DNA from: Minisyncoccia bacterium
GTDB taxonomy: Bacteria; Patescibacteriota; Minisyncoccia; Phycocordibacterales; UBA5272
Length of the DNA stretch: 64,000 nucleotides
NCBI GenBank assembly: GCA_038256975.1
Contig: JBBSJU010000001.1
Span: forward strand, 59,087 to 123,086
Direction of reading: 5' to 3'
How positions within the stretch are numbered: position 1 is the first letter of the stretch; each line of letters opens with the position of its first letter. The notes beneath the pieces were generated by a model. The model was not told the origin of the DNA and ran no database searches. It was given only the letters and a program-made list of their open reading frames with translations. A program made the position numbers and the translations under genes. Shown here in pieces: positions 1 through 64,000 of this stretch.

Positions 1-1
1 G

Positions 2-1204
2 GTGACGCAGAAAGGAGGTGAGGATTGGATTGTAAAAGCAACTAAGGGTATTGATGATATACAAAATTTTATTTCTGAAGCTGGACCTGCGTATGTTGAA
101 GGTACTAAAGCGTATGATGAAAGTGAACAAGTTCAGAAAGAGGTTCGTGCAATTGCTAACAAGCTTTATAACAAGGATCTTGATTCTCAAGAATACAAAA
201 TTTTTGACACATGCAAACAATTGAACATTCGTTATTTTAATTTTGTAACCCAAAGACTCAGGTCATCTTTTGACAGCTTTATTTTTGAATCTGAAACAGG
301 ACCTATTGGTAAACAACTTGTTGAGGAAAATATTCCCAATGTTTTTATACAAAGCGAAGGTGCCATTATTTTTGATGGGGAGGCACGAGGTCTGCATACA
401 CGAGTCTTTATAAACAAAGACGGTAATCCGACCTACGAAGCAAAAGATCTTGGACTTTTGTCTTTAAAATTTTCACGTTTTAATCCTGAGCTTTCCATTT
501 TTGTTACTGATCATGAACAGGGCCCATATTTTAAAGTTGTTGGAACTGCGGCAGGGGAGATACATAAAGAGTGGCAAGAAAAAACAGTTCACCTCACTCA
601 TGGACGAATGACATTTAAGGGTGCCAAAATGTCTTCGCGTCTTGGTGGTGTACCTACTGCGGAAGAAGTTTTAAATACTATTAAAGAGGTTGCAAAAGAA
701 AAGTTTACTGAACGGAGTATTGGAATGGATACAGATGCATTTGCAGACATGGTTGCTATTGCCGCACTTAAATTCTCGATTTTAAAAGTTGCACCTGGAA
801 AGCCAGTGAATTTTGATCCAGAAGAAGCGCTTTCCTTTGAAGGCGATTCTGGCCCATACATTCAGTACACTTACGTGCGTACTCGAGCACTTCTTGAAAA
901 AGGGGAGGCTTCAGGAATGCACCCGCAATTAGCAAAGGAATATATTACAACAGACCTTGAAAGAATGTTATATCGATTCGAAGAAGTTGCTCTTCAGGCC
1001 GCGCAAGAATATGCACCGCACCATATCGCACACCACTTACTTCTTCTTGCCCAAGCATTCAATAGTTGGTATGCAGCAAATAAAGTGATTGATGAGAGCA
1101 ACAAAGAACTTTCTGCCCATCGTTTGGCTGTTACGAAAGCAACTGGAACGGTACTTAAAAATGGTCTCTACCTCCTTGGAATTCAAACCCCAGAGCGAAT
1201 GTAA
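2..1204 (+). CDS. argS: arginine--tRNA ligase, C-terminal portion (5' end lies outside the window)
   Basis: Anticodon-binding (DALR-type) region; ends ...LLGIQTPERM, the characteristic ArgRS C-terminal Met. ORF is open to the window start. Confidence 0.8.
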   Translation: MTQKGGEDWIVKATKGIDDIQNFISEAGPAYVEGTKAYDESEQVQKEVRAIANKLYNKDLDSQEYKIFDTCKQLNIRYFNFVTQRLRSSFDSFIFESETGPIGKQLVEENIPNVFIQSEGAIIFDGEARGLHTRVFINKDGNPTYEAKDLGLLSLKFSRFNPELSIFVTDHEQGPYFKVVGTAAGEIHKEWQEKTVHLTHGRMTFKGAKMSSRLGGVPTAEEVLNTIKEVAKEKFTERSIGMDTDAFADMVAIAALKFSILKVAPGKPVNFDPEEALSFEGDSGPYIQYTYVRTRALLEKGEASGMHPQLAKEYITTDLERMLYRFEEVALQAAQEYAPHHIAHHLLLLAQAFNSWYAANKVIDESNKELSAHRLAVTKATGTVLKNGLYLLGIQTPERM

Positions 1205-1246
1205 GGCATTTTTTCTGGCCTCGGGCTCTATGTTACACTGGACATT

Positions 1247-4200
1247 ATGAGTGAAAAATCAGAACTTGTTACACCAAAAAAGTCGATAGCCGAAAAGGAG
1301 CTCGACGTTCTACAGTTCTGGCAAGAAAACAAGATTTTTGAAAAAAGCCTTGAAAAACCAGGAGGAGCAATTGCCAAACAAAACTTCACTTTTTATGATG
1401 GCCCACCATTTGCAACCGGCGTACCGCACCATGGGCATCTTCTCACAGGGACAATTAAAGACCTTATTCCTCGTTACAAGACGATGCAAGGTGAGTATGT
1501 GCGTCGTGTGTGGGGTTGGGATTGTCATGGTTTGCCAATTGAAAATCTTATTGAGAAAGAGTTTAATTTGAATCACAAAAAAGAAATTGAAGAGTTTGGT
1601 TTGGGTAAGTTTAATCAAGCATGTTTCGAGAGAGTGCTTCTCTATGAAAAAGATTGGAAAAAAGTAGTTCCTCGTATGGGGCGATGGGTGGACATGGAGC
1701 GTGCATACAAAACAATGGACGCGACCTATACGGAGAGTATTTGGTGGTCATGGAAGCAATTGTATGAAAAAAAGTTGGCGTACGAGGGATATAAAATAAT
1801 GCAAATATGTCCACGTTGTGAGACGACACTTGCGCAGAGTGAAGTAGCCCAAGGATATAAAGATGTGACAGATATTTCAGTGACGGCAAAGTTTGAATTA
1901 GTTGACCCGTCTGCGCAGGCAGGTGAACCAGGAACTTTTTTACTTGCGTGGACAACAACACCGTGGACGCTTCCAGGGAATACTGCGCTTGCTCTTAATA
2001 CTGAGGCAATATATGCATACGTTCAGCATGAAGGTTCACTGTATGTTGTGGCAGAAGAAAGACTTGAAAATGTTTTCAAGGAGCTTATATATGAAAAAGT
2101 AAAAACAGTGAAAGGTAAAGATCTTGTTGGTAAATCATATAAACCAGTATTTCCTTACTACATAGATACTTCACTTGATAATAAAGAAAATATATATAAA
2201 GTGTGGGCGGGAGACTTTGTGACTTTAGATACAGGAACGGGAATTGTGCACATTGCCCCAGCTTTTGGAGCTGACGACATGAATCTTGCAAAGGTAAACA
2301 AAATCCCTGTTATTCAACATGTATCAATGAGTGGGCAATTTACTAAAGAAGTTATTGATTTTCCAGAATTGTATGTAAAAAAGTTTGGAGACACACAGTC
2401 AACGGATATCGAGATTGTAAAATATCTCGCGCATCAGGGCAAATTATTTGCAAAAGAAAAACTCGTTCACTCATACCCACACTGTTGGCGATGTGACACA
2501 CCCCTTTTAAACTACGCAACTTCTTCGTGGTTTGTGGATGTTCCAAAAATTAAAGACAAGCTTATTGAGGCAAACAAGGGAGTTACGTGGGTACCGGAAC
2601 ATATTAAAGAAGGTCGTTTTGGAAAGTGGCTCGAAAATGCACACGAATGGGCGGTGTCACGATCACGTTATTGGGGCGCACCTATTCCTGTGTGGAAGTC
2701 CGAAGATGGTGATGTAAAGGTTATTGGAAGTTTTGCAGAAATGCGTGAGTACATGCCGAAAGCGAAGAACATATATATGGGTCTTCGGCATGGAGAGGCA
2801 AATTCAAATGTTACAAACACTCTTGATTCACTTGATGATCAGGAAAATCATTTGACAGAAAAGGGTAAGGAACAGATTGTGGCTGCTGCTAAAGAGCTAA
2901 AGGGTTCTGGTGTCACTAAAATAATTTCCTCACCCTTCTTGCGAACTCAAGAAACAGCTCAAATCTTGAGTGATATTCTCGGGGTTTCTTTCGAGGTTGA
3001 TGACCGATTAAAGGAAATTAATGTAGGTGTTTGGAATCGAAAGACGATAACTGATTTGTACGCACAAAACCCTGAGTTTCAAGAGAATTTAGACTATGCA
3101 CCAGATGGGGGGGAAAGTCACAGAGATTCTCGGACTCGTGCGATGAAGGTTCTATTTGACTGCGAAAAGAAATATGAAGGAGAAACAATCTTGATCGTGA
3201 CTCATGGTGGACCAATCGGTATGCTTGTGACTGGCGCACAGCTTATGAGTGATACCGAAACGCATAATTTCTTTACCAAAGACTCTCATGCCGATAAGCA
3301 TGGAAGATGTCTTGGGCACGGTAAGGTATATGATATTAACTTCAAACCATTTCCAAATCGAAATGGCGTACTTGATGTGCACCGTCCGTTTATCGACGAG
3401 GTCAAACTTACTATTGATGGAAAAGAATACACACGAGTTCCGTATGTATTCGACTGCTGGTACGAGTCGGGGTCAATGCCATATGCTGAAATTCACTATC
3501 CGTTCGAAAATGAAGTGCTGTTTAAAAATAGGTTTCCTGCAGACTGGATTGGTGAAGGTTTAGATCAGACACGCGGATGGTTTTATTCTTTGATGGTTCT
3601 AGGTGTCGCCCTTTTTGACAAAGCTCCTTACAGAAATGTGATTGTAAATGGTCTTGTAATGGCTGCCGATGGGCAAAAGGTAAGTAAGAGCAAGAAAAAC
3701 TTCACTGACCCAATGGAACTCGTAGAAAGGTATGGCGCTGATAGTATGAGACTGTATTTGGTATCAAGCCCGCTTGTACAAGCAGAAAATTCAAATTTCG
3801 TAGACAAAGATTTAGAAGAAATGCATCGAAGAATATTTGTACGTCTTGAAAATGTACTTGCATTTTATGAGATGTTTAAGGGAACAACTAGTACTCGGAT
3901 AGATCCATACAAGTCTCAGAACATGCTTGATATGTGGATGTTAAGTAGACTCAATCAAACTTTGAGTCAGACAACGTCTGGACTTGATGCAAATATGCTT
4001 GATGTGGCATCGCGGCCTTTCGACGGTTTTATTGATGACCTTTCCGTTTGGTATGTGCGTCGAAGTCGAGAACGATTAAAGGGGGACACTGGTGAGGAGG
4101 ATAGAATTGCGGCACTTTCTACCTTTGAATATGTCTTGTTGCAATTTGCAAAAATGTTTGCGCCATTTGCACCATTTGTTTCAGAGCGAGTATACAAGGC

Positions 4201-4741
4201 GGTTGGAGGAGAAAAGGAAAGCGTGCATCTTGAAAGTTGGGGAGAGGTAGGTGAGATAAAGGTTGAGATTGTTGAAGAAATGAAAAAAGTTAGAGACGTG
4301 GTTTCTAAAGGACTCGATGTTCGTGTTAAAAATGCGATTAAGGTTCGCCAGCCACTCTCACTCCTTACAACAGGAATAAAAATTGCAGAGCAGTATCTTG
4401 GTCTTATTCAAGATGAAGTGAATGTAAAACAGGTTACTTTCGATGAATCTCTTGGAGATATTGTGACACTGGATCTTTCCATTACTCCAGAATTAAAAAA
4501 AGAAGGTGATACCCGAGAACTTATTCGAGCAATACAAGATTTGCGTAAAAATAATGGACTCACACCAAATGATACACCGGCACTTTTTTACTCAGGAAAT
4601 GAAGAGGTGAAGTTGTTTGTTGAAAGTATTACGGACGCACTTACTCAGGCGTGCTTACTTTCAGAGATTACATACAAAGATTCTATAGAGAGTGAAGAAA
4701 TAAAAGTAGGTGAGTATCAGATGAAACTTAATTTGGCATAG
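1247..4741 (+). CDS. ileS: isoleucine--tRNA ligase (eukaryote-like type) carrying an internal histidine-phosphatase domain insertion
   Basis: HIGH motif (PHHGHLLTG), KMSKS motif (KVSKSKKN), CP1 editing region, WAVSRSRYWGAPIP and FDCWYESGSMPYA blocks; 1164 aa. Confidence 0.9.
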   Translation: MSEKSELVTPKKSIAEKELDVLQFWQENKIFEKSLEKPGGAIAKQNFTFYDGPPFATGVPHHGHLLTGTIKDLIPRYKTMQGEYVRRVWGWDCHGLPIENLIEKEFNLNHKKEIEEFGLGKFNQACFERVLLYEKDWKKVVPRMGRWVDMERAYKTMDATYTESIWWSWKQLYEKKLAYEGYKIMQICPRCETTLAQSEVAQGYKDVTDISVTAKFELVDPSAQAGEPGTFLLAWTTTPWTLPGNTALALNTEAIYAYVQHEGSLYVVAEERLENVFKELIYEKVKTVKGKDLVGKSYKPVFPYYIDTSLDNKENIYKVWAGDFVTLDTGTGIVHIAPAFGADDMNLAKVNKIPVIQHVSMSGQFTKEVIDFPELYVKKFGDTQSTDIEIVKYLAHQGKLFAKEKLVHSYPHCWRCDTPLLNYATSSWFVDVPKIKDKLIEANKGVTWVPEHIKEGRFGKWLENAHEWAVSRSRYWGAPIPVWKSEDGDVKVIGSFAEMREYMPKAKNIYMGLRHGEANSNVTNTLDSLDDQENHLTEKGKEQIVAAAKELKGSGVTKIISSPFLRTQETAQILSDILGVSFEVDDRLKEINVGVWNRKTITDLYAQNPEFQENLDYAPDGGESHRDSRTRAMKVLFDCEKKYEGETILIVTHGGPIGMLVTGAQLMSDTETHNFFTKDSHADKHGRCLGHGKVYDINFKPFPNRNGVLDVHRPFIDEVKLTIDGKEYTRVPYVFDCWYESGSMPYAEIHYPFENEVLFKNRFPADWIGEGLDQTRGWFYSLMVLGVALFDKAPYRNVIVNGLVMAADGQKVSKSKKNFTDPMELVERYGADSMRLYLVSSPLVQAENSNFVDKDLEEMHRRIFVRLENVLAFYEMFKGTTSTRIDPYKSQNMLDMWMLSRLNQTLSQTTSGLDANMLDVASRPFDGFIDDLSVWYVRRSRERLKGDTGEEDRIAALSTFEYVLLQFAKMFAPFAPFVSERVYKAVGGEKESVHLESWGEVGEIKVEIVEEMKKVRDVVSKGLDVRVKNAIKVRQPLSLLTTGIKIAEQYLGLIQDEVNVKQVTFDESLGDIVTLDLSITPELKKEGDTRELIRAIQDLRKNNGLTPNDTPALFYSGNEEVKLFVESITDALTQACLLSEITYKDSIESEEIKVGEYQMKLNLA
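2777..3360 (+). other. histidine phosphatase (phosphoglycerate-mutase superfamily) domain embedded in ileS, ~195 aa
   Basis: YMGLRHGEANSN (RHG catalytic motif) ... ILIVTHGGPIG (second His motif). It sits between the IleRS blocks VIGSFAEM and VLDVHRPFIDEV, where canonical IleRS has only ~40 aa. Confidence 0.6.
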
Positions 4742-4746
4742 TTTTT

Positions 4747-5319
4747 GTGAGCTATCATCACTACACAACCGAAGGCGTAATTCTTAAACGAGAAGATCGT
4801 GGGGAAAATGATGCGGTCTATGTTGTCTTTACTGAAACACTCGGGCTCATCGCTGCACACGCAACAGGTATACGGCTTTTGAAATCAAAACTACGTTTTG
4901 CGCTCCAGGTAGGAAATAAGGTTCGTATTACTCTTGTACGCGGCAAGGCTTTGTGGAGAATTACAACCTGTGCATTGCTTACACCATTGCCAACATCTAT
5001 TCAAGCAACGTTTCCGCGCGTGTATAAGCTTTTACGAACGTGTATTGTTTTTGATGAGCCGCTCCCATTTGTCTACGAACACATACGAGCACTTGTTTCA
5101 CTTACCGAAGATGTCTACCAAGACAAGCGTCTCTTTCGCACCGCGGAGACACTCATAACAGCTCGCTTGCTCGCAACCATGGGTATGCTCGATCAAGTAC
5201 ACACTGGTGAATTTGATGAAATTTCGCCACTATCAGCATCATTTTGTGTCTCGTATCAAGCAAGAGGTGAGGCTTTGCTTCACCATATCAAAACACGGCT
5301 TGGTGAGAGCGTTCTCTAG
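4747..5319 (+). CDS. recO: DNA repair protein RecO-like (short form)
   Basis: N-terminal OB-fold pattern TEGVILKREDRGENDAVYVVFTETLGLIAAHATG typical of RecO; 190 aa, shorter than typical. Confidence 0.5.
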   Translation: MSYHHYTTEGVILKREDRGENDAVYVVFTETLGLIAAHATGIRLLKSKLRFALQVGNKVRITLVRGKALWRITTCALLTPLPTSIQATFPRVYKLLRTCIVFDEPLPFVYEHIRALVSLTEDVYQDKRLFRTAETLITARLLATMGMLDQVHTGEFDEISPLSASFCVSYQARGEALLHHIKTRLGESVL

Positions 5320-7256
5320 TGTTCTTTGCGGTATACTGTCTGTATATGGCACCAGAGGATAAAAGTTCTAAACTCGAAGAAATACAGGAATCCTTATATG
5401 ATTCTACCCAAGCGCCAAAAAGCAACGTGCGCCGTATTATTCATGAACGTGAATTTGATGTTCCCGAAGGTTGGACTGGTGCCGACGATCAAGAGTCTCT
5501 TTTGAACGAAATTCCTGCTGAAGAGCGAGTGAATCATTCAAAAAAGATTCCTATTCTTGTACTGATTCTCTCTCTTGTTTTGTGTATAGCGGCGGGAGTA
5601 TTTGCATGGTACCGACTGAGTGGAGAGTCATCTGCAGTGTCTCAAAATCTCATCGCATTAGAATCTCAAGCGCCAGGCTTTATTGATGGGGGAGAAGAGT
5701 TTGATTATATTGTATCGCTTTCGAATCAGAACACCACAGAGTTGCAGCTTGTTGATCTTGAGGTCTCTTATCCGCAAGGAGTTGAAGACATTGCTACCTC
5801 TCGAATTGTAACAACGAAAGATGTTGGTACGGTTCTTCCAAATACAGTTGTTCAAGAAAAGTTCCCACTCACACTTTACGGTGTTCCAGGTACTACCAAG
5901 CCAATTACTACAACTTTAAGATATAGTGTTCCTGGATCAACGGCCACATTTGAAAAAAAAGAAACAAAAGTTGTAGAAATAAAATCATCTCCTCTTACGC
6001 TTACGGTGGATTCTTTAAAAGAGGTTACTCCAGGACAGATCATGAAGGTTAAGGTGCGTATCGAATCTACTCGAGGTAAAACAATTCAAAGCTCTCTCCT
6101 CAAGCTTACATATCCAACAGGATTTGAATTTGTGAGTGCGGATGTTGTACCAACTACAGGTAATAATGTTTGGGATTTGGGCGTACTTACTCCCGGGGTT
6201 GTGCGTGAAATTACTGTCTCTGGTATTGCGCGTGGTGAGGATGGAGAATCAAGGGCGATTCGTGCACAGATTGGCTCAAAAGATGCCTCTGGAATTGCTA
6301 TCGCGTCACTTTTTGCAGAATCTAATCTTTCCTATACGCTTGTAAAGCCATTTTTACAGACAGACATTTTGGTGGCAAATGTAAAAGCGGCGACACATGT
6401 AGTTTCTTCTGGTGCAGATGTCTCTGTTTTTGTCTCCTATAAAAACAATGTCGATAAAGATCTTCAAAATGCAGAAATCGCACTTACTTTAAACGGTGAT
6501 GCAATTATGGAAGAAACTGTCCGCGCAGATGGCGGTTTTTACGATTCACGAACAAATACCGTGACGTGGACAAGGTCTACAGTACGGGAACTTGCAAATC
6601 TTGAGCCAGGCGCGATAGGGAGACTCTCTGTTGTATTTAAAACAAAAAGCTCTATCTCGCTTGATACCAATGAAGAAATAAAGCTAGACGTAAGTGCAAA
6701 AGCTCGACGGGTAGGAGAAAGTCAGCTTGCTGAAACGGTGGTTAGCTCACAGAGCACACTTTTGCGAGTTGTTACTCGGGTTGCTCTTGTTGCAGAAAGT
6801 GCGCGTAGTGGAGGATCATTCTCTGTTTTCGGACCTGTACCTCCAAAAGGAGAACAAGAAACATCGTATGTGCTCATTTCTCAAATTAAAAATACCGTTA
6901 ACCCGATCGATCGAGCAGAGGTGAAATTCAAGCTTCCATTTAATGTTCGGTTTATTGCGGGTGAGGCGACCCAGGGAACGGTAACCTATAGTGAGTTTGA
7001 TAAACAGATTAAGTGGACCGCGGGGAGTGTGGTGAAATCAAGTGGAGGTGTTGATCCAGTGCTGTATGTGCATGTTGCGGTGATACCGTCACTTGTCGAT
7101 GTTGGGAAAAGTTCTACTCTTGCCACAGACTTTACTCTGACCGCAGTTGATATATTTACCAAGACATCACTGAGTGCAAAAGGCCCGAGTGTTATTACGA
7201 CAAAGTTTCGAATTAGTGATGGTTTTAAGAAAGGGGACGATCTTGTTACTCAGTAG
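5319..7256 (+). CDS. membrane-anchored surface protein with DUF11-like conserved repeat domains
   Basis: Single TM helix (IPILVLILSLVLCIAAGVFAWY) after a short cytoplasmic N-terminus. Beta-rich repeats with LTYPTGFEFVSAD...WDLGVLTPG and KLPFNVRFIAGEAT...WTAGSV patterns. Confidence 0.55.
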   Translation: MFFAVYCLYMAPEDKSSKLEEIQESLYDSTQAPKSNVRRIIHEREFDVPEGWTGADDQESLLNEIPAEERVNHSKKIPILVLILSLVLCIAAGVFAWYRLSGESSAVSQNLIALESQAPGFIDGGEEFDYIVSLSNQNTTELQLVDLEVSYPQGVEDIATSRIVTTKDVGTVLPNTVVQEKFPLTLYGVPGTTKPITTTLRYSVPGSTATFEKKETKVVEIKSSPLTLTVDSLKEVTPGQIMKVKVRIESTRGKTIQSSLLKLTYPTGFEFVSADVVPTTGNNVWDLGVLTPGVVREITVSGIARGEDGESRAIRAQIGSKDASGIAIASLFAESNLSYTLVKPFLQTDILVANVKAATHVVSSGADVSVFVSYKNNVDKDLQNAEIALTLNGDAIMEETVRADGGFYDSRTNTVTWTRSTVRELANLEPGAIGRLSVVFKTKSSISLDTNEEIKLDVSAKARRVGESQLAETVVSSQSTLLRVVTRVALVAESARSGGSFSVFGPVPPKGEQETSYVLISQIKNTVNPIDRAEVKFKLPFNVRFIAGEATQGTVTYSEFDKQIKWTAGSVVKSSGGVDPVLYVHVAVIPSLVDVGKSSTLATDFTLTAVDIFTKTSLSAKGPSVITTKFRISDGFKKGDDLVTQ

Positions 7257-7311
7257 GGTGGAGTAAAGGATGGAGCTTATATTTTCAGACTATTTTTGCT
7301 AGAGTATAAAA

Positions 7312-8694
7312 ATGGAATCAAAAGACAAGATGGAGGCTATTATCTCGCTCTGCAAACGCCGAGGGTTTGTGTTTCAAGGCTCTGAAATATATGGGGGACT
7401 TGCTGGAGTATATGACTTTGGTCCACGTGGGGTTGAGGTGTTAAATAATATTAAACAATCCTGGTGGAAAGCGAATGTTTACAACAAGGAAAACTATTTT
7501 GGTCTTGATAGTGGAATGTTTAAGCACCCAAGAACATGGGAAGCAAGTGGCCATGTGGGAGGATTTAGCGATCCGCTTGCCGAATGTCGAAAATGTAATA
7601 CACGTGTTCGTGTTGATAAAGAATTGGCGTCTATTGGTGTTGCGGCTGATGAAAAAATGTCTGAGCAAAAAATCAATGAACTTTTTGACCAGAATCGAGA
7701 CAAAATTAAGTGTCCAACATGTGGTGAGAAAAATTTCAGTCAAGTGAAATCATTCAATCTTTTGGTTCAATCTAATCTTGGAGACTTCACATCTGAAGGT
7801 AATGAACCAGTCTATTTACCGGGAGAGGCGTGTCAGGGGATATACCTTAATTATAAAAACATTGTTAATTCAATGAACCCCAAGATGCCATTTGGTGTTG
7901 CTCAAATAGGTAAGGCTTTTCGTAACGAAATCTCGCCAAGAAATTTTCTCTTCCGTACACGGGAATTTGAACAAGCTGATACTCAGTACTTCATCAAACC
8001 AAATGAGAATAAAGAGGCGTATGAGACAATTAAAAAAGATCGTTTCGATTGGTATCTTTCGCTTGGTATACAAGAAAATAAACTTCGTTTTAAACAGCAC
8101 GAAAACCTCGTTTTCTATGCTAAAGATGCTTGGGATATCGAGTATGAATTTCCTAGTGGGTTTGATGAAATAGAAGGTATTCATGATCGCACTGATTATG
8201 ACCTCTCTCAACATCAAAAGTTTTCTGGAGTTGATCTAAACTATATTGATCAAGAAACAGGAGAAAAATATATACCGTGGATTCTGGAGACATCAATGGG
8301 TTTGGGGCGCGTATTTCTTGCGGTTCTTTGCGATGCGTATCACGAAGATGAAATGGATGGAGAAACACGTGTGGTTTTAAAACTTAAACCAGAACTCGCT
8401 CCAGTTTTATGTGCCGTATCGCCACTCCTTAAAAACAAACCAGAACTCGTTGCAAAGGCTCGCGAGGTGTATGCAAGTTTGAAAAAAGAATTTGGTCGCG
8501 TTATGTGGGATGACAACTCAAACATCGGTAAGCGATATCGTCGTCAAGATGAAATTGGTACACCATTTTGTATTACGGTTGATTTTGAAACATTAGAAGG
8601 GGACACAAAGGACACGGTAACAGTGCGTATGCGAGATGATGCAACACAGACGCGAGTTGCGATTGAAGATCTCTCTCATTTCTTACAAAAATAA
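7312..8694 (+). CDS. glyQS: glycine--tRNA ligase (dimeric class II form)
   Basis: N-terminus MEAIISLCKRRGFVFQGSEIYGGLAGVYDFGPRGVE and class II motifs; 460 aa. Confidence 0.9.
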   Translation: MESKDKMEAIISLCKRRGFVFQGSEIYGGLAGVYDFGPRGVEVLNNIKQSWWKANVYNKENYFGLDSGMFKHPRTWEASGHVGGFSDPLAECRKCNTRVRVDKELASIGVAADEKMSEQKINELFDQNRDKIKCPTCGEKNFSQVKSFNLLVQSNLGDFTSEGNEPVYLPGEACQGIYLNYKNIVNSMNPKMPFGVAQIGKAFRNEISPRNFLFRTREFEQADTQYFIKPNENKEAYETIKKDRFDWYLSLGIQENKLRFKQHENLVFYAKDAWDIEYEFPSGFDEIEGIHDRTDYDLSQHQKFSGVDLNYIDQETGEKYIPWILETSMGLGRVFLAVLCDAYHEDEMDGETRVVLKLKPELAPVLCAVSPLLKNKPELVAKAREVYASLKKEFGRVMWDDNSNIGKRYRRQDEIGTPFCITVDFETLEGDTKDTVTVRMRDDATQTRVAIEDLSHFLQK

Positions 8695-8697
8695 TTC

Positions 8698-9960
8698 ATG
8701 AAACATATTAAAAAAGTACTCCCTAATGGGCTTCGGGTTATTTTGGTGCCTAAAAAAGAATCTACGAGCGTTCTTGTGTCTGTAACGGTGCAAGCAGGTT
8801 CGAACTACGAATCAGAAAAAGATAGCGGCATCTCACACTTTCTAGAACACATGTGTTTTAAGGGTACAACAAGGCGTCCACAATCAACTGGGATTTCTCG
8901 AGAATTGGACTCTATTGGTGCAATGTACAATGCTTCTACAAATCGGTATCAAACAGAATACTATGTTCGGGTGCGTCCAAAACATCTCACACAAGTGTTT
9001 GATATTGTCTCCGATCTTTATTTAAATCCACTTCTTCCTGTGGAGGAAATAGAAAAAGAAAAGGGGGTTGTGTGTGATGAAATAGATATGTATGCGGATG
9101 ATCCAAGTAGTGTTGCTTCGCAATTAATGCTTGAGAAACTCTTTGGTGACCAAGCGGCTGGGCGAGATGTGGCGGGCACAAAGAAACATGTACAATCATT
9201 TACCCGTGAACAAATAAAGAAATATCGCGACACGCATTATGTAGCAGGAAAAACTATTGTCACGCTTGCGGGAAACTTTGATCCCAAAAAAGCGTTGCAA
9301 CTCGTGCGAAAAGCTTTCGGCAATCTTCCAAAGGTTAAAAAGATTTCACCACAAAAATATACTGCGCCAAAAAATACCACGAAACTTTTTGTACAAACAA
9401 AAGATTCGGAACAAACTCATGTGCGAATGGCTTTTACAAGTGTGCCGTCTAAACATAAAGATCGGCGCATTGCATCACTTCTGGGAGAAATTCTTGGCGG
9501 AACCATGTCGTCACGTCTTTTTGTGCGACTTCGACAGAAGATGGGAGTGAGTTATTATAATTACGCATCCCAAGCCTCTTTGCTTCAATACGGCTACTTC
9601 ACTCTTGGTGCAGGGGTTTATAAAGATCACGTACAAAAAACTGTTGAGGCGTTATATGAAGAATGCTTGAAAATGACCCAAGAACCGGTTAGTGACGAAG
9701 AGTTGGATCGCGCAAAAGAGACGTATGTGAATCCAATGCTTATGTCACTTGAAATGCCTACAACCATTGCCGGGTATGTTACTTCGTTTGAGATTTTTGA
9801 AGAACCATACATCACTATGCAAGAATGGGAAAAGAAAATGAGGGCCATTTCTAAGAAAGATATTATGCGTGTTGCTAAAACAATTTTCAAAAAAGAAAAT
9901 ATGATAGTCGTCGTTGTTGGTCCTCATGAGCAAAAGGTGCTGACTATTCCCACAAAATGA
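8698..9960 (+). CDS. M16 family zinc peptidase (pitrilysin-like)
   Basis: Inverted zinc-binding motif HFLEHMCFKGT (HxxEH) near the N-terminus; 420 aa. Confidence 0.8.
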   Translation: MKHIKKVLPNGLRVILVPKKESTSVLVSVTVQAGSNYESEKDSGISHFLEHMCFKGTTRRPQSTGISRELDSIGAMYNASTNRYQTEYYVRVRPKHLTQVFDIVSDLYLNPLLPVEEIEKEKGVVCDEIDMYADDPSSVASQLMLEKLFGDQAAGRDVAGTKKHVQSFTREQIKKYRDTHYVAGKTIVTLAGNFDPKKALQLVRKAFGNLPKVKKISPQKYTAPKNTTKLFVQTKDSEQTHVRMAFTSVPSKHKDRRIASLLGEILGGTMSSRLFVRLRQKMGVSYYNYASQASLLQYGYFTLGAGVYKDHVQKTVEALYEECLKMTQEPVSDEELDRAKETYVNPMLMSLEMPTTIAGYVTSFEIFEEPYITMQEWEKKMRAISKKDIMRVAKTIFKKENMIVVVVGPHEQKVLTIPTK

Positions 9961-10012
9961 TAGCTCGTGGTGTATAATTGCATCTCAATAAAAATCGCGT
10001 ACAATCAGGGGT

Positions 10013-11101
10013 ATGAACCCATCTGAAAAAGCACTGACCGTAAACGTTAGTTTTGCCACTATCATCAAGGCGGTAGTGTTTTTGCTTTTTATTTATGCGC
10101 TTTTCCTTCTCAAAGAGTTGGTTATTATTGTGCTTGCCTCTATTGTTATTGCGTCTGCCATTGAGCCTGTGACGAGACTTCTTGAGCGTATCCGCATCCC
10201 TCGGCCTTTTGCTGTTGGAATAATCTTTTCGGCCCTTATTGCCATTGTGACGGCTGTCATCTATCTTTTTGTGCCAGTGCTTATTGAGCAATTTTCAGGA
10301 TTTATTCTCACTATTCCAGATTTTTTGTTACGCTTGAGCGCCTTCACACAAGGAAATACTTACTTTACTGAACTTGATATTTTAGGGGACATACAAGCTC
10401 AATTACAAAATGTCGATATTATTTCTTCAGTAAAAGCGGCACTCTTTGGCGTCGGTGGGGGCGTGATACATACCGCAGGTGCACTCTTTAACGGAGTTAC
10501 TCAACTTGTACTAATTACCGTGATATCTTTTTATTTTGCCGTTCAGGAAAAAGGAATCGAAAATTTTCTACGTGTGATCATTCCGCTCAAAAATGAAGCA
10601 TACGCGATTGATCTCTGGAAACGTTCTCAGGCAAAAATAGGGAAGTGGATGCAGGGACAAATGATACTTGCGCTTATCATGGGCACAATCGCATTCTTCG
10701 GCCTCTGGGTAATCGGACTCCGAGAATACGCACTCTTTCTGGCTATTTTAATTTCAATCACAGAACTTATTCCGCTTTTCGGTCCAATTCTCGCTATGAT
10801 CCCGGCTATTTTCCTCGGTTTTTCTTTTGGGGGAGCAGAAATAGGACTCTTGGTGACTGGCTTTTATATTATCCTTCAGCAGTTCGAGAATCATATCCTT
10901 GTTCCGTTGGTGAATAAGCAGTTAGTTGGCGTGCCACCACTTATGGTTATCCTTGCGCTTCTAATCGGAGCAAGTCTTCTTGGTTTTTGGGGTCTTATTC
11001 TTGCGGTGCCAATTGCAGCTGCAATACTTGAGTTTACACGAGATGTACTTACTCGTAAGGACAAGGCTCTCACAATGGCAAATATTTTAAGCGAACAATA
11101 A
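10013..11101 (+). CDS. AI-2E family transporter (PerM / UPF0118)
   Basis: 8 predicted TM helices with an architecture typical of the AI-2E/PerM family; 362 aa. Confidence 0.7.
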   Translation: MNPSEKALTVNVSFATIIKAVVFLLFIYALFLLKELVIIVLASIVIASAIEPVTRLLERIRIPRPFAVGIIFSALIAIVTAVIYLFVPVLIEQFSGFILTIPDFLLRLSAFTQGNTYFTELDILGDIQAQLQNVDIISSVKAALFGVGGGVIHTAGALFNGVTQLVLITVISFYFAVQEKGIENFLRVIIPLKNEAYAIDLWKRSQAKIGKWMQGQMILALIMGTIAFFGLWVIGLREYALFLAILISITELIPLFGPILAMIPAIFLGFSFGGAEIGLLVTGFYIILQQFENHILVPLVNKQLVGVPPLMVILALLIGASLLGFWGLILAVPIAAAILEFTRDVLTRKDKALTMANILSEQ

Positions 11102-11106
11102 TTTTT

Positions 11107-12564
11107 GTGAAAAAACCTTTTTACATTACAACAACCCTTCCATACGTTAACAGTGATCCGCATATTGGGTTTGCCATGGAAATTATCCGTGCCGATGTCG
11201 TTGCGCGATTTAAGCGTATTCAAGGTCATGACGTATTTTTTAATACTGGTACTGATGAACACGGCGCGAAGCTCTACGAAGCTGCACAGAAAGAAGGTGT
11301 AACTCCGCAGCAATATGTTGATGGCTACGCAGCACGGTTTAAGGAACTTGTATCTGTTTTGAATATTTCTGCGAATAACTTTATTCGTACCACAGATGCG
11401 CATCATGTTTTAGCTGCCCAAGAATTTTGGAAAAGAGCTGATGCAAATGGCGATATTTATAAAAAGAATTACAAAACAAAATATTGTATCGGGTGTGAAT
11501 TAGAAAAGACGGACAGTGAACTTGTAGAGGGGAAGTGTCCAATCCATCCCAATCGTGACATTGAAATCCGCGAGGAAGAAAATTACTTTTTCCGCTATTC
11601 AAAATATGGTCAAAAGTTACTTGATCTTTATGCTGCCCGACCAGATTTTGTTCTTCCTGAATCTCGTTTGAATGAAATGAAGGCGTTCATTGAGCGGGGT
11701 CTTGAAGATTTTAGTATTTCTCGCCTCGCGTCAAAAATGTCATGGGGTATTCCGGTTCCAGGAGATGAAGAGCATGTAATGTATGTGTGGTTTGATGCAC
11801 TCGTAAACTACGTTGCCGCAGTTGGGTGGCCTCATAACATGGGGGAATTTGAAAAGTGGTGGAATGAGTCAGGTGGCGTGGTGCAATATTGTGGAAAAGA
11901 CAATACGCGTCAGCAGTCAGCAATGTGGCAAGCAATGCTTATGTCTGTTGGAATAATCCCATCACAAAAGATAATCATTAATGGTTTTATCATGGGTGCT
12001 GATGGACAAAAGATGAGTAAGTCAATTGGAAATGTAGTTAACCCTTTTGAGATTGTTGATGAGTTCAAAGATCTTGCTCATGCACCAGAAGAGGTGGTTC
12101 GTTTTGTGGTCACGCATGATTTTTCTTCTTTCGAAGATAGCCCAGCTTCGCGTGAGTATATTCGTAATTCATACTCAGCACAGCTTGCAAACGGTGTCGG
12201 TAATCTTACAAGTCGCATCATGAAGCTGTCAGAGACATATCTTACTGAACCTGTTCACGAACAAGCAACCCATTTTGCATCTGAATACATAGATGCATTT
12301 GAAAGGTACGATCTTCGCGACGCTATTGCGTATTGTATGCAAATTGTAAAACGTCTCGATACTCGTATCCAGGAAACAGAACCATTTAAAGTAGTGAAAG
12401 TTGAATCTGAAAAAGGAAAAGCGCTCATTACAGCTTTGGTGTACGACCTCGCTATTCTTGCGAGACACCTTGAACCATTTCTACCAAAAACATCTGCGGA
12501 AATATTGTCTTGTATCCGTACAAACAAAACGCCAAGCAAGCCTCTCTTTAACCGCCTTCCATAA
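11107..12564 (+). CDS. metG: methionine--tRNA ligase (short form lacking C-terminal tRNA-binding domain)
   Basis: PYVNSDPHIGFAMEI (HIGH-type) and KMSKSIGN (KMSKS); GTG start; 485 aa. Confidence 0.9.
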   Translation: MKKPFYITTTLPYVNSDPHIGFAMEIIRADVVARFKRIQGHDVFFNTGTDEHGAKLYEAAQKEGVTPQQYVDGYAARFKELVSVLNISANNFIRTTDAHHVLAAQEFWKRADANGDIYKKNYKTKYCIGCELEKTDSELVEGKCPIHPNRDIEIREEENYFFRYSKYGQKLLDLYAARPDFVLPESRLNEMKAFIERGLEDFSISRLASKMSWGIPVPGDEEHVMYVWFDALVNYVAAVGWPHNMGEFEKWWNESGGVVQYCGKDNTRQQSAMWQAMLMSVGIIPSQKIIINGFIMGADGQKMSKSIGNVVNPFEIVDEFKDLAHAPEEVVRFVVTHDFSSFEDSPASREYIRNSYSAQLANGVGNLTSRIMKLSETYLTEPVHEQATHFASEYIDAFERYDLRDAIAYCMQIVKRLDTRIQETEPFKVVKVESEKGKALITALVYDLAILARHLEPFLPKTSAEILSCIRTNKTPSKPLFNRLP

Positions 12565-12566
12565 CT

Positions 12567-13379
12567 ATGCAGTATCAATTTTTTGATATTCATGCTCATA
12601 TTCATGGCACTGAATATGACGCAGATCGTGATGGTCTGATGACTTCTTGTGCTCAGGAAAAAGTAGGAATCATTACTGTGGGTACGGACTACGAAGAGTC
12701 TGAAAAGGCAGTTTTGTGTGCACAAAAATATGAGCATGTTTTTGCAACAATTGGCATTCATCCAGTTGATCGTGTTTTAGATTTTGATTATGATCGGCTG
12801 AAAACAATCGCATTGAACGAAAAAGTTGTTGCTATTGGTGAGTGTGGACTCGATTACTATTGGCCGGCACATGACAATTGGAAAACAGGAGAGGAGATAG
12901 AGAAAGCCCGACAAAAGGAACTTTTTCAAAAACAAATAGAGCTTGCTGTAGAACTTAATCTTCCCCTTATGATTCATGGACGTCCGACAAAGAAGTCCAT
13001 GGATGCGTATGAAGATATTTTAGAGATTTTAAAAGAATGCCAAAAGGTACATGGTGCCAAAGTTCGGGGTAATGTGCACTTTTTTGCAGGTAACTTGTTT
13101 ATTGCAGAGCAATTTTGGAATCTTGGATTCACAACATCATTTACTGGAGTGATTACATTTACACATGATTACGATGAAGTGATAAAAATAGCTCCGCTTT
13201 CTATGCTCATGGCTGAAACTGATAGTCCGTACGCTACTCCTGTGCCACATCGAGGTACGCCGAATACTCCACTTTATGTTTGGCTTGTTTATCAAAAAAT
13301 AGCCGAGCTGAAAGGTGTCTCACTTCTAGAAGTGCAGAATCAATTTGAAGAAAATAGAAAACGAGTTTTTGGAATATAA
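12567..13379 (+). CDS. tatD: TatD family metal-dependent hydrolase / DNase
   Basis: FDIHAHI N-terminal His motif and TIM-barrel hydrolase pattern; 270 aa. Confidence 0.8.
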   Translation: MQYQFFDIHAHIHGTEYDADRDGLMTSCAQEKVGIITVGTDYEESEKAVLCAQKYEHVFATIGIHPVDRVLDFDYDRLKTIALNEKVVAIGECGLDYYWPAHDNWKTGEEIEKARQKELFQKQIELAVELNLPLMIHGRPTKKSMDAYEDILEILKECQKVHGAKVRGNVHFFAGNLFIAEQFWNLGFTTSFTGVITFTHDYDEVIKIAPLSMLMAETDSPYATPVPHRGTPNTPLYVWLVYQKIAELKGVSLLEVQNQFEENRKRVFGI

Positions 13380-13382
13380 GTC

Positions 13383-13500
13383 TTTTAAAAACCCGAGTTA
13401 TATATGCACACGTTCTCGCTTTGCCAAGCGAGCCGTTCCGCTCGACAGAATTTTCTGCTGAAAATTCGTCTGTGCGAGGCATATGTAATTCGGGTTTTTA
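13383..13500 (+). repeat. structured repeat element, family B copy 1 (79-nt conserved core at 13404-13482 inside a long closing stem)
   Basis: Core ATGCACACGTTCTCGCTTTGC.AAGCGAGCCG.TCCGCTCGA..GAATTTTCT...GCGAGGCAT recurs at 45373-45450. Flanking stem here is TTTAAAAACCCGAGTTATAT / ATGTAATTCGGGTTTTTAAA. Confidence 0.5.
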
Positions 13501-13563
13501 AAGTTCGGGAAAAGTTGACATATATACACTTTCTCGGTATGAATATGTTAAACCTCGCACAGT

Positions 13564-13788
13564 GTGAGGAGCATGGAGTGGGTCATGATGGTTATTGTAG
13601 TGATTGTTAAGTTGGTACTCATGATTGTGGGTCTTTGGTTGCTGACCCTGTTTGGCATGATTACCGCCCCTAATCTGTATGAATACGGAGAGAGTGAGCT
13701 ATTTCCAAAGGCGGTAAAGATTGTGTTGAGAAGGTATTTACTCGGAGGAATCACGGCAATTTTTCTCGCCGTGTTTATCCCGTACTGA
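13564..13788 (+). CDS. small hypothetical membrane protein (2 TM)
   Basis: Own -35/-10 at ~13515-13545 (TTGACA-17-TATGAAT) and own intrinsic terminator downstream; 74 aa, hydrophobic. Confidence 0.35.
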   Translation: MRSMEWVMMVIVVIVKLVLMIVGLWLLTLFGMITAPNLYEYGESELFPKAVKIVLRRYLLGGITAIFLAVFIPY

Positions 13789-13809
13789 TTTTTCAAGTTC
13801 CGAAAGCTC

Positions 13810-13848
13810 GCAGTGCGGCTTTCGGGCTTTCGTTTTTTATAGAGACAC
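13810..13848 (+). terminator. intrinsic terminator
   Basis: CCGAAAGC..GCTTTCGG stem followed by a T-run. Confidence 0.5.
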
Positions 13849-13896
13849 TAAAGGATTATTTTTTATATACAAAGGTGCGGTATACTTAAAGGACGC

Positions 13897-16629
13897 ATGA
13901 ATCCATCGTTTCTTCCGCAGCAATTTAAAAATCCTGAAGAAGAGATTGCCTATTTGCGTTCAAAACTTTTTGAGCGTGAGACACAAATGAAGGAAACTGG
14001 CGGGCAATTATCTGCTCCTGAGATTATGAAAGTGGAAGTGGATAGGTATCAGCAGATTCCTGTCGAAAAAGCTCTCACTCCACAATACGCTCTTTCACAG
14101 GGAGAGGTGGGGGGTATTGTGCTTAATCTTACGCCGCGCTCAACGGATGAAAAAGTAAGCGAGCTTTTGGGAATCTTTTTAGATAAAGGGTTACGGAATA
14201 CCCTGAGCGTTCTTGAACAAATGAAAAATCCAAGCCTCGACGACGACTTTCATCGCTTCCTTGTTCAATACATTGCTTCAGGACAAGACCCAAAAGATGT
14301 TCGCAAGGTGCCAGAGGAAATGAAGGGAGTGGACATGGTTCTTTACGAAATCTCGCTTCCCGCAGAAGAGACGAGTGATAAAGCGAAGTCGTTTAAAGAA
14401 CTTGTGGCGTCAATGGAGCAGTTCTATGCTGGGATGCTTGCTATTTCAGATGGCAAGGATAATTCAAATAAAAATTATTTCTCTCTTGAAATTGCACTTT
14501 CAGCCGAAAGTGATGAGATTATTTTTTATGCAGCAGTGCCACGCGAACGTCGGGAGCTTTTTGAAAAGCAGATCATTGGTGTATATCCAAAAGCTCGTCT
14601 CAAAGAACAGGTGAATGATTATAATATTTTTAATAATGAGGGTGCCTCATATGGGATGACGGCAGAATTTACCGAAAGTGCGGCGCTCCCCATAAAAACA
14701 TACGAGCAATTTGAGGCCGATCCTGTACAAGTTATCTTGAGCTCGTTCTCAAAACTCAAACACACTGGTGAGGGTGCGGCAGTGCAGTTTCTTATTCGTC
14801 CAGCAGGCGCAAAGTTCATTGAACGCTACGGAAAGATGCTCGATAAAATAAAGAAGGGTATGACGCTCAAAGAAGCAGTGAAGGAAGAAAGTACTGCGTA
14901 TTTGGTTGGCAAAAAGACGCTTAATTTTGTTTTTGGTGGCGAAAAAAAGAAAGATGAGAAAGTGACTATTTCACATGTTGAAGAAGATGCAACCCGTCTG
15001 ATTGTGGACAAAATAAAAAGTACCATCGTGGAAGTAAACATACGTGTCATTGCTTCAGCAGAGACAGTCGAGCGAGCACAAGGGATTATTAAAGATGTTA
15101 TTTCTGGATTTCACCAGTTCACTGAAACAAAAGGCAATCAGCTGACGTTTGATGTCAAAAAAGCTAAAGCGAACACTCGGTTATTCCATGACTTCAGTTA
15201 CCGTATTTTCCGAGAAAATGAAGTGTTGCCGCTTAACTTAAAAGAGCTGACAACTCTTGCGCACTTTCCAAGCTCTACAGTTGGTTCAAATCAGCTTAAG
15301 ACTGCTCAAGCAGCACAAGCGCCTGCGCCACTTGATTTACCAGTGTCAGGAACGCTTATCGGTGTCAACAAGTATCGGAGCACAGAGACAAAGATTTTCA
15401 TGACTCCTGATGATCGGGTGCGTCACATGTATGTTGTAGGACAGACAGGAACAGGTAAGACAAGTATCTTGAAAAACATGATTATTCAGGATATTCAAAA
15501 TGGTGATGGTTGCTGTTTTATAGATCCACACGGTACGGATGTGCAAGATATCTTAGCAAGTATCCCTCCAGAGCGTGCAAAAGATGTGGTGTATTTTGAC
15601 CCAGCATACACAGCACGGCCGATGGGACTCAATATGCTTGAATACGATGTTCGTTTTCCTGAACAGAAGACATTTGTAGTTAATGAGCTCTTGAGTATTT
15701 TCAACAAACTTTTTGATATGAAGACTGCTGGCGGGCCGGCATTTGAACAATACTTCCGCAATTCAGCTCTTCTAGTGATGGAACATCCAGAAAGCGGAAA
15801 TACCCTTCTTGATATTTCACGTGTGCTCTCTGATAAAAATTATCGAGCCTATAAGCTTTCTAAATGCCAAAATCCACTTGTGTCGCAGTTTTGGGCAAAC
15901 GCTGAAAAGACAACAGGTGATCAAGGTTTACAGAACTATGTTCCGTATATCACTAATAAATTCGACAATTTTCTTTCAAATGAAATCATGCGACCGGTAG
16001 TTGCTCAAGAGCACTCTGCTTTCAATTTCCGCGATATCATGGATCAGAAAAAGATACTCCTCGTCAATCTTTCGAAAGGTCGTCTCGGTGACATTAATGC
16101 GAATCTCATTGGACTTATTTTGGTTGGGAAGATCCAAATGGCCGCACTTTCTCGTGTGGATATGTACGGACAAAAGATGAACGATTTTTATCTCTATATC
16201 GATGAGTTTCAAAATGTCACGACCGATTCCATCGAGTCTATTCTCTCAGAAGCCCGAAAGTATCGTTTGAGTCTCAACTTAGCTCATCAGTACATTAGCC
16301 AAATCCCTGAAAATATTAAAGGTGCCGTGTTTGGAAACGTGGGTTCCATGGCAGTCTTTCGGGTTGGTGTCGAGGATGCTGAATTTTTGGCAAAACAATT
16401 TGAGCCGATTTTTACCGCGAATGATATTTTGAAAATTGAAAACTATAATGCGTATGTCAAAATGCTTTCTCGGGGTATTCCTCAGAAACCATTTAATATT
16501 AGTATTCTACCTCCAGCGAAGGGTAATCTAGAAATTGTAGAGCAACTTAAACAGCTTTCATATATGACATTTGGGCGAGACAGAACAGAGGTTGAAGCGG
16601 AAATCGCTCAAAAGTACACGCCCGTCTAG
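13897..16629 (+). CDS. TraD/TrwB/VirD4-like (type IV coupling protein-type, DUF87 / TraM-recognition) P-loop ATPase with a ~490-aa uncharacterised soluble N-terminal domain
   Basis: Walker A VVGQTGTGKTS followed 17 aa later by FIDPHG (as in the TrwB/TraD GTGKS...DPNG arrangement). Walker B YLYIDEFQNV. Then ARKYRLSLNLAHQYISQIPENI... (TraG/TraD C-terminal pattern). No TM segment; 910 aa. Confidence 0.65.
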   Translation: MNPSFLPQQFKNPEEEIAYLRSKLFERETQMKETGGQLSAPEIMKVEVDRYQQIPVEKALTPQYALSQGEVGGIVLNLTPRSTDEKVSELLGIFLDKGLRNTLSVLEQMKNPSLDDDFHRFLVQYIASGQDPKDVRKVPEEMKGVDMVLYEISLPAEETSDKAKSFKELVASMEQFYAGMLAISDGKDNSNKNYFSLEIALSAESDEIIFYAAVPRERRELFEKQIIGVYPKARLKEQVNDYNIFNNEGASYGMTAEFTESAALPIKTYEQFEADPVQVILSSFSKLKHTGEGAAVQFLIRPAGAKFIERYGKMLDKIKKGMTLKEAVKEESTAYLVGKKTLNFVFGGEKKKDEKVTISHVEEDATRLIVDKIKSTIVEVNIRVIASAETVERAQGIIKDVISGFHQFTETKGNQLTFDVKKAKANTRLFHDFSYRIFRENEVLPLNLKELTTLAHFPSSTVGSNQLKTAQAAQAPAPLDLPVSGTLIGVNKYRSTETKIFMTPDDRVRHMYVVGQTGTGKTSILKNMIIQDIQNGDGCCFIDPHGTDVQDILASIPPERAKDVVYFDPAYTARPMGLNMLEYDVRFPEQKTFVVNELLSIFNKLFDMKTAGGPAFEQYFRNSALLVMEHPESGNTLLDISRVLSDKNYRAYKLSKCQNPLVSQFWANAEKTTGDQGLQNYVPYITNKFDNFLSNEIMRPVVAQEHSAFNFRDIMDQKKILLVNLSKGRLGDINANLIGLILVGKIQMAALSRVDMYGQKMNDFYLYIDEFQNVTTDSIESILSEARKYRLSLNLAHQYISQIPENIKGAVFGNVGSMAVFRVGVEDAEFLAKQFEPIFTANDILKIENYNAYVKMLSRGIPQKPFNISILPPAKGNLEIVEQLKQLSYMTFGRDRTEVEAEIAQKYTPV

Positions 16630-16652
16630 CTTTTTGCTATACTTCAGCCTAT

Positions 16653-17255
16653 ATGACACACCCAAAGAAAGAGCGTACATTTGTAATTTTAAAGCCAGAC
16701 GCTATTCAGCGTGGACTTGTGGGAGATATTCTCTCCAGATTTGAAAAGTCAGGACTCAAAACAGTCGCAATGAAAATGGTTGTTGCAACCGAAGAGCAGT
16801 GTTTTGCGCACTATAATAAGGATGACGCATGGTTTGAAAAGAAGGGGGCAAAGGTAGTTGAAAATATGAAATCACGTGGTGTAGAGCCAACAAAGCCTGC
16901 CATTGAGTATGGTAAAGATATTGTACGGGCACTCGCAAAGTACATGACAGCTGGCCCATCAATTTGTCTTGTATTTGAAGGAAATAAATCCGTCGCTGTG
17001 GTGACAAAGCTTGTAGGTGGCACGGAGCCAACAACATCTGATGTGGGAACTATCCGTGGCGACCTTACTTTAGATTCATACGATGCTGCAAATTTTGATG
17101 CACGCGCAGTACGTAACCTTGCACATTGTTCAGAGAGTCCTGAAGAGGCGCTACGAGAAATTCCTATTTGGTTTAAAGAAAATGAAATCATTTCGTACAA
17201 TCATATTCAAGACGCTATTCTCTACGACGTGAATCTTGACGGCATTCTTGAATAA
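16653..17255 (+). CDS. ndk: nucleoside diphosphate kinase (extended C-terminus)
   Basis: ERTFVILKPDAIQRGLVGDILSRFEKSGL and the active-site His context NLAHCSES (NxxHgSDS). Confidence 0.85.
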   Translation: MTHPKKERTFVILKPDAIQRGLVGDILSRFEKSGLKTVAMKMVVATEEQCFAHYNKDDAWFEKKGAKVVENMKSRGVEPTKPAIEYGKDIVRALAKYMTAGPSICLVFEGNKSVAVVTKLVGGTEPTTSDVGTIRGDLTLDSYDAANFDARAVRNLAHCSESPEEALREIPIWFKENEIISYNHIQDAILYDVNLDGILE

Positions 17256-17258
17256 TTC

Positions 17259-17702
17259 ATGGAACACCTCACTGTACAAGTAAGTGAAATGATTCACGCT
17301 CCAATACAAAAAGTATTTGATTTTATTGTTGATCCTACACAAACACCAAAGGCGATGACTGGTTCTATAGAGAACACAAATATCTCCGAACTTCCACTTA
17401 AGAAAGGCTCAACATATAACTATAAATATAAAATGCTCGGGGTGACACTTGATGGTGTGTGGGAGGTAAAACAAATTGAATCACCAAAAATGTATTCAGC
17501 ACGAACTATTGGTGATGCTGAAAGTGAATGGAATTATGAACTTCAGGAAGATGCGGGGGTAACACATATTATTCTCACCATTACGTATAAGCCGCCAGAG
17601 AATGTTTTTGATCGAGTAAAGATGAGTGCGATGATAAAAGTGAATGAATTGGAGGCAAAAAACTTTCTACATAATCTGAAGGTATTGACTGAAGAAGAGT
17701 AG
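17259..17702 (+). CDS. SRPBCC (START / polyketide-cyclase-like) fold protein
   Basis: 147 aa; the N-terminal pattern IHAPIQKVFDFIVDPTQTPKAM resembles SRPBCC ligand-binding domain starts. Confidence 0.4.
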   Translation: MEHLTVQVSEMIHAPIQKVFDFIVDPTQTPKAMTGSIENTNISELPLKKGSTYNYKYKMLGVTLDGVWEVKQIESPKMYSARTIGDAESEWNYELQEDAGVTHIILTITYKPPENVFDRVKMSAMIKVNELEAKNFLHNLKVLTEEE

Positions 17703-17902
17703 AAGATATACTGGATACAGGTGTCGCACGTGTATCTTTCTTAACACTTGGTAAGGGAATGCGATATCCGTGTGTGCTGTGGCATATACATGAGCGATCC
17801 CACTTGAATTTTTTAGTTCAGGTACACCTGTTGGCACCTATAAAAAATATCACTCAGAAATGGGTGGTATTTTTTGTTTGTGCACTCTGATACAATACGA
17901 GC

Positions 17903-18289
17903 ATGTCCAAAGCTCTCTATGGAAGCACCTTCTTGTCTGTAGGCGTTCTCTCTTTTTTGCACTGGTATGCACTCAAGCAGCATCTCTATTTTTTTTATCC
18001 AACACTTGATATCTTCATGCATCTTTTTGGCGGGTTTACTGTTGGACTCTGTGCGGTGATAGCGATTTCCTTTTTCTTTAGAAACCTACCACCTAAAGTC
18101 CTCTACGCTCTTGTATTTTTATTTGTGCTCTCAAGCGGGGCATTGTGGGAAGTGTTTGAATTATATTTAAACTTTGAATTTAATTTAAAAAATTTTAGCC
18201 TGCAAGATACGATGGCAGATCTTGTAAATGATTTAGTAGGTGGGACAATTGCCCTGTATCTAGCCTACAAAAAACACTGGTATGCCTAG
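17903..18289 (+). CDS. hypothetical integral membrane protein
   Basis: 4 predicted TM helices; 128 aa. Confidence 0.4.
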   Translation: MSKALYGSTFLSVGVLSFLHWYALKQHLYFFYPTLDIFMHLFGGFTVGLCAVIAISFFFRNLPPKVLYALVFLFVLSSGALWEVFELYLNFEFNLKNFSLQDTMADLVNDLVGGTIALYLAYKKHWYA

Positions 18290-19664
18290 TAAACAAGTAA
18301 GTATTTCATTCGAGAGTGGCGCTCGTTCAGTAACGGGCTCTAATTTTTTGATTGAGTTTGGAAATAAAAAGTTTTTGGTTGATTGTGGCCTCGAACAAGG
18401 AAGTAAGTATGCTGATGAACAAAACCATGATCCGTTTGCATACGATCCATCCTCTATTGACGTGCTTTTTGTAACGCATGGACACTTAGATCATGTAGGA
18501 AGAATTGGAAAACTCGTGAAAGATGGTTTTCGAGGTCAGATATATTCAACACCACCAACAAAAGAAATAGGTGAGCTTGTGATGATAGATAGTATGAAAA
18601 TTGTAAACAGGGCAGCTGAGGAGGATCAAAAAGAGCCACTCTATTTACAAGGAGATGTAGATAATGCTCTTGCGCGTTGGAATACAAAAGATTATCACGA
18701 ACCAATGATATTTGATTGCGAGGGAGAGCCGCTTACAGTTACATTTCGTGACGCTGGGCACATTCTAGGCTCTTCGATGGTTGTTTTTTCATATAGAGGT
18801 ACAAAAATAGCGTTTACGGGCGACCTCGGGAATACACCTTCGACACTTATGGCAGATACTGAAATCATGCGCGATATTGATTACCTTGCTATTGAAAGCG
18901 TATATGGTGACCGTAATCACGAGATGCATTTTGAACGAAAACAAAAGTTACAAGATATAATTTTACGCACCGTTAAAGAAAAAGGGATTCTCATCATTCC
19001 AGCATTTTCGGTTGAACGTACGCAGGAACTCTTATTTGAGTTGAATGATATGGTTGAAAACAAAGAGGTCCCTCGGGTACCAACATATCTTGACTCACCA
19101 CTTGCAATAAAAGTAACAGATGTTTTTAAGCGAAACAAAAAATATCTCAATAAAAGTGTGCAAGAACGAATGAAATCTGATGACATTTTTGATTTTCCAG
19201 GACTCATTCGGGTGGCTGATAGTGAGGAGTCAAAAGCAATAAAAGAAGTTCCTGGTCCAAAAATAATTATTGCAGGAGCTGGCATGATGAATGGTGGGCG
19301 AGTGATCCATCATGCAAAAAATTATCTTAACAATCCTCACGCAACACTCCTTGTTGTCGGCTATCAAGCGCCAGGTACACTCGCACGGCTTCTGGTGGAC
19401 GGTATAAAAACAGTTCGAATATTTGGTATCGAAGTTGCGGTTCGTGCTAGGGTAGAAACCCTTACTGGCTATTCAGCACATAAAGATTCTGACGATCTTG
19501 TTTCTTTTGTCGAACCAATGGTTGGACGACTTAAAAAGGTGTTTGTCATTTTGGGCGAACTAAAAGCTTCTCTTTTTCTCGCACAACGTATAAAAGATAC
19601 CTATAATGTCGATGTGTCGGTTCCTGACAAGGGTGACAAAGTAATCGTGCCACTGGTACAATAG
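18282..19664 (+). CDS. MBL-fold beta-CASP ribonuclease (RNase J / CPSF-like hydrolase)
   Basis: FVTHGHLDHVGRIGKL (HxHxDH metallo-beta-lactamase motif) and beta-CASP-like C-terminal region; 460 aa. Confidence 0.75.
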   Translation: MPSKQVSISFESGARSVTGSNFLIEFGNKKFLVDCGLEQGSKYADEQNHDPFAYDPSSIDVLFVTHGHLDHVGRIGKLVKDGFRGQIYSTPPTKEIGELVMIDSMKIVNRAAEEDQKEPLYLQGDVDNALARWNTKDYHEPMIFDCEGEPLTVTFRDAGHILGSSMVVFSYRGTKIAFTGDLGNTPSTLMADTEIMRDIDYLAIESVYGDRNHEMHFERKQKLQDIILRTVKEKGILIIPAFSVERTQELLFELNDMVENKEVPRVPTYLDSPLAIKVTDVFKRNKKYLNKSVQERMKSDDIFDFPGLIRVADSEESKAIKEVPGPKIIIAGAGMMNGGRVIHHAKNYLNNPHATLLVVGYQAPGTLARLLVDGIKTVRIFGIEVAVRARVETLTGYSAHKDSDDLVSFVEPMVGRLKKVFVILGELKASLFLAQRIKDTYNVDVSVPDKGDKVIVPLVQ

Positions 19665-19671
19665 AGCAAAC

Positions 19672-20247
19672 ATGACTATACATAAAGAAACCTCGATCGT
19701 GCTTTGCGTCTCTGGAGCAGCTGACATTGGGCACTGTGGCATTGATGCGCGCGAAAAGGCAATAGAGCTTGGGAAAGAGATTGGTAGAAAAGGTGCGGTG
19801 TTGGTAACGGGCGCGACTACAGGGTTTCCTTTGTGGGCAGCAATGGGAACAAAGTCGGAAGGAGGCATTTCAATTGGACTTTCTCCTGCGGCCAATGTAA
19901 GAGAGCACAAAGAGGTGTATAAGCTTCCGCCTGATTATATGGACTTGGTAGTCTATACAGGGTTTGGTTTTCCTGGACGCGATTTGTTACTCATTCGTTC
20001 ATGCGAGGCGGTACTCATTGGTTGTGGACGTATTGGCACTATTCACGAGTTTACGATTGCGTTTGAGGACAATAAACCGATTGGAGTTTTGCAAGGCGAT
20101 TGGGCCACAGATGAAGTTATTCAAAATATTATTGCAAAAGGTAATCGTCCTAATCCAAAGATTGTTTTCGATACAGACCCAAAACGTTTGGTGGAAAAAG
20201 TGATAGAGCTTGTTAAAGTCGATCGTTTAGCGGCAGGGGTTATTTAG
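19672..20247 (+). CDS. TIGR00725 / LOG-like Rossmann-fold protein
   Basis: IVLCVSGAADIGHCGIDAREKAIELGKEIGRKGAVLVTGATTG matches the SLOG/LOG-family N-terminal nucleotide-binding pattern. Confidence 0.5.
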   Translation: MTIHKETSIVLCVSGAADIGHCGIDAREKAIELGKEIGRKGAVLVTGATTGFPLWAAMGTKSEGGISIGLSPAANVREHKEVYKLPPDYMDLVVYTGFGFPGRDLLLIRSCEAVLIGCGRIGTIHEFTIAFEDNKPIGVLQGDWATDEVIQNIIAKGNRPNPKIVFDTDPKRLVEKVIELVKVDRLAAGVI

Positions 20248-20318
20248 AAAATAAACAAAAGAAAACCCCACCAGACTAAAAGCAGGTAGGGTATTGCATG
20301 AGTGTTTTGGGCACTTTT

Positions 20319-20849
20319 TTATTTTGTCTTGGTCTTGGAAAACAAATGCGACAAGATACATCCTAGTATCCCACCAACAACCACAGAGCTAAGCACACCC
20401 TCACTATGAAAATGATTCTCTTGAATTACTCCAGACCACGTTTCTGAGTGGGGTGCTGGTATGTAGTAATAGACGAACGTTACGGTCAATGTCACAAGAG
20501 CACCTATGGTGATGTAGCGCGCAAACTTTCCATAGTGCGCTTTCGCTTCTACGTACAGGAATACCATATCGAGGAGTGCATGTATTCCGTGAAAAGTGAT
20601 TTCAGATCCATTGTAGTGACTTCCATGTAGTGCATGATGGTACCACTCAATTATCATGTGTCCGACAAGGAAAAGTGACGGAAGGTATCCATGTCGTTTA
20701 TGCGCCAAAAGCGCGACGGACAGACCTCCAAGTAGCGCACCGAACATTTGCCAAGAACCAAAACCCATTTCCCAAATATGCAGGAGAAGGAATCCTCCAT
20801 AGATGATGAGAAACAACTGAAAGAACAATCGGCGATGAGTATGAGTCAT
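20319..20849 (-). CDS. His-rich integral membrane protein (possible metal-handling)
   Basis: TM helices with clustered His: HMIIEWYHHALHGSHYNGSEITFHGIHALLD. Lies in a Fur-associated neighbourhood. Confidence 0.45.
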   Translation of the reverse strand: MTHTHRRLFFQLFLIIYGGFLLLHIWEMGFGSWQMFGALLGGLSVALLAHKRHGYLPSLFLVGHMIIEWYHHALHGSHYNGSEITFHGIHALLDMVFLYVEAKAHYGKFARYITIGALVTLTVTFVYYYIPAPHSETWSGVIQENHFHSEGVLSSVVVGGILGCILSHLFSKTKTK

Positions 20850-20903
20850 TTTTTCTTTCCTAAGGAAAAGGCGTCACTGGGACGCCTTTTGAACAAGTCC
20901 CAG

Positions 20904-21275
20904 TTAATGGAAGACCTGAGCTTTTATGTCGTTGTATGCATCACTTTGCGTGAGACACATAACAGCGACAGCTCTCAAGACATTCTGAAGCCGTGAAGCG
21001 TCGGCCATGTGTTTCCCCACAGTAAACGAAATGGGGTCGCCGTCTGCTTTGTGCCACTGATTGCACACATGTGGCTTACCACCGTGAGAGTTTTCGTCAC
21101 GATGATCATCGAAGACGACAAAACGAACATGCCCATCAGGAAACGTGCATCGCACGGTTACGCATCGCGAACTTTCCTTTACTAAGAACACGAACCCTTC
21201 CTTTTGAGCAAGTTCAAGCAGGTGGTCTGCGTTTTCGGAAAGAAAGTCGCTAAACGGGTGGTTAGCAGTCAGCAT
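20904..21275 (-). CDS. hypothetical protein (GC-elevated), His/Cys-containing
   Basis: Start chosen at MLTANHPF (GGAG 9 nt upstream); overlaps the upstream gene stop by 14 nt. Contains CTFPDGHVRFVVFDDHRDENSHGGKPHVCNQWH. Confidence 0.4.
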   Translation of the reverse strand: MLTANHPFSDFLSENADHLLELAQKEGFVFLVKESSRCVTVRCTFPDGHVRFVVFDDHRDENSHGGKPHVCNQWHKADGDPISFTVGKHMADASRLQNVLRAVAVMCLTQSDAYNDIKAQVFH

Positions 21276-21612
21276 AGTTGAGTACTCCATTCTGGGTCTC
21301 GAATTGGAACAAGACAGGGTTGAAGTCTTTGGGAGGGTCAACGATCACGTCGCAACAGTTTGCGAAGACAATCCGTCTTCCGTCGAACAGTTTTTTCTCG
21401 AGAACGTGTCGCATGCCGTCGGCAACAACACGCTTGATTTGTGCCGCAAGCGGAGTTGCGGGGTCTTCCTTGTGGTGGATACCCATACTCAGACCTTTGA
21501 ACCAGGCGAATGCCAGAGGAAGGTCTTTTTGGATTGCTCCGTAGAGTGTATCTTCCAGTTGTTCGACACTCATTCCGGTGGTGTCGACGTGAGCGATTGA
21601 AGGCAAGGACAT
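21262..21612 (-). CDS. hypothetical protein (GC-elevated)
   Basis: Start chosen at MSLPSIAHV (GGAG 7 nt upstream). No recognisable domain. Confidence 0.4.
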   Translation of the reverse strand: MSLPSIAHVDTTGMSVEQLEDTLYGAIQKDLPLAFAWFKGLSMGIHHKEDPATPLAAQIKRVVADGMRHVLEKKLFDGRRIVFANCCDVIVDPPKDFNPVLFQFETQNGVLNYADC

Positions 21613-21700
21613 GTCAGTTCTCCTAAGTGATATTGGGGTTGATGATGAAGGAACATTCGAACGCTTCACCTGTATGAATACAGGTGAAGCGTATAGAACA

Positions 21701-22528
21701 TTACTTTCCAGATTTCATATCTTGAAAATCTTTAATAGTCGAGAGGTTTCCTCTTTTCTTTAACTTCTTAACTTCCTCAATAACAGAAACCATTGCTTGT
21801 TTTGTTGCATCTTTAACTTTCACATAGTCATAATTCATAACATTTTCATCAAAAGGAATCTCACCTAATATTTTCTCGCCATTCTTCGCAACAAAGTCTT
21901 TATAGAATTCATTGTCTGTAGGCTTGTTAACTACAGCAAAGCAAGGAATGAGTGACTTTCTACAAATATCTTGAATCTGCTCAAACACCTTAATGCTGTT
22001 TCTGTGTGGTTCTACAACACCAATCACGGCATCTATTCCTGCGTATAATCCGTAATTGAGCATGTCAGCTCCCGCAACACTATCTATAACGACAAAGTCA
22101 TCTTTCTCATCAAGAAGTCCAAGATAATACTTAAGTGGACTAGAGAGTCCGTGGGCACACTTACCAGAAAACATTACATCAGGTGCACCAAGACCAATGT
22201 TTATGAGTGAAACTTTGTCACTTACATATATAGCAATAGAAGATGTATACGAATCTTGGGGGTTGGTAGTAAAAGAAGGGAGAGTGTTTGTGTCTTTATT
22301 AAGTACCCCACTTACTTTTGCCACACCGACATATTCCATAAACGCTTGTTCGGTTTTGTGCATGAGTAGAGTGGTCTCGGGATTAAGCCCTAAGTTGCTC
22401 GTTAGGTCCATGTTGTGATCTGCATCAATCGCCAACACAAAAGAACCCATATCTTCTATAGTCTTAACCGCAAGCCATGATACAGAGCTTTTGCCGCTCC
22501 CCCCTTTTCCTACAAATGCCGCTTTCAT
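21701..22528 (-). CDS. CooC/MinD-family P-loop ATPase
   Basis: Deviant Walker A FVGKGGSGKSS at the N-terminus, ParA/MinD/CooC fold; 275 aa. Confidence 0.75.
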   Translation of the reverse strand: MKAAFVGKGGSGKSSVSWLAVKTIEDMGSFVLAIDADHNMDLTSNLGLNPETTLLMHKTEQAFMEYVGVAKVSGVLNKDTNTLPSFTTNPQDSYTSSIAIYVSDKVSLINIGLGAPDVMFSGKCAHGLSSPLKYYLGLLDEKDDFVVIDSVAGADMLNYGLYAGIDAVIGVVEPHRNSIKVFEQIQDICRKSLIPCFAVVNKPTDNEFYKDFVAKNGEKILGEIPFDENVMNYDYVKVKDATKQAMVSVIEEVKKLKKRGNLSTIKDFQDMKSGK

Positions 22529-22530
22529 AT

Positions 22531-22551
22531 AAACGCAATAGTATTGCGTTT
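22531..22551. promoter_or_regulatory. perfect 10-1-10 palindrome, candidate Fur-family operator in a divergent promoter region
   Basis: AAACGCAATA g TATTGCGTTT lies between the divergent CooC-like gene and the fur-family gene. Confidence 0.5.
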
Positions 22552-22615
22552 ATAATACTAACTTAGATACAATATTATTGCAATACGGTTGCATTAATGG
22601 CATACTAATGCAACT

Positions 22616-23044
22616 ATGAAATCGAAAGACTTAACCTTCTGTGAAGATATTCTCAAAGGACATAAGTTTCGGGTGACTCCAGGAAGGGTGGCCCTTCTTC
22701 TTTTTTTAAAACACAAAGAAAAGCCCCTTTCTGTTCCTGACATACAAAAACAAATGCCGTACTCAATGGATAAGGTGACCCTTTATCGCGCTCTTGAGGA
22801 TTTTGCTCAGTCTAAAATTGTTGCAAAGATTAGTCTGCGAGATGCGGCGACATACTATGAGTTTATTCACGCTAACCATCACCATCATCATGTTGTGTGT
22901 GAAAAGTGCGGAAAAATCGAAGATATTGAAAGTTGCAATCAAGATTCTCTTCAAAAAGAAATCCTTAAGTCTGCAAAAAGTTTTAAAATTATCAATTCTC
23001 ACTCATTGGAATTCTTCGGTATTTGTAAAGAGTGTGATAAATAA
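22616..23044 (+). CDS. fur: Fur family transcriptional regulator (Fur/Zur/PerR)
   Basis: Winged-helix N-terminus; HHHHH...CEKCGKIEDIE...CKECDK metal-binding motifs; 142 aa. Confidence 0.8.
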   Translation: MKSKDLTFCEDILKGHKFRVTPGRVALLLFLKHKEKPLSVPDIQKQMPYSMDKVTLYRALEDFAQSKIVAKISLRDAATYYEFIHANHHHHHVVCEKCGKIEDIESCNQDSLQKEILKSAKSFKIINSHSLEFFGICKECDK

Positions 23045-23066
23045 ATATTTAGATATACTACTTAGT

Positions 23067-24200
23067 ATGATGAACGTAAAGAAAGTTTTAATAACATCTC
23101 TTTTTACAACACTACTTTTACCACTACTTTCATATGCGCAAGAAACTATTTTAGTCCCAGGCGTTGAGGTTTTTCAAAAAGCAAAAGTACTTACAGTAGA
23201 GAGTCAAGACGTAACTACGATTCTCGGAACACAGACCGTGGTACCAACACAAACACTTAAAGTTGAAATCCTTGAGGGGGTCCATGTGGGGAAAGTGGTT
23301 ACTTTTGAAAATGATTACATTCAGCTTTCGGCAGGTGATAGTTTCTATGCTCGGTACCAAAAAGATTCTTTGAGTGGCGATGAGTATTGGTCAGTGTCTA
23401 GTCCGTATAGGTTGGATGTTCTCGGCTGGCTTTTAATTGCTTTTATCGTGCTCATTGGCCTCTTTGGAGGTATTCAAGGGGTGCGGGGTTTTGCTAGTCT
23501 TATTGGGAGCTTGTTTCTCATATTTTACATTCTCGTACCTGGAATCTATGGCGGATACAATGCTGTGGCCATAAGCATTACAGTTGCTTCTCTTATCATT
23601 ATTGTTGGATCGTACATTACCCATGGTTTCAATAGAACCACCACAGCTGCTATTTTCGGGATGATTTTGACGGTCATTTTTACTGGACTTGTTGCGTACT
23701 ATATAGTCGATGTCGCACACCTGAGTGGATATGACAGTGAGGAGAGTATGTTTCTGAACCTAAACACACAAGGAAGTATCGATATGGTTGGCCTTTTGTT
23801 TGGTGGAATTATGATCGGACTTCTTGGTGTTCTGTACGATATTGCAATCGGGCAAGCCGTTGCTATAGAGGAACTATTTCGAGCGGGGAGACAATTGACG
23901 CGCAAAGAAGTTTACAAACGGGGAATACGGATTGGTAGAGAGCACATTGGTGCATTGGTTAACACGCTTGCGATTGCATATGTTGGTGCATCTTTACCGC
24001 TTCTTTTGCTCATGCAAAATTCGACGACAGGGATCCTTTTTATTATAAACAGTGAGATTTTTGCTACTGAAATCGTACGTATACTAATTGGAAGCATAGG
24101 GCTCATACTTGCTGTACCCATCACAACACTCATTGCTTCGCATATGTTGTATGGAAAAGAAACGCCATTTCAAAAATCTACTCATAATCATACACACTAG
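23067..24200 (+). CDS. YibE/F-like polytopic membrane protein
   Basis: Signal/TM, extracytoplasmic segment, then ~7 TM helices; His-rich tail KSTHNHTH. Start taken at MMNVKKV after the fur stop. Confidence 0.55.
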   Translation: MMNVKKVLITSLFTTLLLPLLSYAQETILVPGVEVFQKAKVLTVESQDVTTILGTQTVVPTQTLKVEILEGVHVGKVVTFENDYIQLSAGDSFYARYQKDSLSGDEYWSVSSPYRLDVLGWLLIAFIVLIGLFGGIQGVRGFASLIGSLFLIFYILVPGIYGGYNAVAISITVASLIIIVGSYITHGFNRTTTAAIFGMILTVIFTGLVAYYIVDVAHLSGYDSEESMFLNLNTQGSIDMVGLLFGGIMIGLLGVLYDIAIGQAVAIEELFRAGRQLTRKEVYKRGIRIGREHIGALVNTLAIAYVGASLPLLLLMQNSTTGILFIINSEIFATEIVRILIGSIGLILAVPITTLIASHMLYGKETPFQKSTHNHTH

Positions 24201-24228
24201 ACCTCTTGCATATCTAGAGCGAATAATA

Positions 24229-24295
24229 GTTTTTCTTTGGGTGGGGGAAGGTCTGGCAAAGAAAAACTATTTGTGAGTGAAGGATTTGCAAGAGG
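24229..24295 (+). repeat. repeat element family A copy 1 (hairpin with G-rich loop plus tail)
   Basis: TTTTTCTTTG-GGTGGGGGAAGGTCTGG-CAAAGAAAAA...GTGAGTGAAGGATTTGCAAGAGG is ~88% identical to 26874-26938. Confidence 0.5.
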
Positions 24296-24299
24296 TACA

Positions 24300-24333
24300 T
24301 TAAAAAACACCTGCATGTTGCAGGTGTTTTTTA
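24300..24333. terminator. bidirectional intrinsic terminator
   Basis: AAAAAACACCTGCA tgt TGCAGGTGTTTTTT lies between convergent yibE/F-like and rplT. Confidence 0.7.
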
Positions 24334-24347
24334 ATGTGTAGAGAATC

Positions 24348-24698
24348 TTACTTTGTTTTTACCTGAGCGATAATCTTCTTGAAAAGCTCTGGATACTCTG
24401 CGGCAATTTCTGAAAGCATTTTTCGATTGAGGAGAACGTTTGCTTTCTTTGCTGCACCAATGAATGCACTGTATGTTGTGCCATTTTCTCGGAGGGCAGC
24501 ATTGAGGCGAACGCTCCAGAGTCGACGGAAGTCATTCTTCTTGTCTTTTCGGTGTGCAAACGCATGTGCGCCAGCTTTAGTGAGCGCTACTTTTGCTGCT
24601 CGTTCCTTGGTACTTCGTCCGTTACGAAATCCTTTAGCAGCTTTTAGTACTGAACGTCGTCGTTTTGCACCTATGGTTCCTTTTTTTACTCGTGGCAT
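24348..24698 (-). CDS. rplT: 50S ribosomal protein L20
   Basis: MPRVKKGTIGAKRRRSVLKAAKGFRNGRS...; 116 aa. Confidence 0.9.
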   Translation of the reverse strand: MPRVKKGTIGAKRRRSVLKAAKGFRNGRSTKERAAKVALTKAGAHAFAHRKDKKNDFRRLWSVRLNAALRENGTTYSAFIGAAKKANVLLNRKMLSEIAAEYPELFKKIIAQVKTK

Positions 24699-24717
24699 AT
24701 TGTTATTAAAAGATAAG

Positions 24718-24909
24718 TTATTTTATGAGTCCAGGGAGAAACTGACGCTTTTCTCGAGATGTCATAGGGAAGGCAACGGGCTTTTTACCAGCAAGCTGTT
24801 TTGTTCGCTTTTGTTTCGCGTTGTAGTGATTAAAGCCTGGCGCTCGTCCGAGGATTTTACCGTTCTTCGTTACTTTTAGTCGTTTTGTATATGATTTGTT
24901 TGTTTTCAT
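24718..24909 (-). CDS. rpmI: 50S ribosomal protein L35
   Basis: MKTNKSYTKRLKVTKNGKILGRAPGFNHYNAKQ; 63 aa. Confidence 0.85.
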   Translation of the reverse strand: MKTNKSYTKRLKVTKNGKILGRAPGFNHYNAKQKRTKQLAGKKPVAFPMTSREKRQFLPGLIK

Positions 24910-24920
24910 ACGGATGTAGC

Positions 24921-25442
24921 CTACTTTTTTCGTTCAATGGTAACCATGAATCCTCCTTTTGGAGTTTTTTTGATTGGCTCAGCAATTTTGTAATCTTCAG
25001 TGAGGAGGATGAGTACTCGCTCGAGTCTTCCCCTGAGAAAACTTTCTTCAAGATACTTCTCTCGTCCTCGAAGGTAAAGGTCAAACTGTACTCGATGGCC
25101 TTCTTTGAGCCATTTTGATGCCTGGCGTGCCTTTATTTCAAGATCGTTATCTCCTGTTCCTAGTTTTACCTGAAGACTTTTGGTCTCAGTAACTTTTGCT
25201 TTTGCCTTTACATCCTTGAGCTTTTTTGATGTGTCGTATTGGTATTTACCGTAATCCGTTATCTTTACGATAGGGGGAACGGCGCCAGGACTAACTTCAA
25301 TAAGATCAAGCTGTAATGCTCGAGCACGCGCGAGCGCATCCTCGATACTTAGAACTCCCAAGTTTCCACCTTGCGGATCAATGACTCGCACTTCACGAGC
25401 GCGTATCTGCTCATTAATTCTTGTTTTGTCTTTGTCTTTCAA
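24921..25442 (-). CDS. infC: translation initiation factor IF-3
   Basis: INEQIRAREVRVIDPQGGNLGVLSIEDALARARALQLDLIEVSP; conserved infC-rpmI-rplT order. Confidence 0.9.
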   Translation of the reverse strand: MKDKDKTRINEQIRAREVRVIDPQGGNLGVLSIEDALARARALQLDLIEVSPGAVPPIVKITDYGKYQYDTSKKLKDVKAKAKVTETKSLQVKLGTGDNDLEIKARQASKWLKEGHRVQFDLYLRGREKYLEESFLRGRLERVLILLTEDYKIAEPIKKTPKGGFMVTIERKK

Positions 25443-25542
25443 AGTGGTGAACGAAATAGGTTACTAAGTGCTACGTACTATACTCTGAAAGCTGTTTTTG
25501 GTCAATATATCTATCCGTTTATTTGTGTATACAATAGGTAGT

Positions 25543-26820
25543 ATGAAAAAGGGGAGAATACACTGCATCGGCATAGGAGGAATCGGGCTTTCTGCCTTGG
25601 CACAATATTTTGTAGATCTTGGACATATAGTCTCAGGTACGGATCAAACAGAATCAAAAATAACAGCTCTTTTGGGAAGGGGGGGGATTGCTGTTGCCAT
25701 AGGACATCATCCGGAATTAATTACAGGCGACATCGAGCAAATTTTTTATACAGCAGCCCTTCCAGATTCTGATCCTGAACTTGTCCGTGCTCGAGAACTT
25801 GGCATCCCAACTTTTACCTATGCCCAAGGACTTGGCATGATTTCAAAAAACAAAAAGACAATTGCAGTTGCCGGGTCGCATGGGAAAACAAGTACGACCG
25901 CGATGATCGCGCATATTCTCCGTGAGGCACGAGTTGATCCAACGGTCATTGTCGGTAGTCTTCTTGCAAAAGACGGAACAAATTTCATCGCAGGAAAAGG
26001 CGAATTGTTTATTGTTGAATCGTGTGAGTACAAGAAATCGTTTCTTGAGATTGATCCATGGCTTGCGGTGGTAACAAACATAGACAACGACCATCTTGAT
26101 TATTACGGTACTATTGAAAATTTAGTTGCTACTTTCAAAACATTTGTTGAAAAAGTTCCCGAGAATGGTTTTGTTGTTGTTGATCGCACGCTTCCGTACA
26201 TGGAAGAAATACTTTCTTCTGTCAGGGGCACAGTGATAGATGTATCTGGAAAATCTTTTGATTTTAATTTGCTTGTTCCTGGAGATCATATGAAAAAAAA
26301 TGCGCGACTCGCAGCCTCTGTCGCAGAACTTATTTCTGTGGCTCACTCTGATGCTCGTACGTATTTAGAAACATTTGCAGGCACATGGCGGCGTTCACAA
26401 TATGTGGGTCTCACAACTGCGGGAGCAATGGTCTTTGATGATTACGGCCATCACCCCACAGAAATACAGGCAACCTTGAAAGGTTTCAAGGAGAAATACG
26501 CTGACAAAAAAATAGTGGTTCTTTTCCAGCCACATCTTTTTTCACGCACGAAGCTTTTGTTTAATGACTTTGTAGAATCTTTTTATGATGCAAGCACAGT
26601 CTATGTGGCACCCATATATGCCGCTCGAAAAGAAGATACACAGGATATATCTTCTGAAATCCTTGTCTTTGCATTGCAACAAAAAGGTGTGAATGCTCAC
26701 GTGTATACCGAGGATCATTTTGAAATACTGAAAAATCTCCCTGACGATTCTCTTGTTATCACGCTTGGAGCAGGGGAGATGAATAAAGTAAGCGAAGCGC
26801 TGACAGAAAAAGTCGCGTAG
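25543..26820 (+). CDS. murC: UDP-N-acetylmuramate--L-alanine ligase
   Basis: IHCIGIGGIGLSALA (Mur ligase N-terminal motif), GSHGKTSTT ATP-binding motif. Confidence 0.85.
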   Translation: MKKGRIHCIGIGGIGLSALAQYFVDLGHIVSGTDQTESKITALLGRGGIAVAIGHHPELITGDIEQIFYTAALPDSDPELVRARELGIPTFTYAQGLGMISKNKKTIAVAGSHGKTSTTAMIAHILREARVDPTVIVGSLLAKDGTNFIAGKGELFIVESCEYKKSFLEIDPWLAVVTNIDNDHLDYYGTIENLVATFKTFVEKVPENGFVVVDRTLPYMEEILSSVRGTVIDVSGKSFDFNLLVPGDHMKKNARLAASVAELISVAHSDARTYLETFAGTWRRSQYVGLTTAGAMVFDDYGHHPTEIQATLKGFKEKYADKKIVVLFQPHLFSRTKLLFNDFVESFYDASTVYVAPIYAARKEDTQDISSEILVFALQQKGVNAHVYTEDHFEILKNLPDDSLVITLGAGEMNKVSEALTEKVA

Positions 26821-26873
26821 GTCCTCAGGGGTGTATACTTACTAGACTGACTGCATATTTAGAACGAACAACA

Positions 26874-26938
26874 TTTTTCTTTGAGTAGGGGAAGGTCTGG
26901 CAAAGAAAAATGTTTGTGAGTGAAGGATATGCAAGAGG
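26874..26938 (+). repeat. repeat element family A copy 2
   Basis: See 24229-24295; here it sits directly 5' of the next ORF, and its 3' end AAGAGG could serve as the RBS. Confidence 0.5.
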
Positions 26939-26945
26939 CCTATAT

Positions 26946-27338
26946 ATGTCATATTTTCTTTCACTCTTTGCTTCTGCATTTGTAATATTTGCAGCAATCG
27001 ATGTTTTCGCCATCACCTACATCATCACCCCGTTCTATCGTTCCAAAGTTCCTGAAATTCTAGCTTCAAAATTCGCACTTCTTCCAGCCCTTTCTTTTTA
27101 CATTATTTATATCGCTGGAATTGTATATTTTGCAATTATGCCTGCTCTCAAATCAGGTTCTATATTGAATGCATTTATAAACGGAGCGTTGCTCGGCGCT
27201 TTTGCATACGCAACATTTACCCTCACCAATATGGCCATTCTTAAAAATTGGCCATTCGTTATTGCTGCCTCAGATATTTTATGGGGCGCACTTTTGACAG
27301 GGACAGTTGCTGCGCTTGTGGTCTGGTTTTTCAAATAA
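26946..27338 (+). CDS. hypothetical small integral membrane protein (4 TM)
   Basis: Hydrophobic 130 aa; start at MSYFLSLF preceded by AAGAGG. Confidence 0.45.
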   Translation: MSYFLSLFASAFVIFAAIDVFAITYIITPFYRSKVPEILASKFALLPALSFYIIYIAGIVYFAIMPALKSGSILNAFINGALLGAFAYATFTLTNMAILKNWPFVIAASDILWGALLTGTVAALVVWFFK

Positions 27339-27756
27339 CTTCTTCTTGTTTGCCAAGGAAATAGGCTACGCTATACTAAAAGATATGTTAGACCATCCTG
27401 TGTTCAAAATGTCTTTCTTCTTTGCTCTTATTATTGGGGCGACTATTTTTCTTTTGGGTGTTTCTGGATACTACGACCAAGGTGCTGCGCCAGGGCAAGA
27501 AGGTGCACTTCAAAAGTTTTTCAAGTTTGAGTAATTTTTTAGCCGGAGTGATCATATAAATTCTAAACCTTGTTTTAAGGTGGTATTTGACAAAGTTTAT
27601 ATTAATGTGTTTAATTGATAACAAAGTTCTTTGATACAAGCTTGCAAGTGACTATAGTCAAAAAACTATTACAACGCTAAATAAAAAGCTAGGTGTTTTT
27701 GGCTATGGTTACCAAAACAGTAACCGAGTAAACCACGAAAAAACCAAGGAGAGTCT

Positions 27757-28194
27757 ATGAATACCCGTGTTCGTGTTCCTCATTATTTTGCCGATGTCCC
27801 CCCAATCTTATTGATCGAGAATTGGTCTACCCTTGATCAAGAATTGGTCTACGATCGACTCTGGCGGTTTGGACCGCAAAGATATGATTTGGCGAAGATC
27901 AAGGTTTCTCGGTCCACCAACTCAGACGTCTTACTTATTATCAAAGATGTTGAGAGTCTGAAGGGGTGTCTGGGTCTCCAGGATGCATTGCAGATTCAGA
28001 AAAAAGGTCCGTGTGTTTTTCGAGACTTGTTCGGGCTTGGTAGTGCACTATGTTGCTTGAAGTCTGTTACGAGTCTCAAGGGAAAATTTTACGCACCATC
28101 TCTTCGGGAGTACGGAGATCAGTTGGGAGTGTTTTGGACTGATTTGTCTATAGGGCACGACGATTGGCTTATTGCTCGGTTTCCAGTAAGTTGA
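27757..28194 (+). CDS. hypothetical protein
   Basis: 145 aa, no recognisable motif; follows an AT-rich promoter region. Confidence 0.35.
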   Translation: MNTRVRVPHYFADVPPILLIENWSTLDQELVYDRLWRFGPQRYDLAKIKVSRSTNSDVLLIIKDVESLKGCLGLQDALQIQKKGPCVFRDLFGLGSALCCLKSVTSLKGKFYAPSLREYGDQLGVFWTDLSIGHDDWLIARFPVS

Positions 28195-28428
28195 TGACTA
28201 ACGAGCGACCGTGTTCATTTCAGGAGTAGCCACCCAAAACTGGGTGGCTTTTGTATTTCTGGACTTTTATGTTACATTGTCCGAGTAAATCCGTAGACAG
28301 CAGGCGTTTATAAGTCCTGCCGAGGTGCTCGCAATATCAAGGTTTATTCCTTACTATTGCAACTTCTCCTACTTCAGAAAAGATTTACCGTAAAAGCTTT
28401 GCTTTTGCGTTTGAACTATTACAACATT

Positions 28429-28926
28429 ATGGCAATATCACGAACAAAAAAAGGCGAACTCGTCTCGGGTATGACAACCATGGTGCGTGATGCAGGATCT
28501 GTTGTCTTTGTAAAATTTAAAGGTCTTAAAGTAAATGATGCAAATGAACTTCGAAAGAAGCTCAAAGCAGAACAAGTAGACTTTACCGTTACAAAGAAAT
28601 CACTCTTGAATCGTGCTTTGGAAGCCAACAAAGTCTCAGGTGAACAACCAGCTTTGGAAGGTGCAGTTGCTATTGCGTACGGAAAAGATCTTCTTTCTCC
28701 AGCGCGCGAAGTACATGCATTTTACAAAACCCATAAAGACGAGCTCTCTATAATCGGTGGTGTGTTTGAAGGAAAGTACATGAATGCGGCAGAAATGTCT
28801 GTAATCGCAACTATCCCTTCACGCGAGACACTCATCGCTCAGATTCTTATGCTTATTCAGTCACCAATTCGTGGATTCGCGGTGGCAGTAGGCGAAATCG
28901 CAAAACAGAAAGAAACCACAAACTAA
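28429..28926 (+). CDS. rplJ: 50S ribosomal protein L10
   Basis: MAISRTKKGELVSGMTTMVRDAGSVVFVKFKGLKVNDANELRKKL. A ~230-nt structured leader at 28195-28428 is upstream. Confidence 0.9.
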   Translation: MAISRTKKGELVSGMTTMVRDAGSVVFVKFKGLKVNDANELRKKLKAEQVDFTVTKKSLLNRALEANKVSGEQPALEGAVAIAYGKDLLSPAREVHAFYKTHKDELSIIGGVFEGKYMNAAEMSVIATIPSRETLIAQILMLIQSPIRGFAVAVGEIAKQKETTN

Positions 28927-28952
28927 CTTTAGTAAACTATTAAAAAAAGAGT

Positions 28953-29345
28953 ATGGACGAAATGAAAAAAGAAGTACCTGCAAAATTTGCAGACTTGGTA
29001 AAGAATATCGAGACTATGTCAGTGCTCGATCTTCATGAATTAGTAAAAACACTTGAAAATCACTTCGGAGTTTCTGCAGCAGCAGTTGCAGTTTCAGGTG
29101 GGCAAGCTGCGGGAGCTGAAGTGGCTGAGGCGAAAGACGCTTACACACTTCACCTTGTTTCAGCTGGCGAAGCTAAAATCGGTGTGATGAAAGTAATCAA
29201 GGAAGCACTCGGTCTTGGTCTTAAGGAAGCAAAAGACATGGTAGACGGAGCACCAATTGATGTGAAAGTGGGACTCAAGAAAGCTGAAGCTGATGATCTC
29301 AAAAAGAAAATCGAAGAAGCTGGAGGAAAGGTTGAACTTAAATAA
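28953..29345 (+). CDS. rplL: 50S ribosomal protein L7/L12
   Basis: Ala-rich hinge; C-terminal KIGVMKVIKEALGLGLKEAKDMVDGAP...KKAEADDLKKKIEEAGGKVELK. Confidence 0.9.
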   Translation: MDEMKKEVPAKFADLVKNIETMSVLDLHELVKTLENHFGVSAAAVAVSGGQAAGAEVAEAKDAYTLHLVSAGEAKIGVMKVIKEALGLGLKEAKDMVDGAPIDVKVGLKKAEADDLKKKIEEAGGKVELK

Positions 29346-29374
29346 CGAAGTTATTTGCCGCTTTTCAGCCGGAG

Positions 29375-29455
29375 GCGCGTCGGCGCTGACCCAGTAGGTC
29401 ATTCTGCTGAATGAGGCGGGGTCGCGTAAATTTTCGTCAGAAAATTATACGTGAC
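29375..29455 (+). repeat. repeat element family C copy 1
   Basis: ACCCAGTAGGTCATTCTGCTGAATGAG plus flanks, related in inverted orientation to 49934-49960 (25/26 identical in the core). Confidence 0.45.
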
Positions 29456-29491
29456 AAAGTGGAACTTAAATAAGTTTTCTTTTCAAAAAAC

Positions 29492-29526
29492 AAAACCCGC
29501 ACATAAATGTGCGGGTTTTGTTTTGT
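29492..29526 (+). terminator. intrinsic terminator
   Basis: AAAACCCGCACAtaaaTGTGCGGGTTTTGTTTTG. Confidence 0.7.
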
Positions 29527-29551
29527 TCTAATTAAGGCATACAATCACTGT

Positions 29552-31327
29552 ATGTGTGGCATTATTGCAGGAAATACTAAACGCTCAGTCACGCCATTTT
29601 TAATACAAGGGCTTAAGCAGCTAGAGTATAGGGGGTACGATTCTTCTGGAGTGGGTGTTTTGCAAGAGGGAGTTTTTAAAAGAGAACGGAAAATTGGGAC
29701 AAAAAATATTGACGCTCTTAGCGCAGCTATTTCTCACGATACAGTATTTAATGATGCTCATGTTGGTATTGCACACACTCGGTGGGCAACTCACGGTGGA
29801 GTTTCAGTTGAGAATGCTCATCCGCACGCAGGACCTCAGAATAAAATCGTTCTCGTTCACAATGGCATTATCGAAAATTACCAAGAGCTTAAAAAATCTA
29901 TTGACGAAGGTAAACTTACTGGGCAAACAGACACAGAAGTACTGGCACACTATATTGAAAATGTGTGTGAGGATGAAGTGTCTTTGCAAAAAATATTAGA
30001 GAGGATAATTCCAAATATACGCGGAGAATGGAATAGTGTGGTGTTGCGTGACACAGGTGAGTGCGTTGCAATACGGAGAAGTGGGCAGGGTCTGGTGTGC
30101 GGGATAAGTGATGACGGCATTTTCGTTGCCTCCGATGAACAAGCACTTCCTGCATCTGTAGTAGAAGTCTATGAAATACCAAATGGTTCTATGGCTGAAA
30201 TTAAAGAGGGAGGGGTTACTTTTTTCGATAATGACGGTAAAGAATCTTTATATCCTGTGCGTCCACGCGTTGTATTTCCGGTTGAAATTTTAGATGGAGA
30301 AATGATGGGGCGAGAAATTCGCGGGCAAGATGAAACATTGAAAGCTCTTGTTTTAGGGCTTGGCAGTCAACAAGAGATTGTCGAGGATATTTTCGCACTT
30401 CTCCATCACAGAGATACAAAAGAAATTATTTTTACTGCCTGTGGGACAAGCTTTAATGCTGGACTTTGTGTTGCAAGAGAATGGGAGAAGGTATTTCAAA
30501 AACCTGTTCAAGTAATTATTGCAAGTGAAATAGAAAGCGTGATGCGTGATCTTTCTGGTGCTGTGCTCGTTGCGCTTTCACAATCTGGCTCGACGCAAGA
30601 TGTACTTGGCGCAATTGCATATGCAAGAAGACAAGGAGTACAGAAAGTTATTGCAATTACCAACAAGAGATATTCAGCAATAAAAGAAACAGCAGACTTT
30701 CTTTTTGATGTGTGCGCTGGTCCAGAGTTTGGTGTTGCGGCAAGCAAAACTTTTACGCACACTTTGATTGGCTTGCTTGCGCTCTCAAAGACAATTACTA
30801 AAGATGAAATTATCCAGAGTCTTTCTGATATCGCTGAAATAATTAAAAATGTTGACGCCTCGATGGTGTCTTGGGCAAAAGAATTAGTTTCTGCTCAAAC
30901 GATGCTTTATTTAGGCAAACATTCACTGTATCCTATTGCGGTTGAAGGTGCGTTAAAAATAAAAGAGATTAGCTATATTCACGCCGAGAGTTTTGCGGCA
31001 GGGGAGCTTAAACATGGACCTATTGCACTTGTAGAGCATGATATTCCTGTGATTCTTTTGGTTCGACATGATAGTGCCGAAGAGGCAGTGCTTGGTAGTT
31101 TGCGTGAAGTGGAAGCACGAGGAGCAAGGGTATACGTTGTATGTGAAGAAGGGGTGCCGTTGAATACTGTTCCAAGCGAAAGGATTCTAGTCTTACCAGC
31201 TTTAGGTGCACTTCATCAAATTACGTTTGTGATTCCTTTTCAACTTCTTGCGTATCATACCGCAAAGCAGAAAGGGCTTGATCCAGACAAGCCTCGTAAT
31301 TTAGCAAAATCAGTGACAGTCAAATAA
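29552..31327 (+). CDS. glmS: glutamine--fructose-6-phosphate aminotransferase
   Basis: MCGIIAG (N-terminal catalytic Cys) and two SIS domains; 591 aa from this start. Confidence 0.9.
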   Translation: MCGIIAGNTKRSVTPFLIQGLKQLEYRGYDSSGVGVLQEGVFKRERKIGTKNIDALSAAISHDTVFNDAHVGIAHTRWATHGGVSVENAHPHAGPQNKIVLVHNGIIENYQELKKSIDEGKLTGQTDTEVLAHYIENVCEDEVSLQKILERIIPNIRGEWNSVVLRDTGECVAIRRSGQGLVCGISDDGIFVASDEQALPASVVEVYEIPNGSMAEIKEGGVTFFDNDGKESLYPVRPRVVFPVEILDGEMMGREIRGQDETLKALVLGLGSQQEIVEDIFALLHHRDTKEIIFTACGTSFNAGLCVAREWEKVFQKPVQVIIASEIESVMRDLSGAVLVALSQSGSTQDVLGAIAYARRQGVQKVIAITNKRYSAIKETADFLFDVCAGPEFGVAASKTFTHTLIGLLALSKTITKDEIIQSLSDIAEIIKNVDASMVSWAKELVSAQTMLYLGKHSLYPIAVEGALKIKEISYIHAESFAAGELKHGPIALVEHDIPVILLVRHDSAEEAVLGSLREVEARGARVYVVCEEGVPLNTVPSERILVLPALGALHQITFVIPFQLLAYHTAKQKGLDPDKPRNLAKSVTVK

Positions 31328-31337
31328 ATTTTTCATC

Positions 31338-32276
31338 ATGAGTAAGGTAGAGATATACAACATACTAATGCTTTTCGTCGCACTCGTTTTAGCATTTATT
31401 CTACCATTTGATTTATTTCTGTTTGCATATGCGGTTTTAGGGCCACTTCATTATCTTACTGAAATCAGGTGGCTCCATGATAAAAATTACTTCACGGCAG
31501 CAACTATCTCTCGGTTTATTTTTGTCACTTGTATGAGTATTGGGGTTGCGGCACTATTTTCTAGCACACTTGCGGTATCAAATTTTCTTCTCATAGCACT
31601 CTTTCTTCTCTCGCTTCTCCTTGTTTTTCCTAGAAGTATATACATATGGATGAGCGCACTTGGTCTTATAGGGGTATCACTTTTCTATCGTGCGGGTCCC
31701 ATCGTTGCACTTCTTGGTGTTTTAATACCCACACTAATTCATGTGTACTTTTTTACTCTTGTGTTTATGATTCAAGGTGCTCTAAAAAATAAACATAAGA
31801 TATATTGGATTGCTCCAATCCTTCACGTATCTTTTGGATTGTTATGTGTGTATGGTTCCTTCGGTGGATATTTTGCAAGTAGCGTGTACGCACAAAATGT
31901 TTTCTTTAATCAAGACTTTGGTTTTTCTGAAACATTTGTTCAGATTGGAGGTAGTTTTTTTGGTGGTTTGCATAATGTGCGACAGTTGTTTTCTTCTCCA
32001 GAAGGGTTGGCTATAAGTCGACTGTTTGCCTTTGCGTACACGTACCATTACTTGAATTGGTTTATAAAAACACGAGTTATTGGATGGGGAAATATACCTA
32101 AAAAAACGTTCATAATTATTCTCTTATTATGGTTCTCAGCACTGTTTGTGTATACCCATGATTACATCACAGGTATGGCAGTTCTTGCTTTTCTGAGCGT
32201 TTTACATGTTGTCTTAGAGTTTCCTCTGAATATACGGGCTGTGCGGAGTTTTTTCCCAAACTCAACAAAAATATAG
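31338..32276 (+). CDS. hypothetical polytopic membrane protein
   Basis: ~9 TM helices; 312 aa. Confidence 0.45.
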   Translation: MSKVEIYNILMLFVALVLAFILPFDLFLFAYAVLGPLHYLTEIRWLHDKNYFTAATISRFIFVTCMSIGVAALFSSTLAVSNFLLIALFLLSLLLVFPRSIYIWMSALGLIGVSLFYRAGPIVALLGVLIPTLIHVYFFTLVFMIQGALKNKHKIYWIAPILHVSFGLLCVYGSFGGYFASSVYAQNVFFNQDFGFSETFVQIGGSFFGGLHNVRQLFSSPEGLAISRLFAFAYTYHYLNWFIKTRVIGWGNIPKKTFIIILLLWFSALFVYTHDYITGMAVLAFLSVLHVVLEFPLNIRAVRSFFPNSTKI

Positions 32277-32318
32277 TTTAGTTTTGGCACTTAGGGCAAT
32301 CTGATATACTCCCTATAT

Positions 32319-32951
32319 ATGGAAATTTTAGGGAAACTATTTGGAAGTGTGTTGCGAGTAAAGCTCTTGCGCACATTTCTTTTCAACCCAGGCGTCGCAT
32401 ACGATGGGGCTACGCTTGCAAAACGAACGCAATCAAAACTTGCTGATGTAAAAAAAGAATTGGGTCTTTTAATGAAGATTGCTTTTGTAAAAGAAAAGAT
32501 ATACGTCAAAGAGTTTGAGAAAAAAGTAAAACGTGGCAAAAAGACCGTGAGTGAGTATGCAAAAAAGAAAGTTGTTGGATTCACTATCAATCCAAACTTT
32601 GAATACGCAGAAACGCTCAAGAAAGTTTTACTTGATTTTCAATTTCTCGATCGCAACGCTATTGCTGATAGGTTTAAGAGAGTTGGCCGTGTGAAGTTTT
32701 TTGCCGTTGCGGGAGTGTTTCTTAATAATGTAGAAAGTCGTGTTGATATTTTGATAGTGGGGGATAGTCTTAATAGAGCACTTGTCGAAACTGAAGTACG
32801 TAAACTTGAGGCTGAAATTGGAAAAGATTTAACATACGCTCTTTTTGAGACACAAGATTTCCTCTACCGCGTGCAGATGTATGACAAATTTGTGCGTGAT
32901 ATTTTGGATTTCGAACACGTGCGCCTGATTGAAAAGATGATAGTTCGGTAA
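32319..32951 (+). CDS. hypothetical protein with possible N-terminal winged-helix DNA-binding domain
   Basis: GSVLRVKLLRTFLFNPGVAYDGATLAKRT resembles a wHTH recognition region; Lys-rich; 210 aa. Confidence 0.35.
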   Translation: MEILGKLFGSVLRVKLLRTFLFNPGVAYDGATLAKRTQSKLADVKKELGLLMKIAFVKEKIYVKEFEKKVKRGKKTVSEYAKKKVVGFTINPNFEYAETLKKVLLDFQFLDRNAIADRFKRVGRVKFFAVAGVFLNNVESRVDILIVGDSLNRALVETEVRKLEAEIGKDLTYALFETQDFLYRVQMYDKFVRDILDFEHVRLIEKMIVR

Positions 32952-33052
32952 GAGTTAAAAACTGGGGATGGGGGACCATATTTATAGTGTACAAAAGGTA
33001 TACTGTATGTAAGCCTGAATAAGGCATATGCATATTCTTTATTAAACATTTT

Positions 33053-33742
33053 ATGAATTCACAATCAGAGTTTATTTTCGCACTCAAAGACTCTTTCTAT
33101 GGTGTGCTTGAGAACGTTCTTATCTACGCTCCAAATGTTATTGTAGCGTTAGTTCTCTTTATTGTCGGTTGGTTCTTAGCTTCATGGATTGGTAAGGTGG
33201 TGGCAGCGCTTATTGGTTCTCTTAAGCTTGATGATGCGCTTGGTGCAACAGGGCTTCGTGAGTTAGCAAGTCGTGCTGGATTTGGATTGAACATCGGACA
33301 CGTACTTGGCGTATTTGTGAAATGGATGCTTATCATTATTGTGGCAACTGTTGCCTTCGATATGGTAGGGCTTTCGCAGATTAACGAGTCTCTTGCTCAA
33401 ATCTTGAGTTATATTCCAAACGTTATTGTAGCGGCAGTAGTTCTTATGATTACTGCGCTCGTTGCAGAATTTGTTGAAAAACTATCAACGGGTGGAGCTA
33501 AGGCGGCTGGAGTAAAGAAAGCAGGGGTTTTTGGAGTAGTAGCTCGCTGGTTTGTATGGATTGTTGGTATTACAACAGCCCTCGCACAACTTCAGGTTGC
33601 TGATGTCCTCGTGAGTCTTTTCCAAAGTCTTCTTACGGGTGTTGTAGCGGCAGTCGCTATTGCATTAGGTATTTCATTTGGTCTTGGCGGAAAGGAGGCT
33701 GCAGCTCGATATATTTCTCGGGTAGAGAAGGATATTGAATAG
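33053..33742 (+). CDS. hypothetical membrane protein with repeated TM-helix modules
   Basis: Repeated IPNVIVA(L/A)VLFIVG.../YIPNVIVAAVVLMI modules; 229 aa. Confidence 0.45.
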   Translation: MNSQSEFIFALKDSFYGVLENVLIYAPNVIVALVLFIVGWFLASWIGKVVAALIGSLKLDDALGATGLRELASRAGFGLNIGHVLGVFVKWMLIIIVATVAFDMVGLSQINESLAQILSYIPNVIVAAVVLMITALVAEFVEKLSTGGAKAAGVKKAGVFGVVARWFVWIVGITTALAQLQVADVLVSLFQSLLTGVVAAVAIALGISFGLGGKEAAARYISRVEKDIE

Positions 33743-33850
33743 AGCTTTACTTTTAAGACAAAAGAGGCCCCTAAAAGGGTCTTTTTTGTTTGCTTTTTGA
33801 GCAGAAAAGGGCTTAAAAAGGAGACTCTTCTTTTGGGTGTATAAATCCTA

Positions 33851-33878
33851 TTGACATCTATTTTTGCTCGTGTATACT
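33851..33878 (+). promoter_or_regulatory. sigma70-type promoter upstream of 23S rRNA
   Basis: TTGACA - 16 nt - TATACT. Confidence 0.5.
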
Positions 33879-34673
33879 AGGCTCTATCACTCAAAAATGT
33901 TAAAAGAAAAACCAAACCAACCAAGCGCCTAACGATTCAAGTCTCTTGAGTTGTACCGCTTGCAAGAGCGGTTTTTCTTTTACTAAAAAAGTGGTGCGTT
34001 GTTTGACAATTCAATTCTGTTCCTCGGGTATTTATCCCAAAACAATTTGGGGTCTTTTCTCCCGAGGAAACAGGTTCATAAAAACAAAGTAAGAAGCATT
34101 ACAGATGAAAAAATAAAAGGTACATCTGTAATGAACATGTATACGTCTTGAGTGGTCAAGACAAGTACATTTGGTTTTTACATTTCCTAATAGGAATGTA
34201 TGGGCGTACGGTGGATGCCTTGGTTCTGACGAGCGATGAAGGACGTAGTCTGGCTGCGATAAGTTTCGGGGAGGTGCCAAACAACCTTTGATCCGGAAAT
34301 TTCCGAATGAGGAAACTCCATGTGAGTAATGTCATGTGATCCCGCAAGGGAAGCGAACCCGATGAAGTGAAACATCTCAGTAATCGGAGGAAAATAAACT
34401 AAACAAGTATTTCGTAAGTAGCGGCGAGCGAAAGCGAAGAAGCCCAAACCGTTTGTAGCAATACAGGCGGGGTTGTAGGGCAGAGATGTCAATTATGAGG
34501 AGAGTTACAAAACGTGTGTTTAAAAGAAGTGCCTGGAACGGCACGCCATAGATGGTGATAGCCCAGTATTTGAAAAACACATGTCTCTCTAGTCTCTGTT
34601 CCTGAGTAATTCTAGACACGAATAGCTAGGATGAATCCACCAGCACTAACTGGTAAGGCTAAATATTGTCAGA

Positions 34674-34715
<42 letters not shown>

Positions 34716-35406
34716 GTCCGAAAGGACAGTGAAATAGACCTGAACCCGTATGCCTACAAGGAGTCAGAGCGGATATTTATATCCGTCATGGCGTGCCTAT
34801 TGAAGAATGAGCCAACGAGTTTTTATGTGCAGCTGGCTAAGGAAGAGAAACTTCTGGAGCCACAGGGAAACCGAGTGTTAATAGCGCGAAATTATAGTTG
34901 CACATAAAAGACCCGAAGCCAGAAGAGCTTACCATGAGCAGGGTGAAGTATTTCGAAAGAAGTATGGAGGCCCGAACCCGTAGATCGTTCAACTTCTTGG
35001 GATGACTTGTGGTAAGGAGTGAAAAGCTAATCGATTCTGGTAATAGCTGGTTCTCTCCGAAATAGTTTTAGGACTAGCGTCGCGTGTTCCTCTGAGGGGT
35101 AGAGCACTGGAAGGGTTCAACAGGGAGCAATCTCGTGAACCCTATCAAACTCCGAATACTCAGTAGTCAAGAACGCGGCAGTAAGACCGTGGGGGCGAAG
35201 CTTCACAGGTCAAAAGGGAAACAGCCCTGATCTCCAGTTAAGGTCCCAAAGTATATGCTAAGTGCAAAGTGAGGAGGTGAAATTTCGTAGACAATGAGGA
35301 TGTTGGCTTAGAAGCAGCCATCATTGAAAGATAGCGTAACAGCTCACTCATCGAGAGATTTTGCGCCACAGATAATCGGGGCTCAAGCATATCACCGAAA
35401 CTGAGG

Positions 35407-35549
35407 GCTTGTAGATTTCATACAGGATTTTGTGTGACATAGTGTTAGTGGATAGCACGTCACAAAATAGTGGAGGCTTCCGTTCGATTCGGAACTCACA
35501 CAAATTCTGTCACAACTGCATAGTTGTGTCCTGTATGAAATCTATAAGC
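35407..35549 (+). other. ~140-nt intervening/expansion stem-loop in 23S at the helix-45 position
   Basis: GCTTGTAGATTTCATACAGG ... CCTGTATGAAATCTATAAGC is a 20-bp stem. It replaces the short E. coli hairpin GCGGCAGCGACGCUUAUGCGUUG between CACCGAAGCUG and GGUAGGGGAGCGUUC. Confidence 0.5.
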
Positions 35550-36305
35550 GGTAGGAGAGTGTTCCGCTCTGCGTTGAAGTAGAAGGGGTGACCCACTATG
35601 GAGCGTGCGGAAGTACAAATGTTGGCACAAGTAACCACAATGTGGGTGAGATCCCCACACGTCGAAAGAACAAGGTTTTCTTCGCCATGATAATCATCGA
35701 AGAGTTAGTCGGCCCTAAGGGAATGGCTCGCGCCGGACCCGATGGACAAAAGGTTAATATTCCTTTACTTCTTTATACAGCGATGGGAGGACGAAGGGCA
35801 GTAACATACGCATATCAATGGATTTGTGTTTGTATTGTGAGGGAGCATTCTAGGTAAATCCGGGTGCTGATTTAAATATCGATTCCAAGCAATGCATAAA
35901 CCGGCGGGGCAACCCAAAGGAATGTATGTGAGCGCGCTTCCAAGAAAAGTCTCTAGCTTCAACGATAATACCGTTGAAATCTCTTCTTTTTTCGCTCTTT
36001 ATTGAGTGAAATGAGAAGGGAAATATGTATAGTGAAACCGTACCGCAAACCGACACAGGTGTTCAGGTCGAGTAGACCAAGACGAACGAGTGATTGATCC
36101 CCAAGGAACTCGGCAAAAAAGCAGCCGTAAGTTAGCAATAAGGCTTGCCCGTAGCAATACGGGCCGCAGCGAAAGTTTCCCTGGCAACTGTTTACCAAAA
36201 ACACAGCTCCCTGCGAACTCGTAAGAGTATGTATAGGGGGTGACACCTGACCAATGCCAGAAGGTCAAATATCGGTGGTCGCAAGGCTGACTGATATAAG
36301 CCCTG

Positions 36306-36346
<41 letters not shown>

Positions 36347-37004
36347 GTTCCTTGTCTGGTAAGTTCAGACGCGCACGAATGGTGTAATGACTGGGGAACT
36401 GTCTCGGGGATTAGCTCGGTGAAAATACAATACCGGTGAAGATGCCGGTTACCTGCAGTTAGACGAAAAGACCCCAGGAGCTTTACTGCAACTTGATATT
36501 GAAAATACGTTTGTGATGCGTAGCATAGGTGGGAGAGGTTGAAGTCACGGTCTCGGCTGTGATGGACTCGAAATATGAAATACCACTCTTCAAACGGGTA
36601 TGCACTAACGTGTTTAAGAAAATTTTACGCAGACAGTATCTGGCGGGTAGTTTTACTGGGGCGGTACCCTCCTAAAGGGTAACGGAGGGGTTTATTAAGG
36701 TCAGTTAGGTGTGAATGGAAACCATACCGATAGTGTAAGGGCATAAACTGGCTTTACTGTAAGACGGGCATGTCAAGCAGTTGCGAAAGCAGAACCTAGT
36801 GAACCGATGGTTCGCATTAGACGCGACCGAAGATTAACGGATAGAAGCTACTCTGGGGATAACAGGCTAGTTCCGCCTAAGAGTTCATATCGACGGCGGA
36901 GTTCGGCACCTCGATGTCGGCTCATCTTATCCTGGTGGTGAAGAAGCTACCAAGGGTATGGCTGTTCGCCATTTAAAAAGATACGCGAGCTGGGTTCAAA
37001 CCGT

Positions 37005-37318
37005 AGAGGAGGTAATTGCAAAGACGTTCCAAGTTTTTGTAATTGGCTTCTCTTAGTTTGAACCCGAGGGTTAAGACTAAACTTAACAAAAAGACATCAA
37101 TCACGGCGGTGTGTTGTAGTGATACAACATGACAAGTCAACTAATATCGGGAAAATCCTATTCGTAGGACAATTCCGAGGGAACTTTATGCAAATAAAGA
37201 CCCGTAGAGACTATACGTTGGCACACTTACATAAAAAATAAGTGCAAGCTCTAGTCCGATCCCTTCAGTAATGAAGGTTCTTGCAACCGAGACCACGGCA
37301 AGATATAAAACTGAAATG
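37005..37318 (+). other. putative group I intron (~314 nt, no ORF) in 23S domain V
   Basis: Interrupts GGGTTCAAACCGT|...|CGTGAGACAGGTTGG (E. coli GGGUUUAGAACGUCGUGAGACAG). 5' exon ends in U and the insert ends in G. Internal AGACTAAA ... TAGTCC resembles the P7 GACUA/UAGUC pair. Confidence 0.55.
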
Positions 37319-37369
37319 CGTGAGACAGGTTGGTCTCCTATCTACTGCAGGCGTTGATATTTGAGGATA

Positions 37370-37401
<32 letters not shown>

Positions 37402-37922
37402 GAACCTCTGGTGTAAGGGCTCTGGCGCCAGCCGGACCGCCCTGTAGCTATGTTCGGAACGGATAACTTCTGAAAGCATCTAAGAAGGAAGCCGCATCCA
37501 AGATAAGATATCGTTATTAGGGTCGTAAGAGATGATTACGTTGATAGGCTTTAGGTGTAAGTGCAGTAATGCATTCAGCCGAGAAGTACTAATTACCCGA
37601 ATTCCTATTAGGAAATGTGAAAACCAATGTCAGATAAATTGTTTTAAATGAAAAGAAGGGAGGGTCCGCCCTCCACACAAGGTGTATGTGCAGACTTTGT
37701 GTGGAGGGCGGAAGAAGCGAAGGTTTTACTGTTTGCTTGTCGATGTCCGTATTCCTAGGCTTCTATGCCGCGAGGAAAAGGTCTTCTGATGACAACCATT
37801 GTCAGTAAAAACGAGCATGCCTCCTTCAGGGACTGGTGTTCCGTACGAGACTCCGCCATGTGCGTATGTCTCTCGGTCGGGTGTAAGCTCAACACCAGTC
37901 ACCCCCTTCTTTGTTCTTTGTG

Positions 37923-37998
37923 TGGGGCCGTAGCTCAGTTGCGAGAGCGTCCGCATCGCATGCGGAAGGTCATGGGTTCAATCCCCATCGGCTCCACC
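37923..37998 (+). tRNA. tRNA-Ala (anticodon CGC), CCA encoded
   Basis: GGGGCCGTAGCTCAGTTG...; G3:U70 identity pair; anticodon loop AUCGCAU; T-arm GGTTCAATCC. Confidence 0.85.
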
Positions 37999-38022
37999 AC
38001 CCAAATCTTGATTTTATGAATA

Positions 38023-38099
38023 GGGAGACGTAGCTCAACACTTAGAGCGCATGTGGCGTTCCCACGTGAGGGTTGAGGGTGAAAATCCCTTCGTCTCCT
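38023..38099 (+). ncRNA. tRNA-like element (possible degenerate tRNA; nominal anticodon GUU)
   Basis: Cloverleaf possible: acceptor GGAGACG/CGTCTCC, D-arm GCTC..GAGC. But the anticodon loop GCGUUCC lacks U33 and a purine at 37, and the T-loop UGAAAAU lacks T-Psi-C. Confidence 0.3.
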
Positions 38100-38145
38100 T
38101 CATATAGTACAGTCAAGTACTTTTCTTTGAGTGTATGTTGAATGT

Positions 38146-38262
38146 TCTGTCTTGGTGGTTTGTCACGGTGGAAACACCTCTTCCCATTCCGAACAGAGTC
38201 GTTAAGCACCGCTGAACCGATGATAGTCCTTCGGGGCAAAAGTAGGTTGCTGCCAAGACAGA
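38146..38262 (+). rRNA. rrf: 5S ribosomal RNA
   Basis: TCTGTCTTGGTGG...CCCATTCCGAACAGAGTCGTTAAGCACCGCTGAACCGATGATAGT...CTGCCAAGACAGA; helix I pairs the two ends. Confidence 0.85.
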
Positions 38263-38302
38263 GTATTCAACGATGTGCGCTTAAAGAAAAGTACTTATAC
38301 GA

Positions 38303-38332
38303 AAAATCCAAAGGTAACTCTTTGGATTTTTT
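38303..38332 (+). terminator. intrinsic terminator after 5S
   Basis: ATCCAAAGgtaactCTTTGGATTTTTTGG. Confidence 0.65.
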
Positions 38333-38347
38333 GGTATACTCTCATAT

Positions 38348-39115
38348 ATGTCATGGACTCGCGAACGAAAAACATTCATTACTTTTATTGTCGCGCTTTT
38401 CTTTCTTGTTGTGGGAACTTTTATTGCACTTCCTTTTATTATCAAAGATTCTACATGTACCGATGGTGTTAAAAATGGTACAGAAACAGGTGTTGATTGC
38501 GGCGGCTCATGTGGACAGGTGTGTGCAAGTGACATCATTCCTCTTCAAATTCTTTGGGAGCGTTCGGTGCAGGTTGATGAAAAAACATACGACGCTGTTG
38601 CATATTTGGTGAATAAAAATAACACTGCAATACCAACATTCGTATCTTTTAAAGTAACGCTTTCAGATCGAAACGGGTCAACTATCACAACGCAAGAAGG
38701 ACTAACGTTTATCTTACCAGGCGCTGCCACACCGCTCTATGTTCCAAATATTTCAGTTGGCACGCGTGTTCCTGTTCGGACACGGTTTGAAATTGTAGAG
38801 ACAGGTCCTTTTTATAGTTATTCAAATCAGGAACTTTTGAAAAATGTTCAAGTTGTTGATCAGGTATTCGATAATGTAACTAATACACCACGTCTAACTC
38901 TTACCGTGGGAAACAAACTTTTCAATACAGTACGAGATATTGATGTGTATGTTCTTTTGTATGATAGCGAGGATACGGTGATTGCGGTAAATAAAACCTA
39001 CATTGAAGCAATCAGAGGGCAGTCACAAGAAAAAGCATATTTTTCATGGCGGGCGCCATTTTCAAGTCCGGCGCGGTTTGAGTTTATTCTCGTACGAAAT
39101 CCTTTTGCGCAATAA
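38348..39115 (+). CDS. hypothetical membrane-anchored extracytoplasmic protein with Cys-rich motif
   Basis: N-terminal TM helix; CTDGVKNGTETGVDCGGSCGQVC motif; beta-rich remainder; 255 aa. Confidence 0.45.
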   Translation: MSWTRERKTFITFIVALFFLVVGTFIALPFIIKDSTCTDGVKNGTETGVDCGGSCGQVCASDIIPLQILWERSVQVDEKTYDAVAYLVNKNNTAIPTFVSFKVTLSDRNGSTITTQEGLTFILPGAATPLYVPNISVGTRVPVRTRFEIVETGPFYSYSNQELLKNVQVVDQVFDNVTNTPRLTLTVGNKLFNTVRDIDVYVLLYDSEDTVIAVNKTYIEAIRGQSQEKAYFSWRAPFSSPARFEFILVRNPFAQ

Positions 39116-39118
39116 AGT

Positions 39119-40252
39119 ATGTGGGCATGGTTGTATGAAAAGGTTCGGCATATAGATTTTCTTATCGTCGGAGCTGCGGCCACGATTACTATTTTTGGTA
39201 TCGTAACCATGTATGGTTTTGCAGAGGAAAGCAATTTTGGACAAAGACAACTTGTGTGGCTGAGTATTTCTCTAGTTGTGTTTTTTGTGGCATCACAATT
39301 TGAATATCGCACACTGCGGAAGACGGGAGTTGTTCTTGGCCTGTTTGGAGTGTCGGTAGGGCTGCTTATTTTGGTAACTATAGTTGGAAATGTCGTAAAA
39401 GGTGCGCAGAGCTGGTTTAGTTTAGGGTTCGCATCATTTCAGCCAACTGATCTTGCGAAACTTGCACTGATTTTTTTGCTTGCAAAATATCTAGCAAAAC
39501 GTCATGTTGAAATCGCACATATACGGCATATTATTGTTTCTGGGCTGTACGCGCTTATTCCCACAGTTCTTGTGCTTTTGCAGCCAGACTTAGGGTCGGC
39601 GCTGGTGCTTTCGGGAATATGGTTTTGTTTGGTGCTGGTTTCTGGCATTTCAAAAAAACACCTTGCTTTGGTACTCGGAGGGGCTTTTGTTGCATTTGTC
39701 CTTGCGTGGGTATTTGTGTTTGCTCCGTATCAAAAAGACCGTATCAAGACCTTTATTGACCCACTCTCTGATATTCGTGGATCTGGTTACAATGTCTACC
39801 AGTCGCAGATTGCTATCGGCTCAGGCGGTGTATTTGGCAAAGGAGTAGGTTTTGGAACACAGTCACGTCTTGAGTTTTTACCAGAACATCAAACAGACTT
39901 TATTTTTGCTGCTTTTGCGGAGGAGTGGGGTTTTATTGGTGTCTTTGTCGTACTTGGATTGTTCTTACTTTTTTTGTGGCGATTGCTTGCTATTGCCCTT
40001 ACTTCAGCGACTAACTTTGAGCTCTTTGCTGTGCTTGGAATTATTTTTTTGTTTTTAATTCACATCGTTGTAAATGTGGGTATGAATCTTGGCATCATGC
40101 CGGTAACAGGAATTCCACTTCCATTTATGAGCTATGGAGGATCACACTTGCTTACAGAATGGATTGCACTTGGCGTGGTGATGGGAATGCGAAAGTACGA
40201 ACGTATTGCTCATCGTGACAAACTTAACTACGAATTTTTAGGAGTAGAGTAA
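39119..40252 (+). CDS. FtsW/RodA/SpoVE (SEDS) family peptidoglycan polymerase
   Basis: Polytopic; IDPLSDIRGSGYNVYQSQIAIGSGGVFGKGVGFGTQSRLEFLPEHQTDFIFAAFAEEWGF matches the SEDS periplasmic loop. Confidence 0.8.
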   Translation: MWAWLYEKVRHIDFLIVGAAATITIFGIVTMYGFAEESNFGQRQLVWLSISLVVFFVASQFEYRTLRKTGVVLGLFGVSVGLLILVTIVGNVVKGAQSWFSLGFASFQPTDLAKLALIFLLAKYLAKRHVEIAHIRHIIVSGLYALIPTVLVLLQPDLGSALVLSGIWFCLVLVSGISKKHLALVLGGAFVAFVLAWVFVFAPYQKDRIKTFIDPLSDIRGSGYNVYQSQIAIGSGGVFGKGVGFGTQSRLEFLPEHQTDFIFAAFAEEWGFIGVFVVLGLFLLFLWRLLAIALTSATNFELFAVLGIIFLFLIHIVVNVGMNLGIMPVTGIPLPFMSYGGSHLLTEWIALGVVMGMRKYERIAHRDKLNYEFLGVE

Positions 40253-41418
40253 AGGATAAATATTTTTTCGAGCATTTCTTTCTTCGCATATTCACGGAGG
40301 ACTTTTTCATAGAGTGCCTGAGCATAGGATTCCATGATATCTTTGTTTGTGACAGCAAATGAAAGCGCGAGTGAAAGTTCACGAACATCTTCTTTTGATA
40401 CTAGGAGACCAGTTTTTTGATGCTCGATGATTTCAGGGATTCCGCCGATTCTGCTTGCTATACAAGGGATTTTGGCTATTCCTGCTTCAAGGAGTGCGTA
40501 GCCAAGTGCTTCTGTTCGCGACGGTAATACAAAAACTGTAAAAGCCTTGAGGTATTCCTTAGCATTCTGAACGTGTCCTAAAAGGATAATGTCTTGGGTG
40601 AGTTTTTCTTGGGAGATAACTTTTTCTAGAGATGCCCGTTCTTCGCCACCACCGACAATGCAGAGTTTTGTGTGTGGATATTGTTTGTGTATCTGTGCAA
40701 ATGCGTGGATAAGAATGTCGAGCCCTTTATTTTTGTGTAGATCAGCAATGGTTCCGAAAACAAAAGCTTGTGGTGGAAAGGGGAGATGGAGTGCAACCCG
40801 AGCGTTTTCTTTGCCGTACATAGAAAATGTATCGAGACCATTTTTTATGGTGGAAACTTTTTTGGAGAGTAAAAAATCTGGCGCTTGTGCGTGTGTGGTC
40901 TCTGAAACTGTAATTATGTTCGTTGAGAAAAGAATGGTTAGCCACTCTAAAAAACGAAAAAGTATTTTCTGCCATTCAGGATAGCTTTCGTTATGTAGCC
41001 AACCATGGGCAGTGAAAATGATTTTTGGAATGCGCGCAAGTCGCGCGGCTAAACTTCCGACCACGCCTGCCTTTGAGCTATGGATATGAACAATGTCAGG
41101 ACGTTCTTTTCTGAGTATTTTTTGCAATGTAAAAATGATGCGCACATTTCCCCAAAGACCCACTTTTTGTTCGAACAAAGGAACGTGAATACGCGTAATA
41201 CTGAGTAATGAGATTTTGTCAGAAAGCTCACCTTCCGTGCTGTACATAATTCCTGTTTCGAATCCTCGGGTTTTTGCTTCGTATAAAAGGTCGTACACAT
41301 AGACTTGTGGACCTCCCCAGGCAGCTTTTGTAATTATATGAAGTATCTTAGGCGGCGCTTTGGAATCATCCATAGGGAGAGTAGAATGGTAACCATAATA
41401 ATACCATGTTTCAGTCAT
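40228..41418 (-). CDS. glycosyltransferase family 4
   Basis: GT-B fold; EALGYALLEAGIAKIPCIASRIGGIPEII (EX7E-type region). Confidence 0.8.
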   Translation of the reverse strand: MTETWYYYGYHSTLPMDDSKAPPKILHIITKAAWGGPQVYVYDLLYEAKTRGFETGIMYSTEGELSDKISLLSITRIHVPLFEQKVGLWGNVRIIFTLQKILRKERPDIVHIHSSKAGVVGSLAARLARIPKIIFTAHGWLHNESYPEWQKILFRFLEWLTILFSTNIITVSETTHAQAPDFLLSKKVSTIKNGLDTFSMYGKENARVALHLPFPPQAFVFGTIADLHKNKGLDILIHAFAQIHKQYPHTKLCIVGGGEERASLEKVISQEKLTQDIILLGHVQNAKEYLKAFTVFVLPSRTEALGYALLEAGIAKIPCIASRIGGIPEIIEHQKTGLLVSKEDVRELSLALSFAVTNKDIMESYAQALYEKVLREYAKKEMLEKIFILYSTPKNS

Positions 41419-42740
41419 CCGTACTTACACCTACTAAGAAATCCTTCATCGTGTTTCTTGATGTTGCGGCGCTTTTTATTGCAATATGGCTTGCGTTAAG
41501 TGCGCGAGATTTTTCTATTGTAAGTTATCAGAAATATCTCGACCATGTTATTGCCTTTAGTCCAATAGTATTGTTCAGCATAGCTGCTTTTTTTGTCAGT
41601 AATCTATACGAGGACGATCTCTATCTCGTACGTCAAAGGACAATGTATCGCATTGCCTCGTCGTTTGTGTTCATAACTTTTGTTGCGGTTGGTATATTTT
41701 ACACATATCCATATCAGGGCATAACTCCAAAAAGCATTTTGTTCTTGTTTGTGGTTTTCGGGGCCTCATTCATTACCTTGATTCGTTTTAGTCTTGTGCC
41801 ACTTTTTTTACGCACAAAGACATTGCGGGCGTGTCTTATTGCAACTGGTCCAGAATCTGATGATGTCTATGCGCACGTGAATACGTATGCACACATTCCA
41901 ATTCATTTTGATGATTTAGTGCCTTTAGAAACAAGTGCCCAGTATTTACGAATACACACCAAAGATCATTTTGATTGCGTCGTCATAAATACAAAACGCC
42001 ACTTAGGCGAAGAATTGCAAGAGCTCTTATTTGAAAAAGTAAAACAAGGAACACTGATTATTGATGAAACACACCTGTATGAAACTCTTTTCAAAAAAGT
42101 TGAATTGAGTGACGCTAATTATCGCGTATTTTTTGAACCACTCTCTTCGTCTAAAAAAATATTCATTGCTTGGAAACGCCTGGTAGATATTTGTGTGGCT
42201 ATTCCTCTTTCGTTTGTCAGTGTTGTTTTAATTGTCCTTGCAGCTGTGTGTATTAAACTCGAAGATCGAGGACCTGTTTTCATCACACAGATTCGTTTGG
42301 GAAAGTTTGGTAAGCGTATTTCACTTTTCAAACTTCGTACCATGACACAAAGTGATACAGGGAAGTGGCTGAAAGAAAGCGATAACCAAAACAAAGTAAC
42401 AAGGGTAGGATATTTTTTACGCAAGAGTCGTATCGATGAATTACCACAGTTGTGGAATATTTTGAAAGGGGAACTCTCGCTCATTGGCCCTCGTCCTGAT
42501 CTCGAAGGATTCGTTTCTCGTTTAGAAGAAGCTATTCCGTACTACAATCTTCGCTATACAGTAACGCCTGGACTTTCTGGCTGGGCGCAAATAAATCAAG
42601 AGAAGCCACCACAATCTGTCGAAGAAACACGAGAACGCCTTGCATACGATCTTTATTATGTGAAGTATCGTTCCATGGGCCTTGATTTATATATTGGATT
42701 TAAAACAATTAAAACCTTGCTTTCACGAACAGGAATGTGA
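41406..42740 (+). CDS. polyprenyl-phosphate sugar phosphotransferase (WbaP/bacterial sugar transferase family)
   Basis: N-terminal TM region plus C-terminal IDELPQLWNILKGELSLIGPRP and DRGPVFITQIRLGKFGK motifs. Confidence 0.85.
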   Translation: MFQSSVLTPTKKSFIVFLDVAALFIAIWLALSARDFSIVSYQKYLDHVIAFSPIVLFSIAAFFVSNLYEDDLYLVRQRTMYRIASSFVFITFVAVGIFYTYPYQGITPKSILFLFVVFGASFITLIRFSLVPLFLRTKTLRACLIATGPESDDVYAHVNTYAHIPIHFDDLVPLETSAQYLRIHTKDHFDCVVINTKRHLGEELQELLFEKVKQGTLIIDETHLYETLFKKVELSDANYRVFFEPLSSSKKIFIAWKRLVDICVAIPLSFVSVVLIVLAAVCIKLEDRGPVFITQIRLGKFGKRISLFKLRTMTQSDTGKWLKESDNQNKVTRVGYFLRKSRIDELPQLWNILKGELSLIGPRPDLEGFVSRLEEAIPYYNLRYTVTPGLSGWAQINQEKPPQSVEETRERLAYDLYYVKYRSMGLDLYIGFKTIKTLLSRTGM

Positions 42741-42774
42741 TTTCAGAAAGGTTTGGAACAAACCCACCTGAAAT

Positions 42775-42955
42775 CACCCAGCGCTGTCGCTGCCTCCCTT
42801 GCGACAAGTCGGGTAGAATTTGAAACCAAATTCAATAAAAATTCATCCAGCAGGCAACTGTATTTTTGTTGCGAGTCGGAAACGTTTGAAACGAACCTTC
42901 TTTTTATCCAGCGACGTCGCTGCCTTTATCGCAACAAGTTAGGTAAATTTTAAAG
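42775..42955. repeat. three degenerate ~50-nt tandem direct repeats in a convergent intergenic region
   Basis: CCAGCGCTGTCGCTGCCTCCCTTGCGACAAGTCGGGTAGAATTTGAAACC / CCAGCAGGCAACTG..TTGCGAGTCGGAAACGTTTGAAAC / CCAGCGACGTCGCTGCCTTTATCGCAACAAGTTAGGTAAATTTTAAAGCC. Confidence 0.4.
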
Positions 42956-44086
42956 CCCGTAAGTATTTTTAGTCATAGAAACCATATTTTCAAACGTTAT
43001 TAATCCATAATGAGGCTGAGGTTCTTGCGAAAGGTCGGCGACTTGTTTTATGGCTTCACACAAAGCTTCTGGATTACTTGGCGGAACAAGAATATCAACA
43101 TTTCTATTCATTATTTCCGGTGCTGCAATAATCGAAGTCGCGACTCTCGCAATACCTGCATGCCCCGCTTCAAGAAGAACATAGACAAATCCTTCCTTAA
43201 TAGACGGTAAGACTAAAGCATCAAACGCTTTTAAATATTGTGATGCGTCGGGGACAAAGCCAGCAAAAAAAACATTTTGCTCTAGTCCCAGAGTTTTAAC
43301 TTGGTACTCTAAATCTTCACGCAGCTCGCCGTCTCCCATTACTATATACACAAATGTGTCACCATATCTTTTTTTATATAAAGCGAATGCTTCAAGTGCA
43401 TATCGTATTCCTTTGTTTTGGTTTAAAAGACTTATTGAGCAAAACCTTTTTTTATTCCTCGTATCAATATGTTTTTTTGCAGCTTGTATGAGAGACAACA
43501 ATTTTTCTTGAGCATCCACTTTGGATAAAAATAAGGGAGAAGGTATTGCAAGAGGTATGACAACTAACTTTTTTTGCACTAAAAACCAATGGGCAACGGC
43601 ATCAAATTCTTTTTGGGCAGTAACAATAACTACATGAGAAGATATGCAGGTTATCCATGAGATACATTTAAAAATGAAACGCGTTATCCAAGGCCGATGC
43701 AATTCTTTAAAGACCCAGCCATGGCTTGTAAAGATGATTTTTTTAATACCACAGAGTCTGCCAAGAATTGCGCCGACCGCTCCTATTTTTGAACTATTGA
43801 TGTGGAGCACATCAGGTTTTTCTGTTTTTAAGATTGACCAAAATTCAAATAGGAGTCCAATTTCTTTTAAAAAATTAATATCTCGCTGTCCATGCTGCAA
43901 GCGAATTGTCTGCACAGCCTCTTTTTGAAGGTGGCCAAGGAGTGAGCCTGTGCCACCAGCAACAACACGTACTAAATGTCCTTCTTTTTGCAAATATGCA
44001 GATATATCAAAAACGTATTTTTGGGCACCGCCCCAGTTTGAATCAGTAATTGCAATAAGAATCTTTTTTTGCTTTGGCATTGTCAT
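42950..44086 (-). CDS. glycosyltransferase family 4
   Basis: GT-B fold; EGFVYVLLEAGHAGIARVATSIIAAPEIM region; 378 aa. Confidence 0.75.
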   Translation of the reverse strand: MTMPKQKKILIAITDSNWGGAQKYVFDISAYLQKEGHLVRVVAGGTGSLLGHLQKEAVQTIRLQHGQRDINFLKEIGLLFEFWSILKTEKPDVLHINSSKIGAVGAILGRLCGIKKIIFTSHGWVFKELHRPWITRFIFKCISWITCISSHVVIVTAQKEFDAVAHWFLVQKKLVVIPLAIPSPLFLSKVDAQEKLLSLIQAAKKHIDTRNKKRFCSISLLNQNKGIRYALEAFALYKKRYGDTFVYIVMGDGELREDLEYQVKTLGLEQNVFFAGFVPDASQYLKAFDALVLPSIKEGFVYVLLEAGHAGIARVATSIIAAPEIMNRNVDILVPPSNPEALCEAIKQVADLSQEPQPHYGLITFENMVSMTKNTYGL

Positions 44087-44213
44087 GGCCTTAATTTTAG
44101 TGAGTACGTGTCAGGTGTGAGGTTATTTCTAGTATACATGGTTACTATGGAGATGTGGAATAAGGAAAAAGGTAGTGGTTTTCTTGTACATACACCATGG
44201 TATAGTTGGAAGT

Positions 44214-45272
44214 ATGCAAGGGAAGACCATTTTTATTACTGGCGGTGCTGGATATGTGGGTGCAATGCTGTGCGACCAATTTTCCAAACGTGCTGATGTC
44301 GAAAAAGTTATCACTATCGACAAAGAACCAGAAACAGATCTGACAAAAGGCAATGCAAAGATTTTGTATATACAACAAAATCTCGCCGATGATGGGTGGC
44401 AGACTATTATTAATGAGCATAAGCCGTCGATTATTATCCATACCGCCTGGCAAATTCGCGAAATCTATGGCAATCGGCCACTTTCTTGGAAATGGAATAT
44501 TGAAGGGTCGGACAAGGTGTTTGATTTTGCTTTTTCACACGAATATGTAGAGCGCCTTACGCATTTTTCTACAGTGGCTTCCTATGGTGCATTTGCCGAA
44601 AATACACTTGAGCATCGTTTTACTGAGAATGAATCATTTCGCAAAACAAACTACCTATATGCTGAGGAGAAACGTATAGCAGAAGAACATCTGCAAGAAA
44701 AATATCAAGAACTCAAAAAACAAGGGAAAAAACTCCCTCAGGTTTCGATTATTCGCCCAGCCGCTATCACCGGCCCCCGGGGTCGTTACGAACGTATTCG
44801 TTTTGGGCTATATGGTATTTTAAAAAATCAACTCAAACAAAGCTTCATTCACCGAGCTCTTTCGTATGTAACAGTATTTGTTCCAGTAACTAAAAAATGG
44901 TTGCGCCAATATGTTCATGAAGATGATATTACTGATATTGTCGAGCTTCTTTCATTTGGAAATGTAAGTCATGAATATGAAGCATTTAATGCCTCTCCAT
45001 CTGGTAGTGTGATTCTCGCCAAAGATATGGCTCGCATTGTTGGTAAGACTCCTGTGCGTATTCATCCATATTTGATTCGGGGTGCATTCTTCTTTTTTTG
45101 GCATCTAACCCGAGGGAGAATTCCAACAGCAGAGGGAAGTTGGAAAGGGTATTCATATCCGATTGCGGTTGACGGCTCAAAAATCACAAAAATGTATGAT
45201 TATCAGTACAAAATGTCTTCAACTGAAGCGTTTGTAAAAAATGAGGGGAGGTACAAGGTTGATCTTTCATAA
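44214..45272 (+). CDS. NAD-dependent epimerase/dehydratase family protein
   Basis: GKTIFITGGAGYVGAMLCDQ Rossmann GxxGxxG motif at the N-terminus. Confidence 0.75.
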   Translation: MQGKTIFITGGAGYVGAMLCDQFSKRADVEKVITIDKEPETDLTKGNAKILYIQQNLADDGWQTIINEHKPSIIIHTAWQIREIYGNRPLSWKWNIEGSDKVFDFAFSHEYVERLTHFSTVASYGAFAENTLEHRFTENESFRKTNYLYAEEKRIAEEHLQEKYQELKKQGKKLPQVSIIRPAAITGPRGRYERIRFGLYGILKNQLKQSFIHRALSYVTVFVPVTKKWLRQYVHEDDITDIVELLSFGNVSHEYEAFNASPSGSVILAKDMARIVGKTPVRIHPYLIRGAFFFFWHLTRGRIPTAEGSWKGYSYPIAVDGSKITKMYDYQYKMSSTEAFVKNEGRYKVDLS

Positions 45273-45275
45273 GTA

Positions 45276-45305
45276 TTGACAAGTATCGTATATCCATGTT
45301 ATAAT
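45276..45305 (+). promoter_or_regulatory. consensus sigma70-type promoter
   Basis: TTGACA - 18 nt - TATAAT. Confidence 0.5.
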
Positions 45306-45332
45306 ACAAGAAGTCAAAAAGCTCTTTAAAAC

Positions 45333-45505
45333 AAGGTTTGCCCTAGCTTTAAGTACTCAAACTCCGCAGGAACACAAAGGAAATGCACACGTTCTCGCTT
45401 TGCAAAGCGAGCCGCTCCGCTCGATGAATTTTCTACTAAAAATTCATCTGCGCGAGGCATTTCCTTTGTGTCTTGCTTCGTTTCAGTTTTGAATGTTTAA
45501 AGCTA
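45333..45505 (+). repeat. structured repeat element family B copy 2 (78-nt core at 45373-45450 nested in two closing stems)
   Basis: Core is near-identical to 13404-13482. Inner stem CACAAAGGAA/TTCCTTTGTG; outer stem AAGGTTTGCCCTAGCTTTAA/TTAAAGCTATGGCAAACCT. Confidence 0.5.
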
Positions 45506-45575
45506 TGGCAAACCTGCAAGATTGCAGTTTAGGTCCGCTAGCAGAAGCACACGTGCTTCAAAATGGAGAAAAGAC

Positions 45576-46229
45576 ATGTCTTATTCTTTCGAACAAGTCG
45601 CCCAACTCGTCAACAAATTGAAAAAGATGGGTTGGGGCCCCGAGTGTGTCACGGCACTCGGACAAGCCGACACTCGAAAGTTCCGTGCCATCGAGACGAT
45701 TCTCGAGGGCAAGACCCTCGAGGAAGCAATCAAAGCTGCCGTCGCGATGAAAGTGGATGTGCTCGCCGATGACACTTCCCACTTGCGCTTTCTCGAATCG
45801 GTGGAGCTCGCCCCGACTTCAGGCAAGGTGACACTTGCTCAGTCGAGCGACATTTTTAACGTGGACCTCAACTTCAAGAATTGGGGCACCGATAAGTCGG
45901 GAAGCGATACTCAGGGACAAACGGCACTGATCTACGAGATGAAGAAAGACGGCACTTTCGTCGCTCTCTTCAACTCGTTCGGAGCCGACCTCTCGAGCCT
46001 TGTGTGGCAACAAGGTCAGATTCGTGAGTTCTGTGCTTCGCACCGCCACCTTCTCTGTCAGGATGGTTACGGCACTTTCTTCCTCTTCGAGGTCGACAAG
46101 AAGCTGTTCGTTGCCGACGTGATCGTGGGTGGCGGCAGGCTCTGCGCCGATGTCCGCCGCGTTTCGGACGACGGCGTCTGGGGTGCCGCCTTTCGTCGTC
46201 GGTTGGTGGTACCGCAACAGACCATTTGA
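45576..46229 (+). CDS. hypothetical protein encoded in a GC-rich (~57% GC) islet
   Basis: GGAG 7 nt upstream of ATG; 217 aa with no recognisable domain. Long antisense ORFs overlapping it are attributed to the high GC. Confidence 0.5.
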   Translation: MSYSFEQVAQLVNKLKKMGWGPECVTALGQADTRKFRAIETILEGKTLEEAIKAAVAMKVDVLADDTSHLRFLESVELAPTSGKVTLAQSSDIFNVDLNFKNWGTDKSGSDTQGQTALIYEMKKDGTFVALFNSFGADLSSLVWQQGQIREFCASHRHLLCQDGYGTFFLFEVDKKLFVADVIVGGGRLCADVRRVSDDGVWGAAFRRRLVVPQQTI

Positions 46230-46257
46230 TTTTTTGCTCTAAACCTTTGAATCTTTG

Positions 46258-46306
46258 TCCCTTGGACCCTTTCGATTTGTTTCGGAAGGGTCCAAGGGAT
46301 TTTTTG
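46258..46306 (+). terminator. strong intrinsic terminator
   Basis: GTCCCTTGGACCCTT tcgatttgtttcgg AAGGGTCCAAGGGATTTTTTG. Confidence 0.7.
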
Positions 46307-46484
46307 TATACTGTATACGCATGAAGAAAATGATGCGGAATGTCTCCGAGAAAAATGTTGCTTCCTACAAAGGGATGTTGGGGTGGGGGAATGGGTGGGG
46401 GTTGGAGCAGGTGCTTGAAAAAGCAACGCTGGGGGATCTTTTATAGACTTGTGTTTTTGTGGTTTTTGTGTAATTATATGCCCC

Positions 46485-47135
46485 ATGATTACACTTTCAG
46501 CCACGACGCGAGACGCGTTCCCATCAGTCGAAAAAGCACGTGAAGCCGGATTCATTCCTGCTGTATTTTACGGTTCACACAAAGCATCGACTTCTATTTT
46601 TGTTTCTCAAGCTCTTTTTACTAAAACTCTTAAAGATGCTGGAGAGTCAACGCTAATCACTATTGATACTGGTTCTGAAAAAGTATCAGTCCTGATTCAT
46701 GATGTGCAGTTTGACCCAGTAACAGACCGAGCGCTTCATGTTGACTTCTATGCAGTTGATGCAAACGAGAAACTAGAAGTTGGAGTGAAACTTGAGTTCG
46801 TCGGAGTTTCTGAAGCAGTGAAGAGTCTTGGTGGAACATTGGTGAAAGTAGCACATGAACTTGAAGTGAAGTGTCTTCCTAAAGATCTTCCTCATGAAAT
46901 CGTTGTTGATATCTCGAAACTCGAGAATCTCGATAGCGTTATTACCGTTGCCGACCTTACACTTCCATCCGGAGTAGTTGCAAAAGCATCTGCGGAAGAA
47001 GTTATCGCATCAATTGCTGTTGGAAAAGAAGAAGATCTTTCAGCTCCAGTTGCAGGCCCTGATCTTGAGGCTATTGAAGTAGAAAAGAAGGGTAAGAAGG
47101 ATGAAGAGGGCACAGAAACCCCCGCTGCGGAATAA
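46485..47135 (+). CDS. rplY: 50S ribosomal protein L25 / general stress protein Ctc
   Basis: MITLSATTRDAFPSVEKAREAGFIPAVFYG... L25 beta-barrel plus acidic C-terminal extension. Confidence 0.8.
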   Translation: MITLSATTRDAFPSVEKAREAGFIPAVFYGSHKASTSIFVSQALFTKTLKDAGESTLITIDTGSEKVSVLIHDVQFDPVTDRALHVDFYAVDANEKLEVGVKLEFVGVSEAVKSLGGTLVKVAHELEVKCLPKDLPHEIVVDISKLENLDSVITVADLTLPSGVVAKASAEEVIASIAVGKEEDLSAPVAGPDLEAIEVEKKGKKDEEGTETPAAE

Positions 47136-47207
47136 GTTTTTAGGTCACATCTATAAAAAACAGCCGTTACTATGAGTATAGACGGCTGTTTTGCTATACT
47201 AAAAATT

Positions 47208-48551
47208 ATGAATATTCCTTTGAAAGTTTTTTTGATTGCACTTTTGTTTGCGAGCGTTCTTTCTCCGAAGCTTTCAAACGCCCAGCAAGCGTGTCCAACA
47301 GCAAGTCCTGAAAAGGAAATTTGTGAGGCAAAATTGCGTGAAGAACTAGCAAAAGTTGAAGCAGAAATTGCCGAGAAACAAAGCCAAATTAAAGAGACAC
47401 AGGCTGAGGCAAAAACCCTAAAAGGTGATATTTCGGTGTTGAACAATAAGATAGATCAGTCTGCTTTGAAGATTAAATCTCACGGTATTGTCATTACTAA
47501 GATCAGCGGTGAGATTACAACGAAACAAAGTACAATACAGCAACTTGATCAAAAGCTCGACAGGCAGCGTGCTGCACTTGCTCAGATACTACGTCGCAGT
47601 GAAGAGATTGAAAAAACTTCTCTTATTGAGGGCGCACTCAGGAAACAAACACTCTCTGATTTTGTGTCGCAAGCAGAGGAATATCGCTTAGTAAAGCTTG
47701 CTATGAAAGATACTTTTGAAGAAGTAAAAGAAACAAAAGAAGAAACACAGGAAGTAAAAGAGTCTCTTGAGACAAAGAAAACTGAGCAAGAAAAATTAAA
47801 GATTCAGCAAGAAGTTGAACGAAAAAAGGCTGAACAAAACAAACAGGTAAAAGCGGTCGTACTAAAAGAAACACAAGGAAAGGAAAGTGAGTACCAAAAA
47901 GATCTTAAAGAAAAACAAGCAAAGGCTGCGGCAATTCGAAATGCTCTTTTTGCCCTTCGTGACGCAAGTGCGATTAAGTTTGGCGACGCACTTGCATATG
48001 CAAATGAAGCATTTGAGATTACCGGTGTTCGCCCAGCATTTATTCTAGCTATCCTTACTCAGGAATCAAACTTAGGGAAAAATACAGGACGCTGTTATTT
48101 GAAAAATGTAGATGGTTCTGGGGTAAACACAAGTGGCACTGTATTTAAAAATGTCATGAGTCCAACGCGTGACGTACCTCCATATTTGGAAGTTGCAAAG
48201 GAACTTGGTTTTGATCCGTTCGAACGACTTATTTCGTGCCCACTTAATGTTGGTTGGGGTGGCGCGATGGGACCAGCACAGTTCATTGCATCAACATGGA
48301 ACGGGTACAAGGCGAAGGTTGCAGCCGCTGAAGGTAAAGCAATAGCAAACCCATGGTTACCACGAGACGCCATTATGGCATCTGCTTTTCTTCATAAAGA
48401 TAACGGTGCCGTGACCGATGAACGTAACGCTGCCTGTCGATACTACTCAGGACGGTCATGTTCGAGTGTTTCAAATTCGTATGGAAATAGCGTTGTGGCC
48501 CTTGCCAAGAAGATTCAAGCTGAGCAGATTAACCCGTTGCAAGGCTTCTAG
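47208..48551 (+). CDS. secreted coiled-coil protein with C-terminal lysozyme-like / lytic-transglycosylase-like domain
   Basis: Signal peptide and long coiled coil. C-terminal AILTQESNLGKNTGRCY...WGGAMGPAQFIASTW resembles the SLT catalytic-Glu context. Confidence 0.5.
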   Translation: MNIPLKVFLIALLFASVLSPKLSNAQQACPTASPEKEICEAKLREELAKVEAEIAEKQSQIKETQAEAKTLKGDISVLNNKIDQSALKIKSHGIVITKISGEITTKQSTIQQLDQKLDRQRAALAQILRRSEEIEKTSLIEGALRKQTLSDFVSQAEEYRLVKLAMKDTFEEVKETKEETQEVKESLETKKTEQEKLKIQQEVERKKAEQNKQVKAVVLKETQGKESEYQKDLKEKQAKAAAIRNALFALRDASAIKFGDALAYANEAFEITGVRPAFILAILTQESNLGKNTGRCYLKNVDGSGVNTSGTVFKNVMSPTRDVPPYLEVAKELGFDPFERLISCPLNVGWGGAMGPAQFIASTWNGYKAKVAAAEGKAIANPWLPRDAIMASAFLHKDNGAVTDERNAACRYYSGRSCSSVSNSYGNSVVALAKKIQAEQINPLQGF

Positions 48552-48572
48552 TTTCGTGGTATATTGGCACGC

Positions 48573-48842
48573 ATGAAGAAAGACGTACATCCAAACAATT
48601 TTCGCCCGGTACTCTTTATTGACACCACAAATGGTGCTCAGTTTTTGATTAGTTCCACAGTTGATTCAAAAGAAACTGGCGTATACGAAAAAGACAAGAA
48701 AGAATATCCTGTGTGCCGTGTAGAAATTTCAAGTTCGACACACCCTTTTTATACTGGACAGGATGTTGTGCTTGACACTGCTGGACGAGTAGACAAGTTC
48801 AAGAAACGACAAGAAGCAACTAACGCAAAGAAATCAAAGTAA
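48573..48842 (+). CDS. rpmE: 50S ribosomal protein L31 (type B, non-zinc form)
   Basis: [29 protein letters not shown]...HPFYTG; no CxxC pairs. Confidence 0.85.
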
Positions 48843-48891
48843 GTGCGTACTCACAAACATCGCTCTCTTTCGGGGCGATTTTTGTATTATT

Positions 48892-49872
48892 ATGATCGAC
48901 GAATTTAAGAAAAATTTTAAAACAGCATATCTTGCAGAAGAGTATGTGCGATTAGAAAAGGAAGAGAGCGAACTCGAATCGCTGCTTGCAAACGATGTGT
49001 CTATGGGAGAGCTTGTATCTGAAGAAAAAGCACGCATAGCTTCACGTAAAAAAGAACTTCTATCTCAAATGCAACAGATTGTTGATAAAGATAAAGAAGA
49101 GGAGGAGATTCCGAAGGTTATTATCATGGAAATTGCTGCCGGTGCGGGAGGAGATGAATCAGCGCTTTTTGCACTCGATTTAACAACTATGTATACCGGC
49201 TTTGCTGAGACGAAAGGATGGACTACAAATATTGTAGATAGTTCGCTTTCAGATAATGGAGGCTACAAAGATGTGTCGATTGAAATTAAAGGAAAAGATG
49301 CCTATGAATATTTACGATACGAAACAGGAGTACATCGGGTACAACGTGTACCGGAAACAGAAAAAAACGGACGGGTGCACACTTCAACTGTAACGGTTGC
49401 GATTACTCCTGTGCGAGAAAAGTCGGTACTTGTAGTGCCTCCTGGTGATATTGAGATGGAAACATCACGTTCCGGCGGCGCGGGCGGGCAAAATGTGAAT
49501 AAAGTTGAAACCGCGGTGCGACTTATCCATAAGCCCACTGGTCTTGCGGTGCGGTGTACTATCGAACGAAGCCAGTTGAAGAACCGTGAACGAGCGATGC
49601 AAATGCTCTTGGCTAAACTCGAACAACTTAAGGCGGAGGATGAGGCAAAGAAATCTTCAGATGATAAACGTGCCCAAGTGGGAACAGGGAGTCGGTCTGA
49701 AAAGATTCGCACATACAATTATCTTCAGGATCGTATTACTGACCACAGAATTAAGGAGTCGTGGCACTCATTGCCGCGGATTATGGAAGGGCAGGCAGGA
49801 CCTATTTTTGAAGCACTTCGTGCGGCTGCTCAAAATGGAGGTGTTGGAAGCGCTGAAGAAAGTGAGGAATAA
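48892..49872 (+). CDS. prfA: peptide chain release factor 1
   Basis: GGQ motif ([18 protein letters not shown]); tripeptide anticodon region RVQRVPETE (PxT type, RF1-like); no frameshift site. Confidence 0.8.
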
Positions 49873-49886
49873 GGTTTGGGAACACT

Positions 49887-50011
49887 GTCTGCGAAATACT
49901 TTTGAACCGTCGCATATGTTTTCGTGAAAATTGCTCATTCAGTAGAATGACCTACTGGGTGATTCTCGACCCGTCGGTCTGCGAAACACGGTTCAAAAGT
50001 ATTTCGCAGAC
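49887..50011 (+). repeat. family C copy 2 inside a 23-bp inverted repeat; candidate structured leader of rpsB
   Basis: GTCTGCGAAATACTTTTGAACCG ... CGGTTCAAAAGTATTTCGCAGAC encloses CTCATTCAGTAGAATGACCTACTGGGT. A proximal GTCTGCGAAA copy offers an alternative pairing. Confidence 0.45.
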
Positions 50012-50079
50012 GGCTTGAAAGTTGTCCATGTGAGCCTTGAATTTTGACAAGATATCTGATACTATTGCCCAATAATTAT

Positions 50080-50778
50080 ATGAACACACAGGGAACTCTT
50101 ATCGATGAAATGGTTGCTGCAGGGGCACATTACGGCTATACCCGCACCCGACGACACCCTTCAATTCGACAGTTTTTGTACGCTACAAAAGACCGTAGTG
50201 ATCTTATTGACCTGTCTAAAACATCTACACAGCTCGAAACAGTAATTAAAGTAATGGCAGACGCTATTCGCGGAGGAAAACAAATTCTTTTCTCTGGAAA
50301 TAAACCAGAAGCACAGCAAATCACAAAAGAGATTGCTCTTGCGCTCCGTATGCCGTATTCAACTAATCGATGGATTGGCGGAACTCTCACAAACTTTGGG
50401 GAAATTAAGAAGCGAATTGAAAAACTACAGGATCTTCTAGATAAAAAAGAAAAAGGGGAGCTTTCTGTATACACAAAAAAGGAGCGGTTACTTATTGACC
50501 GAAGTATTGAAAAAATGGATCAGAGTTTTGGCGGTCTCTCTGAAATGAAACAACTCCCGGCAGTGCTTTTTGTTGTTGACTCACTTGCTGAAGACACAGC
50601 GGTAAAAGAAGCAAACTTCATGCATATTCCTGTTATCTCTATCTCAAACACAGACTGTAATGTGAACATGATCGATTATCCTATTGTTGCAAACGATGCA
50701 TCACAATCGAGTCTTAAGTTCTTCTTGTCACATATCGAAAATGCGCTCAAAGACGCACGTACACCTGAAGCAAAGTAA
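50080..50778 (+). CDS. rpsB: 30S ribosomal protein S2
   Basis: MNTQGTLIDEMVAAGAHYGYTRTRRHPSIRQF...RWIGGTLTNF. Confidence 0.9.
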   Translation: MNTQGTLIDEMVAAGAHYGYTRTRRHPSIRQFLYATKDRSDLIDLSKTSTQLETVIKVMADAIRGGKQILFSGNKPEAQQITKEIALALRMPYSTNRWIGGTLTNFGEIKKRIEKLQDLLDKKEKGELSVYTKKERLLIDRSIEKMDQSFGGLSEMKQLPAVLFVVDSLAEDTAVKEANFMHIPVISISNTDCNVNMIDYPIVANDASQSSLKFFLSHIENALKDARTPEAK

Positions 50779-50801
50779 TTTTTGCGGTATAATACATTTC
50801 T

Positions 50802-51341
50802 ATGACTATTTCTATTGAAGCGGTAAAAGAACTTCGTGAGAAAACAGGTATTTCTATCGCAGAATGTCGTAAAGCACTTGAAGAAACACAAGGAGACATG
50901 GATAAGGCCCTTGAGTTTCTTAAAGAGAGAAGTGCAATTACTGCGGCCAAGAAGTCCGATCGAGAGCTCGGAAGTCATGCTGTCGCTGCGTATATTCATC
51001 CAACAGGAGGAATGGGAGTGCTTGTTGATTTGATGTGTGAGACAGATTTTGTTTCTCAGAACGAAGAAATCAAAGCCCTTGCAAAGGATATTGCTATGCA
51101 AGTTGCTTCGATGAACCCTCTTGTTGTTAAACGAGAAGATATCACAGAGGATATGATGGCAACACTCAAGGCCGAGCTCGAAGAAGGTGGTGATATCGAA
51201 GCAAAGATAAAAGAAGTTACACTTTTTGAACAGCCGTTCATTAAAAATCCTGAAATGACCGTTCAAAACCTTGTTGCGCAAGCGATTCAAAAATTTGGAG
51301 AGAATGTTGTCGTGGCTCACATGACTCGCTACGGTAACTAG
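50802..51341 (+). CDS. tsf: elongation factor Ts (short form)
   Basis: MTISIEAVKELREKTGISIAECRKALEETQGDMDKALEFLKE (UBA-like N-terminus). Confidence 0.85.
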   Translation: MTISIEAVKELREKTGISIAECRKALEETQGDMDKALEFLKERSAITAAKKSDRELGSHAVAAYIHPTGGMGVLVDLMCETDFVSQNEEIKALAKDIAMQVASMNPLVVKREDITEDMMATLKAELEEGGDIEAKIKEVTLFEQPFIKNPEMTVQNLVAQAIQKFGENVVVAHMTRYGN

Positions 51342-51359
51342 TGAGTCCGACAACACAGT

Positions 51360-51749
51360 ATGCTTCCATATATTTTTATTGGGTGCGGCATCGCGGTATT
51401 GGTTACTCTATCTGTAATGCTTACTCGGCGTGCGAAAGTTGTTGAGGTGGGCACCGTAGAAGAATTATACGGTGAATATGGAGGTCTGGGAGAAGTGTAT
51501 ATGTATCTGTACTCAATATACAGGAACATTTTACGGACTGCTGATGGACTTAAAAAACTTGCATTTCAGTATATTTTCCATATACTAGTTCGAGTACTCT
51601 ATTACGTAAAAGATTTCTCAAATGGCGCGTACGCATTTGCTAGAAACCAGTTCGTGAAAAATGCGGTGAAGAGTAAGGTTTCGGTCTCATTTTTTTGGAC
51701 TCATTTAAAAGAGTATAAAAAACAGATTGAGAAGGAACAAAAAGGATAG
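51360..51749 (+). CDS. hypothetical protein
   Basis: One N-terminal TM helix; 129 aa, Tyr-rich. Confidence 0.35.
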   Translation: MLPYIFIGCGIAVLVTLSVMLTRRAKVVEVGTVEELYGEYGGLGEVYMYLYSIYRNILRTADGLKKLAFQYIFHILVRVLYYVKDFSNGAYAFARNQFVKNAVKSKVSVSFFWTHLKEYKKQIEKEQKG

Positions 51750-51756
51750 CCAAGTC

Positions 51757-51832
51757 GCCGCTTTAGCTCAGTTGGTAGAGCAACGGTTTTGTAAACCGTA
51801 GGTCGTCAGTTCGAATCTGACAAGCGGCTCCA
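51757..51832 (+). tRNA. tRNA-Thr (anticodon UGU), CCA encoded
   Basis: GCCGCTTTAGCTCAGTTGGTAGAGC...; anticodon loop UUUGUAA; T-arm GTTCGAATC. Confidence 0.85.
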
Positions 51833-51835
51833 AAA

Positions 51836-51868
51836 AGAAAAACACCCGTACGGGTGTTTTTCTTTTTG
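51836..51868. terminator. bidirectional intrinsic terminator
   Basis: AAAAACACCCGTACGGGTGTTTTTCTTTTT. Confidence 0.7.
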
Positions 51869-51878
51869 ATATGTTTTT

Positions 51879-52553
51879 CTACTTCTTTTTGGGTGTGCTT
51901 GTTGCGGTAGTTGATGTGGCACGGAGAGACTGGGGAAGAAGGGCGTTCATCTCCTCAAGTGATTTGAATCCATAGTATGTCTTACCTTGAATTACGAAGG
52001 CGGGGAGGGTATTTTCTACCTTATAGACACTTAAGAGTGTTTTGATAGCAGACAGGTCGAGTTCGGCATCAAACGAGTACACACGAAGGTCAGGGTAGTT
52101 TTTACGGACCTCGGTGAGTACATACCCCTGATTTTCACAGGTAGGGCAATTTTCCTTATTTCCGTATAAGTAGATAAGAAAGACCGTCCTTTTGCTACAT
52201 GTTTCAGAAAGGCGTTTACTTAGAAGATAGTCTTTAATTTGCAGAAGTGAATAGTATTGTTTCAAGTACAACGTCTCACTGTCTGCGATACCTCGTTCGC
52301 TTTCAAGTCGAGTGAGTTTGTCACCAAGTGTGCCGAGTTCACCAGAGAGGATTGATTTATCAACATCATTGCATTGTACTTCGCGTAAAAGATCAAATTG
52401 AGTTTCTGATGAAAGAATGTCAAGCGCGATGCGTTGTTCGATCGATTTAATATTTTCTGTTTTTTTATTGCTTAGATAATCAGAAAGAAGAAATGCGCCC
52501 CCGAAGATACTTGCGGTAATAATGAATGAAAGAATGTATTTTGAAAATTGCAT
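51879..52553 (-). CDS. membrane-anchored thioredoxin-fold protein (DsbA/thioredoxin-like, CxxC)
   Basis: N-terminal TM helix; KENCPTCENQ CxxC motif; 224 aa. Confidence 0.45.
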   Translation of the reverse strand: MQFSKYILSFIITASIFGGAFLLSDYLSNKKTENIKSIEQRIALDILSSETQFDLLREVQCNDVDKSILSGELGTLGDKLTRLESERGIADSETLYLKQYYSLLQIKDYLLSKRLSETCSKRTVFLIYLYGNKENCPTCENQGYVLTEVRKNYPDLRVYSFDAELDLSAIKTLLSVYKVENTLPAFVIQGKTYYGFKSLEEMNALLPQSLRATSTTATSTPKKK

Positions 52554-52662
52554 GATTGTAATTATGAATTATTTTTTGTAAACCCGTCACTCATAAGTAG
52601 TTTTTCTCTGCCAGACCTTACCCTACCCAAAGAAAAACTACTTATTCGTTTTTTGCATACTA

Positions 52663-53895
52663 TTACCTCCAACTATTATGCTTTCCACGCAAAAGGTCAA
52701 TACCTGCGCGCCAGAGCCAAAAAGGAGCAAGAATCGGGTAAACCACAAAGAACGATACAAGCTCTAAGAGCGAGCCTCGTTCGCGGGTCATGCGAATGCC
52801 AAAACTAATGAGAGTAAGGGTGATAATAAGAAGCAGGGTTGCAAGAAGCGATAAGGTGCTTGTGTTTACGTAGAACCAGTCAAAATTAAAGTCAGGTGTC
52901 GTAATTCCTGTTATCCCTACTTTTCCTACTTGTTCCCCAATCCATTGGCTCAAATTTATAATTGAGTACATGCTTATAAAAAGTGCGATGAAGTAATAAA
53001 CAACTGCCATAGGGAGAATAAGTATACCGAGGTGTCCGTACTGAATCCTAAAGAAAAGTTCCCGATAGTCTATGAGATTGAGAAGATTTCCTTGTACCCA
53101 ACGAAGTCGTTGGCGAAATAGAGTATACGGTGTTGCAGGAGTTGTCGTATATACAAACGCGCGTGGTGCATTGCCTATTTTGTAGCCATGTTTATGCATA
53201 CGGAGTGCAATTTCGAAGTCTTCAGTATTGTATGCCTTTTTGTAGAGTCCAAGATCTTCGAACACTTTTCTTCGGAATATAGAGAAAGGTCCTGGAGTTA
53301 CTTGAATAGCGCTTAAATCACCAAATATGCGCTTAAGGAGGGCTCCAACAGTGTATTCAATCTTTTGTGCGCGCTGTATGAAAGTCTTCGGGGACTTCAC
53401 AATCATACAAGGGGTCACCGCCATCATGTCGGGATTTTGAAATACTGTAACTATTTCCTGCAATGCATCAGGGTGTACAAAGGAGTCAGCATCAAGACAT
53501 CCAACGAGTTCTGCTCTAGTTTGGTTGATCCCAAAATTTACTGCCGTGTGCTTACCCCCATTTTCTTTGCTGAATATTTTTATTTGGGGCTCGTGTTCAA
53601 ACTCTTTGGAAATCGAGAGAGTATTGTCAGTGCTCCCATCGTCTATAACAAGGATTTCAAGTTTGTCTTTCGGGTAGTTGAGAGCAAGAAGGCTTTCAAG
53701 GGTTCCACGAAGCGTTCGCTCCTCGTTCCATACGGGTACAATAATGCAAACTGAAAAAAGAGTTGGACCTCCTTTCTTTGCTTTTGTGAGTTTATTGTCT
53801 TTCTTTTCAAAAAAGGTAATCAAAAGAAACACCTGAAAGAAGAGGGAAATGAAGATAATCCCGAGAATAATGACTTCCGGCGCACCTGAAAACAT
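52663..53895 (-). CDS. processive family 2 glycosyltransferase (cellulose/chitin/PNAG-synthase-like)
   Basis: IIVPVWNEE...VIDDGSTDNT (DxD region) and QRLRWVQGNL (QxxRW) plus C-terminal TM helices. Confidence 0.8.
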   Translation of the reverse strand: MFSGAPEVIILGIIFISLFFQVFLLITFFEKKDNKLTKAKKGGPTLFSVCIIVPVWNEERTLRGTLESLLALNYPKDKLEILVIDDGSTDNTLSISKEFEHEPQIKIFSKENGGKHTAVNFGINQTRAELVGCLDADSFVHPDALQEIVTVFQNPDMMAVTPCMIVKSPKTFIQRAQKIEYTVGALLKRIFGDLSAIQVTPGPFSIFRRKVFEDLGLYKKAYNTEDFEIALRMHKHGYKIGNAPRAFVYTTTPATPYTLFRQRLRWVQGNLLNLIDYRELFFRIQYGHLGILILPMAVVYYFIALFISMYSIINLSQWIGEQVGKVGITGITTPDFNFDWFYVNTSTLSLLATLLLIITLTLISFGIRMTRERGSLLELVSFFVVYPILAPFWLWRAGIDLLRGKHNSWR

Positions 53896-54004
53896 GTAGG
53901 GAACTATAGCATAATTTTGACATTTTTCAATTTCATGTTGACTTTGAATTCTTTGTGTAGTACGAATGTATTACCGCCCGAAGGGGTTTAAGGGGAGAGA
54001 TACC

Positions 54005-54196
54005 GTGAGGCAAGGAGTGTTCCAGAATGAAAAAGGCCAATGGATCCACTGGATTCATCTTGACGAAGGGTGGATTCCTGGAGGACATGGCTGGGTTAGT
54101 CAGGCTGAGATTGGTCAGGAGAATTGTTGGCACAAATTGATTGACTTCCCAACTTTGTTTGCCGAGCGCAAGAAGGAAGCAAAAGGAACCATTTGA
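54005..54196 (+). CDS. possible small Trp-rich protein in its own promoter-terminator unit
   Basis: AAGGGGAG 7 nt before GTG. An in-frame ATG at 53966 would give 76 aa, otherwise 63 aa. Followed by the hairpin ATACCGGTGCGC aag GCGCACCGGTAT. Confidence 0.3.
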   Translation: MRQGVFQNEKGQWIHWIHLDEGWIPGGHGWVSQAEIGQENCWHKLIDFPTLFAERKKEAKGTI

Positions 54197-54266
54197 TGTC
54201 GGATACCGGTGCGCAAGGCGCACCGGTATTTATATTCAAAACTTTTCTGTATGTTAGTATAGAAAA

Positions 54267-55001
54267 ATGGAACAAAAAGGGCATTTGCACCCACTTTCAA
54301 TACTGATAAATGATATTACACAAGCGGGGGTAAAGCTCGGCTTTGATATTGTAGATGGTCCAGAACTTGAACAGGAAAAGTACAATTTCGACATGCTCAA
54401 CATTCCTTCATGGCATCCGGCACGGGACATGTGGGATACCTTTTGGGTCAAAACACTTGCAGAAAAAGGGAGACGAGTAATGCGCACCCATACATCATCT
54501 GTCCAGCCGCGATATATGGAGAGTCATACGCCGCCATTTGCAGTACTTGTGCCTGGTAAAGTTTTTCGCTACGAACCAACAGACGCAACGCACGAAGCGC
54601 AGTTTTTCCAGCTCGATGGTTTTATGGTTGGCAAAGATGTTTCTGTTGCCACAATGAAATCTTTTTTCGCTCAATTCTTTAGTGAGCTTTTTAAGAAAGA
54701 AATTAACGTCCGGATGCGTCCAAGTTATTTTCCATTTGTTGAGCCTGGCGTTGAGGTTGATATGAGTTGTTTCAAGTGCGGAGGAAGTGGCTGTAATACA
54801 TGTAAACATACAGGTTGGATAGAAATTATGGGAGCAGGGATGATTCATCCGAAAGTACTCGTTGCGTGTGGGCTTAATCCTGAAGAGTGGCAAGGGTTTG
54901 CGTTTGGTGTGGGAATAGACCGTATTGCCATGATGAAATATGGCATTGATGATGTCCGGCATTTATATAATGGTGATGTGCGTGTATCGGCACAATTTTA
55001 G
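54267..55001 (+). CDS. pheS: phenylalanine--tRNA ligase alpha subunit (catalytic core only, no N-terminal coiled coil)
   Basis: Class II motifs FRYEPTDATHEAQFFQLDG, MRPSYFPFVEPG, GWIEIMGAGMIHP; 244 aa. Confidence 0.85.
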   Translation: MEQKGHLHPLSILINDITQAGVKLGFDIVDGPELEQEKYNFDMLNIPSWHPARDMWDTFWVKTLAEKGRRVMRTHTSSVQPRYMESHTPPFAVLVPGKVFRYEPTDATHEAQFFQLDGFMVGKDVSVATMKSFFAQFFSELFKKEINVRMRPSYFPFVEPGVEVDMSCFKCGGSGCNTCKHTGWIEIMGAGMIHPKVLVACGLNPEEWQGFAFGVGIDRIAMMKYGIDDVRHLYNGDVRVSAQF

Positions 55002-55004
55002 AAT

Positions 55005-56924
55005 ATGAAAGTCTACACAGAAGTTTTAAAACAATTCATTTCTGATTTACCTGACACAGAAACCTTGAAGTCGGTACTGACGAATCATGCTTTTGAAGTT
55101 GAAGAAGTTATCAAAAAAGAAAAAGGGGATGCTATTGATTTGAAAGTGCTTCCTGACCGTGCACACGACGCACTCTCTCACCGTGGTGTGGCACGCGAGA
55201 TAGCGACACACACAGGTAAAAAGTTTAACGAAGTTGCAACACAGACGCTCACTCCAACTACGGAAGTTTCTTCTGTTCCTGTTCGTGTTGAGAGCGAACT
55301 TTGCCATCGGTACATGGCTCTACGAATAGAGAATGTCTCTGTGGCTAAATCTCCTGCATGGCTTTCTGAAATACTTGGTGTGCTTGATCAAAAAAGTATT
55401 AACACGTTAGTTGATCTAACTAACTATATACTTTTTGAGCTTGGGCAGCCGATGCATGTGTTTGATGCAGAAAAAGTAAAGGGTGCAATTACGGTGCGTA
55501 CGGCACGCGCAGGCGAGACAATGACAACGCTCGATAATAAGGAGCTTACTCTTACTGAAGAGATGTTGGTGATTGCTGATGATGAGGCTGTGCTCGCACT
55601 TGCGGGAATTAAAGGCGGGAAAAAAGCGGAAGTAGATGCGAACACAAAATCTATTATTCTTGAATGCGCAAATTTTGATTCTATTTCGGTGCGTAGAAGC
55701 GCATTTAAAGTTGGTATTCGTACTGATGCTTCAAAACGATTTGAAAATAATTATCCTTCTCTATGGGCAGAGCAGACGCTTTTGCGATATGTGTATTTAT
55801 TGCAAAAAGAACAACCAGACATTTCCTACGGAGAAGTCACTGATATATATCCAAATCCAAAGATGTCGTTTCTCGCAACAATAACAACCAAACGAACAAA
55901 CGAATGGCTGGGGACGCAGCTTTCTTCAAGTGAGATTTCTGAGATACTTACAAAACTTCATTTGGAACACGTACAAAAAGACGAGGGTGTTTTTGAGGTA
56001 ACATGTAACGACAATTTATTTAATATCCGAAGCGTTGATGATCAAAAGTACGTTTCATATCAAATCATTGGGCACATTGGACGAGTGCTTGGCTATGATG
56101 CAGGCATACAAGAAAAAGAATACATGCCTCTCAAGCCACGAGGGCAAGTTGTGCCGTATATTACAGAAACTGATCGAATACGAAACGAGCTTGTGGCACG
56201 AGGATTTGTGGAAGTGCGTACTTACCATTTTCAGAATGAAGGCGAAGAGGAGCTTGAAAATCCAATCGCAAATGATAAAAAGTTTATTCGTTCAAATTTG
56301 TATCTGGGTATGAGCGAGGCGCTCACAAAAGCAACATACAACGCACCGCTTCTTGGACGAACCGATATTTTTATTTTTGAAATAGGAACGGTTGTAACGA
56401 AAGAAAAAGGAGAAGTTATACATTTGGCACTTGCTGGATTTAAGCAAAATCAAAAGAAACAAAAAGTAATTGATGTCCTCAAACAAACCTTGAGCGAAAT
56501 CGGTCTCGATACAAATGTCGAAAAAGAAACAGAGAATTATATAGAAGTAGTAATTTCTGCCCACAATGAACTTTTTGAAGCAGCACAAGATGTTGTAGAT
56601 CTTGTACATGAATCACAATATGTGAATTGGAAACCGCTTTCTGTGTATCCTTTTATGACTCGAGATATTGCCTTTTTTGTTTCTGAAGAAGCGAAACAAA
56701 AAGACCTACAAGAGATTTTTCTTTTATGGGCAGGTGCGCTTTGTGTGCGAGTAGATATGTTTGATGAATTTGAAAAAACGCTTGAGGATGGAACTAAGAA
56801 ACTCTCTCAAGCCTACCGACTTGTGTTTCAGTCGCAAGAAAAAACACTCACGGATGACGAGGTGAATGTGTGTATGCAAAACGTTGAAAGAGAAATCGAA
56901 TCTCTTGGATGTGAAGTTCGTTAA
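55005..56924 (+). CDS. pheT: phenylalanine--tRNA ligase beta subunit (short form)
   Basis: Immediately follows pheS; B3/B4- and B5-like regions; 639 aa. Confidence 0.75.
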   Translation: MKVYTEVLKQFISDLPDTETLKSVLTNHAFEVEEVIKKEKGDAIDLKVLPDRAHDALSHRGVAREIATHTGKKFNEVATQTLTPTTEVSSVPVRVESELCHRYMALRIENVSVAKSPAWLSEILGVLDQKSINTLVDLTNYILFELGQPMHVFDAEKVKGAITVRTARAGETMTTLDNKELTLTEEMLVIADDEAVLALAGIKGGKKAEVDANTKSIILECANFDSISVRRSAFKVGIRTDASKRFENNYPSLWAEQTLLRYVYLLQKEQPDISYGEVTDIYPNPKMSFLATITTKRTNEWLGTQLSSSEISEILTKLHLEHVQKDEGVFEVTCNDNLFNIRSVDDQKYVSYQIIGHIGRVLGYDAGIQEKEYMPLKPRGQVVPYITETDRIRNELVARGFVEVRTYHFQNEGEEELENPIANDKKFIRSNLYLGMSEALTKATYNAPLLGRTDIFIFEIGTVVTKEKGEVIHLALAGFKQNQKKQKVIDVLKQTLSEIGLDTNVEKETENYIEVVISAHNELFEAAQDVVDLVHESQYVNWKPLSVYPFMTRDIAFFVSEEAKQKDLQEIFLLWAGALCVRVDMFDEFEKTLEDGTKKLSQAYRLVFQSQEKTLTDDEVNVCMQNVEREIESLGCEVR

Positions 56925-56933
56925 TATTAGTGT

Positions 56934-57611
56934 ATGAAGCTTGTTATTTTAGCAGCAGGAAAGGGAACACGAATGGGGGAACTGACAAAAGATACTCCCA
57001 AGCCGATGCTTAAAGTTCTTGGTAAAAATTTAATAGAACATAAACTTGAGGCAACGCCACTTGAACAGATTTCAGAAATTGTTCTTGTTGTTGGGTATTT
57101 GCAACATGTGATTCGTGATTATTTTGGATCTGAGTATAAAGGCGTTTCTATTACCTATATCGAAGACACACTTCAAGGCACTGGAAAAGCAGTATGGAAC
57201 GCAAAGCATGTACTTAATGAACCATTTTTAGTGATGATGGGAGATGACATGTATCACACAGATGATATTGCAATGATTTTAAGAACAAAGGGTGGCATTC
57301 TCCTTGATCGTGTAAAGAAGGAAACAAAAAGCGGAAAAGTTATTATTCAAAATCATGGCATTGTAGATGTTGTTGAAGGTGCAATACTGCAACCAGGCGA
57401 ACCTATTAATGCAGCTCTTTATCATCTGACTCCAGAAATTTTTAATTTTGAATTAGTGAAATTAACAGATCGAGAAAACGAGTGGGGACTTCCACAGACA
57501 ATCATCCCACATAAAGACGAGTACATTCTTACTCCTGTATATGCTACTTGCTGGATACAAATTACTGCGCCAGAGGATATAGAAAAAGCGGAACGGGAAT
57601 TGGAAAAATAA
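56934..57611 (+). CDS. sugar-phosphate nucleotidyltransferase
   Basis: MKLVILAAGKGTRMGELTKDTPKPMLKV (G-x-G-T-R-x nucleotide-binding signature). Confidence 0.75.
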   Translation: MKLVILAAGKGTRMGELTKDTPKPMLKVLGKNLIEHKLEATPLEQISEIVLVVGYLQHVIRDYFGSEYKGVSITYIEDTLQGTGKAVWNAKHVLNEPFLVMMGDDMYHTDDIAMILRTKGGILLDRVKKETKSGKVIIQNHGIVDVVEGAILQPGEPINAALYHLTPEIFNFELVKLTDRENEWGLPQTIIPHKDEYILTPVYATCWIQITAPEDIEKAERELEK

Positions 57612-57656
57612 AATTTATAAAGCGCTACGTAGAGACCAGTTGACACTGGTATTTTT

Positions 57657-58130
57657 TTGTTGTATGAATTAACATATCAACCGCACGGAGCGGCAGGAGT
57701 TCTTTATATGATGAAGGTCCATGCGTGGCTTTTAAACTATGTCCAAAAATTTGTAGATTGGGCCGCACGGCAAGGCCTCGACCTCTTTTGTGTTGTCAAT
57801 ATTGTGTTGACTACTCATGTGGTCATTTCCGCTTTCGCTATTCCTACACAGTCAGTCCTTTCGAAGATGTCTTGGGTTCTGATGTTCTCCATTAATTACT
57901 CAGTATGGCGTATGGACATGCCTCGAATTAAGCCAGGGCATGTTAATCCAAGGAAACTTGTTCGTGGATGGTCTATACTTTCTCTCTGGTTTCTTTTTCT
58001 GAGTATTGTGCCTCCAATAAGTATTCTTTCACTACAATTTATGTCATTGAGTTTGTTTTTTCTTATTTCGCAATGCGACTACATTGAGCCACGGTTGCGA
58101 CAAAAGAAACGAAAAGAAGCTTTCGCATAG
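57657..58130 (+). CDS. hypothetical membrane protein
   Basis: Hydrophobic ORF between two terminators; start uncertain. Confidence 0.3.
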   Translation: MLYELTYQPHGAAGVLYMMKVHAWLLNYVQKFVDWAARQGLDLFCVVNIVLTTHVVISAFAIPTQSVLSKMSWVLMFSINYSVWRMDMPRIKPGHVNPRKLVRGWSILSLWFLFLSIVPPISILSLQFMSLSLFFLISQCDYIEPRLRQKKRKEAFA

Positions 58131-58266
58131 ATTACCACCCCTACCGCCCACTTGCACAAAAACCGTGCTTGGAGGGCGGTTTTTGTTTTAGCCTAAATAA
58201 GTCGTCTGCTTTGCAAGAAATACCCTTGATTGTCAATGAAAAACAATGTTTTTTGTGGTATACTAG

Positions 58267-60303
<2,037 letters not shown>

Positions 60304-60314
60304 GAATTAAAATA

Positions 60315-60350
60315 GAAATAAAGCCGTACAATTTTGTACGGCTTTATTTC
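60315..60350. terminator. bidirectional intrinsic terminator
   Basis: GAAATAAAGCCGTACA attt TGTACGGCTTTATTTC between convergent gyrB and thrS. Confidence 0.7.
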
Positions 60351-60363
60351 TATTAGTGTTGTC

Positions 60364-62112
60364 TTACAGAGCTCTATTTTTTATTTCTTGTGTAAGTGTT
60401 TGTGTGAAATCTTCTATAGAAATATTTTCAATTTTACTTCCATCGCGTTTTTCTACAGTGAGCATCTTACTTTCGACTTCTTTATCACCAAGCACAATCA
60501 CATAAGGCACTTTGTCTGTCTTGGCATTACGAATGCGTTTGCCAAGCGAGTCATTTGAAGCGTCGAGCTCAACACGAATATCTGCGTCTTTGAGACCCTT
60601 GTATACCATGTCTGCAAATTCTGTTTGACGTTCACCGATAGGCACGACACGAACCTGAACAGGGGAAAGCCATGTCGGAAATGCGCCCGCGAAATGTTCA
60701 ATGGCAACAGCGAGGAATCGCTCAAAGGATCCCATGATAGCGCAGTGAATCATTACTACGCTTTCTTTCTCGCCTTTTTCATTGATACACGTAAGCTCAA
60801 ATCGTTCTGGTTGAACAAAGTCGAGCTGAATAGTTGCCACCTGTAACTTTCTTCCGATAGCATCTTTTGCAATAAAGTCGATTTTTGGTCCGTAGAAGGC
60901 TGCTTCACCTGGGCCATCAATATATTCTGCACCAAAGTTTTTCAGGATGACATCTTTTAATTTATTTTCAGCAATCTCCCAATTTTCCACTTTCCCAAGA
61001 TATTTCTCTGGAGTGGCAAGGTCTCGACGGGATAGTCGGGGAGTAAGTATGAACCCAAATTTAGAGTAGAAAGTTTCAATAATTTCCCAAATAGATTTTA
61101 CCTCATCTTCAATTTGGTTTACACGACAAAACACATGGGCATCGTCTTGGGTGATAGAAATAACACGCGAGAGACCAGAAAGTTCGCCAGTTTGTTCGTC
61201 TCGATAGACCATTGTACTTTCGGCGTATCTTTGAGGCATGTCTCGATACGACCGCTGTTCTGAGTCAAAAATTTGTGTATGGTGCGGACAGTTCATTGGC
61301 TTCATTGCAAACACGTGTCCATCTCTTGTGTTTATCTTAAACAAATCTTCAGCATATTTTGCCCAATGCCCACTTTTTTCATAGAGACTTTGTTTGGTTA
61401 TGTGAGGAATAACTACTTTGCCATAGCCGCGGGTTTTTCGGAGGCTCCACACAAAGTCTTGAAGTTCTTCACGAATAATTGTTCCTTTTGGTGTCCAGAG
61501 AGGAAGCCCTCCTCCAATGAGATCAGAAAAAATAAACAAGCCAAGTTCTTTTCCGAGTTTTCTATGGTCTCGTTTTTTTGCTTCCTCTTGTTGAGTAATG
61601 TACGCGTCAAGCTCTGTTTTGGTATCAAAAGCAAGTCCATACACACGAGTAAGCATCGGATTCTTTTCGTCACCACGCCAATATGCACCTGCAATTTTTT
61701 CCAGTTTGAAACTCTCTGGATCGATATCTTTTAAATCTTCTACGTGTCCACCCCGGCAAAGATCGGTAAACCAGTCTGTTGTATAAAGAGTTATCGCTTC
61801 ATCTTTTTCTGCAATTTCTTTTATCAACTCTGATTTGTAGGGATTGTTCGCAAAGTGGGCGAGCGCTTCATCTTTCGAAACTTCTTTATGTGAAAAGTTC
61901 GCGCCTTTGCGGACGATTTTCTGCATTGCTTTTGTCAGATCCTTCAAATTATCTTCTGTTGGTTTTTTTGCCCCAAAATCAATGTCGTAATAGAAACCAG
62001 TATCAATAGCAGGTCCGAGGGTTAGTTTTGCCTCTGGATAGGCCTGTAGTATTGCCATGGCAAGGACATGGGCGAGGGAGTGGCGTTTGTTGTTTAAGGC
62101 TGTGTTTTCCAT
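60364..62112 (-). CDS. thrS: threonine--tRNA ligase (lacks N-terminal TGS domain)
   Basis: MENTALNNKRHSLAHVLAMAILQAYPEAKLTLGPAIDTGFYYD (second additional/editing domain) and class II core; start taken at MENT, not the upstream in-frame ATG. Confidence 0.9.
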   Translation of the reverse strand: MENTALNNKRHSLAHVLAMAILQAYPEAKLTLGPAIDTGFYYDIDFGAKKPTEDNLKDLTKAMQKIVRKGANFSHKEVSKDEALAHFANNPYKSELIKEIAEKDEAITLYTTDWFTDLCRGGHVEDLKDIDPESFKLEKIAGAYWRGDEKNPMLTRVYGLAFDTKTELDAYITQQEEAKKRDHRKLGKELGLFIFSDLIGGGLPLWTPKGTIIREELQDFVWSLRKTRGYGKVVIPHITKQSLYEKSGHWAKYAEDLFKINTRDGHVFAMKPMNCPHHTQIFDSEQRSYRDMPQRYAESTMVYRDEQTGELSGLSRVISITQDDAHVFCRVNQIEDEVKSIWEIIETFYSKFGFILTPRLSRRDLATPEKYLGKVENWEIAENKLKDVILKNFGAEYIDGPGEAAFYGPKIDFIAKDAIGRKLQVATIQLDFVQPERFELTCINEKGEKESVVMIHCAIMGSFERFLAVAIEHFAGAFPTWLSPVQVRVVPIGERQTEFADMVYKGLKDADIRVELDASNDSLGKRIRNAKTDKVPYVIVLGDKEVESKMLTVEKRDGSKIENISIEDFTQTLTQEIKNRAL

Positions 62113-62294
62113 CCTGAAATAGTAACACATTGTTTTCAAACGCGAATTCCGTACCTGCGACCTAAAAAGGTTTACAGGTGTCAAGACTTGCTTTTTTACC
62201 TCCTTTGCGTAAGAGTTAATAGGTACCGGTGAGAAGGTCTCCTTTTCGCGTCTCCTCCACAATCACTGTATATGCATTCCGGTGCATTTACCTT

Positions 62295-63200
62295 ATGAAT
62301 AATCTTTACGATCAAAAATCAAAAAATATCCGAAAGACCTGGCTCTTAATGGTCATTTTCTTCTTGGCGACTATTGCACTTGGCTCACTTTTGGCGTATG
62401 TCTTTCAAACACCTCTCATTGCCTATGCTTTTGGAATCTTTGGAATAGTCTCTAATGTCACTGCGTATTGGTTTTCAGACAAGATTGCGCTTTCGCAATC
62501 TCACGCTAAACCAGCTGACAAAGCTCTCTATCCAGAATTGTATGCAATGATAGATACTTTGGCAAAAAGAGCAGAGGTGCCTATGCCGAAGGTCTATATT
62601 ATTGAAGATCCAATGCCAAATGCATTTGCCACTGGGCGCAATCCCCAAAATGCAGCGGTCGCGGTAACCACAGGAATACTTCCGCTCCTTAATAAATCAG
62701 AGCTCGAAGGTGTGATAGCGCATGAGCTTTCGCATATTGCAAATAGAGATACTCTTATTATGACAGTAGTCACAGTTCTTGCTGGACTTTTGAGTATGTC
62801 AGCAAACTTCTTTGCCTACGGTGGACAAATGGGTGGAAGTGGTGAAAGCAGAAACCCACTCTTTTTCTTTCTTTCAATTGCAGCAAGCATCATCGCACCG
62901 TTTGCGGCTATGATTGTACAGCTTTCTATCTCACGAAAGCGAGAATTTTTAGCGGACGCATCAGGTGCGTTACTTACTAAATATCCGCAAGGGCTTGCCT
63001 CAGCATTGCAAAAGATTTCTCAGTTTGCTCAGCCAATGCGTCATGCCACAGAGTCAACGGCGCATTTGTATATCGCAAATCCGATGGGGCACGCATTCTC
63101 AGCTGATGGCAAAGAAAAAGTTGGATTCATTACAAAACTTTTCATGACGCATCCGCCGGTGCAAGAACGTGTAGATGCGTTACTTGGAAGAATTGAATAA
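62295..63200 (+). CDS. htpX: zinc metalloprotease HtpX (M48 family)
   Basis: HELSHIANRD (HExxH), TM helices, C-terminal MTHPPVQERV. Confidence 0.8.
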   Translation: MNNLYDQKSKNIRKTWLLMVIFFLATIALGSLLAYVFQTPLIAYAFGIFGIVSNVTAYWFSDKIALSQSHAKPADKALYPELYAMIDTLAKRAEVPMPKVYIIEDPMPNAFATGRNPQNAAVAVTTGILPLLNKSELEGVIAHELSHIANRDTLIMTVVTVLAGLLSMSANFFAYGGQMGGSGESRNPLFFFLSIAASIIAPFAAMIVQLSISRKREFLADASGALLTKYPQGLASALQKISQFAQPMRHATESTAHLYIANPMGHAFSADGKEKVGFITKLFMTHPPVQERVDALLGRIE

Positions 63201-63220
63201 TTCTGAAATACTATACACAT

Positions 63221-63799
63221 ATGGAAATACGAAAAAATGCTGGGTTTGTGAAATGGGTTGTGGTCATCGCTGTCATCCTTGTTGTCGTTACTTGGACTAC
63301 AGGCAAGTACAATTCATTTGTAGCACTTAATCAAAAAGTTGACACACAATGGGCGCAGGTTGAGAATCAGTTTCAACGCCGTTTTGACTTGGTACCAAAT
63401 CTTGTAAATACAGTGAAGGGTATTACTAAGCAAGAACTCGAAGTCTTTACTGCAATTGCAGAAGCTCGTACTCGATACTCTGGCGCACAGACAACGGATG
63501 CAAAGGTTACCGCGGCAAATGAATATCAGTCTGCTCTCGGACGACTTCTTGTTGTTGTAGAAAACTATCCTCAACTCAAGTCATCGGATTCATTTAATGC
63601 TCTCATGGCGGAACTCGCGGGAACAGAAAATCGAGTTGCTGTAGAACGAGGACGATTCAATGAAGTTGTTGGTGAATACAACGTGGCAACAAAACGTGTT
63701 CCAGGATCACTTATTGCGATGCTATTTGGTTTTGATAAAAAAGAACTCTTCAAGGCACAAGATGGAGCACAGACAACTCCTGTAGTGGATTTCCAGTAG
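63221..63799 (+). CDS. lemA: LemA family protein
   Basis: N-terminal TM helix plus YNSFVALNQKVDTQWAQVENQFQRRFDLVPNLVNTVKG. Confidence 0.8.
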   Translation: MEIRKNAGFVKWVVVIAVILVVVTWTTGKYNSFVALNQKVDTQWAQVENQFQRRFDLVPNLVNTVKGITKQELEVFTAIAEARTRYSGAQTTDAKVTAANEYQSALGRLLVVVENYPQLKSSDSFNALMAELAGTENRVAVERGRFNEVVGEYNVATKRVPGSLIAMLFGFDKKELFKAQDGAQTTPVVDFQ

Positions 63800-63805
63800 T
63801 CTCAT

Positions 63806-64000
63806 GACAAAAAGGCTCGCACGAATTGCAAGTGTAACTCTTACGCTTATCGGGGCGGGTTTTTTTGCGTTTGCAGTTGCGTATACTTCGCCGGGGAGTC
63901 CAACGGGATTCGTAAATGATTTCGCAAACATTCTTGATAGTGAAACAAAAGCAAATCTCGAAACAAAACTTTCTGCATTCGAACAAAAAACAACGCACGA
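63806..64000 (+). CDS. TPM-domain (YgcG-like) protein, 5' portion only (runs off window)
   Basis: Signal/TM then FVNDFANILDSETKANLETKLSAFEQKT (TPM pattern); usual partner of lemA. Confidence 0.55.

Follow-up and report, generated by a model that had tools for sequence, protein, structure and literature searches.

The window analysed here, 64,000 nucleotides of a Minisyncoccia bacterium contig, carries at 45276–45575 a promoter and the structured 5′ leader of a gene for the variable protein of a diversity-generating retroelement (DGR). Bacteria rely chiefly on DGRs for targeted hypermutation, and the CPR/Patescibacteria are particularly rich in them. Within the leader lies the second of two copies of a repeat, family B. 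The features are listed below in window coordinates.

13384–13502, + strand: family B copy 1, whole hairpin (core 13404–13481)
45276–45305, + strand: sigma-70-type promoter; TTGACA (45276–45281), an 18-nt spacer with a TGn extended −10 (45297–45299), TATAAT (45300–45305)
45321–45334, + strand: 5′ pyrimidine tract GCUCUUUAAAACAA; homologs read GUUCUUU(U)CAUA
45334–45353, + strand: 5′ strand of P1, the conserved hairpin base, UUUGCC(A/C)UAGC...
45354–45382, + strand: 5′ arm of a lineage-specific P1 extension, pairing with 45461–45495 right up to the core
45383–45460, + strand: family B core, copy 2, a 78-nt three-way junction
45461–45495, + strand: 3′ arm of the lineage-specific P1 extension
45496–45515, + strand: 3′ strand of P1, conserved base (...AGCUAUGGCAAAC), placed by the leader alignments and their pair counts
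45514–45527, + strand: P2, small hairpin CUGCA-AGAU-UGCAG
45528–45542, + strand: conserved single-stranded tract UUUAGGUCCGCUAGC
45544–45559, + strand: P3, palindromic hairpin GAAGCACACGUGCUUC
45565–45582, + strand: Shine-Dalgarno sequence GGAG (45565–45568) and start-codon hairpin AAGACAUGUCUU (45571–45582), with the AUG (45576–45578) within its loop
45576–46229, + strand: DGR variable-protein (target) gene, 217 aa, 55.7% GC, no Pfam domain
46106–46211, + strand: variable repeat (VR), ending in IMH-like CGGTTGGTGGTA
46257–46306, + strand: 19-bp hairpin (46257–46300) and T-run
46324–46440, + strand: remnant of a DGR RT gene, 117 nt, the last ~39 codons

The promoter agrees with the consensus at 12/12 positions and is the sole site of that strength (12/12) on the + strand between 44500 and 47500. 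Homologous target genes have an equivalent promoter, TTGAC(A/T)-17/18-TAT(A/T)AT, at an equal distance upstream. The RNA that would follow it (45306–45590) folds at −99.7 kcal/mol, compared with −66.1 ± 4.3 for shuffled sequences (z = −7.85; none of 200 shuffles folded as well). A sequence-only reading of this DNA had described a TTGACA-18-TATAAT promoter, a doubly nested stem of ~170 nt carrying the family B core, and a GGAG-ATG ahead of a GC-rich gene. Promoter and GGAG-ATG are present as described, and the gene, at 55.7% GC, does stand out from the remaining window (41.4%). The stem is likewise there and strongly folded, but the nested hairpin (45334–45515) measures 182 nt and has three layers, namely the conserved leader stem base, the lineage-specific extension and the family B core.

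The identity of the gene emerges from its relatives. Its 217-aa product has 25 homologs, one of them labelled Patescibacteria group bacterium; homolog names and the layout of the rRNA genes suggest a Patescibacteria-like genome. At the related locus L072, where the protein is 86% identical, the target gene is followed by a template repeat (TR), bAvd on the − strand and an RVT_1 reverse transcriptase, and the same target-TR-bAvd-RVT_1 order occurs in L081/L082, L083 and L091. When the window VR is compared with the L072 TR, all 20 mismatches fall at TR adenines (27 in total) and none at the other 79 positions; adenine-specific VR/TR differences are also seen within L081 and within L083. The tract CGGTTGGTGGTA is common to VR and TR, which diverge after it. 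As is characteristic of a DGR, the IMH-like tract at the 3′ end of the window VR is followed by a hairpin; this hairpin and its T-run, conserved likewise downstream of the L072 and L081 target genes, may represent either a DGR target-recognition hairpin or a terminator.

An adjacent RT and avd are found in L072, L081/L082, L083 and L091, but not in the window, where a TR search and tblastn revealed no TR, avd or intact RT. What is left of the RT is its C-terminal tail, detected by tblastn with the L072 RT (E = 2e-11). As the 19-bp hairpin and the conserved TTTTTTGTATACTGTATA abut this tail directly, about 1.6 kb with the TR, avd and most of the RT was deleted, leaving the window VR frozen. With only an RT C-terminal stub and no avd, the window gene is best classed as a target that is decayed or orphaned, and not as an active DGR; L075 shows a loss similar to that of the window. 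Thus, the sequence comparisons show that the gene is a DGR target, the retroelement of which has decayed in the window genome. It makes a clean case of DGR decay, with an orphan target, a frozen VR and an RT stub.

The arrangement of target, TR, avd on the opposite strand and RT is the B3 architecture, reported by Wu et al. (2018, PMC5758913) for 90% of the DGRs in CPR. The gene order and the adenine-specific VR/TR differences of the relatives agree with these CPR/Patescibacteria B3 DGRs. So does the C-terminal VR followed by an IMH-like tract and a hairpin, in a variable domain that is putatively C-type-lectin-like, whereas the window differs from them as an orphan target with TR, avd and most of the RT deleted. 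A Foldseek search with the target protein model gave no match in the PDB, and the viral contig collection contained no relatives of the DGR target. Target genes exceed their surroundings by 4–16 GC points at 11 of 12 loci (2.6 points in L086), and the foreign look of the window gene is therefore a trait of the family.

The promoter and a structured leader of ~140 nt also precede DGR target genes at 13 other distinct loci. We analyzed them in a 15-sequence alignment (A3) and in an 11-sequence alignment from which the tip insertion of the window leader was removed in silico (A6). RNAalifold on A3 gives a P1 of 19 pairs, 14 of which show compensatory changes. In A6, the 29 pairs of P0, P1 and P2 (P0 is described below) are 95.6% paired, with P1 at 97.1%, compared with 34–51% when the partners are slid; 13 pairs are changed on both sides, compared with 6.5 ± 1.3 in shuffles (0/500). 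A covariance model of the leader, R2, finds exactly one match ahead of each homologous target gene, and in L091 two matches, one for each of two different target ORFs; the remainder of the 387 kb searched, with all other parts of the window, gives no further match. The P0-P1-P2 leader is a conserved structured RNA, specific to target genes, with covariation above that of the shuffled and slid controls. Promoter, leader and gene form a travelling cassette that occurs in various genomic contexts in Patescibacteria-like genomes.

At gathering thresholds, Rfam recognises only rRNA and tRNA in the whole window. Relaxing the threshold to E ≤ 10 for 45200–45650 adds just a 16.5-bit snoRNA noise match, and the five homolog loci searched at E ≤ 1 yield sub-threshold miRNA-like hairpin noise and a weak RT-7 match (22 bits) in L080. 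The text of the DGR survey (PMC5758913) mentions no promoter, hairpin or secondary structure, and a target-gene leader is not described there. We regard the leader as a candidate new RNA motif with ~15 independent examples; being covarying and target-specific, it offers a concrete handle on DGR regulation.

The ancestral leader, ~140 nt long, consists of a GYUCUUU tract, P1, P2, a CCGCUAGC tract and P3, and ends with the RBS and a hairpin whose loop holds the AUG. The 5′ tract is conserved in both A3 and A6. In the homologs, the base of P1 is conserved in sequence (UUUGCCAUAGC / GCUAUGGCAAAC) and its tip is freely variable. P2 covaries between leaders, appearing as CCAC/GUGG, CCAAC/GUUGG, CCUAA/UUAGG and CUCAA/UUGAG, and the single-stranded tract after it reads (U)CAGGCCCGCUAGC in A6. 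P3, in whose place the homologs have GGCACAUGUGCC, is a sequence copy of the start-codon hairpin, and the AUG of the homologs is enclosed by the same palindrome as that of the window.

Family B stands apart from these elements. Copy 2 was recognised by repeat detection, alignment and BLAST and scores 114 bits with R1, a covariance model of family B; it is closed by ATGC/GCAT and contains hairpin A, CUCGCUUUGCAAAGCGAG, and hairpin B, GAUGAAUUUU...AAAAUUCAUC. Copy 1 (R1, 130 bits; folding z = −9.5) comes directly behind the tatD stop codon (13379) and is followed, 33 nt on, by the −35 box of a TTGACA promoter (13515); hence it is not in a 5′ UTR. The two cores are ~90% identical. A 19-mer derived from the core, with 3 mismatches allowed, matches the window twice (0.01 matches expected), and neither this 19-mer nor R1 detects a further copy in the 64 kb. 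Both copies are oriented like their flanking genes and have no promoter of their own; if transcribed, they would belong to the tatD 3′ UTR and the DGR target 5′ UTR, respectively.

In all, three distinct full sequences of the family and one 3′ fragment were recovered. The full sequences share one fold (z = −8.3 to −9.5), in which the closing stem continues into ATGC/GCAT, the 3-nt junction strand is ACA, hairpin A has the consensus CG..CUCGCUU-loop-AAGCGAG.CG and hairpin B the consensus CUCCGC..GAU(A)GAAUUUUC-loop-GAAAAUUC(G/A)UC.GCG.GAG. In their alignment, 89.6% of cells are paired; of the 9 pairs with both partners changed, 8 belong to the outer stem. Changes within the core comprise one compensatory exchange (U-A to C-G) and two to G.U, with zero stem pairs broken; the one unpaired core cell, C.A in copy 2, is at the pair that optionally closes the loop of hairpin B. 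As the core helices A and B are nearly invariant among the three sequences, the case for their pairing is mainly thermodynamic. Folding favours the + strand over the − strand by 1–6 kcal/mol, and there are 5 G.U pairs compared to 1 A.C mismatch, a slight hint that family B may act as a + strand RNA. We also considered the core as coding sequence and rejected this, as its ATG frame is closed after 14 codons in copy 2 but extends over 68 in copy 1, with a 1-nt indel between the copies.

The comparison of leaders shows where family B came in. P1 spans ~45–75 nt in other leaders and 182 nt in the window, because of an extra ~140 nt (45354–45495) made up of two imperfectly complementary arms and the 78-nt core. 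The 5′ arm is missing from all other full leaders; L072 and L073, which are on truncated contigs, share the 3′ half of the insertion. The core-proximal part of the 3′ arm (45461–45495) is about half diverged from L072/L073, and outside it the window leader is ~95% identical to theirs. By alignment and R1, family B is absent from the 13 other distinct homologous leaders and from the divergent L090/L093 type. Family B is thus something that one lineage has added to the tip of P1, and not the leader itself.

This bears directly on the sequence-only reading, which had taken the arrangement for a cis-regulatory leader of the riboswitch or attenuator kind. The order of promoter, leader and gene and the conserved, covarying leader uphold the first part of this claim, but the leader in question is not family B, which 13 other leaders do without. 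That family B itself is a sensor for the downstream gene we consider very improbable. It does lie, highly structured and conserved, between a consensus promoter and an RBS; against this, the 13 leaders that lack it keep all other leader elements (it is missing from the L090/L093 type as well), copy 1 is outside any 5′ UTR, the helices close to the RBS (P0, P3 and the start hairpin) are those of the ancestral leader, and there is no Rfam match. Furthermore, the hairpin has no U-tract behind its end at 45515, as an intrinsic attenuator would, and a junction with only 3 unpaired nucleotides leaves little space for a ligand pocket. We infer that family B is not a ligand sensor for the 45576 gene; an eye-catching leader hairpin can be a passenger rather than a regulator.

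At the tatD locus, relatives differ in whether they have the hairpin at all. In L106–L109 (TatD 89% identical), tatD is followed by the hairpin, a promoter and a small ORF; in L111–L113 (79%), by a promoter and an unrelated 88-aa ORF with no hairpin; and in L110 (88%) hairpin, promoter and small ORF are all missing. Since the relatives without the core are also without the stem, the unit gained or lost is the whole hairpin. The idea that the core was dropped into the loop of an older terminator was discarded, as L111 has the promoter and no hairpin whatsoever. Where the hairpin is shared, its parts have evolved very differently: the cores of the window and L106 are identical at 75/78 positions (96%; binomial P = 1e-15), compared with 56% at four-fold degenerate sites (n = 825), and the arms are 62% (5′) and 45% (3′) identical and still pair. 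Judged by these sequence identities, purifying selection acts strongly on the core, and on the arms there is selection for pairing only. With its core so well kept across lineages near neutral saturation, family B would be a structured element with a function, so far undescribed, of genomes that are very small.

Such selection weighs on the possibility that family B is a selfish miniature mobile element (MITE/REP/ERIC-like) that survives in harmless sites, its RNA structure being incidental. A dead insertion would be expected to drift, in contrast to an orthologous core that stays at 96% where neutral sites are at 56% and the flanks at 45–62%. The two copies are dispersed and sharply bordered, as a mobile element would be, and relatives are polymorphic for their presence at both loci; yet the indel at tatD is the whole hairpin, not the core alone. 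Two copies in 64 kb are also few, and R1 finds none in ~340 kb of related DNA apart from the orthologs. The core is bracketed by AT..AT and has inverted ATGC/GCAT ends, but terminal inverted repeats do not extend beyond these 4 nt, and ATGC...GCAT can equally be read as AT..AT direct flanks. Other nested-hairpin repeat families are present in the window, in both orientations, which fits a mobile origin. Wider searches for family B found none. In the genome contig collection, the pattern AAGCGAGCCGNTCCGCTCG matched 71 loci, all by chance in GC-rich genomes, a pattern that is too strict since the L106 ortholog reads GAGTCG; in the metagenome contig collection, a 23-base core pattern gave 0 matches; in the viral contig collection, three core patterns gave 0, 0 and 25 matches, the last being AT-rich chance matches, none fitting R1; and BLAST against phage and plasmid records gave no match. 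Overall, we regard a mobile element as conceivable but doubtful.

Among known repeats, family B resembles enterobacterial ERIC/IRU, Neisseria Correia, REP/BIME and Rickettsia palindromic elements in being a short (~80–130 nt), hairpin-forming repeat of intergenic regions or UTRs, polymorphic in presence, predicted to be mRNA-borne and a plausible RNase III substrate. Unlike them, it is conserved at its centre and variable in its arms, opposite to the layout of elements bounded by terminal repeats; its copy number is very low, its orthologs show strong purifying selection, and our searches gave no similarity outside one lineage. Our literature search found no paper on palindromic repeats in Patescibacteria.

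The surroundings of the two copies raise another reading, that family B acts at the DNA level as a cruciform or hairpin site for a recombinase, relaxase or other binder, marking the 5′ edge of exchangeable cassettes. Each copy has, no more than ~80 nt away, a promoter that serves a mobile or fast-changing gene unit, and hairpins A and B come close to being perfect palindromes. At the tatD locus, core and promoter are conserved, and the ORF that follows them shows no homology between relatives; the DGR cassette, found in different contexts, is 0.87 identical to a relative's copy at four-fold sites, compared with a genome average of 0.56. However, family B is internal to the DGR cassette, as the promoter and 5′ leader upstream of it move with the gene in all homologs, and in L111 the cassette is swapped where there is no family B. 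The G.U-compatible substitutions favour RNA, and no recombinase was identified. We consider a DNA site decidedly improbable. The related suggestion of the sequence-only reading, that the repeat marks an integration boundary of the GC-rich islet, is not supported either: the gene does belong to a mobile, GC-rich DGR islet, but that islet starts at the promoter, just after the epimerase stop codon at 45272, and family B is inside it.

The most probable explanation, in our view, is that the locus is the DGR-target leader of a decayed retroelement, with family B as a separate, selected module at the tip of P1. In the window lineage and L072/L073, the P1 tip has ~140 nt more, a locus-specific stem capped by family B. 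The same independent module caps the hairpin after tatD, having arrived there as a whole hairpin, and both spots, a variable hairpin tip and a 3′ UTR, would tolerate insertions. The conservation of the core, the drifting but complementary arms and the insertion-tolerant sites together suggest an autonomous RNA module. Such a self-contained + strand RNA may serve in protein binding, processing or stabilising, and its long, near-perfect closing stems would be plausible RNase III substrates.

What the leader does can be approached through its 5′ end. RNAalifold predicts a helix, P0, between the 5′ pyrimidine tract and the purines at the RBS, and 93.9% of the P0 cells in A6 are paired. True covariation in P0 is slight, with one double change and otherwise mostly wobble shifts, and L079 and L090/L093 have no obvious anti-RBS complementarity. 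The tract at 45321–45334 is either an anti-RBS strand, as in P0, or a boxA-like element. Since the 5′ tract pairs with the RBS purines and the AUG is in a local hairpin, translation initiation may be held in check, with the RBS/AUG region tied up in P0 or in the start hairpin. This would be reminiscent of RBS-sequestering leaders (RNA thermometers, ribosomal-protein leaders and translational riboswitches), in which a multi-hairpin domain is likewise closed by a pyrimidine tract pairing with RBS purines, and, as in these, the DGR-target leader places the AUG in a hairpin loop. It differs from them in having no Rfam match and in a P3 that repeats the start-codon hairpin sequence, a feature that we could not place in any recognised class.

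Alternatively, or in addition, the 5′ tract may be a boxA-type antitermination signal. The window tract GCUCUUUAAAACAA is close to the E. coli rrn boxA, UGCUCUUUAACAA, a match made by eye to an E. coli consensus that may not be the host's. By the same by-eye standard, the L090 tract GUUCAUUGAAAC is boxA-like, yet lacks anti-RBS complementarity. Like the boxA/nut signals of rrn leaders, lambda nut and CRISPR-array leaders, the DGR-target leader has a G(C/U)UCUUU...A-rich tract near the transcript 5′ end followed by a hairpin, and at intact loci it lies upstream of a unit with a long untranslated stretch; this likeness is judged by eye, and an anti-RBS strand is equally possible. At the intact loci, the target promoter is the sole consensus promoter on the + strand, and the target gene is followed by the VR hairpin with its T-run, ~250 conserved nucleotides, the TR and, at the end, a second hairpin with a T-run. 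A termination-resistant polymerase starting at the target promoter would account for this layout, and CRISPR arrays (Stringer et al., 2020, PMC7665894) provide an earlier example of boxA ahead of long non-coding units.

Taken to its full extent, this reasoning would make the leader a new nut-like element, a boxA-type tract with hairpins, that lets polymerase pass the VR hairpin and T-run to make TR RNA, and would place family B in a new class of small structured RNAs, with a three-way junction set in a long processing stem, that RNase III cuts out of host UTRs. We think this combination unlikely; if true, expression of the target would be coupled to the supply of the mutagenic template. In the window, the region upstream of the 23S gene (33730–34188) contains one ambiguous boxA candidate, GUUGUUUGACAA, which overlaps a TTGACA.

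The leader of the target genes of diversity-generating retroelements (DGRs) carries a second hairpin that resembles its initiation site. In the window, the P3 hairpin (45544-45559) repeats the bases that form the start-codon hairpin (45571-45582), and across the window and the homologous loci L083, L085, L087, L089 and L091 the two vary in concert between leader subgroups. One subgroup combines GGCACAUGUGCC with AGACAUGUCU, and the other combines GCCAUGAGUAAUGGC with GUCAUGAGUAAUGAC. P3 thus looks as if it either mimics the initiation site or duplicates a binding site. The leader also occurs twice in one DGR locus:

L091 4075-4816, second leader copy, preceding a different 205-aa ORF, before the accessory gene avd and the reverse transcriptase gene

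As this copy precedes a different ORF, the leader accompanies DGR targets generally, not one protein family.

Conservation extends beyond the target gene. In three intact DGRs, about 250 nt are conserved between the hairpin of the variable repeat (VR) and the template repeat (TR), including motifs such as UUUCACGGUUACGGCUUUGAAAGUCUG and GGUGGACUU.UAGGUCC:

L072 850-1093, conserved stretch from VR hairpin to TR
L081 4725-4972, the same stretch
L083 3355-3606, the same stretch

Directly 3' of the TR, all three carry a CUCC...GGAG hairpin followed by a T-run. In all likelihood the DGR template RNA begins with this spacer as a structured 5' portion and has the hairpin and T-run as its terminator.

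We also compared divergence inside and outside the cassette. Between the DGR target gene of the window (45576-46100) and that of L072 (126-650), four-fold sites are 87% identical (n = 75), versus 56% for housekeeping genes between the window and the related contig L106. The TatD protein of L106 is also encoded on L107, a contig that shares its sequencing run (SRR18749950) with L072, and the downstream neighbours of the cassette differ (L25 versus L5). If L072 and L107 represent one organism, the excess identity and the different neighbours suggest that the cassette was recently transferred or recombined.

Between tatD and the CCGAAAGC terminator lies a slot whose cassette varies among relatives:

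window 13504-13800, slot after tatD
L106 8620-8905, slot
L111 10815-11170, slot
L110 10813-10830, slot, empty

Here a conserved promoter (AAGTTGACA...) stands ahead of non-homologous small ORFs that differ by relative, with products comprising 74-aa and ~68-aa proteins with two transmembrane segments and an 88-aa basic protein.

A third nested element follows prfB (fold z = -9.4):

49885-50017, 25-bp locus-specific outer stem around a core at 49934-49973

Its core is 83% reverse-complementary to 29376-29415. The element shares with family B, the 78-nt folded core, the design of a conserved centre in a private hairpin, but differs in that both orientations occur.

Another hairpin repeat family has three copies, 88-95% identical to one another:

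24227-24295, 26874-26938, 52576-52640 (minus strand), hairpin repeats

Each consists of a hairpin, GUUUUUCUUUGGGU(G/A)GGG.AAGGUCUGGCAAAGAAAAAC, followed by UGUGAGUGAAGGAU, and the family is presumably that called family A in the sequence-only reading.

The rRNA genes at 34188-38258 are laid out in a way typical of CPR/Patescibacteria genomes, with no adjacent 16S gene upstream of the 23S gene and two tRNAs ahead of the 5S gene:

37924-37996, tRNA, between 23S and 5S
38024-38099, tRNA, between 23S and 5S
38151-38258, 5S rRNA

The 23S match spans 3425 nt against a model of 2925 nt, implying about 500 nt of one or more insertions.
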